A stretch of 64,000 nucleotides of DNA, taken from Podarcis bocagei. Its lineage: Eukaryota. The position numbers and the translations under genes were made by a program. The stretch's first letter is position 1. The number at the start of each line of letters is the position of its first letter. The notes beneath the pieces are model-generated. The model worked only from the letters and a program-made list of their open reading frames with translations, had not been told where the DNA came from and ran no database searches. This document shows, piece by piece, positions 1-64,000 of this stretch. The DNA lies in assembly GCA_964188305.1 (NCBI GenBank), contig OZ076888.1; one strand, written 5' to 3'.

Positions 1-1045
1 TTGTCCCAAATCAGTCATTTTTTGTCCCAAATTGTCAATTTTAATAATCATCACATCCGTCTTCTCATGAAGCTGTTCCAATAAAGCACTTGTCTTGCAA
101 AATGCAATCACTAAGGCTTCTTCTGTCAACATTCTTGTCCAAGGTCAATCTCTGATTCTCACGGTCTTTAATCTCTGCAGCTGGAAAATTCCCCAGCTCC
201 ACTCCTGCAACAGTTTCAAAAGCTCCCTCTAGGGGAAACAACTTCTATTTGTATCCATCCTTTTAAGCACAGATCCAGCAATAAAGTTAGTTTCGATTTT
301 CAGTTACTTTTTTGCTCCTTTTTAAGTGCAAAGGGAAACAATGGAAACAATATATTTCCCTTATTTAACTATCTGTCAACATACGTTTTATTCACAGTCA
401 ATGAACTTTCCCAAAAGTCGATCTTACTGGCAGCCCGTTCCCAGGTTCAAAACGGTGGTAATTTATCTTTCCTCACTCTCTCTCCTGCAGGCTTAGGCGA
501 TCTAAAAAATTTTCCCCCTCTTCTCCTGCTTCCAAGGGGGGTTTAGTAATTTTAACCGATGGAGATTTAATCCTTTACAAAAAGCTTTCCAGACTTTAGC
601 TTGCAATGTCTTTGCTTCAATCTATTTACAAAAGAGGAAGGCGGACTTCCTGTTTGAAACCTTCCTGTTTCGGTGCCAAATTAAGATGTTTAGAGATCCA
701 ATTTTCCGTTCTACTCACGGGTAGTTGTTTAGAGTCAAATTGTCCACAGGAAAAAGTCAGCGCTCTCCGGCAACAGCAATGCGGCTTCACTCCGTGAAAG
801 AAGCAGTTGATTCGAAGCACCGCACCACTCACCCCACGTCGCTCCGGATCCCCGAAACCAGGTTTCCCCGTGAGTAGGGGAGGCGCAAAAGGTGCCAGCC
901 GAATCCCACGTCCACAGGCTTCTCCCGCCTGTGGTTTTAATGGGTCTCTGCCTCGCCGTGGCGGTCCAGACCCTGATTTCCACGGAGCGGATTCCTCCCG
1001 ATCAGAGGAAATCCGCCATTGCCGGAGGCGCTAACCCGGAAGTCC
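1..1045 (-). mobile_element. 5' end of an L1-type retroelement, running off the left edge
   Basis: Minus strand starts GGACTTCCGGGTTAGCGCC...CAATGGCGG (ETS/YY1-like motifs typical of L1 5' ends); a CpG-rich 5' segment is followed by A-rich degenerate sequence. No intact ORF. Confidence 0.5.
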
Positions 1046-4000
1046 TCGGAAGACAACGCTTTCTGCTTGCTGTTTTTAAAACTTTCAGTAAAGTTTATAA
1101 TAAAAAGAAGAATGAAATTTTACTTTTAAAATGCATATTTACAGTGGTTGGAATTGAGCAGTCTAATCCAGATGGTTCACCCCCATTTGACAAAACAGTC
1201 TGGGACTTCTGTGGAGGAACACAGATAATATGCACAGGTAACAATAAAAATTACTTTTCTCCATGTGAAAATAATGAGTGATGCATTCCATTGGCATATA
1301 GGCTGCCTCTGACAGCAAACAATGCTTCAGAAATAGGAAAAGCAACAATTACTTTCTCACACCTTTGCTGTCCCCCAATCAACCAAAAACAAACACCTTC
1401 TGTTTTTCACAGTTATTCACTTTCCTGTCTGTTTACTTTCAATGTAAATGAAGCAGCTAACAGCCCATCAATTAGCCATCACCCCACAGGGTTCTAAATA
1501 TCTATTAAGTCGCATGATAACATCAACCCAACGTGACATGTCAAGAAGTACATCATTAATTACATGTCATCTACTGGTTTGAAAACCCCACTGTGAACAA
1601 ATGCAAACTAGTCACTTCAGGGACTTCCTTTTCTGAACACTGAGCAAACAGACGGACAGAGGGAATCTCTATATCTGCATTTACTTTGAGCAGAATTCTA
1701 TGACATCCCTGCTCTGGAGGCCTCCACTTCAATCCGCCCCCAGGAAACACAAAAAGAACCAGAGATCTATTGTCAGAGTCCAAGGAGGTCAGACTTCCTA
1801 GCAGTTATGCTTCAAGTCCCAAAGAGGTGCTGCTTCTAGTCCAGGGTTTAGAGGTGAAGCATGGAGCCCGGGGCAGACACTCCTCAAGTCCCAAAGGCAA
1901 AGTTCTGGTCTCTAACTAGCACCCATGACGTGGATCAAAACAGAGAAACACTTTCTATTTTCATGCTATTTGCACAAAATTCCCTCCCTTAACGAACATG
2001 CCAGTTGTATTATGAAAATCAAACCTTAGAAAAAGAAATGAGTTTAGCCGTAGCAAAGACTATAAATGTTTTTCTTACTTTTCTATGAAAATCCAAAATA
2101 CTGTGCAAGTGAAGAGAACAGAAGTAGCTAGAAGGCTCCCAGCAATTTATGCAAAGTAGTTTCACCTAATCTTCATACAAAATCTAGGCATACCCTGCAA
2201 GCAAACAGTACTATAAGGGGCAGGAGGAGAGGAGGGTCAGAGAAGCCTGCTCCTGATTTCTTCCCATGGAGAATACCAAGAGAAGGATAAAACTTCCATA
2301 CTATGTTTTAAAATCCAGTTAAACTACATCATGAGTAGATGCTCTCTTTATTCAACCTTCTCTACACTGACCTTGATTTGTATTAGTAAAGACTACGGTT
2401 TAATTCCATAACCTTGCATGATGCCAAAAAAGATCAATGTTGCATTTCTCTCATAATATATTTGTGTATATTACAGCACTAGCATGGGAAAATGCTATTG
2501 CTGTCATCTATGTTCAAAACGTCAATGGAACTAATAAAATATTTAATACTGTTCTGAAGTTTAAGTAGCAGTTTGGAGGAGATCTCGGCTTCTAAAAACT
2601 GAAATGTTTTTCTTCCACAATTTTAGAGAATTGCGTGGAAGTTCCCCAAAGATACTTTTTAAAGGAAAAGAAAAATAAGAGAACTCCCCCCCCCCCCGTT
2701 ACATTTCAGTATCACGATTCTCCATTAGTTTGGGGGCTGGCAAGACTGGAATATAGCATTAAATGCTACGGCCTCTAGAGAGTCTCTCACAAGGTATTCT
2801 GAGTGCTCAGCCACTTCAGTGGGAGTGAAATGAAAGTGCTCATTTCCTTGAGGATCTGGCCCATTTCTGCAAGCTACCTTAAATCTCATTCCCCTCAGCA
2901 CCCGCTATTTCCTTCCAACTTAGTTCCCTGTGTATCTGTTTCCCTTTCTCCCCGGTAGAATATGTTTTGTAACAATCATTTTACAACTGTAGTTTTGAAA
3001 ACTGAGGCTGCACGGTGCTTAATTCCTAAAAATGAGACATGGCAGAGTTCAAAGAAGCTAGGAGCACGGGCTGGCAGCTCTCTGGCTGAAATGTCACCTC
3101 AAAAAATGATGAGAAGAGGAAACCACACAGGTCAGTTTATGGCCAACACGTTTTGAGTCAAACATCCCTTCCAGAAGGGCAATCAGTATGGGTTTTTCTG
3201 TTATCAAGAGGAAATAGTGCCACAGTCACGAAGGTGGTTTTTAAACTACAGCGTATTATCAGCCTCCGTCCCTCTCACATCTCTCACATGCTCACAGCCA
3301 GCTTGTAGGGGCCAAGGGGCTTTGGCCCCCACAATAAAATATTTGTGGGGATGGGCCCCCACAAAGTTGATGGGCATTCCCATTCAAATGGTGTGCGCGC
3401 GCACTTTGTCATGTGATAAATCATGCAGGGCTGGGCTTGCATGGGCCCCAGAATATTATATTCAAATTGGCAGTCCTGTATGCTGTATAATACTTATAAT
3501 AAAACTGGCCAGCACTGCAGGGTAGTTGTAAAATTGTTAACTGTATGTGAAATGGCCTTTATAGTCTTATTGCTGCTGCTACTATTACTGCTACTAATGA
3601 AAGCCCCCTATTTTCAATGAACCCAGTCAGGATGCAAGGTTGGTTCATGGTCACTCAGCAGTGCATATGGCAAGAAACATTCTATCCTCTTATAACTTCA
3701 CATGCCCAAGTACTAAACCCTGGTTCTCAAAACAGGTTTCCTCTTGCAAGCACAAACTAAGCCCTGAGGCTACTGAAGCACATGCTCATGAAAATACGTA
3801 AATTTGTTGTGCCACTGCTTACAATGGAAGAAGCTGCTTTTTGGTTGCAGGTATTTTGACTAATTCTGTGCTCATAAGGAGCTGTATTGTATATATACCA
3901 ATGACCGCAATATTCTGCATAATAAAATGAAACACATTAATGATTCGTTTTTCAGAAATGGTTTCCACAAGGTGCATGTGAAGCAGGGGGCAGGAGTTCT

Positions 4001-4573
4001 CACTGAGCTGGGAAACCTGTGAATGGATTGTAACATTTCAGACTGTATTAGTAGGTTTTCATGACTAAATGCTGCTTTATAGAAAAAAGTCCATTCTACA
4101 GAGAGAACCAGGTGTCAGAGATACACTGAGCCGAGCATTCTTCCTAACTGTTGGTTTTCTATGTGTAATACATTTTTTTTCTGTAGGTAGAAGAAATATG
4201 AGATCCCAGCCTGTAGTCTGAATTGATGACAGCTAGATACAGGTTTGCAACCTTAGTGACAAGGGGACCTCAGTTTGGGGATGGAAACTGGTAGATCCCA
4301 CTGGGATGGCCATAATGCTTGGAAAACTCAGACGGGAACTCAGGGTCACAGACCATGGAATGCACACCAATGTATACAAGTGCTGAAAACATTAGCTCCA
4401 CTGGTTTGAAGGACTGCTCTTCTTGTCAGAGCTTTATCCAAATGTATAGAGCACGTTGTACAGCTTCCTTATTCCAAATACCATAGCTGCTTATATTTCA
4501 GATATTAATCTCATCTTCCTGAAAGCATGAATGGGGGAGAAGGTTGTGCCCCTATTCACCTAAAAATGCCTAC

Positions 4574-4692
4574 CTGAACCTTCGCTTTCTGTAGCTTTTT
4601 TCTTTTTTTTGTCCAAGTTTATGCCAAGAAACTGCAAAAACTCTTTGTAACTCAGTGTATTTGTTCGAGACACACAGTAGCGATTCCACAGC
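4574..4692 (-). CDS. EFCAB6: EFCAB6 coding exon (119 bp)
   Basis: LWNRYCVSRTNTLSYKEFLQFLGINLDKKKKKATESEGS; tctttag/GTAGGC; phase 2/1; corresponds to human ...HYNIHKDTAVDYNVFLKNLSIN. Confidence 0.85.
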
Positions 4693-5815
4693 CTAAAGAC
4701 AAAGACAAGACAAAAAATTCTAAATGTGAACCATCCAGAGTAATATATGGGAGAACAAAGATGAAAAATTTACACTTATTTAAATATATGTCGAAAAATA
4801 AGAATTGAATAAAATTTTATGTTTAAATTGTACATTCAGTTTTCTCTCAGAAACTAGCTGTTTAGTTGCAATGGCCATCCACTGTGCTTGTCACTCAACC
4901 ATGTACCAACCATTTCCCTTGGTGGTTCATTTGGACTGCACTTTGACAAATGGGGCCCTACAAAAACAGCTGCCCGGGGGGGGCAGCTTCTGGTCAAGAT
5001 CTTGACCATCCCCTTCTCTCCCTCTACCCCGTCAGTTTCCCTTTTCTCTCACTCCCCAACAGTCAGCCAGCATTTCATGCTCTGTCCCATGGGGCTGCTT
5101 TGGGGGTTTTCTTCACTGGGAGATTTCCCCACATTTGTGGCTTTGTGGCAGTGGGGTGTGCACACACGTGTAACCTATCTCCATTGGTTTCAATGGGCAA
5201 TTCTCAATAGGCGAGGTGACAGTGAGGTTGGAGCAGTGCAAATGCATTGGCGGAGCTAATCCAGTACTCCTGCCAGGGTATTTGCACAGCACCAACCTCT
5301 CCCACCCAGTCAGTAACAGGACCGTTCACATGTCAGGTGAGCACTGCCATTCCACCACTTCTAAGTGTAGTGATGTGAACTTCAGCAAGGGGATACAGGG
5401 CATATTTTGTCCCTCTTCATTTTATAGACATATAAAATACAGTGTGTTGTACAGTGATAATTTTTTAACCCTCGGGGACTACAGCCCTCCCAGTCCTGGA
5501 CATTTACTATACATTGTCAGGGGCTTGAGTAGGTCCATTGCCTCACCCCCCCCCCAACCTTCCACTGAGTGTTTTTAACTAACATACAAACATTCAGTAT
5601 TTCAATTGCTCTTAGTCACAGACTTAATACTTAGACTCATGCAGCATAAGGGCTGGGGGAAACTGCACAGTCCCTCCACAGTAATCATATGAAGATGAGA
5701 AGGGGAATTACACTCTCCCTGACTTCTGATTTCTTTAGACCTGCCCCCACCTCTCATTTTCCTTCAATGGTTGTTGGAAATTTAAAGAAAAACAGAACTT
5801 TGTAAAGAACAAGTA

Positions 5816-6075
5816 CCGTATTTTTCGCTCTATAAGACGCACCAGACCACAAGACACACCTAGTTTTTGGAGGAGGAAAACAAGAAAAAAAATATTCTGA
5901 ATCTCAGGAGCCAGAACAGCAAGAGGGATCGCTGCACAGCGAAAGCAGCAATCCCTCTTGCTGTTCTGGCTTCTGGGATAGCTGCACAGCCTGCATTCGC
6001 TCCATAAGACGCACACACGTTTTCCCCTTACTTTTTAGGAGGGAAAAAGTGAGTCTTATAGAGCAAAAAATACGG
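5816..6075 (+). mobile_element. Tc1/mariner (Tc2/pogo-like) MITE
   Basis: TIRs CCGTATTTTT(C/T)GCTCTATAAGAC, TA on both sides; near-identical inverted copy at 23753-24011. Confidence 0.85.
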
Positions 6076-7226
6076 TATATGTAATTCTGGGTACCCAGGG
6101 AGTTTATGTCCCAACTGGAAGGAACTAAACCCAAGTTTGCTGCTAGAAGGAATGATGATCCTCCACTACCACCCATCCTCTCCCTACTGTAAAGCCTCTC
6201 AGCCATCGAAAAAGGCCTGGATTCAAAAGTAATATAGAATAAAGGGGTTGCCCGGAGCCCCTTTAATCAAAAGGGTGACTTCAGGAGAGAAAGTTGAGAA
6301 GGTTCTGCTGAAAACCTTCCTCGCCTCCTCTGCCCCTTGCAGGTTCCATGCGCATAATTCCAAATGAACTCCCATCCGCCAAAGATGAATCGTTTGTTGT
6401 TTCATACATAAATGTTACACATCTCCAGAGAATAAATTTAATCATTTTTATTCAGCTTTAAATGCTCTAAATAAAAATTTGTGATCTTTTTTATGATGGT
6501 ACTCACTACTGTTGATGTAGTGACATTCAAACAGATTTATCACATCCCAGCATGCAATGCCAAGCACAAGATTTATTGTCAAATAAAGCCACGTTTTGTT
6601 GTTTTCCACTGGCCTGCTTTAGAAAAGTGTTGCTTCTGTTCTGTAATTTCATGTACCAAATTATAAAACTGGGCTATTTTGTTCTGATCAAATTCTGGAG
6701 GACATCCCAAGCATACACAAAAAGAGGCACATCAAACAAGCAAACCCAGCTAGTAAAGATGGACTAAAATTGGTTTTGAGGTTGGTGGTAATGAGAGATA
6801 TAAAATATTTAGAGCAAAGGAAAACAAATAAATTGTCCATCTAATTTCTTTCATTTTTCCTGTAGGCTTGTATCCAACTCAGTGTTTCTGCAACTGCAGC
6901 TTATTAAATCTCCATGGACCTCCCAAATGAAAGTCATTCCAAACTCCAGGAGCATACATCCGGCTCAAATAACTACTTACTTGAAAGCACAACCAGCATA
7001 TAAATTAAACTCTCATTCTACAAATGTAGAGACATTTTTGGACTCCTCCTAGAAATCTACCCTCACTCATGCCATACCTGAGACTGGATTTACACCTGTG
7101 GAAGCATGAAGTGGGAATGAGGCAGTAGAATGGGCTGTGCCACTTCAGACAGACAGAATATGCCACTTCCAAATGCTCTGCCCTTGTGTAAACAAAACAT
7201 CCTTCGTGGCAAACAGAACACTAGTA

Positions 7227-7471
7227 CAGCAGTACCTTGGTTTACGAACTTAATCCGTTCCGGAAGTCTGTTCTTAAACCAAAGCATTCTTAAACCAAGG
7301 CGTGCTCTCCCATAGCAGTGGGGGCTCAATTTACAAATGGAACACACTCAACAGGAAGCGAAACATGTTCTTCTTCCAAGGCAGAGTTCACAAACCAAAG
7401 CATCTACTTTTGCAGCGTTCTTAATCCAAGTTGTTCATAAACTAAGCTGTTCTTAAACCAAGGTACCACTG
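7227..7471. mobile_element. Tigger/pogo-like MITE
   Basis: CAGCAGTACCTTGGTTTA...TAAACCAAGGTACCACTG with TA target duplication. Confidence 0.85.
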
Positions 7472-8353
7472 TACATAGGAGGTGGGAGTTCTACAGTCCA
7501 CTCTAATATAATAATATATTAATATTAATATATTATTTATTCTACAACCACAGGACCACTTTATTAGCCTTGTTCACTATAGCCCACAATACTGCCTAAA
7601 GTTTTTATACTATACACATATCCCCCAGGACCCAAACCTGATCCTGTCTCTTCTTCAATGTAAAACTCCCCTCCTTCACAATCATGTGCAGGCCGCACCT
7701 CCAGTAACACCATCAGACCATTTGAAACTTCCCCCTTTCCCCCGGCTGTCTATCTGAGTGACTGTGACAACACAACCAAGCCAACACCACATGCAAACAA
7801 TCTAACCATCCAAACCCTCCAGCATCTTCTTAGGCAAGACTGTGTGTCAGGAATGCAGGGCCGGGAAAGCATCAACTGCGGTACTGGGAGAAGAACAGAG
7901 CTTTCATTAAAAGCAAAACGGAAAAGGAGCAGCAAGAGACTAGCCCTAAGTAGGTGGCCAGTGCCTGCAGGGTGCCTGAAGAAGATTCCAGGTGCTTGGG
8001 GCTTCACCTGACATACATCATAATAAGAACAACAGAAGCAGCAGCAGCAGCAGCAAAAACAACCCTGCAGAATAAATTAAGCAAAACAGAACCGTGCAGC
8101 TCTACCCAATTTGCAAAATGTACCGTTTGCAGAATTCAGTTTTACTTATTCTTGTTCTTTGAAAATGGCAGCCACTGATTCCCCTCTCTCCTTCTGAAAC
8201 ATTATATATCGAAAGCACTACAAACACACATTTAAAGTACATTGAGTTCCCCCAAAGAGTCCTAGGAATTCTAGTTTCATCCTCACAGAACTGCAGCTGC
8301 CAGAATTCTTAACAAACTAGTTCCTAATATTCTTTGGGGAGGGGAGAGGGGAT

Positions 8354-10389
8354 CAGGGCCAACGCAGTTGTGCTAGGCTAACTAGGAAGTCACTTAGGGC
8401 CCAGTACTGACCTTGGAGAGCCACAGTTTTACACAGATTATTTGTGTTATATTTTCTAAGTTTCTGATAATATTTTACTTTTTTAAGTTTTGAAGAATGT
8501 TATCATTTTTGAAGTAATCCATACATTAGAATTGTTTTTATGTATATATGTAATAGACCATCAAGTTGATTGATGTTGTATTACACACATGCGCAAAGTG
8601 AAAATACACTTAATTTTTAATCTTTCAGTCGCATCTTAATTTTATCTAGAAAATCTATTCATTTTTCTAGTGAGATATGGCTGGAGCTCAGTACTGCAAA
8701 TGATAGGCAGAAAAAGCTAAGCAGCAAGCAAAGCGAGAGAGGTTTTTCTTGAAATACCTTTGTGCACAGAAAGCAATTGAAGAACAAAAATATGACTATA
8801 TACTTGTTGAAACCAGCACTGAGGGAGTTGAATGTGTGCTCCTACTGAGAACGACATAAACTCTAAGATAGAAGTTTCACAAATTGGAGATATTTCTGGA
8901 AAACACACTGAGGAAAAAGAGGATGTCAAGAAAAGTGAAAGCACTGCAACATCTGCAAAAGAAGATGGTATTGTGCCTGACCTGAATTACAGAGACCCTG
9001 CTAACTGGCCTAACTATTGCAGAAATAATTTGTGACATTTTATAATGCAACATGGACCACAGCAGGTTGTATCACATGAGTTTCCCAAAGACAGGAACAT
9101 TTTCTCTTATACGCTACAAGAGGAGACTAGCAAATGGTGAAGAAGTGTGCCATCAACCTCAAAAGATGTGGCTTCTTGTTTTTGCTGTAGGTTTTTCAGC
9201 AAAAAAAAAAAAAAATGGTGCATCATCACTACAAGAAGCAGGTTCAAAAGACTGGAAGAACATTGGAGCAATTCTGTCTTCACGTGAGAGGAATTCTGTC
9301 TTCACGAGAGGAATACCGATCATTTAGAAACTTAAATCAGGTCTATCAAAGTAGGTTTCCAACAAGCTGACTTACGTAGACATGGCCATACAATCTGTTG
9401 AAGAGGGATTCCAAAAGCTACCACAATATAATTCCTTCTTTGTCTTCCTCTATGGCATATACAGTGACAACAAAAAATCTACTGAAGGTTTACTTAAGAC
9501 ATATGAGAATTTGGAAAAATCATTGCTGAACAATAGAAACCAATATATTGATGCTGAAAACCTGTGCTGTGAACTTATAACAATAGCTCAAAGACTTCCA
9601 AAGTCTATGCAGCTATAAGGAAGGCTTCTCTTCATACTACAACAAAAACTCTTGCATAATGGGCTGAATGTTTCTGATGCTCTAAGGATCCTTCTCACAC
9701 TTCTTCCCGTGCCAGTGGCAAGCGGTGAACACAGTTTCTCGAAGCGCAAGCTTGTAAAAGCTTACATACACTCAACAATGTTGCAAAAGTGACTACAGTG
9801 GTGCCCCGCAAGACGAATGCCTCGCAAGACGGAAAACCCGCTAGACGAAAGGGTTTTCCGTTTTGGAGGTGCTTCGCAAAACGAATTTCCTATGGGCTTG
9901 CTTCGCAAGACGAAAATGTCTTGCGAGTTCCTGTGGGGTTTTTTTCCTCCCCCCCCCTTTTCCCAAGCCGCTAAGCCGCTTATCAGCTGATCCGCTAAGC
10001 CGCTTAACAGCTGATCCGCTAAGCCGCTAATCAGCTGATCCGCTACGCCGCTAAGCCCGCTAAGCCGCTAATAGCGCTAATCTGCTAATGGGCTTGCTTC
10101 GCAAGACGGAAAAAAACGCAAGACGAAGAGACTTGCAGAACGGATTCTTTTCGTCTTGCGAGGCACCACTGTAGTTGGCTTGGGAAGTATTATCAGCTGA
10201 ACATGCCCAAGCATCAGGGCTTGACCTGAAGAAATTGCTGGGAACATTTTGTAAAGGAAAAGGCAATTTAAAATAAATTTAGCAGTTTCAAGTTTTGTGT
10301 TTCTCTTTTTTTCCTACAAGACACGTGTTTTGCTTGGGGCGCAAGTAGGTAGCCTTGCCTAGGGCTCAAAACAGCCTGGCTCCACCCAG
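8354..10389 (+). mobile_element. Decayed hAT transposon with transposase remnants (boundaries approximate)
   Basis: Fragments RRLANGEEV and GSKDWKNIGAILSS, plus the hAT C-terminal dimerisation motif NVSDALRILLTLLPVPVASGEHSFSKRKLVKAYIHSTM (~9667-9780); many stops and deletions. Confidence 0.8.
9796..10171. mobile_element. Tigger-like MITE nested in the hAT remnant, with an internal AAGCCGCT/CAGCTGATCCGCT minisatellite
   Basis: TIRs CAGTGGTGCC(C/T)CGCAAGACGAA; TA TSD at 9794-9795 and 10172-10173. Confidence 0.9.
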
Positions 10390-10573
10390 GGAAGCACAAC
10401 ATGGGCCTGAGTCTTGCACTCCCAGTCTGCCATGGTGACTCAAGGAGAGCTTACTAACAATCAATGGGGGTGTGGGATGGGTTTTAATGGGTAGGAGAAA
10501 ATATATCAGTTGCAATTTCTCCCTCCAGGAGCTCATGTGTGGGGACTGAATAGAGTTTCAAAATCCCATTCTT

Positions 10574-11714
10574 TTTTTATATAATAATTTTTATTAACAG
10601 GCCAATCAGATCACATTAATTCCAAATCACATTAGTTCCAAATTACACAGCCAATTTTTTAAAAAAATTTGTTGGGGGTACCCATACTTCGAGCTCCGAA
10701 AGGGATCCAAACATCACTCTTGCTGCTGCATTAATTACACAGTTCTGTCCAGATAGTCTCTTTACTATTTTCCTCATCTTCTTGTTGTTATCATATATTC
10801 CTTTCTTTGTGATCTCTGGTAGTCTTCACAAGCGGGTTGAAAACAAACATATCCTGTGTGGATTTTACGCTTCTCCAAGAGCCATATCACATAAAGGACA
10901 GACGCCATTTCCACATCTCTGTACAGAACATTCCCACAGTCTGTCTGTTGATTTCCATAGGCCTGCCAGTCTGTCATCAATTTTCTCAGGGGGCCCTGCC
11001 AGGTCAAACTCACATTCTGATAACCATACATTCACATTCCGATAACCCTGGTCCTCCTCCCCCTCGTCCTGCTGTGGGCAGGCCTGCCGTAACGAATCCC
11101 TATTTGTTACTGCGTCACAAAGCTTTCCTTCCTTTCCCGATGTTCCCACAAGTCCTCTCTTTGATTAGTAATTTATTTCCACACAGTTCTTAATCTCCTG
11201 CTTGTGATCAGTAATTGCAACGATTCTTTCTCGGGGGGGGGTTATTAGGTACTCACATAAGAAGAAAAAAGTTTTTTCCTCCCCCCCCCTTTTCAGTTTC
11301 ACTCCGACATACCAATCTTTTAATGATGAGTCTTCTCTTGATTTATTGTCCAGCCCATCGCTCCGCTTCACAGAGATCCCATTAATTAGCAGTCTTTACT
11401 CCCGATCTTCACTTGAAGTTATGTGCATTTGCTTCTTTTTCTAATTGTTTATTTTGAGCTCTGCAACTAGCTGCGCAATCAGAGACAGCGTCCGGGAGAG
11501 CCAGCCCACCCGAGGGCTTTGTGCCTAGTGCCCTCACCCCCTTCTTTCGAATCCGGGGGTGAAATATGGCAACAGCAGGCAAGGCAGTGTTCCCCATTCT
11601 CTTGGGGTGACACAGGGAGGCTGCATACTCCCATATCAGCCTCTTAATTACCTCGTGTGAGCCAGAGAGATGGTACTGTCGGCCATCTTCCAATGCGCCC
11701 CCTAGCGGCCCCCC
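10574..11714 (-). mobile_element. ~1.14-kb non-autonomous L1-type retroposon with both ends present
   Basis: 16-bp TSD TCAAAATCCCAT(T/A)CTT at 10558-10573 and 11715-11730; 5' end GGGGGGCCGCTAGGGGCGCATTGGAAGATGGCCG (YY1-like); 3' AATAAA followed by an A-rich tail; no RT ORF. Confidence 0.75.
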
Positions 11715-12537
11715 TCAAAATCCCATACTTGGCAGCAGAATCAAAAGCTTAGGAATTAGGTTGTAAAACCTTGTTTTGAGCAAGTCCAGCTAATGAAGGA
11801 AGCTGGCTTCCTCCTTCTTACCCCGCTTATAACTTTTAATCTTGCATTAATTCACAGCAATGGCAGCAGTAAAAACTATGCAGTCAAAATACTTATATTT
11901 ACAGCATGTACCTAAAGCTGGAGCAAGTGGAGTCACATCTACATCCAACACTGGTCAAAGGAAGAGAGAGAGGAACAGGAAGTACTATATGCTCCTTCCT
12001 CTCCAGGGGAAATGACATCACACAGAGCCCTCTCTACCAACTGTATTTTTTTCTATGGTCTGAATATATGTTTATCAGCAGTACTGGATGTGGTGTTAGC
12101 CCTTTCTTAAGCTAACTAGCCAGCATATGTGATTATTAGGTTTGGTTGCTAATCTCCAACAGAGGGCAGTGGAGCCTCTCTTGTTCCATTCTGGTCTCCA
12201 TTCTTGCTACCCTTCACAAGCTTCATAACAACTCAGTGTAACCCCCTCCCTCCCTCGGTGAAGCCCAATGGGCTGAGCTGCTCTGCCATGGTCACTGCTG
12301 CTTGCTCTTGAGACATCTCTTAGACTCGTTCACTGCCAGGCACTCACGGCATTAAGCCACGTAGGTCACAGCACTTCGTGATCTTTGTAGAGCGTTCCAC
12401 CTAAAATGCTGTCACTGACTGGCTGAAGGAATTCTGGGCAATATTCACATAACCCCTGCCTTGGAGAGTCTATTACACAGAGGGGTTTTGTTTAATATGT
12501 GCAGTATGCAGACCCCAGAAGGAGAGAGGCCAAAGAT

Positions 12538-12797
12538 CATGGGTAGGCAAACTAAGGCCCAGAGGCTGGATTCAGCCCAATCGCCTTCTCAATCCAGCCC
12601 GCGGACAGTCCAGGAATCAGCATGTTTTTACATGAGTAGAATGTGTCCTTTTATTTAAAATGCATCTCTGGGTTATTTGTGGGGCATAGGAATTCGTTCT
12701 TCTTCCACCCCCTCCCCAAAAAATATATAGTCCGGCCCCCCACAAGGTCTGAGGGACAGTGGACCGGCCCCCTGCTGAAAAAGTTTGCTGACCCCTG
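12538..12797. mobile_element. hAT MITE
   Basis: CATGGGTAGGCAAACT...AGTTTGCTGACCCCTG with 8-bp TSD CCAAAGAT. Confidence 0.85.
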
Positions 12798-13123
12798 CCA
12801 AAGATGCACGTGAAGCAGCCAGCAGGAGGCAGAAGTAGATTAAAAGGGACATTAAGCAGCACAATGAAAGGGACTTCACCAACTGACTTGTGCCTTGCAT
12901 TGAGGGTCTGGCGAATGGGAGAGTGTGAATGGGGGGGGGGGGAGAGACACTTCCCCATTAAGGCCTCATGACGAGCTTCCATGGTCTAGTCCCTAATTAT
13001 CACTAATAGCGTAGAAAGGAAAATGCGATCAACCTGCTGCAAGAAGTATAGTTCTGTACTGCAGCCTTAACATAGTTTCCCCGCAATGGCTTCCCACGAA
13101 TCCTTAACTTGTTCTTTACTTAC

Positions 13124-13260
13124 TTATCATACTCACAATCCGTCATCTTGAAGCAGTTGACCTCGATAATTCTTCTCAGCTCGTGACGCTGTATCTGCCC
13201 ATTTTGATTGTAGTCAAAAAGTCTACATGTCTTGATAAAGCGTTTCAGCTTTTTGGATAT
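13124..13260 (-). CDS. EFCAB6: EFCAB6 coding exon (137 bp, EF-hand)
   Basis: ISKKLKRFIKTCRLFDYNQNGQIQRHELRRIIEVNCFKMTDCEYD(K) with an EF-hand loop DYNQNGQIQRHE; donor GTAAGT; phase 0/2. Confidence 0.92.
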
Positions 13261-14595
13261 CTATTCAGCGTTTTCAAAGGATTCGTGTTAAAATAAGAAG
13301 CAAATGGTTAGCGATAGAAGCTGTGGTTCAGGTGATGGAGAAGTGTGCTATCATTTTTTTTCCTCTTTCAGAAAATGCACCTCCACACACACACACACCT
13401 CACACTGCATACCACGGTCTTTCAGATTTCACTCTCAAATATGAGAAAAGACACTTTGCCTTTATCAGATGTTATGAAGGTAATGTTCTCTCTAAATGAT
13501 ATTTGGGAAAGTCAAAAATCACTTTCAAAAGTATAGATTCATTTCAAACCATATTCATTGCTGTTGAGCAGTACATAAATGATACTTTTGTTCAGCTATT
13601 GAAACCTAAATATATGCTGAAAATGAAACGTGTTAAGATGGTCGGGGGAGGGGGCTCAGCATATTTTAAAGATGTGGTTAGTTGTACTAAATATTGGCAA
13701 TTTATTAGTATTCAGCATTGGGCAGAATGAACATACTTTCTACGAAAGAGGGAAAGGGGGTGTCATGGGTTTTTTTTTATAATAATAAAAACAGCAACAA
13801 AACTGTACTAAAGATGAAATCTTTGAAATTTGCATTCCTTTTTTCTTTTTCTACCTGAACAAAGCTGGGTCTGGGAATTTTAGCAATATACTAAGAAGAG
13901 CCTATCCAAAACATAGGATGTGGTTATACTTATCTTTACATACAATTTCTATTTCAATCTCACTCTGTTTGCAAGTAAAATCCTTGCTTAAATATGCCAT
14001 GCCATCCAACATTTCACAGGTACATTCAGGGGCTGGTTGTTCGAAAGAATGATCTGCAACCTGAAGTCACATCCATGTCTTAAAGACATGAGCAAATTGA
14101 GCTCGTATTTTGCACAATTTGTATACGGTGTCTGTTTGATAATGTGCTATGCCTAATAAAGGATACTGGACATGAGCAAATGAAGTGTCAGAAGGAAGAT
14201 ACATGCCTGTTACATAAAGAAAAACCTTTCTGGAAGAAGAGTTAAAAACCCATGTCTTCACACATTAGGGAAGGCGGGGGGAAAGAATTATTGTGCATGC
14301 AGATGCCTACAACTTCTGTGGCTTAAAGTCACCCATGATTATTCCACAGGAGCCCCTATGGATCCCTGGCTAGTTCACAGATTCCATACATCAACTATTA
14401 TTCCATTAACATTCGACACCTTGATTATAATGTTTTAGATGCCTACTAAAAACTTTATAACAGCAAACCTATCCAGACACATGATTCAGTTATGTACACT
14501 TGCTTTTAAATTATGCTGATTTTATCTATATATTAGGATTAGGGATAGGAAGTGCTTATTTGAAGTTCATAAAGTTCCATAAATGAATGAATGAA

Positions 14596-15760
14596 TGTTT
14601 GCAATTAAATAGAACCCTTGCAAAAGGCGGCCAGTTGGTTCCACCAATCAGAAAAGCATTTATCAGTAAAGTCCTCCCGATGTTACTGTATGGGGTTGAA
14701 ATCTGGGGGTGGAATTTAAAAACACTACAACGGCTGGAGATTCTGCAAAACTCTTTTGCACGAAAGATACTGGGCCTCCCCAAGGGCTCGGTTGCTGCAC
14801 AGTTAAGAACAGAACTGGGCCTCCCCTCCATTGTTGCGAGAGCCCACATTAGAATTATTAGTTTTTACTGTAAATTAATCAATGCCCCAGGTTCCCTACT
14901 AGCCAGGCAAGCCTTTTTAACTTGTTCCCATAGCAACAAATGGTCCAAGGCCATGGAGACTATTACTGCACGCTACTCCCTTCCAGATCTCGTCACGCTG
15001 TCATCTTGGCACCAACATAAAATCCGGGCCTGGGTTCTTACAAGAGACGAGGCCATGGACCGGGCACAGTCCACCACAGCCCGCCTCTCCATGTGGCTCC
15101 CTAAAGTGAAAGTGGTAAGATCACTTGCAAACTACTTGATAGAACTGACGGAGCCCAATTTGAGAAGAGCGTTTACTATGGCCCGTTTCCATTCTATACC
15201 CACGGCCTTCCTTCAGGGGATTTACTCTAAGACCCCCTATTACTCAGCGTCTATGTCCATGCACAATGAATGAAGTAGAGGACTTCATACATTTCTTTTT
15301 CTACTGCCCTATTTATGAGCCAATAAGATCTAAGCTCCTCCTTTTGATCCCGTCCACCATTACGTCTAAGGAAGACTGTTTGAAATCGCTTCTTGTGGAC
15401 GCAAATCCCCAAATTTCACGTGGGGTGGCAATCTTCATAGTGCAGGCCCTGAAACTCAGGGCTACTCTGACAGGGTAGTGTGTCCTAGACCTGGACCTGT
15501 CCTAATTCTTTTTATTACATTCTTTTTTAACTCAATGTGCCAAGCTTACTCTGGGGCCATTTTATGCTTTATATATATCCGTATATTAGATTTCTGGCGC
15601 TGGCAACTAAATCCTTGCATTATTGTTTTAGGGTAATTTAAATGTCATGACGCCAGCAATATCGCCTTGAATCTTGCTGGGTTGCTTGTCTCTAGCATTT
15701 TTGTATTGTCTTATCTTGCTATGGCTGTATGCTAATGCAATAAAGGTTTGAATGAATAGA
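14596..15760 (+). mobile_element. 5'-truncated non-LTR retrotransposon, RTE-X-like (RT thumb region and CCHC knuckle)
   Basis: PMLLYGVEIWG...LEILQNSFARKILGLP...LRTELGL, then after a frameshift CPC...EVEDFIHFFFYCPIY; 3' end AATAAAGGTTTGAATGAAT. Confidence 0.7.
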
Positions 15761-16448
15761 ACTAGACTCAGGGCATCCAGGGGTCATTCATTGGCAAAGC
15801 AGAGTCTGGTGCTTTGAGGCACAAATAGAGAAATCCATTTGTGCCAGGCCTGTCCAATGCTTTTTTATGAGGTAGAGAATGCTCTGCTCTGTGAGTCCAG
15901 TGAAGCTCTTCCTCACCGCATGGGGACAGCATTCCCTGAAACAGCAAATAACAGATCACTTCTTGCTACATGCCGGGACTTTGTCAAGTCAATGTTAACC
16001 AATAATGCTGTCAATCCAATGCAAAAAGTGGGTTTCCTCAAGTCATGCATAGAGAAGACACATGGAACCCTCTCTCCCTACACCAAGACAGCCCCATTTT
16101 TTCTGTAGATCTAGGAACACCCTGCGCTTCTAGTGTGATTCTCCACTATGCACAAGCAGCATTCACACAAGAGGACTGCTCTTACAAGGCGAGTGATCAG
16201 CAGCAAGCATACTTTAATCTGAAGGGCTTTCAACCCCATGCAAAGGACTGAGGTTGATGTTTTTCTATTGTTAAGTACGTGAAAAATAAAAATAAATGAT
16301 GTTTCTGAGCAATAAATACATCTATGCCTCATTATCCCTTATATTCTACGTCTAGGCCACTTTGTACAAAATCTTTAATTAAAAGTTTTTTCCCTTGGAA
16401 TTGTCCCCATCAACAGTGAAATAAAGATTCCCCCACAAATGTGTGCAT

Positions 16449-16484
<36 letters not shown>

Positions 16485-16937
16485 CATGGAAGGGCACAGC
16501 TGTGCACACATGAAGTGCTATTCAGCACCAAATGAATTGGAACAAAATAAGTACTGAGACTGTTATGCTCTTAGTTTTGGCTCCATATTCTCAGTAGCAC
16601 AGTCTAACTTGTCACTTTATATTGATTCCATCTGTTTACACTCTGCAGAGGATTGGCTTCCGACAGCGAACGTTTCCTATTTACCAGCTGGTAAAGATAG
16701 GCCAAACCAGATAGGAAAGAATTAAATTATTTTCAAATCCTCATAAACATAAAATGAAAAGAAAAAAAATAATTAACGGGGGAGTGGGATGGGGGTGGAG
16801 ACTGAGTGATGGTGATGCGAAAGCCAAGCCCTGTCTACTTTATGCTGTTCTGGAAATTCAAAAGGGCCTTGTGTTGATTGTAAGATATTTACTTCTTCAC
16901 ATGCTGCTGTTTATTACATCTGTGAATGCCCTGCTAT

Positions 16938-17306
16938 AAAGGTAAAGAACCCCTGACAGTTAAGTCCAGTCGCAGATGACTCTGAGGTTGAGGTGCTCAT
17001 CTTGCTCTACAGGCCGAAGGAGCCGGCGTTTGTCTGCAGACAGTTTTTCCGGGTCATGTGGCCAGCATTCTGGTGCAATGGAACACCGAAACCAGAGCAG
17101 TGCATGGAAACACCGTTTACCTTCCCCAGCGGAGCGGTACCTATTTATCTACTTGCACTTTTTGGCGTGCTTCCGAACTGCTAGGTTGGCAGGAGCTGGG
17201 ACCGAGCAACGGGAGCTCACCCCATCGCAGGGATTCGAACCGCCAACCTTCCGATCAGCAAGCCCAAGAGGCTCAGTGGTTTAGACCACAGTGCCACCCG
17301 TGTCCC
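16938..17306 (-). mobile_element. Sauria SINE
   Basis: tRNA-like head with A/B boxes (GGTTCGAATCC), ACCTTT tail, ~13-bp TSD GA(A/G)TGCCCTGCTA; homologous to 32617-32981. Confidence 0.9.
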
Positions 17307-17412
17307 GAGTGCCCTGCTAGTGTAATGCTAATGAGACCCCTGGTGCTAATCATGTTAAAGGCTAAAAATAAGACAGGTGAATAGAACCCACTAACTGCAT
17401 CTGACTACACTG

Positions 17413-18185
17413 GTGAGGGTTCATCCTCGAGTCTACCTAGTGGCAGTGAAGGCACGGCAAAGAAGGCATACTTTGCTGCCTCCATTACATCTTCACTGGG
17501 TCATCCAGCAGAGGTTTTTCTGGATAGTGCAGAGCCTTTTACTGTCTGGCTCGAAGGAGGTGACAGAAATGATGGTAGCTCACTGTGACTTGTTTGCAAA
17601 GCATTTTGAGCATGAAATTGCTTGCATCCACCGGAATCCTGACTCTGCTGTTACAGCAGATGAATCTCAGGCACTGTCTAGTCCGGTTGTGTTGGGTGAG
17701 TTTCAGTTAATAAGGCCGGAGGATGTGGAGCAGCGCTTGGACTGGACAGAGTGACCACTTGTGCTCTGGACCCTTGCCCCTCTTGGCAGGGGACAGCTGG
17801 CTGGGCCAGGGAGGGGATTAATGTCTCCTTGCAAGAGGGGGTGGTTCCTGCCTGCTTGAAGGAGACAGTGGTAAAACCTCTCAAGGACCACCTCGCCACA
17901 TATGAACTGATCCAGACCCTGCAATCATCATCTGAGGCCCTTCTTCGTGCACGTCCTTTGTGAGAAGTCCAGAGGATGGCAACATGAGAACGAGCCTTTT
18001 CTGCAGTTTGCTCCCCATTTGGGGAGTGCTCCCCCCAGGGAAGCTTGCCTGGTGCCATCATTACATATCTTTAGGTGCCAGGCAAAAACATTCTTCTTCT
18101 CCCAGGCCTGTGGCTAATTAAACAATATATTATGTTTTTATGCTGTGATCCTTAGAAGGGCAGCATAGGAGTCTAATAAATAAAT
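17413..18185 (+). mobile_element. Degenerate, internally deleted L2 LINE
   Basis: FQLIRPEDV...TTCALDPCPSW...INVSLQEGVVPACLKETVVKPL motif, as in the 41.8-kb copy; TAAA-type tail. Confidence 0.75.
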
Positions 18186-20333
18186 ATTACTAAATGCATT
18201 GGGTTTTACTTGTGTCTGGCGTTGCAAAAAGAGAGGAAGGGATATCAAATGCCTTGTTGGTAGACAAGACCTTGTTGGGTGAGGGCTGGGTAGAGGTTCT
18301 GTGAGCCTGCAAACCATGAAGGGAATTCCTAAAAAAATAACGGACACAATCTAGATGAAGTTAAATTGTAGTTGATATTTTACTGTTGGTGGCTGCACTC
18401 TGCATGGTGGGTGAGCAGGAGAGCATCAAATGAATGAAAAAGAACAGAACTTTCAACCATTCTGTCTTTATGGAACTTTTTCCACCTTATGGAACTTTTT
18501 CACCATCCCACCCACAGGGCCAGTCCCTCTTTTCTGTACTTGCTGTAGAAAAAAAACAAACTATTCCTGTTTGGAGAGGTATTTGCAGTGCCTTAATAGA
18601 AAGCGTAAGTTGGCACCTACATGCAGAGGACTTCTTTAGGGTTGAGGGTACAGCATTGTGAAGGAATAGAGGCCCAATTCAGATGAACTGTGAAATGTTT
18701 TATGGTACAGTAACCAGTCTGTTCATGCCTGTCCCCTCAAGAGGTTTCAAGGGCTGCACTGGCCCCCAAGGCCTGGGGTTCCCCACCTCTGCCACGGAGT
18801 ACACTAGCACACGAGGGATTTGTCCCAAGCTGCTTATAAAGGAAACTCTAATAGATGGACTGCTGTTCTAGTCTTGAAGCTGGGATTTGAAAGGGGTTTA
18901 AGAGCATTCATTCATTCATCTGGAGAATTCCTGGAGACAAGTTTAGCACTGAAGATGCAACTTCTGCATCTCTTTCATCAGCTTCATTGTGCTGTTATAC
19001 CTGCAGTCTAAAAAAGTGACATACATATCTATCTGATGGGCTGGTGAGCATCTGTACACTGACAAGGCAAATACTCCCCCCGCCAAAGGTATTCAAGGTG
19101 ACATTTGCAACTGCAGGATCGTCCAAATCTGTGCATCATCTCCTTGACTTTGTGGATTAATCCTTTTTTCCAATTTAAGGATGCTAAAACTGCAAATGAT
19201 CCTGTATTAAACTACTGATAGAGAGATAGATAGATACTTACATATAAGCTTAATCTTAGATCGTCCTTAATCAAATAAATAAATAAATAAACACAAGCTC
19301 TTATACATTAAATTTTCTGGAAGCTTAATTGGGGCCATGGGGGATATTTTCTGTTCATAAATGTTGCAACAGAAAGATAGCTTGGCTGTTTCATTTGTCA
19401 TGGGGAAATGGAAATGTTACTCTCCTGTTAGCTGCATGAATATATATATATATGACGATGAAGAAGAAGAAAAGCAATGGCAGCCATAAGAACTATATTT
19501 GAGCGATGACTGATAGGGTTTACTGTAGTGAGGAATGAATGACAGTCTTGGATGCAATCTGTCCCGACAGCTCTGTGATATGCTAATGTCTCACACAGTC
19601 TAGGATGACAGATACAGACACCCTTCATGAGAGAAAGATGCTGGCACCTGGGTCCGATATAGATACATGTGGGTGAGATGGCGCACACAGCGCTTGTGCC
19701 AGAGAGGCTGCGTCTTGGCAAACAAGGCTGCTCCATCTTGCTATGCCGCAGCTGTACTTGCAAATCCTCTGCAAAAACCTCCTGCCTAATTATTAAGCCT
19801 GGAGAGTTATGCCAGCGTGATTTGTCTTTGGCGGCCAAAACGTGTTTCATAGGTGAGTAAAGCCCAGTGTTGGGGTACACAAATGTGGACGCTATGGGCA
19901 GCCATTAATTCTTTTCCTGGAGACTGCTTGTTCCTGGATGTCCGGCACAACACTGAGAAGACATCTTTCCCTACGTGCTCAATGCATTTCATGGGGGGCA
20001 AAGAGTGGAAACAGACACAGACTGCCTTCCTGGCCCCATGTTCTCTGGCATTTACTCCAGACCCTGGAAGGAGCAAGGGTCCAAGTGTCTTCCAAGCTGG
20101 CAGAAGGATGCAAAGGGGCAGAGTTGGCTCCCCACTTTGCATCAGGCACTGGGGAAAGTCAGAAGCAACGAGACAGTCCCCCTGTTTCTGAAACTCAGCA
20201 CAAAACGAGAGGTGAGTGACTCTCCTTTTCCCCTGAGTTTTTTGTACACATGAGAGATCTTGAGAGCTCAGCGATGACCACAGGCTATCAAGGGCAAGGG
20301 CAATGACTGAGTGTTACTTGCTGTGTGCAATAC

Positions 20334-20400
20334 CTTCTCCCGTAAGAGGCATTCTAGCTGACTCAACGTCCTCGACCGCGAATCTTCAGCACTACTCCAC
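20334..20400 (-). CDS. EFCAB6: EFCAB6 coding exon (67 bp)
   Basis: WSSAEDSRSRTLSQLECLLREK resembles human CCRTLRELEIQVGEK; ttttttag/GTATTG; phase 2/0 fits both neighbours. Confidence 0.85.
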
Positions 20401-21723
20401 CTAAAAAAGTAAAGGTAAATGAAATTACCATGAACAATGTTGCAGAGCAGCAATGCCCACCATACTCCCCCAAAGAGTATTCAGGGCCTTTCTGCCCCCC
20501 CCCCGAAAAGGCTCTGTTTTATGCACTGTTTGTGCACTGCAGCCCCCCACTAGTGGCTGTTAACTGATCTCATACCCGGCAGCAACAGGACCACACTCCT
20601 TGTTTGTTTCTTGGGTCCAGTGTCATGTTGCACATTTGGAAAAAGCTGCCCACAGACCGCTTGTCACCAACCCATAATCTCAAGGACTCTCTCCCTTTTA
20701 TAACTACTCCTGGCAGAAATAAGGAAGGCACGTCTGCTCTGCTGTCTTCTATTTCTCTCCCACCCCAAGTATTTCAGAGCATCTTTAGATTGCTGCAAAA
20801 TGGAGAGCAGGATTCGCTTCCGCTCTTTCTGCCTCTCAGCCTTTACAGGGCTCTCCCGTTCCCTCACCGCCTTTTCCCTCCCTGCTAACAAACTGCTAAA
20901 CGGGGGAGAGAAATGGCTTTGGCAGGGAAAGTGGCCCCAGCCAAACCAAGGAGTTAAAGAGGTAAAAAGAAAGTGGGAGCCCCTTAGCCTAGGACACTTC
21001 CCCAATTCATCACACATGCGCACAAACCTCTCTCCAAACCTTTTTCAAAGAGGGCAAGATTTGATGAAGTGAAGGGCCGTGAACACCGACCAAATGACCA
21101 ACCAAAATTTTTTTAGGATTAAAGTTGTTGCGTTTTTTTTAGGATTTTACCCCAGGAAATAAACTGCCACATGGGCAGGGTTAAACTGACCAGCAGGCCA
21201 GATTAGGCTCCTGAGACGGACTTTGGACATGCCTGCTTTGTGCCATTCTTCACCTCCCAGCCACTCTGGCTTCCTGCTTCCAGGAAGTCCATTCTGCAAC
21301 AATTAGTTTTTGTTGTTTTTTGAAAAAAGAGGTTGGGGGCCTGGTGCTTGTGATGATCAGGCGCTAGGAAAATTGAGCTGTCATCTCCAGGTGTATCCCT
21401 ACCACAGGTGGGCAGTTGTTTTTTGTTTGGTTTGTGAAGTGGGGTGAGAGATGCACATGTGCTGCCAAAGCTGTGGAGGAAGTGGGGCAACAGATGAATT
21501 GAGAAAGGAGCAAGCACATGCATACATACACATGCATTTTTCCACATTAAAATATCTGTCCAGGTGAGCGTGCTCATTTGGTCTACTGAGTTCAAAAGAT
21601 GTTTTTCCACAATATGCATTAAGGGGGGGTGTACTGAGGGGGGGGGAACATGCTCTGGTACACTTCACCCTTTCCTTTAAAATGGACACTTGCAATCTTA
21701 ACCCCACCATGCATGAGGGGCAG

Positions 21724-22217
21724 AAAGTCTATGACGCCACAAGGAGGACTTCTCTTCACACTACAACAAAAACTCCTGGATAATGTGATGAATGTTTCTG
21801 CTGCTCTAAGGAGACTAGTTGGCTTGGCAACTATTATCAGTTGAACATGCCCAGGCATCAGGGCTTGACCTGAAGGAACCGGGGACAACGTTTGCAAAGG
21901 AAAAGGAAGGCAAAGTGAGATTTTGATGTGCCTGAAATTGAAACTTTCAAGAGACTGAAATTTTAGCATCAGAATTCACAAGATTATCCAAAAGGAGCTG
22001 TGTGCTAAAGCATTTTCTTTTGTATTTGAGAAAGATAATCAAAGTTTGTTGTATTACTTAGGCTTGCCATTTAAAATAAATGCAGTAGTTCCAAGGTTTT
22101 TTGCCTTTCATTTTTCCTACAACACATCTCTTTTTGAAAACTTAAGTTAGCAGTTGGGGGGGGGGGGTCCAAGCAGTTAGCCTTGCCTAGGGCTCAAAAT
22201 AGCCTGGCACCAGCACT
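21724..22217 (+). mobile_element. Second, deleted copy of the 3' part of the hAT element at 8354-10389
   Basis: Shares ctacaacaaaaactc, gactagttggcttgg...gggcttgacctgaag and the terminus agccttgcctagggctcaaaa with 9600-10389. Confidence 0.8.
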
Positions 22218-22871
22218 GCTGCCAATGCTGACATGTTGGGGCAATGAGCAAGCAGCAAAGCTCTTGCAAGTTGAAGGAGTAGGGCTTTGAAGGATCAGCT
22301 GCAGAAAGAAAATGAGGCAGAGAGGGGAGAAGGCCACATGATGTGGTCCACGGAGATGTGGCGTGAAAGCCAAGAAACCCGATATAACCACAAAACTATA
22401 GCATGCAAGAGGCATACTGCGCGGCACCATACATGCATTTCTTCTAGAAATCCTTTTTGCGTTACCACGTTAGAAGAAAAGCAGGTTTTAGCTCAGGGAC
22501 ATCTAAGATGCAGTCATATCAGAGGGAACGTCATGTGGTCCCAGCCCCCAAATGCAGCAACAACCAAAGTTTGGAGTAAGATTTTGGGTGCTTATAAGAG
22601 GCTGAAGATGAAGGAGGAAGTGGCAGCCGTAGTGATCAATGGAGCTGATGAAGAGCAGAACTGAAGCTCTGACCAGCATTCAATTAGCTGAGAGCCAAGC
22701 TAGACAAGAACCAGGAAATTCAGTTGCAGCCTTCTTTCTATGCCTGCCCCACAACTGATGCTTGTGGCAAAGGGGGACAGAGATGTGGTATCCCATCACC
22801 CAAAAGCCAAGAGAACAAGGGATGGGGTTTTTAACCCTTTCCACCCATCACATTTTCCTGATCAGCTAATA

Positions 22872-23097
22872 CCGTGGTACCTCGGGTTAAGTACTTAATT
22901 CGTTCCAGAGGTCTGTTCTTAACCTGAAACTGTTCTTAACCTGAAGCACCACTTTAGCTAATGGGGCCTCCTGCTGCCGCTGCGCCACCACCACGTGATT
23001 TCTGTTCTCATCCTGAAACAAAGTTCTTAACCCGAGGTACTATTTCTGGGTTAGCAGAGTCTGTAACCTGAAACACCTGTAACCCGAGGTAGCACTG
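22872..23097. mobile_element. Tigger-like MITE
   Basis: CCGTGGTACCTCGGGTTA...TAACCCGAGGTAGCACTG with TA flanks. Confidence 0.8.
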
Positions 23098-23752
23098 TAA
23101 CCTAAATTCCTGATTTCCTAATAACCACTTCTTTAAGTGGGTCCAGGAAGACTCTCTCACAGAGGGAAGTATTCACCAACCCACAAAACCTATTGCCCAG
23201 CCCTGCCTGGCTCACATTTATAAGCCAGGATAGGCAAGGATCAAGGAGACAGGTGGTCTCTTTCACTCATCCAGGCATCCTGTCCACATCCTTGGAGGTA
23301 ACAGCTTGAAAATGATTGCAGACAACCTGAATGGATAAAGTTCTGTCACTCTTCCATCTCACGGTGCAGTCTTCCTCCCTTTGAATCTGTGTGATTTTAT
23401 CTGCCAAAAACTTATTTATATGGTGCTATCTAAGCACATAATGCTCTGCAACCCAATATAATTTGGTTTTTAAAAAGGCCATAGGCTGTAACTCAAGTCA
23501 GAAAGTAGTCCTAAACTCACTTTCTAAAATCTTGTCTAAGGAAAAACAGCAGCTGTATCACCCTCCAGTGGTAGATCAGGGTATAACTAGGGCTACTCCT
23601 TTGAATCTGATAGGCTTATGTCATAATAAAAAGGCTAGTATTTTACAGTGATACAGAAATCTTTGTTGTTCTTGGTACCACAAACTAACATGTACGTATG
23701 GAATATTGGGGGGGGGGGCAGAGACTGGAATTTACATCACACATTTTAAATA

Positions 23753-24011
23753 CCGTATTTTTTGCTCTATAAGACTCACTTTTCCCCTCCTAAAAAGTAA
23801 GGGGAAATGTGTGTGCGTCTTATGGAGCGAATGCAGGCTACGCAGCTATCCCAGAAGCCAGAACAGCCAGAGGGATTGCTGTTTTCACTGCGCAGCGATC
23901 CCTCTTGCTGTTCTGGCTTCTGAGATTCAGAATATTTTTTTTCTTGTTTTCCTCCTCCAAAAACTAGGTGCGTCTTCTGGTCTGGTGCGTCTTATAGAGC
24001 GAAAAATATGG
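23753..24011 (-). mobile_element. Tc2/pogo-like MITE, same family as 5816-6075
   Basis: Reverse complement of 5816-6075 with CCGTATTTTT TIRs. Confidence 0.85.
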
Positions 24012-25401
24012 CACTCGTACTTTGGTAATATTTTTTTTAATGCAAAAATATAGATTATTTTAGAAAGCTAGCATGCCTATCCTTCTGGAAACTTAAAATA
24101 CCGATAATAAACAGATCACAAAACTTATCAGGTGTCTGTGTCTGTACGACAGCTTCTGCGTACAAAGCACTGCAGAGTTGTCCTTACAGGCTGATCTAGA
24201 TCTCCACTCAAATGAGTTTTGGAGAATGTGAAGGCGCCTAGGAGTATAATTTCCCGGGCCAGTCTCCCTGAATTTCTCTGTATTACACAGATCTGGGTGC
24301 TGGTGCACAACCCTGAATCTATTGGGCTGTTACTGTAAGTTCGGGTCCTCACACACTGCCATCATTCTGTTTCCAGAGCACTTAAAAATATGTGTGCACT
24401 TGTCAAGCCAAATGGTGGGCCAAACTCCTGCATCAGCTCTGTGGCTTAAGAAATGTAAGGTGTGCTCGCCACATCCAGGCAGCTAAGACCTTCCTCTGGC
24501 CTTGAGTGGCTTTACATTGCAGCTTTGTGACAACTTTGTGGCTAGTATTTTTTAAAAGTCCTTTGTGAGTCGGTTCTACCTTGCCCAGCCCAGAAAGCGC
24601 GCCTCATGTTAAGAACAGTTTTGGTTTAAGAACGGACCTGTGGAACGAATTAAGTTCATAACTGGAGGTACCACTGTATTGTATTGAGCTGTGCTGCTAT
24701 GCAGCAGCAGGGTCAAAGGCATCTTTGACACGACTGATGTTTCTCCTAAGCAGGTGCCTAAACAATACTTATAAGTTTAAGTGTGATGGTGTTGTATACT
24801 TAAGTATAAGTGTATTGTAAATAAATGAGCAAATAAATTTCTTTTTCCTCCCTTCTTTCATAAACAAGAGATAAAGGCACACATAAGCATGGTGTCTGAC
24901 ATAAGCATAATAAAAGTTAATTTGGGGGCTAAACTACATTTGGGGGCGCTTGGCGGATCTTTGCGCCACGGCAGCACATATGCTAAAGACTGTGCTGTTC
25001 TTGTGCCCTATTTGAGAGACAGTATCTGGCTAACCAGAATTCTGGACTAGGTGGACTGTTGGGTCCTATGCAGCAAGGCTGTTTTTATGTATGCCTCTGA
25101 AGAGAGCAATGTTACACCACCATTCTGCTTGCAGGCTCCCTGTATGCTCCCTGGTCGGCTACTGTAAGTACTGTGAATACTGATGCACAGTATTCTCAGT
25201 CCAGGAATATCCCAAACATTGCCGGGAAAGTTGAACTATAAGATATTGCAAGGGAGAAGGGAGTTGGCACTGGTCTGCCTTTTTCGCTGACAACACCATG
25301 TTCTTGGTGATGTGTAGGCCTGCCTGAAATTTGGCATTACTACTTCTACCAATCTCAGAACTTCACAGTTCATTTTAGTTCAAATCAACAAAAGTTCTTA
25401 C

Positions 25402-25484
25402 GTCCTTTGGAGGTGGTTAATCGGTCTGGCAAACTTCGACAAGAACTCAAGATAAGGTACAGCAACTTTGGTACAGCCCGGAAT
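25402..25484 (-). CDS. EFCAB6: EFCAB6 coding exon (83 bp)
   Basis: IPGCTKVAVPYLEFLSKFARPINHLQR(T) resembles human IPLSTSGTVPYLEFLSRF; cag/GTAAG; phase 0/2. Confidence 0.92.
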
Positions 25485-26422
25485 CTGTTTCAATACAAAG
25501 AAACTTAATGTGAATGGTATTCTGTGGTGGTTGTTTTTCATCATGTTGCCTCCTCCCTTATTGTTCCATTAAGGTAACATTTAATTAAAAAGTTAATCTT
25601 CTTTGTTCAGATCTGCTTGCATTCTTTCATTTCTCAACAAATGTGTTATAAGCTTTCAAACAGCCCACAGCTCTCTCATAAAAATATTTGTTATTCTAAT
25701 TGCTCACCGGTAAGATTATTTATTATAATTTATATTCCACCTTTCTGTAAAACCACACACTCAAGAAAGCTTTTCAGTGGACTGCTTCTTGCCATGCTTC
25801 TTACTGACATATTGCTTCCGTTTAATATTGGGAAGTATCATAACAGCTAGAATGTTTTACAAGAAAACTTGTAATTCCATTGGGCCTGTGACTCACAGCA
25901 AATTTATACACACAACAGAATTAAAGTGGGAATGCTTTTCCTGGACTACACTATCTCCTACTGCAGGTAGAGAATTATATGTCTGGAGTCTCTTCTTCAA
26001 TAACAACAATTTAAAAACCTCAGTGTGCAGAGAGAAAAAACAGCATGCAGCGAGAGAAGTTTGTTATTGGCTTATGACTCACCTGAGTTCAGGTGACATG
26101 CCTAGCCAGATCATGGCTTGTTTCCCAACAGGGGAGAAGCCAAGTACCTGCCTGTGTGATTGACACCATAGGGAAAGATTTAAGCCCTCCTTCCCAGTTG
26201 AGACTGTGAGAAACTCCCACTGGCACCAATAGGTTTATTCCTAATTCTGACGCAAAATTTCTACATGACAATCACAATTGCTCCTAACTCACATATGGCA
26301 ATTAATTTTAAAAACCAATGCTGTGATTGCTAATTATGCCTAATGATACAGTTAATGATAACATGCAGTTAGGCCCTTTGATAACTGAGAAAAAGCTTAT
26401 ATACACCCACAAGACTACACAC

Positions 26423-26643
26423 CTTGTCCAGCAAAGCATCAAACTGTTCTTGCGTCAGGGGTAAAATGAATGTTTCAATCACTCTTCTAAATTCACCCTT
26501 AGTGACTTTCAGGGTTTGATCAACGTCAACTGTCTGAAATGCATTTTTGAGTTCATCTTCTTTTGCTAGAGCCTTCTGAAGCAAAATCTGCTCAATATCC
26601 ACCGAAGACAATGTGGGGTCAGGGAGAGAACTGACAGATGCAG
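26423..26643 (-). CDS. EFCAB6: EFCAB6 coding exon (EF-hand 1)
   Basis: ASVSSLPDPTLSSVDIEQILLQKALAKEDELKNAFQTVDVDQTLKVTKGEFRRVIETFILPLTQEQFDALLDK resembles human NPTLSSLDVKRILFQK...DELQKAFQLLD...LTREQF; tag/GTGTGT boundaries. Confidence 0.92.
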
Positions 26644-26934
26644 CTAGAAAATATATTATAAAGTTATAGTGCCTGTGGTACACAGTTCCTTCAGCAAACC
26701 AAGCACAAAGTCATGTCAACTTCTACATTATCAACCTAAGTTTGACTTTTCTACAGTAGGAACCTTTCAGGACTCCAAACAGGCAGGGGGAGATGGGGGC
26801 ATGTCCACTGTTCTGTTGTTGGCAGAGGAAAGCAGCAGATGCCTCTAGAAAGTTTTAAGGAGAACATGAAAGCAGTAGCTCTCATCTACTGCTGGTCCCT
26901 AGCACCTAGTAGCCAAAAGTAGACTGCCTCTAAA

Positions 26935-27396
26935 CAGTGGCGTAGCGTGGGTTCTCAGCACCCGGGGCAAGGCAAGTAACTTGCGCCCCCTAACCCGTGG
27001 ATTTTAGCACTCAAGTCTCTTCCGCGCGCCCCCCAGATGTTGCGCCAGGTGCAGCAGGCCCCCCTGCACCCCCCACGCTACGCCACTGCTCCCACCACAA
27101 GTCTTCAGGACAGCCATCCAAAGGCTGGCGTGGGGAGAAGGTCTCTCCGCCCCACCGCCAGGCTTCGGAGCAGCCTTCCGAAGGCTGGTGCGGGGAGAAG
27201 GTCTCTCCGCCCCACCGCCAGGCTTCGGAGCAGCCTTCCGAAGGCTGGTGCGGGGAGAAGGTCTCTCCGCCCCACCGCCAGGCTTCGGAGGAGGTCCGAG
27301 GACAGTGGGGTTCCTGCTTCCTCGAGGAGGGCCAGCCAAACGCGCCCCCCAAATGTTGCGCCCGGTGCGGCTGGCACCCCCCACGCTACGCCACTG
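26935..27396. mobile_element. Composite hAT MITE with an internal 60-bp tandem repeat
   Basis: TIR CAGTGGCGTAGCGTGGG, 8-bp TSD CCTCTAAA; an extra right-TIR copy ends at 27088; about 3 x 60-bp units at ~27118-27295. Confidence 0.9.
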
Positions 27397-28321
27397 CCTC
27401 TAAACAAGGAGGCTCCATTTAGCTAAGAGACCCATCCTCCTTGAGCAATACAGTGCTCCACGTTCCTCCCCCAACTCTTGAGCTTGAAGCGCAGCAGATG
27501 TTTCCAAACTCCTACATCTTCCCAAGGAAGACCCAAGGTCCCTTTCACCAGGCATCTGGGAAGTATCTTTATTTATTTATATTGGATATTTATATCCTGC
27601 CTTTCTATGATAAAAGCAAACTCAAGGTCTTGTTTCCTCTTTACTTTTCCTCTTGGTGTGAAAAAAGTCCCAATTAACACCCTCTTACCTTGAAACCTCC
27701 CTTAACTGGAGGTCAGCAGTAGCCTGACCCATCTCCCAATTTCCTTGAATTATATTGCACTACGGGTTTTATCCTGCCAAATCTCAGTCAAAGCTATTTA
27801 GGGATTCTCCAGAGTGATCTTGCTTTGTGTTTCTTCTCTGTAACAATGGGGCTTCAAAAATCCTTTTGGAAAAGGCCTTTCAGAGTTATCTGTTCCCTCC
27901 CCATCCACACTGATGCAGCTTTTACAATGCTCTCTCTCAGACCAGGCCAAAAAGCTTAATTATGAAGAAAAGAAACTCAAGTGAAGGGACACTTTGAAAT
28001 GGATGGGGGGGGGGAGGCAGGAAGTGCAACTGACTAGCAGGAAGCACAGCTGAAATGCACTTCCTGTTCACTCCATCTTGTGCATCTTTCCCAACAAGGA
28101 AACAAATAAGTTTCCAGTGTGAAGACTTGCTTGCATATCTCCCCGCCTTAGAGAAATGCATTAAATCATTTTAAGAAGAGCCAGAAAAATGCTGAGAACA
28201 CGAAGCACAAACTTACTGCTCTTTCTGTTGCCCTCAATAATTTCCACATCTCTAACAGCCTGTCTTACAGTGCTTGGCTGCTGTCAGAGCCTGCAACATA
28301 AACTTTAGTAAACAGGCTTAC

Positions 28322-28487
28322 TTGAAATTGATTTGATAGATGTTTGTGTGCTGCTGCTGCCATTGCTGCTGTTGCTACGTGTTGATGATCTGGTTGAAGG
28401 TGTCGACAGGCCTCTTGAATTAAACACAATTCCATGGGATTGAGGATATAAATTACTGTAATCAGCTGCACTAACAACTCTGGACAT
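28322..28487 (-). CDS. EFCAB6: EFCAB6 first coding exon (ATG at 28487, acceptor before 28492)
   Basis: MSRVVSAADYSNLYPQSHGIVFNSRGLSTPSTRSS...SIKSIS; polypyrimidine acceptor ctttccgcag 5 nt before the ATG; donor A|GTAAGC in phase 1 fits the next exon. Only weak similarity to the human N-terminus. Confidence 0.75.
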
Positions 28488-28961
28488 GATTCCTGCGGAA
28501 AGTAAAAGGTGTGACACCAGCTATGAGGGCATGGAATTGAATCAGAACTGATCTCACTCCACAAGCAGCTTGAGCAATTCCAGGGAGCTGAGACTTAGGG
28601 CTCGTCCACATTTGCACTTGACCCATGCCTAGAAAGCAGATTCCAGAAGACACTTTAGATCAGGAAGATTGCACTGCACATCACTGCTGCTTCAACCCAT
28701 ATTTCCAACTAAACATGCTTAAATAATGGACTGTATCTATTTAGGATATGAATGAAGCCTTTGGAGTAGGGGCCAAACATAGTAGGGTATTTCTAAGTCA
28801 TTATGAATAAGGTGAGGCTGTTAATAAACTACATGCAGAGCCAATGTGGCATTGTAGTTATAATTAATGCTGAACTTGGGCTGTGGAGACCCAAACTCAA
28901 ATCTCCATTTGACCATGAAGGTCGCTGGAGGGCCTACCATGATCTCTCAGACAAGCCTACC

Positions 28962-29105
28962 TTTCTTTTTCTTTTTTTAATAATTTTTATTAACCGGCCA
29001 ATCAAATCAAATCACATCACATAAGTTCTGAATTACAAAGCCAAATTTTAAATTTTGTTGGGGGGGCCCATATTTCAAGATCCGAAGGGGGATTCTGATC
29101 TTCCT
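28962..29105 (-). mobile_element. 3' end fragment of the retroposon family at 10574-11714
   Basis: ataatttttattaac.ggccaatca...aattttgttggggg...tccgaa matches 10580-10710. Confidence 0.75.
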
Positions 29106-29620
29106 ATTGGTACAAAAAACCCCACCCTGTTCTCTGAACTTGTTTCATCTGCAGTCAGCCCGCAACTTACGCACATTTAACTTGTGTTCTTTCAACTTTA
29201 TGCACTTGGCAAATAAAAACAAAACTGAAAGGGGGCAGGCATACTAGGAAAAAGGACTTTGGCGATCCCACCAGCCATTGCACTCGGTGTGCTTTGATGA
29301 TATGATATTGGCTTTAAGGGTGGGCTTTGGCAATACGGTGCCCTGAGCCAGGACAAAAATTGGTGTCCCCTCCCCCAAAATATTTATTTTCGCAATGGTT
29401 CCTTTTGGCACAGTTGCTTTTTTACGGATCCTCTCAGTAGATAACAATAAACCTATATTTATATGGGTATTACTTTTATTATGTTGCGCCCTCTCGCCTT
29501 GGCCCCCTGTGCGGGGGGGGGGGCACCGCCCTAAATCCAGCGCTGCCCCAAAACATGACCCCTGTGTAAGTCACAGGCTTGCTGCACTCGTTGAAAACAA
29601 AACAAATCACAATTTTGTAC

Positions 29621-30170
29621 CTGCAGACTCTTCTCCAGCTACGGGAAAGGATTCCCTGCCTGATGACGCCGAAGGAAGCCCCCTCCCGGGATCGTGAGTA
29701 CCTGGCTGAAATCCGTGCAGCTTTGCCCTCCCTCCCGAGGCGCCTGCGAGCGGGGGCGGCGGGGCGGCGAGACCCCGCGTCCCGACCAGCTTCTGGGAAG
29801 TTCCGCCGCCCGAGATTCCGCACGCGCGCCGGCCGAGGCGCGTTTCTAAGACGCTGTTGCCCCGGCAACGGAGAGCCGCTCCGGATTGGCAGGGGGGCCT
29901 GGCGGCTGCCTAGCAACCGGAGGAGGGCGACAATCGCATCCCCCCGCCGCACCTCCGGCTCAGCGGGTTGGGTTTCCCCTCTGCAAACGAGCGTGCGCCC
30001 GGATCGGCGGCCTCTCCTGCCTGGCTGAGCTGAGGCCGTCCTCCTCGCGCGCTTTTACCTCGGAGTAAGTCCCAATGGGTACCCAGGGGAAGGGGCTCTG
30101 CTCCCATCCCAACTCACCCGGCTGCGCAGACGGAGAGGGTGGGGCAACGGGGATCGCAGATCGGAGTTTC
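29621..30170 (-). promoter_or_regulatory. EFCAB6: EFCAB6 CpG-island promoter and probable non-coding first exon
   Basis: CpG-dense stretch ~1.1 kb upstream of the first coding exon. Palindromic RFX X-box GTTGCCCCGGCAAC at 29856-29869, second X-box-like GCTGCCTAGCAAC at 29905-29917, CCAAT (minus) at 29885-29889, minus-strand donor CAG|GTACAA at 29621/29620. Confidence 0.8.
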
Positions 30171-30173
30171 CAA

Positions 30174-30620
30174 AATAAAAAAAATCCTTCCAGTAGCACC
30201 TTAAAGACCAACTAAGTTAGTTCTTGGTATGAGCTTTCGTGTGCATGCACACTTCTTCAGATACACTCAGATACACAGTGTATCTGAAGAAGTGTGCATG
30301 CACACGAAAGCTCATACCAAGAAACACCTTCTCACCCCTTGCCTTTTCCTGTAAGACCTATTGCAGTTGTTAAGAGTCATCAACAGGCTCATCTCAGCTA
30401 TCTGCCAATCTCCCATTCCCACCACCCTTCTGAGTAATACCCCTCCCCACCTTCTCACTATATAGAAGGATCTGGCAACTTCTGTTTCAGTGTATCTGAA
30501 GAAGTGTGCATGCACACGAAAGCTCATACCAAGAACTAACTTAGTTGGTCTTTAAGGTGCTACTGGAAGGAATTTTTTTATTTTGACTATGGCAGACCAA
30601 CACGGCTACCTATCTGTAAC
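30174..30620. mobile_element. Penelope-like element remnant (inverted plus direct pseudo-LTR copies)
   Basis: 12-bp TSD CGGAGTTTCCAA (30162-30173, 30621-30632); the block ...CTGAAGAAGTGTGCATGCACACGAAAGCTCATACCAAGAAC... occurs once inverted and twice direct. Confidence 0.85.
30280..30317 (+). ncRNA. Minimal hammerhead ribozyme motif (further copies at 30492-30529 on + and 30227-30264 on -)
   Basis: GTAT-CTGAAGA-A-GTGTG CATG CACAC-GAAA-GC-TC-ATAC: core boxes CUGANGA and GAAA, stem I GTAT/ATAC, stem II GTGTG/CACAC, loopless palindromic stem III. Confidence 0.65.
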
Positions 30621-32214
30621 CGGAGTTTCCAAGTTGAGGTCACGATCCTGTGCGCGCTTTCTGGGGAGTTGAGTCCCGCTGCACTCGAGGGGGCTTTGCT
30701 TCAGAGGAAGCCGGCGCAGGAGAGATTGGCAATGACTGTGTAGATAAGTTCACCGGCGCAGAGCATGTATCTCTGTGGCTTGGGCTCAGGTGACGTTTGC
30801 GGACCAACACTTGTTTGCTGGACTACAACTCCGTCATCCCTGACAGTTGGCCATATTGAACTGAGCTGATAGGAGTCGGAGGGTCAATAAAAATCTGGAC
30901 GCCCGGAGGTTGCCCGTCCTTGTTTCAGCAGGTGTTGCGCACGCGGCAAAGTATCCCTCGCTTGCCTGCCAGGAAATGCTCGCACACCCGAGGAATTCCT
31001 GCATGACATGCAACGGGCAGGAAAGCAAAATGTGCAGCTTCGAGTAACGCAAAAACAAAGCAAAATGAGTTGTAAAGTAGGAAGATGGCAATTTGCCTTA
31101 GACTGTTTTCACAACATGACACTAGACTAGGGTTATTGCTGCTTTTAGTTCAGCTGTTCATAGCGTTGGTGAGCTGCCCTGAGTGTGTTTGATTATTAAG
31201 AGTCTGTCTTTGGCTTTTGTTTTAAGAATATTCAAAAGCACCAAGAGTCCAAGTAAGTGAGATTGCAGCAGCCCAAGATGTTTCTATAGTTCGATCCTAA
31301 ATGTGTTTAGTCAGAAGTAAGAATCATTGAACTCAAAGGTAAATAAGAAGGGGATCCATGTGTCAAAACACCACAGAGAGAAACAAATGTAGTAAGAAAA
31401 TATTTTTCCTGCTTGTAATATTGAAAGCACTCCTGCCTGGGTTGACACGCAGCGTAAATTAATAATGCAGAGTTTTTAAGTGAAAGAATAAGAGCTTTAC
31501 TGAGTTAAAATAAACTTCTTCATAAACAACATGGTTCCAAACAGTTTGAATGAGATTATATACTGACTCTGCTCACAACTGAGGCAGACAGACTCTGATT
31601 GAAATTTTACAGAGAGAAAATGGCTGCTACTTATAAGGAGAATGAGTTACATGTCAGAGTGACTCCACAGTTAGCAGTAAGGCCTGAATAACTTTAGTAG
31701 GCCCAAATGATTGTGCAGTCCCGGCACTTCCCAGCCTGCTTTGCTGCTTCTGCTCTCATGTGTCTCTGTCACATGACATGGGGTTAGTGGCATCTGTTTG
31801 TGTTGACAATGGAGTGTGCCTCTGGGGGTGAAGTCAACCTTTTGGAGAATCACAGCTGCAAAGGCCGGGAACTCGTAACTGCTGCCTCCCACATTGTTTT
31901 TGCTGTGTTAGCAGCACCAAAGTGACCTCTCCGGGGTGCAATCCTGGGAAGTGTGCATGGAGGTCCAGGGCTGTCCAGACGACAAGACGCCACCCTTGGC
32001 CTCGCTGATGAGGTCCAAAGGAAAGCAGAGCAAGATGTTTGGCGCCAGCTGAGCTGCAGGAGTTGCTGGAAGGAGGCCGTCCAACCATCTTAGGGACTCC
32101 ACTCCAGATTTGTGTAGAGTTTACTCCTCAGCCTTTTCTTCTCACAAGGCAGCGAGTAAGGTGGAACATAATGCCAGGGGTTGGCTGGAACCTAATTGAG
32201 GCAGGTGGTGAAAT

Positions 32215-32405
32215 CAGTGGCGTAGCGTGGGGGGTGCAGGGGGGGCCGGCCGCACCGGGCACAACATCTGGGGGTTAGGGTTAGGGGGCGCACATCCACG
32301 GGTTAGGGGGTGCAAATCCACGGGTTAGGGGGTGCAAATCCACGGGTTAGGGGGTGCAAATTACTTGCCTTGCCCCGGGTGCTGACAACCCACGCTACGC
32401 CACTG
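32215..32405. mobile_element. hAT MITE (family of 26935) with TTAGGG-containing 22-bp repeats
   Basis: TIR CAGTGGCGTAGCGTGGG; 8-bp TSD GGTGAAAT. Confidence 0.9.
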
Positions 32406-32616
32406 GGTGAAATCCCATTAAAACAGATGAGGGGAGTTTCTCATATATAGCCAAAGATTTGCAGCACCTTGTTAGATAATTGTTTATTTAAAATATTTGT
32501 ATATTGCCCTTCAGAAATGATTCTGGGTGGTTTACAGCCATACCACAACTACAGCTGCAATCCTATGACTTACCTGGGAATATATTTGGAATTGTACTAA
32601 CTTATCTGGGGGTGAA

Positions 32617-32981
32617 GAGACGCAGGAGGCACTGTGGTCTAAACCACTGAGCCCAGGGCTTGCCGATCGGAAGGTTGGCGGTTCGAATCCCCGCGACGGG
32701 GTGAGCTCCCATTGCTCGGTCTGCTCCTGTCAACCTAGCAGCTCGAAAGCATGTCAAAGTGCAAGTAGATAAATAGGTACCGCTTCGGCGGGAAGGTAAA
32801 TGGCATTTCCGTGCAATGCTCTGGTTCACCAGAAGCGGCTTAGTCATGCTGGGCACGTGACCCAGAAGCTGTCTGCGGACAAACGTCAGTTCCCTCGGCC
32901 AGTAAAGCGAGATGAGCACCGCAACTCCAGAGTCGTTCGCAACTGGACTTAACTGTCAGGGGTCCTTTACCTTTATCTTTT
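32617..32981 (+). mobile_element. Sauria SINE
   Basis: tRNA-derived head, tail CCTTTACCTTT, 15-bp TSD TTATCTGGGGGTGAA. Confidence 0.92.
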
Positions 32982-35900
32982 TTATCTGGGGGTGAATCCC
33001 ATGACATAATGTGGCAGTGACATCACCCCTCAAGAATGAAACCTGAGATAGTTGCTGTAGCCAGAGAAAAATGAGGTTTCCATTTGCTGGAACAGATCCA
33101 CACAGTTGTTTAGAATATTGTTCCTGAAAAACATTTTTGCATTCTTAAAAAATTAATAGATTGCACTTCCTGGAACAGCAGCAAATGAGAAAGGGACAGC
33201 AAACCCATATCTCAATTAGCTGGCATTTTAAGCTTCATGGACACATGCTCACGAGTCCTGCCAGGCATATCACAGCTGAGCTTCTCCTTTTTCTGGCACT
33301 GAATGCTGACCAGACAGCAGGCTCAGCCTAACTGCTAAGCATGACGGTACCCGTGTGCCTTTGTCACAACAAGGCGGGCTCTCCATAGTGTGCTTTGAAG
33401 AGGCTGAAAGCTCATGTTGGCTGTCTTGAGTCATTTCAGCACCCTGCAAGAGCCTTCTGTGTGCCCCCAGGCCATTCTCCCCAAGTTCCCCAGCTATTCC
33501 CATGTTACTGAGGTAGCACCTCTGCCACAATGATGCTTGCTTGTTACTGTCCTGGCCAGGCCCATTGGCTGCCATACCTAGTGCTGCCTCATCCCAATGT
33601 GTCATCGTCAGTGCCATGAGGGAAGGCCTTGGCGGAGTGAGTAGGCAGGCAACCCAGCAACCATCGTTTGTGCACATACATTGGTCTGCTCACAGGACAT
33701 CCACTGGGGCTGGCACTGCTGCTTTGCAGCATTTGTTGAATTAGGCAGCAAGCAGGTGCTGGGCAGAGCAGGAGCAGGCAGTGTTGAAATTCTGGGCAAC
33801 ACAACTGTGTGTGCACCTCACAGCCTACCCTTTGCTCCCTAAGGTAGCCTGCTGCTCTCGGGTGCTGTGTTGCTGTTGCTTGAAGACTGCTCCCAAACCA
33901 TTGCTATTTTGTAAGTGGGATTCAATCAGACACTGACAAATTTAAGTTGCCCAGTTACAATGGACTAGGTGTCATTGTCCTCTTGCCCAGCAAACTCGCT
34001 TCCTTCCAAAAATTGGACTTTTGCAGTAAGGAAGATGGTAGGATATTTTGCAACCGCCCTGTGATTTTTGGATGAAGGGCCATATAAAATTTTAATAATA
34101 ATAATAGGAAAATGCACTGAAACATATAGGATATCAGTTGCTTGACGTAATGTGGCATAACCTCCATGCATAAACAGCAGGTGCTGTCTTTGGTAATTGC
34201 CCTGTGGAGGAGCCCCCCTCCCACATACTTGGTAAAGTTTTAGACAAGTATTAGACTAAGTTAAAGAGAGCTCTAGCTGTTGTCATCAGCCACGGTCACT
34301 AAATGGAACCTCCCTGTACAGAGGCAGTATGAATAATGGATACCAGGGACAAACAACTGAGGAGGCTCAAAACCTTTAAGCCCTGCTTATGAGTGCTCAG
34401 AAGGGGCATACGGCTTCAGAGATAATCCTGGAATTTGCTCCGATAGATAAATTTACAAAATAATTTTTCACCATGAAATCTGACATTGCTGGCTACATTT
34501 ATTTACCTTTCTTTGCTGCACCTGCCCAAGTGCTCAGGGAGGATTACAGATTGCAGATTTTATCCTCTATCGTCCTGTCAAAAGCTCCAGAGTGGCTGGA
34601 GCCACCCAGAGTGGCTGGGGAAATCCAGCCAGATGGGCGGGGTATAAATATATTATTATTATTTTATTTATTTTATTTTATTTTATTTTATTTCATTCAA
34701 AACTTAACATTTATAAAAACACCAATTAAACTTTAATGTGTATTTGGGAATGCAAGTTAATTTCCTTTTCTTTGAACATTGATTTCCAGTCTGGATTTAT
34801 GTTCTGATAGGTGGATGCCGCTCTTTCTTTTAGGAATTGCCTAGAAGCAAATGCCAGGGGCAGTGAGGCTTAGTACTCTAACACCAAGTACTCTTAGTAC
34901 TCTAACGCCAGGTCCTAATGATTCATGTGGTGTAAAGATTCACTTATCCCTTTTTGCTGACTGGCAGGAGATCAACTTCATATAACTGCAGGTGTAGATT
35001 CAGAGCCAATGTATATAATCAGCAGAATGAAATGCAAACGTTTTCCCATCCAGGCTATAAGAGTGGGCGGTGGGCACATGCGATTTAATGCTCTTGCAGG
35101 TGCTTGTGGCGCGACATCTCCCTGGATGTATAAAGTCAGCATGTCAGAGTCGGGAAAGGTTCAGCCAGACCTCCTCGCTGCCAGGCTGTCTTTCTGCCTG
35201 CAAGGTTGTTGTTCTTTCTCCTATAGGAATATTCAAACATGCCCACCCTGATGGTTGTTGAGCCCACCACCTTCCCATGAGAGAGAGGCAGAGTTCTGGA
35301 GCTTTGGGGGCTCAGGGTCCCTTCATCTCCAGCGGCACCCCCTGGAGCCATGCTGTAGGTCTGTGCCAGAAAATGGAGACAGGGAAGAGGTGGTCAGTTC
35401 CTGCCACCACTGCAGGCCAAGATAGTGGCTGCATTGGGCTGGAGCCTGCTCATCCACATGCACCTGTGCCTGGAAGCTGAAGTGGGGGCTGTGAGCTGGG
35501 CTATTGCCAGCATCACATGTGTGTGTGTGGGGGGGGGGAATTGTCTAGCCACCAGCACAGGGGATCTGGTTGAAAACAAGAGCTCAAGAGAAAAGCCTTG
35601 ACTGCTCACAGATTGCTGGGGGCAAGTCCTCCCCCCCCCCCCCGGTCCTGGCATACTGGGCACTCTCTTGCATTGTCATGACTTTGCTGGCCCTAGGTGG
35701 AGTCCTGGCTGCCTCCAAAGTGGTGGGGGACCATGGAAGACAGCAAGGGAGTCCTGCCTCCCCCTCTACAGCCAGCTCAGTATCTCCTAGACCTAGAGTC
35801 ATCCGAAAGGTCTGCTGAAAGAGCTGGTGAGCAAATGGTGGTCTCTCCTTCAGCTCTTAAACCCTTGTTCCCTCTTGTCTCTCCCCCCTCTCCACACATA

Positions 35901-37179
35901 CTTTTTATTGTGGTCCTGTGGTTGGTTAGCAGAGAGAGGAATGTTAGGAAGACTGCCAGTTGCCAAGAAATAAAAAAAAAACCTGCAAAAATGGGGTGAT
36001 GCAATAAGTGACCTGTCGTGGAGCTGGGCAAGAAATGAACTGGAGAGATGTTGTTGGTCCCACTTAGATAACCCCTTCTCATCGACTTCTTCCTGCCCAG
36101 CGAAGTGAATGGGCAGAGACGACCCATTTATGGATCCCTCCTTCTCTGCAGGAAAACCTAGGGTTGCATCCAATGCTAGTCAGAGTGGACCCATTGAAAT
36201 GAATGGACATGGCTAGCGTAGGTCATTAATTTCAGTGGGTCTACTCTGACTTGGTTGCCTACAACCCCCAATTGTTCTTGCTTCCTGTGCTGCTTATAGG
36301 CTTAAGCAATTCCACCAGCCCCAGCCCATTTCCTAAGTTTCCTCAAAATGGTTAAGAAAATGCACACAACACATAATTAGCTCGTGACATTCACTATCAT
36401 AAGATATGCTTGCTGGCAGCGGCTTCTTAAAAGGATTAAACAAATCCTTGGAGCAAATGTCAATCATAAACTATTAGCTGTAGCAGCAAATCTCCATGTT
36501 CAGAGGCCATATGAGAGCCTGGCATAGGGCGCTGGCTAACGTTTCGCTGGGGCCTACTCCCTAGTCAGTGTGCTCAGGACTGCAGTCTTAGCGCATAAAC
36601 AGGTTCTGTACTTCCTTCCCTGCAGCAGCGAATGGTTACTGCAGTTATGCCTTTTGAATATGCGGTTTGCTTGCACTACACTCCCATCTGCTGGAGATTT
36701 CTTAAAATTTATTTGGATTAATATAAGATTGCCATGTTGGGCCATTATCACAGATTTCACAGTCTGTAAAATAAACATTGGGACCTTTCTGCATATCAGT
36801 AGCTGTCAGTTGGATATATGTGACTGCGTACAATCTCACCTAGACAAGATGGCGAGGTGATAAAGAAAGCTGTGCATACTGATGACCATTTCATCCTAAA
36901 TTTCTGGATAACCCACATATACATGATAATATTATTGTGTTTGTGATGCAAGGAAGGAAAAAACTCTGGAAATTCTTAGCAAAATAACGGAAACCTAGGC
37001 CTACAGACAGTTCAAGGTAGTACAACTTTTACTGCTGTTAATTGTGCAGAATCCTGTGCAGAATTGGTGTGATATTTCTGATCATGGAACCATTGGAGAG
37101 ATTATGAGTGGTGTACCATTTTTTAATCGTACTATTGAGTGATTTGATGATGGCCCTTGGCTAAGCAATACAAATTTCA

Positions 37180-38755
37180 ATCTGTTACCTCTGAGGATGT
37201 GGACAGGCTGCTTGGATGAGTGAAACCGACCACCTGTCTCCTTGATCCTTGCCCATCTTGGCTCATAAAAGCTAGCCAGGCAGGGCTGGGTAATGGGCCC
37301 TGTAGGGTGGTGAGTGCTTCCGTCTGTGATGGAGTTTTCCCAGACCCCCTTAAAGAAGCTGTCATCAAACCGCTTCTTAAAAAAACATCTTCAGACCTAG
37401 CTGCTAGGGCCAATTATCGCCCAGTCTCAAATATTGCATTCCTGGGCAAGGTAATTGAGCAGGTGGTCGCAGAACAACTCCAGGCACACCTCGAGGATGC
37501 AGACTCTTTGGACCCATTCCAATCAGGTTTCAGGCTTCATCATGGGACTGAAACTGCCCTGGTCATGCTGGTCAAAGATCTCTGGCGGGCAAGGAACAGA
37601 GGTGAAAACTTTTTCCTGGTCCTGCTGGATCTTTCAGAGACTTGATACTGTCAACCATGGTATCCTTTGGACTGTCTGGGAGCTGGGGGCACTGTTATGT
37701 AGTGGTCTCGCTCCTTCCTCCCAGGTCGTGTCCAGAAAGTCATGGGGGGGTAAGTGTTTGGACCCCTGGGCTTTCACTTTTGGGGTGCCTCAGGGCTCTA
37801 TTCTCTCCCTCATACTTTTCAACATCTGTATGAAGTTGCTGGGGGAGATTGTCAGGGGGTTTTGGCTGGGTGTTCATATAGCTCTACCTCTCATTTAAAT
37901 TGGAACCAGTGAAAGCAGTGAATGCCCTATGTGTCTGGGCAGTTGGGGGTGGATCGTGGCTATCAGATTGAGACTGAATCCCAACAAGAGAGAAGTACTA
38001 TTTCTTGGGACAGGGGGCGAGCAAGTGTGGGGGATTCCCTGGTCCTGAATGGGGTAACTATGGTCATAAAGGACCAGGTGCATAGCCTGGGGGCCATTTT
38101 GGACTCACAGCTGTCCATGGAGTGACAGGTTAATTCTGTGTCCTGGGTGGCTGTCTACCAGCTCCATCTGGTACGCAGGTTGAGACCCTACCTGCCCATG
38201 AACTGTCTTGCCAGCATAGTGCATGCTCTGGTTATCTCCCACTTGGATTACTGCAAAGTGCTCTACGTGGGGTTACCTTTGAAGGTGACTTGGAAACTGC
38301 TACTAATCCAGAACGCAGCTGCCACACTGGTAACTGGGAGCAGCCGCTGGGACCATATAACACCAGCCCAAAAGGATCCACATTGGCTCCCAGTATGTTT
38401 CCAAACACAATTCAAAGTGTTGGTGCTGACCCTGAAAGCCCTAAATGGTCTCAGCCCAGTATACCTGAAGTAGCGTCTCCACCCCCATCATTCAGCCCGG
38501 ACACTGAGATCCAGCTCCAAGGACCTTCTGGCAGTTCCCTCACTTCGAGAAGTGAAGCGACAGGGAACCAGGCAGAGGGCCTTCCCAGTAGTGGCACCCG
38601 CCCTGTGGAACGCCCCCCCCCACCAGATACTGAGATAAAGAACTATCTGACTTGTAGAAGACATCTGAAGGCAGCCCTGTATAGGAAAGTTTTTAATGTT
38701 TGATATCTTACTGTGTTTTAATTTGTTGGAAGCTGCCCAGAGTGGATGGAGCAAC
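37180..38755 (+). mobile_element. Degenerate 5'-truncated L2 LINE (RT region, frameshifted)
   Basis: KPTTCLLDPCPSWL, NYRPVS, DPFQSGFR..HGTETAL, GVPQGSILS, LDYC..LYVGLP, HWLPV; ends at the assembly gap. Confidence 0.9.
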
Positions 38756-38882
38756 NNNNNNNNNNNNNNNNNNNNNNNNNNNNNNNNNNNNNNNNNNNNN
38801 NNNNNNNNNNNNNNNNNNNNNNNNNNNNNNNNNNNNNNNNNNNNNNNNNNNNNNNNNNNNNNNNNNNNNNNNNNNNNNNNNN
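38756..38882. other. Assembly gap (127 N)
   Basis: Run of N. Confidence 1.
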
Positions 38883-39060
38883 NCCTACCTTTTCATTCAA
38901 CTTTTAATCCTTCCTCCTAGCTCGAGGATCAAAAATCTTTTTCATCCAAAAACCACATTCCTGTCTGGGCAACATGCAGGCAAGTGGGAGGGGGGCAGAA
39001 GTGAAGGTAGACAGAGCAATGAATGCAAAGATCACCTTTGTACAACAGGCGCTGCTTTCT

Positions 39061-39062
<2 letters not shown>

Positions 39063-39102
<40 letters not shown>
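39063..39102. repeat. (CA)n microsatellite (another at ~16450-16481)
   Basis: Direct dinucleotide run. Confidence 0.95.
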
Positions 39103-39104
<2 letters not shown>

Positions 39105-41520
39105 TGGTATCAGCACTCCAAAGGCAAACCCTCAGGAGCGTGCAAGGCAGGGTCCTTAAAGGGTCTGACCGTGTGGCTGGGAAGAGTCCTGATGAGCCAG
39201 AAAGAGGGTCCTAGCAGCTGAATCCCACTCCCAAGCCTAAGGTTCTTCACCCTTGTCCAAGCTGCTTTTTTGCCTCCTTCGGGTGAGATAAAAAGCAGAC
39301 AACCCACCATACACGGAACATGTCTTTAATAAGCAAGCAAGCACAAAGTATAATGTGTAGTGCTTAAATATTCTCAACAGTACTAAAAATATAAAAATAA
39401 AGTTTACCAAAAGCCGTTTCACTCACAAATATACAAGGAGTGCTGTCAAGCCACAAAATTTTTGACGCCATTTGCCAACACCTGCACTGATAGACAACTG
39501 CCTCCCTCTACCCTAAGGAAATGATAATTGATGCTTGTCCATCTTTAGAGATTTCAACGAGCCATCATAAAGGAGGGCTGCCAGGGACAACCTGAAGAAC
39601 AGCCCCCTCTCTTAACAACCCCAAAGCTGGCTTTCTGTGCTCTCTCAGCCCCATCATTCGCCAGAATTGCCAGGTTTGTAACCAGGGTGTTCATATGGAT
39701 GAAGTGAGACCACCTGTTTCTTCCGTGTGCCCACTCCCTGTATTCCTGTAATAAATAGAAATATCACACAGTCCCAGAGTGGGTGTGCAATTGCAGAAAG
39801 GGCAGCAGGTTATGCACCTACCAAATTCTCCGCTTCATCTGTAAATTTACTACAGTGTGGATCTCCAGGCTGCAATCTTATCTACCAACCCTTTCTCCTC
39901 CCATTTCTTGGAGCAAGTATGACTTCTGCACTGCTCCACAGAGAGGGATCATCCACACAGAGGAAAATGTGGATTTGCACTGGACTGTCTCCCCATTAAG
40001 GTAGGGGCATCCACATGATACCCCCCCCATCCCAATGCTGGCCTGGACTCCCCACCACCTAAGTGTGTGTGTGTTTAAAAAAACATTGGCAAGGCTAAAA
40101 CAAACAGGACTGAAAGGGAATGCATGTGAAAGGGAAAGGCCCAGGCAAACACTAGGATGGGGCCCACATTCTGTTCTGGTGTGGACAAGCCCTTTGTGGG
40201 AGAAGAGGGTGGGCAACAGAATTGGAACTGGGATGGTGTAGAAGGAACTTTGGGTTGTATCACGGTCCATGACCACTAGGTTGTTAAAGAGGCAAGATGG
40301 TTCTCTGGATTGTGGTCTAGCAGCCCTTTATTAAATCAGAAAAATGAAAGATAATTGATTCTTATATTAACAAGCAAACCGCAGGCTATATGCATAATCT
40401 TTCTGAATAGGTATACATAAATTTATAGATAGTAAGCACACATCTTGGCTTTCATTCTGATCTTGTGTGTGGTTGCTCTTTTCAGTTTTCAACTGCACGC
40501 TCTTAGTTTGTTTTTCATGTCCATCAGAGACGATGCCCTTTGATGTTTACTAGAAACTGCTATACTGTGCTTATATATTAGAATATGCCTGCTATTTAAT
40601 ACACACGCAGTCTTTATTCGCATGGGCACTATGAAGAGACACCGCACCCGCTAAACATTGCTTCACCATGACACATTGCTGATGGGAGCTGTATTGGCTA
40701 CACTGGAAGATGGTTTCAGAAGGCCAGAATTGTAGCTCAGGGATGCCAAATTTTCAAATGTTCACTGTATCTGCATAAATTAACTTCTCAAAAGGATTCA
40801 CTGGCAGATCAAGAACAGATTTTCCCATTCTTTCTGGTCAGCTGGCAGACCTAGTCATAACTGATGAATGAGTGTTTGACATTTTATTTTATTTATTTAT
40901 TGAATTTATATACCGCCCTATACCCGGAGGTCTCAGGGCGCTTCACAGAATTTCCAATCTTAATTAGATTCTCAACTTACGGGGTGGGCCTGAATGCAAG
41001 GTGGGAGTGGAGTACATAAGTACCAGTGAGCCCTACTGTTAAAATCTTGTTTCCATTTCCGTTCAGGCTCATCTGTACCAGAAGTTGTTCTGGTTTCACT
41101 CAGATTCATGCCAATCAGGGTTAGGGGCAGCACAACTTCAGAGCCTGCTCAGCTCTGGTTCATGTAGGAAAATGGAAGTGTGATTGTTTGAAGTATTATG
41201 GGCCTCCCTTTACAGGGGTTTTTATGGGTTACAATAAGTTATTTATGCTACAGTGGAGCAAGGCTAGTTAATTGGTCTAATGAGATATAATTTGGGCCTA
41301 GTTCCCACTGTGGTGGTAAATCTGTTTCTGGATTGTTGCACTTCAGACTGCAGGTGGGGGCTCATGTGAGATAACGCTTCTCCTTATATTAACCAAAACA
41401 ACCCAGAGAGAAAAGTTTGTATCTTGGAGAAGGGATCTAGTATACCCTTCTTCCTGACAGGCAGCACATGATGCATGCATACGCTTCATGGATGGATGGA
41501 TGGATGAGCACTCAGTCAGG

Positions 41521-41805
41521 ACTGCTGCTGCTGTACTGTGAGTTGGGAAGGCCGCTCCCTCCTCAGGCTGATCCCACCAGGCCCAGGGGGCGGGGCCAGA
41601 CTGACTCACCACTGCCACAGCTTAAGAGGCCGCACGAGGCACCGGAACACCACTGCTGCTGCTGTACTGTGAGTTGGGAAGGCCGCTCCCTCCTCAGGCT
41701 GATCCCACCAGGCCCAGGGGGCGGGGCCAGACTGACTCACCACTGCCACAGCTTAAGAGGCCGCACGAGGCACCGGAACACCACTGCTGCTGCTGTACTG
41801 TGAGT
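41521..41805 (+). repeat. Tandem repeat, 131-bp unit x ~2.2, fused to the 5' end of the L2
   Basis: Units start at 41521, 41652 and 41783; the copies appear identical. Confidence 0.9.
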
Positions 41806-43632
41806 AAAGGAACTGGAGGCCCCTCGACTGTCCTCGGGTCCAGTATTGGACCACTTTGACCGGATATCTCCAGCCGATGTGGACAGATTCCTCCAAGCTG
41901 GAAAGCCCACCACCTGTCCTCTTGACCCGTGCCCGTCATGGCTGATTAGAGCGTGTCCAGACGAGGTGCGGGCCCCCCTGGGGGATATCATCAATTTGTC
42001 CCTTGGCACCGGGATATTCCCAGGGGACCTGAAGGAGGCGGTGGTGCGTCCGCTCTTAAAGAAAACATCGTTAGATCCCTTAGATCTATCCAATTACCGC
42101 CCGGTCTCGAATCTTCCATTCCTGGGTAAGGTGATTGAGAGAGCGGTTGCTGAACAGCTTGGTAGGTTTCTGGATGAAACATCTGCTTTGGATCCATTCC
42201 AGTCCGGCTTCCGTGCTGGTCATGGGACCGAGACGGCTCTGGTCGCCCTAACAGATGATCTCCGCAGGCAGCTGGATCGAGGCGGGTCGGGGCTGCTGAT
42301 TCTTCTAGATCTGTCAGCAGCCTTTGACATGGTCGATCACGAACTCCTGGACCACCGCCTTGCCGACGTGGGGATCCAGGGCACAGTCCTTCAATGGCTG
42401 CGCTCGTTTCTCTCTGATCGGGGACAGAGGGTGGCGCTTGGGGGGGAATTGTCATCGCGTCACTCCTTGGTGTGTGGAGTGCCTCAGGGTGCGATTCTCT
42501 CCCCGATGCTTTTTAACATCTTTATGCGCCCCCTTGCCCAGCTTGTCCGGAGTTTTGGGCTGGGTTGCCATCAGTATGCTGATGACACCCAACTCTATCT
42601 CTTGATGGATGGCCATCCTAACTCGGCCCCAGACACACTGACCAGATGTCTGGAAGCTGTGGCTGGATGGTTACGTGGGAGCCGGTTGAAGTTAAATCCT
42701 TCGAAGACAGAGGTCCTCTGGCTGGGGCGGGACGATATGGGATCGAGGGGGCAACTCCCATCTCTTGCGGGGGTGCAATTAGTGCCAGCACCGTCTGTTA
42801 AGAGTTTGGGTGTAATCTTCGATACCTCCCTCTCTATGGAGGCGCAGATTACAGCTATAACAAAGGCGGCATTTTTCCATCTCCGCCAAGCTAAGCAGTT
42901 GGCCCCTTATCTCTCTCGCCCTGACCTAGCCACTGTGATCCATGCGACGGTCACCTCCAGACTGGATTATTGTAACTCGCTCTACGTGGGGCTGCCCTTG
43001 AGACTGACCCAGAAACTCCAGCGGGTGCAGAATGCCGCAGCGAGACTCCTTACGGGGTCTTCGCTGCGGGATCACATTCATCCGGTGCTATACCAGCTGC
43101 ACTGGCTCCCGGTGGAGTACAGGATCAGGTTTAAGGTGCTGGTTTTAACCTTTAAAGCCCTATACGGCCTAGGACCCTCGTACCTACGGGACCGCCTCTC
43201 CTGGTATGCCCCACAGAGAAACCTACGGTCTACAAATAATAACACCCTCAAGGTCCCAGGCCTCAGAGAGGTTAGGCTGGCCTCAACTAGAGCCAGGGCC
43301 TTCTCGGCTGCAGCTCCAACCTGGTGGAATGCTCTGACACAAGAGACCAGGGCCCTGCGGGACTTGACATCTTTCCGCAGGGCCTGCAAGACAGAGTTGT
43401 TCCGCCAGGCCTTTAGTCAGGGCGCAGCCTGACCCCCTCCTCTGGCAACCTGCACAGAATTTTGTTTAATCGGTTGCCACCAATGTGATTTTAACTAATT
43501 TTTATAATGAAATTTTTTTAGAATGTGTCATTATTTGATTGTTTATTTGATTGTTGTTAGCCGCCCTGAGCCCGGCTCAGCTGGGGAGGGCGGGATATAA
43601 ATAAAATTTATTATTATTATTATTATTATTAT
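41804..43632 (+). mobile_element. Young L2-clade LINE lacking its endonuclease region, with an uninterrupted RT frame
   Basis: Open frame 41804-43432 with RT motifs (LDLSAAFD, GVPQG.ILSP, YADDTQLY) and the L2-typical C-terminus LDYCNSL/HWLPV; 3' stem-loop and (TTA)n tail. Confidence 0.95.
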
Positions 43633-46174
43633 CACCTAGGTACAGGTCTACTACCTCAGCTACGTTAATCTAAGTATTTGTTCAGATTCTGTTCTGGTTC
43701 AGCTTCAATAGAGACTTTCAAATCACAGTCCAGGCTCTGTTCACTGCAGGAATTTTTCTTCTTCTTTTTCTAACATTCAGATTTGTTACGATTCCCGGCC
43801 AGACTATGCAGGCAAGTGGATAACCTTCTTCAGTACCATCCCTACTCAGCCTTGTTTCCCCTTCCAAGCTGCACTTGGTGGGTGGATGTCTGAGGGGAGC
43901 TGGAATCTGGCAAGAAGGTGTGGGGAAGGGGAAATGATTTAGCTCACCCCCACCCAAAACTTCCAATATCCTACCTCAGTACAGATATCCTTCCATGAAA
44001 CAGCTGCAAACCCAGCTGCAATTATTCCTCTCAGCTCAACCATCAAGCAGATAACTGGCATCTGGGGATCTGAATTTGAGGCACAAGGTGTAAAAGTGTG
44101 GGAAACACTGTCCTTATTGTGAGACAATTTGTCATATGGAACCCCCAATACCACTGTTTTCTGCAAGCAACTGGAAAATATATTGTCCTCAAAATTTGTA
44201 ATAGCCCATAATGGAAAAGTGCTCATTGCCTCATACACAACAGCCCTGTAGAGCCTTTCTGATCACAAATTGAGAAGTTGCTACTAAATGGTTGCTTGGA
44301 CTTTTCCAATTGCCAGAACCTCTGTTGGAGGGAAACCCTCTTTTCCCAACACTCAAAAGAGCAAGAGCGGAAAGGGGTAGAAAGCTGATGAGAGACAAAA
44401 AAGGAAGAGTCTGCACTTAACCATCACACGTTGTCCTCCTTATCTTAGTTATGAAAGTAACGCTGAGTGCTTGACACACACACACTAAGGTAACATTTAG
44501 CACATCATTTCAGCCTGTAACCCATTTTCCTTTGAAACGAACTTGTCTCTGGTTCACTGAAATTATTTGAGGTTTCCACTGAAAAGCTTCCATAAAGTAT
44601 TTTAAATACACAATGACTCTGAAAAGGTATACATCCCTAAACTGTGTATATACTACATACTTTACATGTACAGAACGTGTTCCATAGCAGTCAGGTATTC
44701 CTGGGATTTATCTCTCTTTTTTTAGAATGCTTTCATTTACAGAGGAAGGACGTTTTCTCTTATTTGTGTTGACTCTGTTTAGGAACAATGCACCGGGAAG
44801 TTATTCTGAAGGAGCCCTAGTGACATGAATGAGCATGGCAACTGTGCAGCCATCTTCCTTCTGAGGAAACGTGTTGGGGGCTTTTTAGCAGGACTGACCT
44901 ATGGCATTTTGCTGCCTGAGGTGAAGGGCAAGATGGTGCCCCTGCCACATACAGAAGCCAATTCAGACAGGCAGTTGAATCTTAATCCAGTCGTGGTGAC
45001 GGGGCAGGGTCCTCCATGCTCACACCTAAACCAGCAAGCTAGTTCAGGGGTCAAGACATGCTCTGCTGGGGGACTTAAGAGCTACTGCCTGCCCCTCCAG
45101 CACCTACCACCTAAGGTAGTCAATTCACTTTGCCTAATAGTAGGGCTGGTTCCTCTTCTTAATTTAGGGAAAAATACAAGTAAGGCACCATGCTCATGAA
45201 TGTGCCCCCTTTGACTCGGATAACCTCCCTCTCAATTCCTTTTCCTTGCCTCCTGGATTATAAACCTAAGGGGCAGATACTTTGTTGTTCTTAAATCCAT
45301 CATTTCACAAATCAGTTGTGCAAAGAAGTGCATAGAGCTTTCCAGAATGGGCTGAACTGAGCTCCATGATCCTTTTCTGAATGCTGATTCCCTCAGGTAA
45401 TATCAGTGCAATGCCTCACTGCTGATCTTTTTAAGCAGCTCTGGGAGTCTTTTGTTGAATTTGGGGGCAAAAGTGCTTTAAGGAAACAAACTTACTTCTG
45501 AATAAGCACCCCCCCCCAAGTGCAGTCCTATCCCCATCTTACCTGGGAGTAAGAGTCCTATTGAACAAATTGGGCCCTACTTCCAAGTAAAGCACATGTG
45601 GCCAGTTCCAGGTAGGGGCTTGGCAAAGGTTTTTGTCTTGCTTTAATGTCTCTATTGCCTGTTTGGTTGTAAGCTGCTTTGGGTTGCCCTGGGCAAGATA
45701 AAGTAATGAGCAAGTAAAAATAATTTTACAGCTGTGAATGGTGCAGAGACAAAAAAGAAGCTCATTTCCCCCCCCCCTCTTGTCCAAAGAGAAAGAAGGG
45801 CAAGAGGTTCAGAAGAAGCAATGGGGGTGGGTGTTATTTCTTCATACAATGCACCATTAACTTATGGAATGAAGGGCAGTGAGCAGGTGATGCCCACAAA
45901 CCAATGGAGAATGCTTGTTGTGCCTTTATGCGTGTGTGAGCCAGGGGTGTTCAGCCCAGGGCCACACCTGAAAAGCAAACACTGAACAAGGTGTTTGCTG
46001 CCACAATCTTGCAGGGCTCTTCTTACCTTCACTTCCCAATGCACGGTGCCTGTTTTTTTAAAGTATTGATATGTGCAGCAGGTATAGTGTTGTGTCCAGC
46101 AAGTAATAAATGAATGCAGAAAGCACTTCTAGCTGGGATCCCGATATCAGAGTCATGCACTTTTGCTTTATGCT

Positions 46175-46287
46175 TTATAAATAAAAGTCAAATGTGAGGT
46201 CACACTTTCCCATTTTCTGTTTGTAAACCAAATCAAACTTCTCATTCATGGAGACAGTGAAGATGTCTTTCCACAGCCCAACACGTC
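46175..46287 (-). CDS. SULT4A1: SULT4A1 last coding exon 7 (113 bp including TAA)
   Basis: (G)RVGLWKDIFTVSMNEKFDLVYKQKMGKCDLTFDFYL*, matching the recalled human C-terminus; acceptor tttccag. Confidence 0.97.
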
Positions 46288-46702
46288 CTGGAAAAGAGAG
46301 AGAAATTGAGAACCAGAAATTAAGCCGATAATCATTGACAGGATGTGGCAGGACCTGTTAACAAAAACAGCAAGTGTCGTCCTCCAAAAGGGCTAGAGAA
46401 TCCCCCCCCCCCCGCCCCGCTTGCTGGTCACTCTCTCTGACCCTGTAATTCCTGATAGTGTACATCAGGGAGGGTGGGGAGCATCAGGCACGGGGGCCAA
46501 ATGCACTCCTCCAGGCCTCTCTATCTGGCCCTTGGGTCTCTCACCAAGCCACTCCCCCATAACCAGGCCTGCTTCCCACCCCCTGGAGAGCTTTTGCTTG
46601 TCTGGAACATGTCCTTGAACTCAAACGCCTCTTGTTTGCCTGGATAGGAGAGAATGGATGGGGCTGACTGTACAATTGCCTCGCCCACTTTGGCCTCTGG
46701 AC

Positions 46703-46889
46703 CACTGGCGAAGGAAGGGGGTGCAGTCCACCCTGGGTGTCATCCCTGAGGAGGGGTGACATCACCACTGCCCCCAGGATGCTTGCCGTGGGCAGCACCC
46801 CCCTGGGATGCTCGCAGCTCGCCATGGGCGATGCTCCCGTAGGTGGCTAATCCCGCCCCTGGATGCCGTAGCAGCTAGCTCCACCTCTG
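46703..46889. mobile_element. hAT MITE in SULT4A1 intron 6
   Basis: 8-bp TSD CTCTGGAC; imperfect CA(C/G)TGG/AGG-type termini. Confidence 0.7.
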
Positions 46890-48590
46890 CTCTGGACCCA
46901 GCCCACCAGTGACAGACGCCCCCTAGAGGTCCCCCCCACCCCTACTTTAGAGAGGCACAATCTCCCCCTTTGGATGTGACTGGCAACACTCATGCCCACA
47001 AAAATGTTGCCCGCCACGGTGATAATTTAAATAACAAGTATTATATTTTGCGGATAACCATTTTCCAAGGATGTGTATGGATAGCTGGTCGAAGAGTCAC
47101 CCACCTGGGTTCATGAAACTGTGATTTGTGATGGGATATGGAGCAAATGTAAGGAACGTAAGCTAACTCATGGCCTGCTCTCACAGCAACGGGGGGTTAT
47201 CTTCTGAGTAAAGGTCAAGGAGCTAAAAGTGGAGGGAAAATGAAAGAAACCCAACATAAAGCAAAATAATGAAAATGTAGCTGGTGGTAAATTAAACAAA
47301 GCAATAAACTAATTTTAGGCTGATCACAGAATTTTAAATTGCACAAACAAATGAAAAAAGGCAGGCAGAAAACACATATTGATATTTAGGCTGGATTTTG
47401 AAATACGGAAAATTATCACAAATGCAAAGCAGCAAAACAAATAAATTTTTTAAAAAGAAGACATGTATGGATAAAAGGCAGGCAGTGAATAAGTTTGAGC
47501 ATATATTCTGAGAGAAAATGTCTAGGCCAAATGAAGTTCATTCTGGAGGTGGGCTGTTTAAGGGTAGGACAGAGTGCCGGTCCAAAGGCAGTAAGGTGAA
47601 ACCAAGAGAACAACTGTGGCCAGACAGAATTAACAAAAAGGTGACAATTTGGTTGTTCTTCTTTTGGGTACCTTGGGCTGAAGATAAACAAAAGAAGTCA
47701 GGAGAGACAGAGCCACTGTGTCCTCTGTTCTGCAAACACATTCATTACACTTCCAATAAGCTGGTATTTGTGATTGTGGAACAAACCCAATAAATATGTG
47801 CTCCACAGTGGCAACATCTCTGGGCCATACTAGAAGTGACAGTGGCAGTTCAGTTTGTCTAAACATGAAATATGGAGGGGGCAATGGGGGGGGAGAGAGA
47901 AGAGGTGTGGAAGATCAAATTTTAAAAGTGACAGGTGTTCATCGGTGAGGGGAGCTGAGCTGTTGTTAGGAGGGAAGTTCCATTTCCCTTAATCATTTGC
48001 AAACCCCCCTCTTTCTAGATCATCAGAACAGCTCACATCTAGGAGGGTCTTCTTCTTATGCCACGTTCCACACTCTGAAGAGGTGATGGGCTGTCTCCAG
48101 CCCAAGAGGCTCAGTGCCATTTGTCTCCACTGTCCTACTCTGTCGGTTTCCTTCTATTCCCCCAACAGCCCACTGGGAAAGCCAGCGCATTTTGAGCCAA
48201 TCCATACATCAGGAAGCATGTGGTACAGCTCTTCCATTGACAATTTCCCTTTCCCAAACCCAATGGTAAAAAAGGACCAACAGAAAACTAGTATGCCGTG
48301 GAATCATCCCGAAGCACTATCTTTCCATGCTTAGGGAGGTGGTTTTTAAAAAAGGGGTGAAAAAATCCCAGGGAGCATTTTAATATCTACAAACATAAAC
48401 TATTGCTTTCCAGTCCCAAAAAGGTTCTACTACATGCTTCTGAATCTATAGGCAAGCTCCTTGGCATCATAGTAAGTATCTGACGACAGAGAAGGTGCAG
48501 CACTTCTATTTCAACCTCTGTATCTGCAAGTGCCGCAATTGTTGAGGCCCACAGCACCTGCCTTCCACTTTTACAAATATTTGCACATAC

Positions 48591-48729
48591 CTCTGCCCAC
48601 AGGAAGGGCTTCTGCATTGCAGCACTGGTCAATGAGCTGGTGACAATGTTCCACCATGGACTCCAGCTGTGCTTTGTCGTAAGAGACGCCCAGGAACCTC
48701 GCCAGCTGTTCGACCATAGTTGCCAGATC
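48591..48729 (-). CDS. SULT4A1: SULT4A1 coding exon 6 (139 bp)
   Basis: DLATMVEQLARFLGVSYDKAQLESMVEHCHQLIDQCCNAEALPVGR(G); cacag/GTATGT boundaries. Confidence 0.97.
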
Positions 48730-49401
48730 CTGTGACGAAAGATTATGTGCACGTGCCAATAAAGAGAAAAGCCAAAAAGAGAGGAAGGTTAGCAATAACA
48801 AATGAGCCCTGCAAGCAGCCATAGACGTATGTGTTAGCAGAGTCGAGAGCAGCATCCTAAAATCAGTGGTATAGACTCATTTTTCAGGTCCTAACTAAAG
48901 CAGCTGAATAGCTAAAATCAGATTTAAAGATTCCTTGCAAATGGCTTGTAATAGCGTTGTGAATATCAGTTCCCTACTGTAGGCGAATGACAATAGCCTA
49001 ACTAAGATATAAATGCTCTAATCCAGACAGGCATTCCCTAGGGGGGAACAGTGGCATGAATTGGTAGGCACTGCCTGTGTAGATTCTGACACTAACCAAG
49101 CCCCATTCATATGCCCCTGCTCCGTGCACAGCCATCCCAACAACAGCAGCCCAGGCCATTTATTTTGCGGGGGGGGGGGAGAGAAGCAGAGGGCTCAGTT
49201 TAGGGCCACACCCTATCACAAACCAGTAGTAGATGGCTAGAAATCTGAGCGGGCTCCTGTTCACTTAGCTCCATCTCACAGATTGGACAAACATCCCTCT
49301 GCTCTGAGGGGGCAAAGTTGGAAAAAAGACAAATAGTGTGTCTAAAAGGTGCTCTCTTTCAAAGGCAAAAGGGATGAAGGCTCCCCCAACACCCACGGTC
49401 C

Positions 49402-49942
49402 TGAGCACACCTTGCACAAGGAAGACAATTGACTGGCAGTTTAATTCTTTATTGACAAAGCACAAACTTACAGTTTGTAATTAGGAAGCTGAGCCCCACT
49501 CCCCACTTAAGATTTGTGCTCTGAGCTAGACTGATGGAGCAACAGCGCGGCCACATAAACACCAAAACTTAAGTACTCTCGTCTGAGACACTAAGAGCAA
49601 GCAACCTGTGACTTCTTGTACACAGAAGCTGTTGCTATGCTTGGCTCTTCAAGCCCTTCCTGGTTCTAGGGGACATCAGGGGAGAAGACAGAGTGGGGAA
49701 CGGGATTCGGCCACCACCACCCGGCCCTTCAGGCAGTGTCTCTCCCTGCACTCCTGGTGAGTTCTGTCCTGGCTCCTGCCCTGGCTCCTGCCCTGTGTCC
49801 CAACACTCCGTGTCCGACACTCCTTCCCACCCTCCAGCTGCTCAGACCTCTCCCCAGCTCTGACTGCTACCTTTCTGGAGGCACAAAACCCTATGAATCA
49901 CTACTCCCTTCCCCTAGATCAGCCTCTGGCCCTGCCCTGACA
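49402..49942 (-). mobile_element. Probable solo LTR
   Basis: Minus strand TGTCAGGG...CA, with AATAAA ~45 nt from the 3' end and a 4-bp TSD GTCC. Confidence 0.55.
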
Positions 49943-50329
49943 GTCCTTAACACACACACACACACCAGAATGGAGGAAACTGTCTACCAGCCCCAGAGCC
50001 CTGAAATGGCTTACTAATTTTCATTGTGATCCTGGCAAGGCTTCGGATTTGCCAAATTTGCCCCTCCATTCCATTTGGATTGCTTTGTTGTTTGCTTTCT
50101 TTTATTCATTTGACTAATATGCTTCTCCTGCAATTTAATACCCCATCTCATTTCAGAAACTGATTCTTATAAAATATAAGTATCACTGCAAGTCACAAAA
50201 TTCCATTCAATGGTAACTGGTATCAGTCAGGAGGGGATCTCCAGTTCTGATCAGAGATACCCTGGGGTGGGATGGGGGGAGTCCATAGGTAACAAGGGAG
50301 AGGGGGGAGCCTTTATACAATATGTTTAC

Positions 50330-50424
50330 CTTGTGCATATCTTCATACTTGAGAAAGAGAACATTGGAGTCCATGTGATGTTGCCAAAACTCCTGCACAT
50401 GTTCAAACCATGAACCGTATCCTA
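50330..50424 (-). CDS. SULT4A1: SULT4A1 coding exon 5 (95 bp)
   Basis: (L)GYGSWFEHVQEFWQHHMDSNVLFLKYEDMHK; ctacag/GTAAAC boundaries; phase consistent with exon 4. Confidence 0.97.
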
Positions 50425-51048
50425 CTGTAGAGACAGAAAATAGAATGGCTAATACGCAAGGACATCACTTTTAGTTAAATTTCTCTGAAACATAAAAGCT
50501 GGAAAGAAGTGCATGAACTGAATTTTGTTGCCTTGTTCTCTAACAAAAACTATTAGAGGAGTATGTACGGTCTTTACAATATAAGTATATTCAGATTTAT
50601 CCTTGTTTTGAATCATAAAAACCTCTCCAGATTCTGTGTGCAGGCAATGTGAAAATCAAACATAAGAGAGAGGATGGAAAACCAACAAGACATGTGAATC
50701 TGGTTAAGTTGCACTCACCATTTGCATGTTTAAGTCTGAATACATATTTGCTTCTGGTGTAGAACTTGACCCAGTTATGCATGATGGTTCCTACTAAAAG
50801 CTGAAACCCTGTACGGTTTAGGAATACGTGACCAATGGCCAGCTTGAATGGTGGTGTGACAACTCAAGTGGCACAAGGAGTGGTGGGCAGTGGCACCTGA
50901 CTAGGCCTAATTAATAGCGTCCGGTCTGTATTCCTGCCTGCGTCTCCCATACTGAACAGCTGCTTGTTTCCTGGGTCAGCTCAGAAATGAAGCCACATCA
51001 ACGCACAGGTAGTTGCACATGTACTATAAGCAAACTAGAGGTGAACTA

Positions 51049-51647
51049 TGTGGGATGTAATCCACTGGAAGCAGTCAAATACAACATTCCTTGTTTTGCT
51101 AGAGTGGACATGCAAGGGAATGTTTGGTCCAGTCAGTCGAAACTTCCTGTTCTTCCTGGCCTGGAGCATCCTTCCTTGCATGTGACTAGTAGGTGGGCGT
51201 GACCTTCTCAGACCAGGCAAAAGGCCAAGTCACGCAGCCACTTCCCTCTCTTTGACCTTCCTGTTTGTCCTGTCTGCTTCCTGAATCACCTGGACTGGAC
51301 TGCTGGCCGCCACAGCAGTCTCCTGGTTTTCTCCCATTTGGGGTAAACCTGTTTGTACATGTTTGTAACTTTAAGCTTAAAGCCTGCCTTCAGGGATCAC
51401 ACTGTGCTCTGCCTGATCGTGAGTAAAACTATTTTTTGTTACTTATGGATAAGACTGTGGTGCCTTTATTCTTTTAAGAGGGATTCAAATTGCTTATTGT
51501 CTTAAGGAACTCACACGAGTTTGCAACCAGCTTTCTGCTGCGTAAGAAGGGGAATGCACACTGCTAAGTGAAGAAACTTGCTAGCGGAAGTTAGGAAGGT
51601 TATTGATAAACAATATATCCTCTCCTGCCACCCTCAACATTCCCACA
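51049..51647 (+). mobile_element. Solo LTR (599 bp)
   Basis: TGTGGGATGT...ACATTCCCACA inverted termini; 5-bp TSD AACTA. Confidence 0.8.
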
Positions 51648-52529
51648 AACTATCTACTGTAATATACTTTGGGCACTTGCTAAAGAAGTTGGCTGCCCAT
51701 GGGGTAAGGCCTCCAGAACTTTAGATGGGATCTCCTGAATGATAAAATAATCACCTACCCCTGCCATCACCATGCTGCCATGTTTTAGCTATGTGGTTAG
51801 TGAATGTAACTGGCAGCCCCATCTCTGATATGGAGCTAAATAAATCTTTTGGTAGCACTTGTCTCTGTCTTATTCCTCCTTCCAATGCAACTTTAGTGTC
51901 ATCATAAAGGGTGCTTCATTTTGTCTATATTCACTCATTGTAATTCCATGGGTGCTCAGATGTGCACACCAATTCATTCAGATAGAGGCATCACAAAGGG
52001 ATTAATTTCAGGAAAGGGACCCAGACTTTGCATACATTCCTCTGGGAAAGGAAATTTTGGGAGCACCAAAAAGCAATCTCTGAATATATTCCAATATATT
52101 TAGCGACTTCTGGTGACTTCAGAGAGAATCTTCTGTAACTTACAGCTGCATTTCATGTGAGATTCATCTTTAGCAAGTGCCTACATCGGCCTTCTCCAAG
52201 TTGGTGCCCTCCTGATGTTGTTGTACTACAACTCCCATCCTCCCAGACCATTAGCCATGCTGGCTGGAGCTGAAGGGAGCAGCAGCCCAACAAGGCCTTG
52301 CAGTTCACAGGTTCCTCATTGCTGATGCAGAGCATCCATCTCAATATCCAAGGTGTGTGGTGGAGGTCCCTCAATCAGGTGAAGGCAAATGCCAACATGA
52401 ACGGTTTGAACCAGAACTTTAGAGGCATTACAAGCAAGACGGTTTCACACTTTGTTCCTAAGAAGTGGTGCAGAACAGAATTTGAAACATTAAAAGGAAC
52501 TGCCAATAGCCAGTGTCAAACTTTCTTAC

Positions 52530-52656
52530 ACTTTTCATTCATGAATCTCCGACAGAACTCTTGAAATGTTCCTCTGTAGCTCATGGTTCGTAGGGAGCGG
52601 TGAAACTGGTAATAAGACACTACCAGGTCTTTGGGGTTGCGAGCCATGTAGATTAC
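52530..52656 (-). CDS. SULT4A1: SULT4A1 coding exon 4 (127 bp)
   Basis: VIYMARNPKDLVVSYYQFHRSLRTMSYRGTFQEFCRRFMNEK, containing the sulfotransferase 3'-phosphate-binding RNPKD..S motif; AG/GTAAG boundaries. Not in the ORF track. Confidence 0.97.
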
Positions 52657-52767
52657 CTAAGAACATGGAAATTATTCATCTTAATCAGTGGATATTTCTC
52701 TCACCCTACCCTGCTCCATTTCACAAAACACACCGGGAAGAAATAATACAAAGCTAACCATTCTTAC

Positions 52768-52848
52768 CTTGGACTCACCACTGTGTAGGTCTGAAGGCAA
52801 AAAACGATACGGCAGGTGGCTTTTGATGAGGCGGGGAGATGTAAGCTC
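52768..52848 (-). CDS. SULT4A1: SULT4A1 coding exon 3 (81 bp)
   Basis: ELTSPRLIKSHLPYRFLPSDLHSGESK; acceptor ttttacag, donor GTAAGA; phase 0/0. Confidence 0.97.
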
Positions 52849-54111
52849 CTGTAAAATACATGATGGAAAACAAGCCAATAAATAATATATCCCTTCTTCT
52901 AAGTGATCCAGATTCCTCTTTGTTATGCTCCTGTATTTATAACTTCCAGTTTCATATTTCCAGCCAAAAGCTTTGGTGGTTCAGACACCAAGTTACTACT
53001 ACAGGAACATGCATGCTTCGGTTTCTTTGCTATGCAGTCAACACTCCTCTCTGCTGCTCAAAAGAGCCACGTGTTTTCTCTCTGTGGTTGTTACTGGTTT
53101 CTGTGCTGCTCCAGTTGTACATGAATCAGGCCACATTCCCAGTGCCTGGGCATTTTGAGCAGCATGTTATATAGACAGACACAAAACTGAAACCCAAGGT
53201 CAGGAAGGTGAGTCAAAAGGGACTGCTGCAGCATTTTAATAAGCAATTCCAGCAAACTACAGTACTTGCAGAGTTGTTAAGGCCTCACTTTTCCAGCACT
53301 AGACTAATACCCAGACTCCGTTTCAGAAAAGAGAAGGGGGTCTGTTAAAATCCACTGATCTTTCCCATTTAATTCTTCCTCCCTCGTCCACAACCATAGA
53401 TTCCAGTAGGGGAAATAGGATAGCACAGACACTGCACTGCCCTCAGCTGACCTGGAGAAATGTAGAGCAGCTGCCTCCGATAGTTTCATTTTAGCTAGAG
53501 AGATGCGCCAATGAAATTAAATAGAACACACCACTTGAGAAAACACACCGGGGCGGTTTAAAAAACAACAACAAAAAACTGGTGCTCCTCTCTAGTTACA
53601 CACCCCTGACTTACGCACTCCATGCAGTTTCAGTATAATGTTTTGATAGGGAAGGATGCCCTGTCTATTGGATAAGGGTGGAGAGCAGGACTGCTGTGCT
53701 GGTTTTTGCACATTTCTTGTGATGCAGAAATCCCCTTTGGATACATTTTGCTGCATCTAGCTATTCATTAAATAGACTCCCAGGTGTGGCTTAAAAGCAA
53801 GCTGGTGTGACCATATTCCAGGAAACAGCAAGAAGATATCAAAGGGGCGTTGTCTCACACCTCTTAAGAATGCATGGAGAGCCCTGCCGAATCCGTCCAA
53901 AGTCCTGACTAGTCCAGTATTCTGCACTCCCAGTGGCCAACCAGGTGCCCTTCCATGCCTGTAATGCCCTTCTCCTGAAACAGCCACAGTGGTGGCAATA
54001 AAGAACTATTTCTCTGGAAAGGTGGCGAGTCTCCTTTCCTGACCTCATTAAGGGGAATTTTTGAGTTGTGGTTTAATGTAATTCTAGAGCATTTAAACCA
54101 TGAAAAGTTAT

Positions 54112-54548
54112 TGTAGTGGTTGGGAGTTACTCGTGCGTAATCCTGCCCCGTTTGAGCATTGGATTGCCTGGTTAAACCCTCCGGACTGCACAGCCCATCT
54201 CAGCGTGGCTGCCCTTAGTCACTCATAGAATCTGTCTGTGGGCGTTTCTTAAAGCGTTGCCAACATAAGAGCTGTTTGACGCCCAATCGTCTCCGCCTCT
54301 CACTGCGCGGGAGTCTCCTGCGCAGGGTGGGCGTGGGCAGCGGGGTGCTTGGGCTCTCCTCACTAACTTCCAACGAAGAGTCCGGGAGCCTCTGCACCTC
54401 CCTGTCCCGTTGCTCTCCTGGATCCCTGGTGTTACACTCATTCTCTTCCCCTTCTTCCCAGCTGAGTCTCCCCCTAGCGCTGGGACCTTCTCCTGCAGAA
54501 TCAGAGACCCTCTCCTTCTCCCGTGCCTCTGATGGCAGTTCCCTGACA
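54112..54548 (-). mobile_element. Solo LTR (437 bp)
   Basis: TGT...ACA termini and 5-bp TSD GTTAT; CpG-retaining interior. Confidence 0.75.
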
Positions 54549-55331
54549 GTTATCTTTTAAAAATGAGTGGGATGGGGAGTAAATCTAAGAAACTTTTAAA
54601 AATAAAAATCTACCCATCCACCCACCTTCCAGGGTATATTTTCATTTAGAACAGTGCTTTCCAAGATTCAGGTTTATGATGCTATATGCCAGTGATGTGT
54701 TTCATGTTAAGTTGGTACTGGAAAAAACATACTTGATGGATTTTGTCGGGTTCAAGCTTGATAAAAGTTTCTTTCATTGCATAGGTTTGGACTAGATGAC
54801 CCTCGTGGTCGCTCGCAATTCTATAATTCTGTTATTCTAAGTCCCTGCCAATAGACTTGCAGTCTAATAAAACATGAAACACAAAAGAAGAAAATGGGAA
54901 AAGACTGCAAATGATGAAGAGAAGAGCCTGTGTTAAAACCCAAATCAGTGTGTTTGGAATATTTACTTAAAAGACAACAAAGAAAAGACCTGATGAATTT
55001 CTAAATTCTGATGGGGGAGAATACACAGTTCCTCTTTGGCACTTCCTGATAACATACAAAGCAGCTGCCTTGGGACACTCCACTTTCACAACAAGAAAGG
55101 TAAACCGGTGCCTCTCACTGAAGCACTTAAGCAGCTGAATGTTACCTGAAAGCATAATATATCTTACAAAAATGTTTCAGCAAACTATTAGGGCAACCCA
55201 ATAAATTATGAATCATTCCAGTACACTTAAGGGGAATTAAAAGGGAGCTCTGAAAATAGAAGCCAAATAAGCAGAGGTAAAATGAAAATAATTGCAACTG
55301 GTCAACACGTTTTCAGTCGCTTAAGACGTAC

Positions 55332-55462
55332 CTTGATAATGTCCAGTCCAGGCTGAGGATACTCTAGGACTGGAAGCTGCTCGTCTATGTTCATTAACCC
55401 AATTTCATCGGGATCGGCTCCCTGGCTCACCAAATACACCACTTCCTGCAATAAGCTGGTGC
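55332..55462 (-). CDS. SULT4A1: SULT4A1 coding exon 2 (131 bp)
   Basis: Minus strand reads (G)TSLLQEVVYLVSQGADPDEIGLMNIDEQLPVLEYPQPGLDIIK, matching the recalled human SULT4A1; flanked by ttgcag and GTAC splice sites. Confidence 0.97.
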
Positions 55463-55996
55463 CTGCAAATCAAATAAACATGAGATAACAGATGGCAATC
55501 CAGACATTATTTGCTGGAAGGGGTCGATATGAGTGGTAGCCAAGACATCCGGAGGCTAAGATATTACCTCTGGACATAGTGGTTTGAGAACCTTTTAAAA
55601 AATTATGTAAGCTATTATCACCTCATGCAGTAAGCTTGGTTGCACACCCATTCTGGTCAAATATCTGTAATGTGGCACCAAATCATCTCCTTAATTTATA
55701 TATGACTGAACAAGGAAAACACTCAGAGGCTGGACAATATCCACAGGTTAAAACCCACAAAAGCATTGCCTCATGAGTGCCCTCTGGATTAGATTTCTCA
55801 GGGCTGCTTTTGCTAACTCAATTGTTTCAAAAGTGCAGCATAAAGCAAATTGCTGCTGATATCTCCCGGAAAGAGGATGTGGCCTCCATTTCCTCCCCAT
55901 TTCAGCTCCCTGTATAGTATGTTGAAGGAATCCATTAGCTTAAGAGTTCCACCTGAGGAATTTCTGGATGTTAATTTTTGTAAAGTAGTCAGTAAA

Positions 55997-56593
55997 TAGT
56001 ATTTTTCGCTCCATAAGATGCACCTGACCATAAGACGCACCTAGTTTTTAAAGGAGGGAAACCAGAAAAGAAAATATTCTGAACGAAACAGTGGATGTAT
56101 GACTTTTATGGTTCATGCTGTGGCCACAGGCATGTGATTTGACAGTGAGTTTGGGGTAGCCCAATGCAAAAATCCTGAGGATCCATGTGGATCCGTGCTT
56201 TGTAACCACGTTTTTGCGCCACTGCAGCCCCAGGAAACAGTGGATACATGATTTTTTCAGTGCAGGCTGTAGCCATGGACATGCTATGTGATCTGGTGGT
56301 GAATTTGGGGTGACCCAATGTAAAAATCCTGAGGATCCATGGGCTTTTATCTCCCCCCTCCCAGGCAGCCTCCTTTATCGCTAGCGTTCCTTTTCTCGCT
56401 TCTGATCACTTGCGATCAGCAGCTTTGTTTCAACACCCACTTCACTCTTTCAACAACAAAAAAAAGCATGATCTGCTTTTCGCCCCTGGGCAATTCGGCT
56501 CCATGGACCACGCATTTGCTGCATAAGACACACAGACATTTTCCCTTACTTTTTAGGAAGAAAAAAGTGTGTCTTATGGAGCGAAAAATACGG
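55997..56593 (+). mobile_element. Longer Tc2/pogo-like non-autonomous element
   Basis: Same TIR and subterminal sequences as 5816-6075, with a different interior containing an imperfect duplication (aaatcctgaggatccatg twice). Confidence 0.8.
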
Positions 56594-56665
56594 TACATGA
56601 CTTAACAGCACTTTGAGGAAAATATACAAAGAAAATAAACTAAGAGCTGTTCAACAGTGGAACAG

Positions 56666-57396
56666 TCTGCACCTCCACAGGCACATACCTCCACATGTGG
56701 TGGGAGTGTCCCAAAATCCAACTCTTCTGGACAACAGCCATACGAGAAATATGTAAAATAACTAAGCAAGTATTAGACATCACCCCAGAATTGGCCCTAC
56801 TAAACATCTTCCAAGACAACAATGCCCATTTACACCACAAAGAACTCATAACCCACCTACTTTCAGCAGCCAGAAACACCTTAACCAGACACTGTAAGCA
56901 TGGACCAATGGTACCAAATACTATGGGAAACAGCCCTACTAGAAAAATTAACCAACAAACTGAAACTGACACGGGGACAAATAGAAGAAGATACCTTCAT
57001 CCCTGTATGGCTCCCCTTTATCACATACACAGCCCAACAAGACAATGACAATAATCCACCAGCAGCATACAAATCAATATGGCTAACCTGATCCAAAACA
57101 CCCACCCACCTCACTCACACACGAAAACAAAGATCACCACAGCCAACCACAAATGAACAGCCACACCCCAGGCCAACCCCAACCTCTCTCACCACGAAAG
57201 GAACACAGATGATCAGCAGAGAACCTACATACATTAAGCAAAATAGAAACATCGCCACCCGACCCCCCCATCTCCCCCCCCCCAATGTCTCAACAAATGA
57301 AACTGATTTGTAAATATGTTACATGGAAAAAAATACGAGAGGCATTACATATACGTCTGTAAAACAAGAAAATCTTTAATTAAAAAACAAAACCAA
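56666..57396 (+). mobile_element. 3' fragment of an L1-clade LINE inserted into a CR1 3' end
   Basis: HMWWECPKIQLFW...HLLSAAR...W.PFITY ORF2 C-terminus, A-rich tail, 14-bp TSD CAACAGTGGAACAG. Confidence 0.85.
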
Positions 57397-57570
57397 CAAC
57401 AGTGGAACAGACTCCCTTGGGAAGTGGTGGATTTGCCCTCCCTGGAGGTATTTAAGCAGAGGTTGGGGGCTCCTCTGCCATGGATGCTGTAGTTGAGATT
57501 CCTGCATTGAAGGGGGTTGGGCTGGATGACCCTGGGGGTCCCTTCCATCTCTACGATTATATTCCATGAT
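57397..57570 (+). mobile_element. CR1 LINE 3' end (left part at 56641-56665)
   Basis: gagctgttcaacagtggaacag-actccc...ggttgggctggatgacc...gtcccttcc...attccatgat is a typical CR1 3' terminus. Confidence 0.7.
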
Positions 57571-58780
57571 CTCCCATTCCAGTTTGTGTGGTCCTCTTTC
57601 TTGCTGGCTCATGTCCTCTTTTGGTATTAATATTAGTATGTGCACATTTTAAGGAAATCCAACAACAAACTATATTCCAAAATTTTGGGGGAGATTTACC
57701 TTTTGCAAAAGAAATAAATCCTGAGCTTTTGCACTTGTATTCCTCTTAAAATTATCCTCCCCCCCCCCCAACAAAAAGTAAAGGTACCTGTATTGACCAA
57801 TAAGAAAAACACCCACCCCAACTTCCCTGTTAGGGCAATATATTTATCAGACCAATCAAAAATTCACAAACTGGTGTGCCAGTTTTCAGGTTCTTCAGAA
57901 CACTTCATCAGGCTGGATAGTAAACAAAAGTTAGTATTTAGTTTTTGTATCTCCAGAGATGGGGAGTCAGGCAACACATTTTAATTTTTGTTTTTCCTTC
58001 TATGGACATGCAGAAAAAGGCATGGCTGAACTTCAGTCAAACTTGACACTTCTAATTGCAATGTCTCCCTCCACTGAGAATATTTTTGCAGAATTTACCC
58101 CAAGGCAATTAGGGAACATGACCAGTCTCCTCCTCCCCCTCCCCTGGGGCTCCCCACCTCACCTGCCTTTACATGGCAACAAAGGAATTATCTCTTCAGG
58201 AGCTGATGGCGTAAATTCCCTGGCTTGGATTTCTCATTCCTTGGGTAAAAATCCCTTTGCCTGTGTCTGTCAAGGTTCATGGGAGAGAGTCAGCAGGCAG
58301 ACCCAATGTTGCTGCCTTTTGTTCCTTGCACAATTCAAAATAATGGCCTCTTTTAAAAAGTAGGGGCTGACCAGTGTTAGAAACTGAGATATGAAAGTGA
58401 GGAGCTAAATGGCACCGTAAACCTAGGTTATGGGTGCAGCAAGGGCATGTCTAGGCACATTTTTAATAACAAGAATACAAAGCTGAAAATGAATGAACTG
58501 CAGCTAAAATATTATGTTCGTTTTTCACGTGGTCTGGTCCGTCCCCTGCCCACCCCCCACCCCCTAATATTCTTAAGAGGATCTCTTCTCCAGTCTTCAC
58601 AGTGTAGCTGGAAGTGGGGAGGCAGAAAAAGCTCCCCCTTGCCTTCCATTCTGTAGTTTTAATCTGAAATCTTCAGCGCAGTACTGCGCCCAGAGCTCAG
58701 AAACTGCTTGTGCTAATGAAATGCCCTGTCGCAAAATGTGCCTAGAACAAGGGGAGTTTGGGACATACGTCAGCTCCAGT

Positions 58781-59030
58781 CAGTGGCAGAAGAACTCTCC
58801 CCGCATCCGGGGCAGCACAGCCCGTATGGACTGCGCATGCGCGGAAGCCCCTACAATCACCGTGCGCAAGAGTGGCAGCCTGTACGGATGGCACGCAAGA
58901 GACGCCCATACGGACTGCGGGCGCCCTCAGCCGCTCTGCAGCTGGGGAGAGGCAGGGGCCATCTTGTCACCCCTCCCAGAATGGCACCCGGGGTGGCCCT
59001 CCCCCTCTGCCCCCGCTTCCTACGCCACTG
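58781..59030. mobile_element. hAT MITE
   Basis: CAGTGGC...GCCACTG termini; 8-bp TSD GCTCCAGT. Confidence 0.85.
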
Positions 59031-59079
59031 GCTCCAGTCACTATAAAAATTGATAGTTGTGGACACATCTTCCCATATA

Positions 59080-59333
59080 CAGTCAAACCTCAGGTTACAG
59101 ATGCTTCAGGTTGTGCGATTTCGGGTTGTGCACTGCGCAGATCCCAGAAGTACCGGAATGGGTTACTTCCGGATTTCGGCGCATGTGCAGAAGCACTAAA
59201 TTGCGCTTTGTGCATGTGCAGAAGACTGAATCGCGACCCGCGCGTGTGCAGACATGGCGCTGTGGGTTGCGAACGTTTCAGGTTGCAAACGTGCTTCCCG
59301 CACGGATCATGTTCGCAACTTGAGTGTCCACTG
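59080..59333. mobile_element. Tigger-like MITE
   Basis: TA-CAGT...ACTG-TA ends with a hairpin-like interior. Confidence 0.7.
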
Positions 59334-60769
59334 TACCGTGGAAGAGTTTCTTTCCATTTTACTGCTAGGAAATTTCAATGTAGTTAGCAACAGTTGCTAT
59401 ATTGTTTTAGTTATTTACAATAACTGCATCGGAAAGGCTCAGACTCAGAATGAAGACAGACATATAATTTCCAGTGCTGGAAGTGGTTTTAGAGGAGAAT
59501 AGGACATTATTTTGCAACCTGGGGTGACCTCTGGGAAAAAAGAGGGCCCTGTAGGTTTCCATCATGGATTTTAGCATCAGGACACAATTATGTAGGGCAA
59601 TTACGCTGCCTCTTAACACAACTGCAGTAGCTCAAGTGAAATCTACACCTATACCACAGTGACTTCATGTTTGTCAATGTATATATTGATTATATTAATA
59701 TTAACGACAGATCTGCATTATTCAGTTCCAGGGTCAGAAGGTGTTCCTCTACCATTCCATTGTTTAATTTGTTTGCTTTGCATTGCCAGGAACCTTTCGG
59801 ATTTATGTTGTTCCCTTTCCGGAAAACGGCAAGGCATGGGTGCTGGCGCCAATGTCAGGTCTCGCAGTTGCTAGCAGGATCAGGATTCTCAACCAATTGT
59901 AATAACATGGTCAGGGGGATGCACAATGGCTGAAGTAAAACGTAGGTGAATCAGCCAAATGTGACCACAGCTTCTGGTTCTAAGCCGGAGTCAACATGAG
60001 AAAGCTCACTTGAAGGAACGGTGCCAGTGTCAGTATAATGGATATATAGTGTCAGGCTGGGATCAAGGAGGCCTGAGTTCAAATCACCGCTAATGGGTGA
60101 ACTGGGGCCGGTCGTTTCCTCTCTCTCAACCTTACCTGCTTCAGATTTGTCATGAGCACAAAACAGATAACTCAGGGATAGTCAATGTGGTTTCCTCCAG
60201 AGGTTGCTGGACTCCAGCTCCCATCATCCCTTGAGCGTTAGCCATCTGCTGTCTGGGGCTGATGGAAGATGGAGTCGAACAGCCTCTGGAGGAACCAGGC
60301 ACCTGGGATAATGGCATGTAGGCTGGCCCTACTCCCCTAAGGGAACGCAGAATAATTAGTAGTAGCAAAAAAAGGGGGGGTATGGAATCTACCAGGTACA
60401 GACAAACTAACTGAACTCAGTCGTGGAAAAAATAGGAATCACAAAAAGAGTTCGTTAATATGACAGGCCAGTTAGTATGACAGGTAAATAACTTCTGGTT
60501 TTAATGGTTTTAGAAATGGTTTTAATTACTTGATTTTATCTGGTTTATCAGTAACTCATAGTATTTCTTGTAAACTGCTTAAAGGTTTTCTTACAATCAA
60601 GTAGAATGTACATTTTGTTAAATAAAAACAAACCCTAAAGATATCAGTTTTTAAAACATCAGTGTTATGAATGAAACTCTAATCTTGAATGTACCTCAGG
60701 AAACCATCACTAACTAGCAGAAAATAGTCATAATTTTTTTTATGGGCAGGAACAAAACCTGAAGTGGCT

Positions 60770-60900
60770 CAAAAGATACCCTTTAAGACCAGTAAAAGAT
60801 GGAGGACTATCCCTCCCTTGTGTTATTAAAAAATATTACAAAGCAGCTGTGTGAGCTCATTTGAGGGTCTGGTTAAAATAAAAAACAACATCAGTAATTG
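60770..60900 (+). mobile_element. Old L1 ORF2 fragment
   Basis: Degenerate KDGGLSLP...KYYKAA motif. Confidence 0.4.
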
Positions 60901-61356
60901 AGTAATACAGTAAAGCAATAGATTTTTTAAAAAATATAGTATGGTATTGTATCAGAATGAACCCTGCTAGATCCATTAATAATTTTATTTGGATATATTA
61001 AGCATAGTATTACCAGACCTGGTAATAAAGATGCTAACAGCTACATTTATGTACCCAGTTCCTTGATAACATCCAGATAACCACCCTATTCCATTAGCCT
61101 GACAGTATGCTTTTTAATTAGGAATGAAATGCCTCCTTTTTCTATCCTTTTTTTTTTTTTTTTTTTGCTTATTCTAGGCTTTCTTTTGCTTATATTCTGT
61201 ACTATACAAACTTATTTAAAAGACATTGCCAGGTTAATATTTTTCTCTCTGTTGACACAACTGGAATATGCTGTAGTAAAACAATATTACCTTGCGAACA
61301 ATATTCATTTTTATTGCAGATATATGTGCTGAAAAAGATAATTAAAACCTTCTATA

Positions 61357-61555
61357 CCGTATTTTTCGTCCTATAGGGTGCACCGGCCCATAGGACGCAC
61401 CTCGTTTTTTGGGGGGAGGGGAAATGAATAAAAAAAAATTATTCCCCCCCCCCGCCACGGCTGCCGCCCCAAGCCTTGCGCACACCTGCCCGAACCACGG
61501 GGCACCCTCCGGAGGGCTCCGCGTGCTTCGGGCGACAGGCTGCCACCCCAAGCCT
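61357..61555 (+). mobile_element. Partial Tc2/pogo-like element with a GC-rich interior
   Basis: TA-CCGTATTTTTCG...GACGCACCT left end; no right TIR seen. Confidence 0.6.
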
Positions 61556-61817
61556 CTAAACAAACAGGCTTAATTTTAGGGTATTTATACTATCCTGTTT
61601 CTGCAGTGAACTGTGGCTGGCATCTGTTTAAATGAGGTCAGATATTAATTTTTATTTATACAAATATTTATATACAGTTATGCCATTAAAAAAAATCAAA
61701 GTGGCTTACAACAATGATATCTATATGCAATAGAAATGTTATGTTTGGTACCATGGCTGACACTGCCACAATCATAGTATCTAAATCACTGGAGCCAATC
61801 AATTTTACCCTCTAAGT

Positions 61818-62551
61818 CAGTGTTTCCCAACCGGTGTTCCGCGGCACACTAGTGTGCCGTGAGACGTTGGCTGGTGTGCCGTGGGAGGGAGGCGGGCGAG
61901 GCGGGCGGTGAGAGGCGGCGGCGGCGAGGATCCGCGTCGAGCTGGGGGCGGCTCCGCGGTGGTGGTGCCGAGGTTTCTCTCTCTATTCTCCCCTCACACA
62001 CACACACAGGAAATAGCACAGGATCAGCTGACAGGACCCAGCCAATGGGGCGGCGGCGGGGCAGCGCGTGCAAAAGGGAGGAGCGCGAGACAGCGGACGA
62101 GGAGGAGGCCGGCATGTCCGGGCAGCAGCAGCAACAACAGCAGCAGCAACTCCCGGCGACGGCTCCTCAAGCCCCGGGCAACCCTACTCCCTCACCGGCC
62201 TCGGCCGCCCTCCTGCTCCACCCGCCGCCGCCTCCCCCGCCGCCGCCGGCCACCTCGGCCCCGCCACCGCCCCTCCTCCGCCCGCTATCGCCGCCACCAC
62301 CACAACAGCCGCCGCCGCCTCAGCTGCCGCCGTCCCTCAGTCCCTCGCTTTGCTGCCTCCTCCCCCCCCACCCCCAAAGCTTGGAGGTTCCCCGGCAAGG
62401 GGGAGGGGAAAAAATTGAAAACTTTCACTTTCGTGCGTCCCTCCCGGCGTGACGCTGCGCGCTGACGTCACGGGGCTGTAATGGTGGTGTGCCGCGAGAT
62501 TTTTTTCATCAAACAAGTGTGCCTTTGCCCAAAAAAGGTTGGGAAACACTG
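61818..62551 (+). mobile_element. Non-autonomous hAT element carrying a captured host gene fragment (RANBP9-like 5' end)
   Basis: Perfect 15-bp TIRs CAGTGTTTCCCAACC/GGTTGGGAAACACTG; 8-bp TSD CTCTAAGT (61810-61817, 62552-62559); subterminal GTGTGCC repeats; CpG-island-like cargo. Confidence 0.92.
62114..62452 (+). pseudogene. RANBP9: Captured RANBP9-like exon-1 fragment; 112-aa chimeric ORF whose stop lies near the transposon right arm
   Basis: MSGQQQQQQQQQL...SAALLLHPPPPPPPPPATSAPPPP versus recalled human RANBP9 MSGQPPPPPPQQQQQQQQL...AAALLLHPPPPPPPATAAPPPP; ATG context GCCGGCATGT. The SPRY domain is absent. Confidence 0.7.
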
Positions 62552-64000
62552 CTCTAAGTGAGTGACCAACCTCCAGACCACATAGCATTGCTCCTCTGGG
62601 CAACTCCTGGAGGATGCAACAGAGACAACAAAGAATGACCTCTTCACTGCTCCCTCAGCCACACATTAGTCTGAGTGTGCTCCGTCGGCAATAATCCCAA
62701 AATTTCCAGCCCTATACTTGCTTCTCAATAGGCAAAGCAGGACTGGGGGCACATGTAAGGGGAAAGTGATGGGTTTGCCAGAGGGTGGGGCTGAGCCCTT
62801 CTCTCCTTGCAGCAGCTCACCAGACATTTCCCCCCACTTGACTGAGAAGTCCATGGTTATCACCCAACTTCTACTGCTGCCCTGGCCTCCTTTGTTTTAG
62901 AATCCACATTCACCTCCACTTATGTGGTTACAGGGAAACAAGAAGTGCGGGTTTCGTTTTGGGAATAATATCTGAAAAGCTACTTTTGGAGAGATGTGCA
63001 AGTTTCTGAATGCAGAATGAATTTGTGCATGTCCGTCATGCAAGTCCCACCAGCAACTTGAAAATAGGAAGAGCAAGCGCCATGTGCTTTTTGTTCTCTG
63101 CAAGTGAATAGAGTCTGAAGGAGATTAATGCTCAAGAGTGTGGTGTTTATAACATGTGCCTGGAGATAGCAAATCAGAAGAATTTTCGGGGGAAAGTCTC
63201 CATGTAATTATGAAAGGAAAAGTTGAAAGTGGAAAAGTTGACAGCATTTCCCTTTCATCCAGCAAATAAAAACATCCTGGTACATACATGTAACAATTCA
63301 AAGAGTGCAACTAGAGCTAATGCTTACAAGGCCTAAATCAATTTTAAATTAACCTCAACTGGAGTCTGTTCTGCTGTAATATCCAATCTACACAACCACT
63401 AGAATCACAAATGTTACCACTTTTCTTGTTTTCCTTTGCGGACCAGAGAATCCCATCTTTGAATACTTCCCCAGGTCAAAAACACCTTGAGTCTGGTTAT
63501 GGTGTGATTAAGAGACACATTCTTAGCATATTTGCAAGGAATCAAGCCTTAAGGAAAATAACAATTAAGCAAAGGCTGCAACAGATATGAATCTAGTGCA
63601 GGATTCATAAAAGAGAAACGTTTTAAAAGACTTGGGAGGGGGAAGGAATCAAGCAGAGCTTTTAGTGCTTTGCTTCCTGCATGCCATAAATATTTCAGAT
63701 GTACAGCTAAAGAAAGCAATAAAGATGTAGCCAGCCAATTCTAATGTGGCATTCGCACGCTACTGCTGCATCGGTGCAGTCTACCACATTCAACTGAACA
63801 TTTGCCCAGGACATGGCAGAATCCTTAACAGTAACAATGATGACTGAATACTGCAATAAGCAGGTGCAAATAAATACTTCATTCAGGTGTGTGCCCTCTT
63901 CTCCTGAAGCTCTCCTACATTGTGCAACAAAGATATTATTTGTCCAGGGTGGTATCTCCTGCACCTTGAGTCCATCTATAAGAAGGGGGGGGGGGGCAAA

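Follow-up and report, generated by a model that had tools for sequence, protein, structure and literature searches.

Within the window, i.e., the whole 64-kb stretch of DNA that has been analyzed, exon 2 and the later exons of SULT4A1 lie on the minus strand, from 55.4 to 46.3 kb. Exon 1 of the gene was not found in the interval 55.5-64 kb and is therefore placed beyond the window. This arrangement is consistent with the first-pass annotation, which had located a transposon insertion in SULT4A1 intron 1. The inserted element is 734 bp long and its open reading frame (ORF) is antisense to SULT4A1. The parts of the element and its target site are the following:

61810..61817, no strand: left copy of the target site duplication (TSD), CTCTAAGT; the empty-site contig of run X11 has a single copy.
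61818..61832, plus strand: 5' terminal inverted repeat (TIR), CAGTGTTTCCCAACC; the reads of other copies (RNA and DNA runs) diverge exactly before 61818, with low agreement among flanks.
61818..61881, plus strand: 5' arm common to the whole hAT family, with a word depth of 1.6-3.6 million vs. ~95 in the single-copy flanks.
61843, 61852, and 61874: subterminal GTGTGCC/GGCACAC motifs of the 5' arm, a motif enriched in the arms.
61882..62102, plus strand: CpG-rich upstream segment, in which GGC runs are accompanied by a CT/CA microsatellite (61976-62011) and by CCAAT and GC boxes.
62103..62335, plus strand: RANBP9 exon 1-derived fragment that begins 11 nt before the ATG and extends to about codon 75; the frame is kept up to ~62285 and shifted beyond.
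62114..62452, plus strand: ORF of 112 codons plus stop; its start codon is the RANBP9 start codon and beyond about codon 57 its frame is not that of RANBP9.
62336..62478, plus strand: 3' interior segment, preceded in sister copies by the 3' half of RANBP9 exon 1.
62479..62551, plus strand: 3' arm common to the whole family, with GTGTGCC at 62487 and 62517, ending in the 3' TIR (62537-62551).
62552..62559, no strand: right copy of the TSD, CTCTAAGT, seen in the sequence and in the empty-site contig.

The 15-bp TIR CAGTGTTTCCCAACC is found at 61818-61832 on the plus strand and at 62537-62551 on the minus strand, the two copies being complementary at 15 of 15 positions, and this is the only inverted pair of the repeat with 0 mismatches in the 64-kb window. 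The arms are ~76% alike over roughly 42 nt, and the ends are abutted by the exact 8-bp TSD at 61810-61817 and 62552-62559; by our own calculation, a perfect 15-nt inverted pair together with an exact 8-nt direct repeat abutting it would be expected by chance ~1e-8 times in the region. The TIRs of hAT transposons are short (about 10-25 bp) and start with YARNG, and their target consensus is nTnnnnAn, or NTCTAGAN for the MER1 type. The TIR described here starts with CAGTG, as is typical of hAT elements, and the TSD has T at position 2 but G at position 7; in the most expressed sister copy the TSD is CTCTAGAG. Moreover, five of the window's 14 copies of the subterminal motif GTGTGCC/GGCACAC, whose frequency in the window is 0.22 per kb, sit in the ~150 bp of the two arms. 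No transposase ORF was found in the element, every long ORF being a low-complexity GC-rich frame, and Pfam returned no domain in the 112-aa ORF nor in the proteins P0131, P0045, and P0129. Likewise, Rfam gave no match over 60800-63000, and no further copies of the element were found in the 64-kb window. Hence the TIR and TSD coordinates, the ORF survey and Pfam all agree with the original description of a 734-bp element of hAT type with perfect TIRs, an exact TSD and no transposase. Similar CAGTG termini, 8-bp TSDs, subterminal repeats and lack of transposase characterize the non-autonomous, MITE-like vertebrate hATs of the MER1/Charlie type, whose target resembles NTCTAGAN. However, ordinary members of this group carry deletion remnants of an autonomous element, whereas the element described here carries host coding sequence.

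In a related lizard, a single-copy contig of 1509 nt (run X11) passes unbroken from 61556-61809 to 62552-62945, thus skipping 742 (734 + 8) bases with 8 shared letters and one CTCTAAGT, which corresponds to an exact empty site. The same joint between 61809 and 62552 is present in run X1, with 22 + 8 letters on the left side, a hint that the insertion may be polymorphic. Because the contig of the related lizard bridges the exact empty site, the insertion can be regarded as real and recent; the element had been described as young, with an empty orthologous site bearing a single TSD expected in related lizards, and run X11 contains such a site. Among the contigs listed, none bridges the filled junctions, so that the assembly itself is the basis for the occupied state.

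The GC content of the element is 66-78% and its CpG observed/expected ratio is 0.86-1.07, vs. 0.19 in the 3' flank. A CCAAT box lies at 62041-62045, and the ORF running from the ATG at 62114 to the TGA at 62450-62452 reads MSG-Q9-L...AALLLH-P9-ATSAPPPP; the first reading of a CpG-rich interior with a CCAAT box near 62042 and an ATG at 62114 opening an MSGQ-polyQ ORF is therefore accurate. Further downstream, a CRE-like sequence, TGACGTCA, is located at 62465-62472, and an ISRE-like motif at 62419-62434 is specific to the SULT4A1-intron copy, most family copies reading CTTACACTTTC at the position of this run (as seen in loose read ends; 62425 T>A).

The copy in SULT4A1 is no isolated novelty; word depth assigns it to a very abundant family. 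The summed word depth, which derives from 9520 and 8081 contigs, amounts in two species to 0.24-0.75 million for the cargo and 2.2-3.6 million for the arms vs. ~95 for the single-copy flanks, which the cargo thus exceeds by a factor of thousands; this value, which leaves out 61976-62011 and 62118-62256 (skipped as repeats), is not a copy number, and unitig overlaps inflate it perhaps 1.6-fold. The flank agreement at the ends of the element (61818 and 62556) is only 0.45-0.49. From the depth ratios, the family seems to have spread to hundreds or thousands of cargo-bearing sites in wall lizards. Other subfamilies part from the element after 61881, and an AT-rich alternative interior joins at 62479 in both DNA and RNA runs. 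As for the interior, the summed depth of 61882-62102 (0.4-0.7 million) is similar to that of the RANBP9 piece, and the depth of 62336-62478 is about twice that of the cargo center.

A second source of information on sister copies is represented by the UniProt gene models of Podarcis muralis, at least 15 of which, all distinct, carry pieces of RANBP9 exon 1, in some cases fused to the end or the interior of the transposon. The N-termini of several of them show 100% identity to 62131-62223 read in frame +1, the residues encoded by 61911-61940 recur in the models P0023, P0044, and P0130, and P0128 joins the 3' half of exon 1 to 62387-62462, as judged from the match of its C-terminus. In four models the end of exon 1 is followed by the translation of the 3' TIR (HYKG-WETL) and then by different flanks; a protein search specific for this tail returned only the same four UniProt models. 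Two of the transposon-borne models are named RANBP10 by the source, which we take to be a naming error. Since the longer sister copies are known as proteins only, the scheme of deletion derivatives rests on these models, which show, at the level of predicted protein, a progenitor that would have carried the whole of exon 1 unspliced and of which the 734-bp copy would be an internal-deletion form.

The identity of the cargo was established on nucleotide alignments with the RANBP9 of another squamate (contigs L001 and L003), so that parent and cargo are compared across species. Over 62103-62335 the element matches RANBP9 exon 1 of this comparator with 80-84% identity, the non-repetitive part included, and a blastn search with 62106-62285 gave 80-82% identity to L001 and L003 (E 1.6e-44 and 3.7e-49), both of which are RANBP9 contigs without hAT arms. 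The frameshifted continuation of the fragment, PATAPPPPAIAATTTTAAAAS, matches the residues of P0002 up to about position 75. In P0002 and P0131 one exon-1 ORF joins MSGQ-polyQ...AALLLH-polyP...ATSAPPPP to the conserved end of exon 1; among the non-primate entries of the protein match list, the best named relatives of this conserved part are RAN-binding protein 9 sequences (96% in Galemys and 88% in Seriola), and sauropsid RANBP10 entries reach 66-78% over the same part. The proposed match of the interior to the N-terminus of RANBP9 thus holds for 62103-62335. As regards the capture of exon 1, the claim stands for codons 1 to about 75 and has to be reduced for the remainder, only about half of the exon being present in the SULT4A1-intron copy, with a frameshift after about codon 57. 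A further locus, L002, begins as the cargo does and then changes to other sequence resembling a CpG island, with no hAT ends; it represents either a copy that has been rearranged or a contig made chimeric by the de Bruijn assembly, and has not been used as evidence.

That the likeness to RANBP9 merely reflects shared polyQ and polyP tracts in GC-rich sequence is hardly credible, despite two protein searches pointing in that direction. In a composition-adjusted BLASTP of the ORF against P0131, the N-terminal match of 32/40 residues has a non-significant E of 3.4; the protein signal being lost on adjustment, the nucleotide alignments were relied on. In turn, phmmer with the 112-aa ORF against 1.84 billion representative proteins returned a single match, P0001, which is another transposon-derived ORF, and no RANBP9, presumably because of low complexity. 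However, in the 76 nt that separate the CAG from the CCG run, RANBP9 exon 1 is matched at 62-64/76 positions without gaps (82-84% identity), with z of 18-22 against dinucleotide-preserving shuffles, the start codons and their context line up exactly in the alignment of cargo and comparator (A1), and the sister copies hold the unmistakable non-repetitive 3' half of exon 1. Similarity outside the CAG/CCG runs, on which the first-pass annotation had made its identification of the gene depend, has therefore been found, against the RANBP9 of another squamate. How much of the gene was captured is a different matter. A single capture may have taken promoter, 5'UTR and exon-1 start of RANBP9 as one collinear block, so that 61890-62400 would all be RANBP9 and the element a mobile housekeeping promoter. 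The summed depth of 61920-62127, which equals the coding piece's depth, suggests that the upstream segment and the RANBP9 piece were amplified together; the CCAAT and GC boxes lie 60-75 nt upstream of the ATG, and the comparator promoter shows, in matching order, a GC-rich motif of 22 nt (identical at 21/22 positions, although inverted), then a run rich in CA and finally a CCAAT box. Nevertheless, this extent of capture is doubtful, although it deserves consideration: no collinear match exists between 61882-62102 and the 800-bp CpG island upstream of the comparator RANBP9 (z about 0), nor between 61882-62105 and either the 1536 nt preceding the comparator ATG (z -0.1) or L003, and 62336-62478 has no match in the comparator intron 1. 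In alignment A1 the similarity does not extend beyond 11 nt upstream of the ATG, in spite of 80-84% identity over the coding part. Consequently, the capture of promoter and 5'UTR put forward earlier is not sustained by the comparator, homology to which begins at this point.

The start of homology near the ATG, together with the SULT4A1-intron copy being without clear intron sequence, could also be accounted for by a retrocopy, i.e., a processed RANBP9 mRNA that became the cargo by landing in a hAT element or by being copied into one. This origin is very improbable, since in the P. muralis sister copies HYKG, where exon 1 ends, is followed by unspliced G-rich sequence (RGTEGGRGRG...), which resembles the read-through of the comparator intron (EGVGEGEG..., EGGGGR), and not by exon 2 (HGKTPKD; P0045 and P0103 read HGKTPKDAASV), and no poly(A) tract is present. 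The same copies lend indirect support to the preference, expressed from the beginning, for a capture at the DNA level over retroposition. A last alternative concerns the present role of the element, which might work as a portable CpG-island promoter for an antisense transcript or for a polyQ/polyP micro-protein inside SULT4A1, as copies of HelibatN3 drive new transcripts in bats. The CpG observed/expected ratio of ~0.9, the CCAAT, GC-box and CRE-like motifs, the RANBP9 start context retained by the ORF and the representation of family copies in RNA-seq on both strands are in line with such a function, which is nonetheless quite improbable. In fact, the RNA reads fall on both strands with no pile-up of starts or ends, and their heterogeneous flanks are those expected for passive read-through of many copies. 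The unique flanks of the locus have zero RNA depth in the one RNA run analyzed and the DNA run of the same species (X11) shows the empty site, so that nothing in the RNA data speaks for this copy. Compared with the family majority, it has at least five CpG-to-TpG/CpA changes (61860, 61909, 61943, 62040, and 62069) and therefore has not been protected from methylation decay; moreover, its ISRE-like motif is private and exon 1 has lost its natural splice donor by deletion. Motifs, RNA-seq depth and read ends gave no evidence of a function for the SULT4A1-intron copy, and nothing suggests that the element changes SULT4A1.

Taken together, the 734-bp element is very probably a copy of a non-autonomous, MER1/Charlie-like hAT family of lacertid (Podarcis-type) lizards, whose interior includes ~230 bp from RANBP9 exon 1. 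An ancestral member would have acquired genomic, unspliced RANBP9 DNA comprising at least the complete exon 1 and probably also the beginning of intron 1; a switch of template in the course of gap repair or replication, a mechanism proposed for Pack-TIRs, is the probable route. The resulting chimera may then have been mobilized in trans by the transposase of an autonomous hAT element recognizing the TIRs and the subterminal GTGTGCC repeats, and internal deletions would have produced several forms, among them the 734-bp form without codons ~76-148. The insertion into SULT4A1 intron 1, antisense to the gene, would be a recent event. Most likely the copy has no function, its 112-codon ORF representing a remnant of the RANBP9 start that runs into out-of-frame GC-rich sequence.

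Judged by its sequence, the element has the traits of a Pack-TIR, with both transposon ends around the cargo, an interior from a host gene and multiple copies in different flanks. In a survey of 100 animal genomes, 370 Pack-TIRs were identified, of which only four were present as multiple copies, a handful in each case (Tan et al., 2021; PMC8277862); one multicopy Pack-hAT, Pack-hAT-N8_XT of Xenopus tropicalis, carries the 5'UTR of CAPSL, and no lizard case is mentioned (PMC8277862). The animal Pack-TIRs are likewise non-autonomous, mostly hAT, and have their interior replaced by GC-rich DNA of a host gene; differing TSDs and flanks show that they moved after the capture, and the parent gene is unlinked to the transposon, as is the case here. 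In contrast to the multicopy members of that survey, depth points here to hundreds or thousands of cargo copies in several deletion forms. In rice and other plants, Pack-MULEs similarly bring multicopy gene fragments between TIRs, with a bias toward the GC-rich 5' parts of genes (PMC8277862), but are members of the Mutator superfamily, whose TSDs measure 9 bp and whose TIRs are long, whereas the lizard element is a hAT with an 8-bp TSD and 15-bp TIRs. Among vertebrates, HelibatN3, a Helitron subfamily of Myotis, captured the promoter, the first six codons and the splice donor of NUBPL (Grabundzija et al., 2016; PMC4778049; Thomas et al., 2014; PMC4224331). Also in this case a DNA transposon has taken the 5' end of a housekeeping gene and, in thousands of copies, has scattered gene starts genome-wide. 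HelibatN3, however, is a rolling-circle element without TIR or TSD that captures by read-through transduction, unlike the cut-and-paste hAT described here; furthermore, its promoter activity and exon trapping have been demonstrated experimentally, whereas the lizard copy is known from sequence and has lost the splice donor of exon 1. The kind of capture is thus a known one (Pack-TIR), yet it is unusually amplified for a vertebrate hAT. Literature searches on the TIR sequence, on RANBP9 with transposon and lizard, and on Podarcis with hAT yielded no description of the family.

Gene-fragment capture by cut-and-paste transposons is well documented in plants and, in animals, is mostly known from single-copy events. 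If the family is indeed spread over hundreds or thousands of sites, it would show the strongest amplification among the Pack-TIRs known in vertebrates, and insertions recent enough to be missing from sister species add to its interest; the copy in the SULT4A1 intron alone adds little. A further-reaching reading would see in it a hAT Pack-TIR that has reached thousands of copies in wall lizards, exceeding by two to three orders of magnitude all multicopy Pack-TIRs reported from animals, and that has scattered over the genome a CpG-island-like module with the RANBP9 start codon, some copies of which may act as promoters, first exons or sources of small RNAs against RANBP9. As a whole this reading is unlikely; if true, it would provide the cut-and-paste counterpart of the bat HelibatN3/NUBPL case. 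The family would lend itself, as a natural system, to studies of the capture process and of what becomes of a CpG-rich cargo after its dispersal, and would supply polymorphic insertion markers in Podarcis. A more immediate consequence is the pollution of annotation, the P. muralis gene models mentioned above, including the two named RANBP10, having been built on copies of this family.

The 734-bp element at 61818-62551 belongs to a very abundant family of hAT-type transposons and probably derives by internal deletion from a longer progenitor. Its first interpretation is partly supported: it is a Pack-hAT (a hAT transposon with host-gene DNA inside) carrying the RANBP9 coding start, its insertion is recent, and the capture was probably at DNA level. 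The first-pass annotation had described perfect 15-bp TIRs, an 8-bp TSD, a CpG-rich interior and no transposase, all of which was confirmed. The repeat finder returned an inverted pair of 15 nt, 100% complementary (61818-61832 and 62537-62551), flanked by the direct repeat CTCTAAGT (61810-61817 and 62552-62559). These two were the only perfect TIR matches in the 64-kb window when up to 3 mismatches were allowed, and a blastn search of the window with the element gave no second copy. The two arms are about 76% alike over about 42 nt (blastn), and GTGTGCC/GGCACAC occurs 5 times in about 150 bp of subterminal sequence versus 0.22 per kb in the window, a clustering in keeping with transposase-binding repeats. 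GC inside the element reaches 66-78%, with a CpG observed/expected ratio of 0.86-1.07 versus 0.19 in the 3' flank, and the high GC content by itself keeps all three forward frames open. The ORF (ATG at 62114, 112 codons, TGA at 62450) is a remnant, and neither ORF inspection nor Pfam, which gave no match, revealed a transposase in the element.

The insertion is real and recent. Contigs from the DNA runs X1 (organism A) and X11 (organism F), together with the RNA data sets X15 and X23 (both organism F), were mapped on 61400-62950. An X11 single-copy contig of 1509 nt (word depth 95) runs unbroken from 61556-61809 into 62552-62945, omitting 742 bases, i.e., 734 + 8, with the 8 letters fitting either side; this joint is the exact unoccupied target with a single CTCTAAGT, the empty site in a related lizard that the first-pass annotation had proposed to look for. 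With 17 differences from the window over 648 flank positions, X11 comes from a related but different lizard. In X1 the flanks are nearly the same as in the window, with 2 substitutions in 399, and the empty-site joint recurs with a short side of only 22 + 8 letters; a second X1 contig ends exactly at 61817. These observations hint at an insertion that may be polymorphic or confined to the sequenced lineage. Since among the contigs listed from X1, X11, X15 and X23 none spans either occupied junction, it is the assembly that supports the filled state; a TSD is not something that an assembly error would create.

As regards the cargo, a word-indexed protein search with the 112-aa ORF led to two Logan-derived ORFs, one of which (P0002) starts MSGQQPQQLPATTPLAPSNPSPSPASAALLLHPPPPPPPPPATSAPPPP and continues through the conserved part. 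The best named relatives of this conserved part are RAN-binding protein 9 (96% in Galemys, 88% in Seriola); with P0002 as query, sauropsid RANBP10 entries reach 66-78%. P0002 and P0131, a member of the same cluster, are encoded on contigs L001 (2182 nt) and L003 (1159 nt) of another squamate, which are 95.6% identical. Their ATG is preceded by a CpG island of 800 bp, and the hAT arms are absent from both contigs. Positions 62106-62285 match L001/L003 at 80-82% identity (blastn, E 1.6e-44 and 3.7e-49); in the alignment the start codons coincide and similarity starts 11 nt upstream of the ATG. A coincidence of low-complexity sequence is ruled out because the 76-nt block between the CAG and CCG runs is identical at 62-64 of 76 positions, ungapped, with z 18-22 against dinucleotide-preserving shuffles. 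The RANBP9 coding start recognized in the first-pass annotation thus stands on a nucleotide match that includes non-repeat sequence. Past about 62285 the RANBP9 reading shifts frame (PATAPPPPAIAATTTTAAAAS versus PPPPAVAAAATTTTATT), reaching about 62335, roughly codon 75. Protein-level statistics are useless for this cargo: the match was not significant in composition-adjusted BLASTP (E 3.4), and phmmer against 1.84 billion representative proteins gave P0001 as sole match.

The same annotation had the promoter and 5'UTR captured along with the coding start, and this part of the claim is unproven. No collinear similarity was found between 61882-62105 and the 1536 nt upstream of the L001 ATG (z -0.1), nor with L003, and the 3' interior (62341-62478) had no match in 540 nt of L003 intron 1. 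One 22-nt GC-rich match to the comparator, at 61887-61908, is in inverted orientation, and the order GC-rich motif, CA-rich run, CCAAT box is shared by the element and the region upstream in the comparator; these similarities are suggestive at most. Divergence between species could mask non-coding homology upstream of the ATG, yet the coding part, itself fast-evolving, is still 80-84% identical. Given the upstream mismatch, the cross-species comparator and the preserved coding part, capture of the promoter and 5'UTR is considered possible but less likely than not.

At least 15 distinct Podarcis muralis UniProt gene models contain pieces of RANBP9 exon 1:

A0A670K2D3 and A0A670IR65: P0006 and P0129
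13 further P. muralis models: P0007, P0009, P0011, P0023, P0044, P0122-P0128, P0130

Eight models open with a peptide that matches the +1 frame of 62131-62223 at 100% identity and jump from there to the 3' half of exon 1 (EKELKRRL...HYKG); 3 others open with residues encoded by 61911-61940 and jump likewise. Four models end in HYKG-WETL and then differing residues; the 3' TIR translates as WETL, so the end of the exon adjoins that of the transposon at four separate loci. P0128 has ...NNLRV joined to VPWQGGGEKIETYTFVRPSRCDAAR, matching 62387-62462 of the element. Other models run from HYKG into RGTEGGRGRGHRHPQAPSASSSERQAEKLPGKL, a G-rich tail that resembles intron read-through in the comparator (EGVGEGEG..., EGGGGR) and differs from exon 2, HGKTPKDAASV in P0045 and P0103; this tail lends indirect support to the earlier proposal of DNA-level capture. 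The simplest reading of these protein models would be a progenitor of unspliced genomic DNA with the whole of exon 1 and some downstream sequence, of which the present forms would be internal-deletion derivatives, the 734-bp copy lacking codons ~76-148. Two P. muralis models are named RANBP10 by their source although their sequence is nearer RANBP9, and the short models on transposon-borne exon-1 pieces look like annotation pollution by the family.

On the unique flanks both DNA runs have a summed word depth of about 95, compared with 2.2-3.6 million on the arms (X1, X11), 0.55-0.68 million at 61920-61971, 0.24-0.75 million at sites within 62040-62098 and 0.9-1.4 million at 62336-62439; the depth values cover the region outside two repeat stretches (61976-62011 and 62118-62256). 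Such sums should not be taken for copy numbers, and short unitigs that overlap inflate them perhaps 1.6-fold. To an order of magnitude, the depth ratios nevertheless indicate ~10^3 copies with cargo and ~10^4 copies of the arms. Contigs mapped to 61400-62950 numbered 9520 (X1) and 8081 (X11); similarity was 99% or higher for about 29% of them, 95-99% for 35-37%, 90-95% for 27-29% and below 90% for 6-7%. Reads and contigs part ways exactly before 61818 and soon after the 3' end, and the low flank agreement there (0.45-0.49) points to many different insertion sites. MER1-type hAT elements target NTCTAGAN, and the TSD of the most expressed sister copy, CTCTAGAG, fits this target. Other subfamilies have in common only 61818-61881 and 62479-62551: an alternative AT-rich interior attaches at 62479, and a very short family form attaches after 61881. 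In a common variant, present among the contigs of both DNA and RNA and also in raw RNA reads, 48 nt within 62369-62418 are replaced by 16 other letters (GGCAAGGGGAAGGGAA), and in another 61930 is joined to 62300 (15 RNA reads); the family therefore comprises several indel-defined sublineages. Separately, the first ~163 nt of L002 (1751 nt, a Logan contig from ERR14042001) match cargo positions 62099-62273 at 92% overall, nearly identically outside one 12-nt gap; the contig then changes to another CpG-island-like stretch that has its own ATG and a GTGAGT donor, and after that to AT-rich unique DNA. hAT ends are not present in L002:1-1751, which is either a rearranged copy beside another gene start or a chimeric assembly via the CCG run.

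Tan et al. (2021; PMC8277862) reported 370 Pack-TIRs in 100 animal genomes. hAT elements made up 208 of these; no more than four were multicopy, each with a few copies, and GC-rich cargo was the tendency among multicopy cases. In scale, the bat Helitron HelibatN3 comes closest to the lizard family: it took up the promoter of NUBPL together with six codons and a splice donor, and promoters captured by Helitrons reach 4,690 copies in Myotis (PMC4778049). A literature search found no paper on the lizard family, whose notable feature is its amplification.

The SULT4A1 exons in the window are:

~55460-55340, minus strand: exon 2 (GTSLLQEVVYLVSQGADPDEIGLMNIDEQLPVLEYPQPGLDIIK)
~52.8, 52.6, 50.4 and 46.3 kb, minus strand: later exons

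Exon 1 is not in the window and lies beyond its end, so the element is in SULT4A1 intron 1, as first annotated, with its ORF antisense. Exons 2 to last (46279-55460, minus) are recognizable and intact at motif level, with GTSLLQEVVYLV, LIKSHLPYRF, VIYMARNPKDLV, GYGSWFEHVQEFW and the terminal GLWKDIFTVSMNEKFDLVYKQKMGKCDLTFDFYL (then stop) in order. No evidence of function was found for the element. In RNA-seq of organism F the family sequence is covered on both strands (25-280 reads per position) with no pile-up of read starts or ends, and RNA depth is zero on the unique flanks; these RNA data are uninformative on this copy because X11, from the same species, has the empty site. CpG-to-TpG/CpA changes relative to the family majority at 61860, 61909, 61943, 62040 and 62069 indicate that the lineage of this copy has had no shield against methylation decay. 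Only this copy has the ISRE-like run at 62419-62434; most copies have CTTACACTTTC in its place.

Elsewhere in the window, 128 N at 38756-38883 are an assembly gap or a masked stretch. In the same intron, 58801-59100 is a weaker CpG-rich patch (GC 0.62, CpG observed/expected 0.63) in which none of the SULT4A1 exon-1 motifs was recognized. Rfam gave no match over 60800-63000. Just upstream of the element, 61400-61555 belongs to a different high-copy repeat (depth 39,000-178,000 versus ~95), and the 35 nt at 61405-61439 have 3 mismatches to a very abundant X23 RNA (~1,300 reads, one strand).
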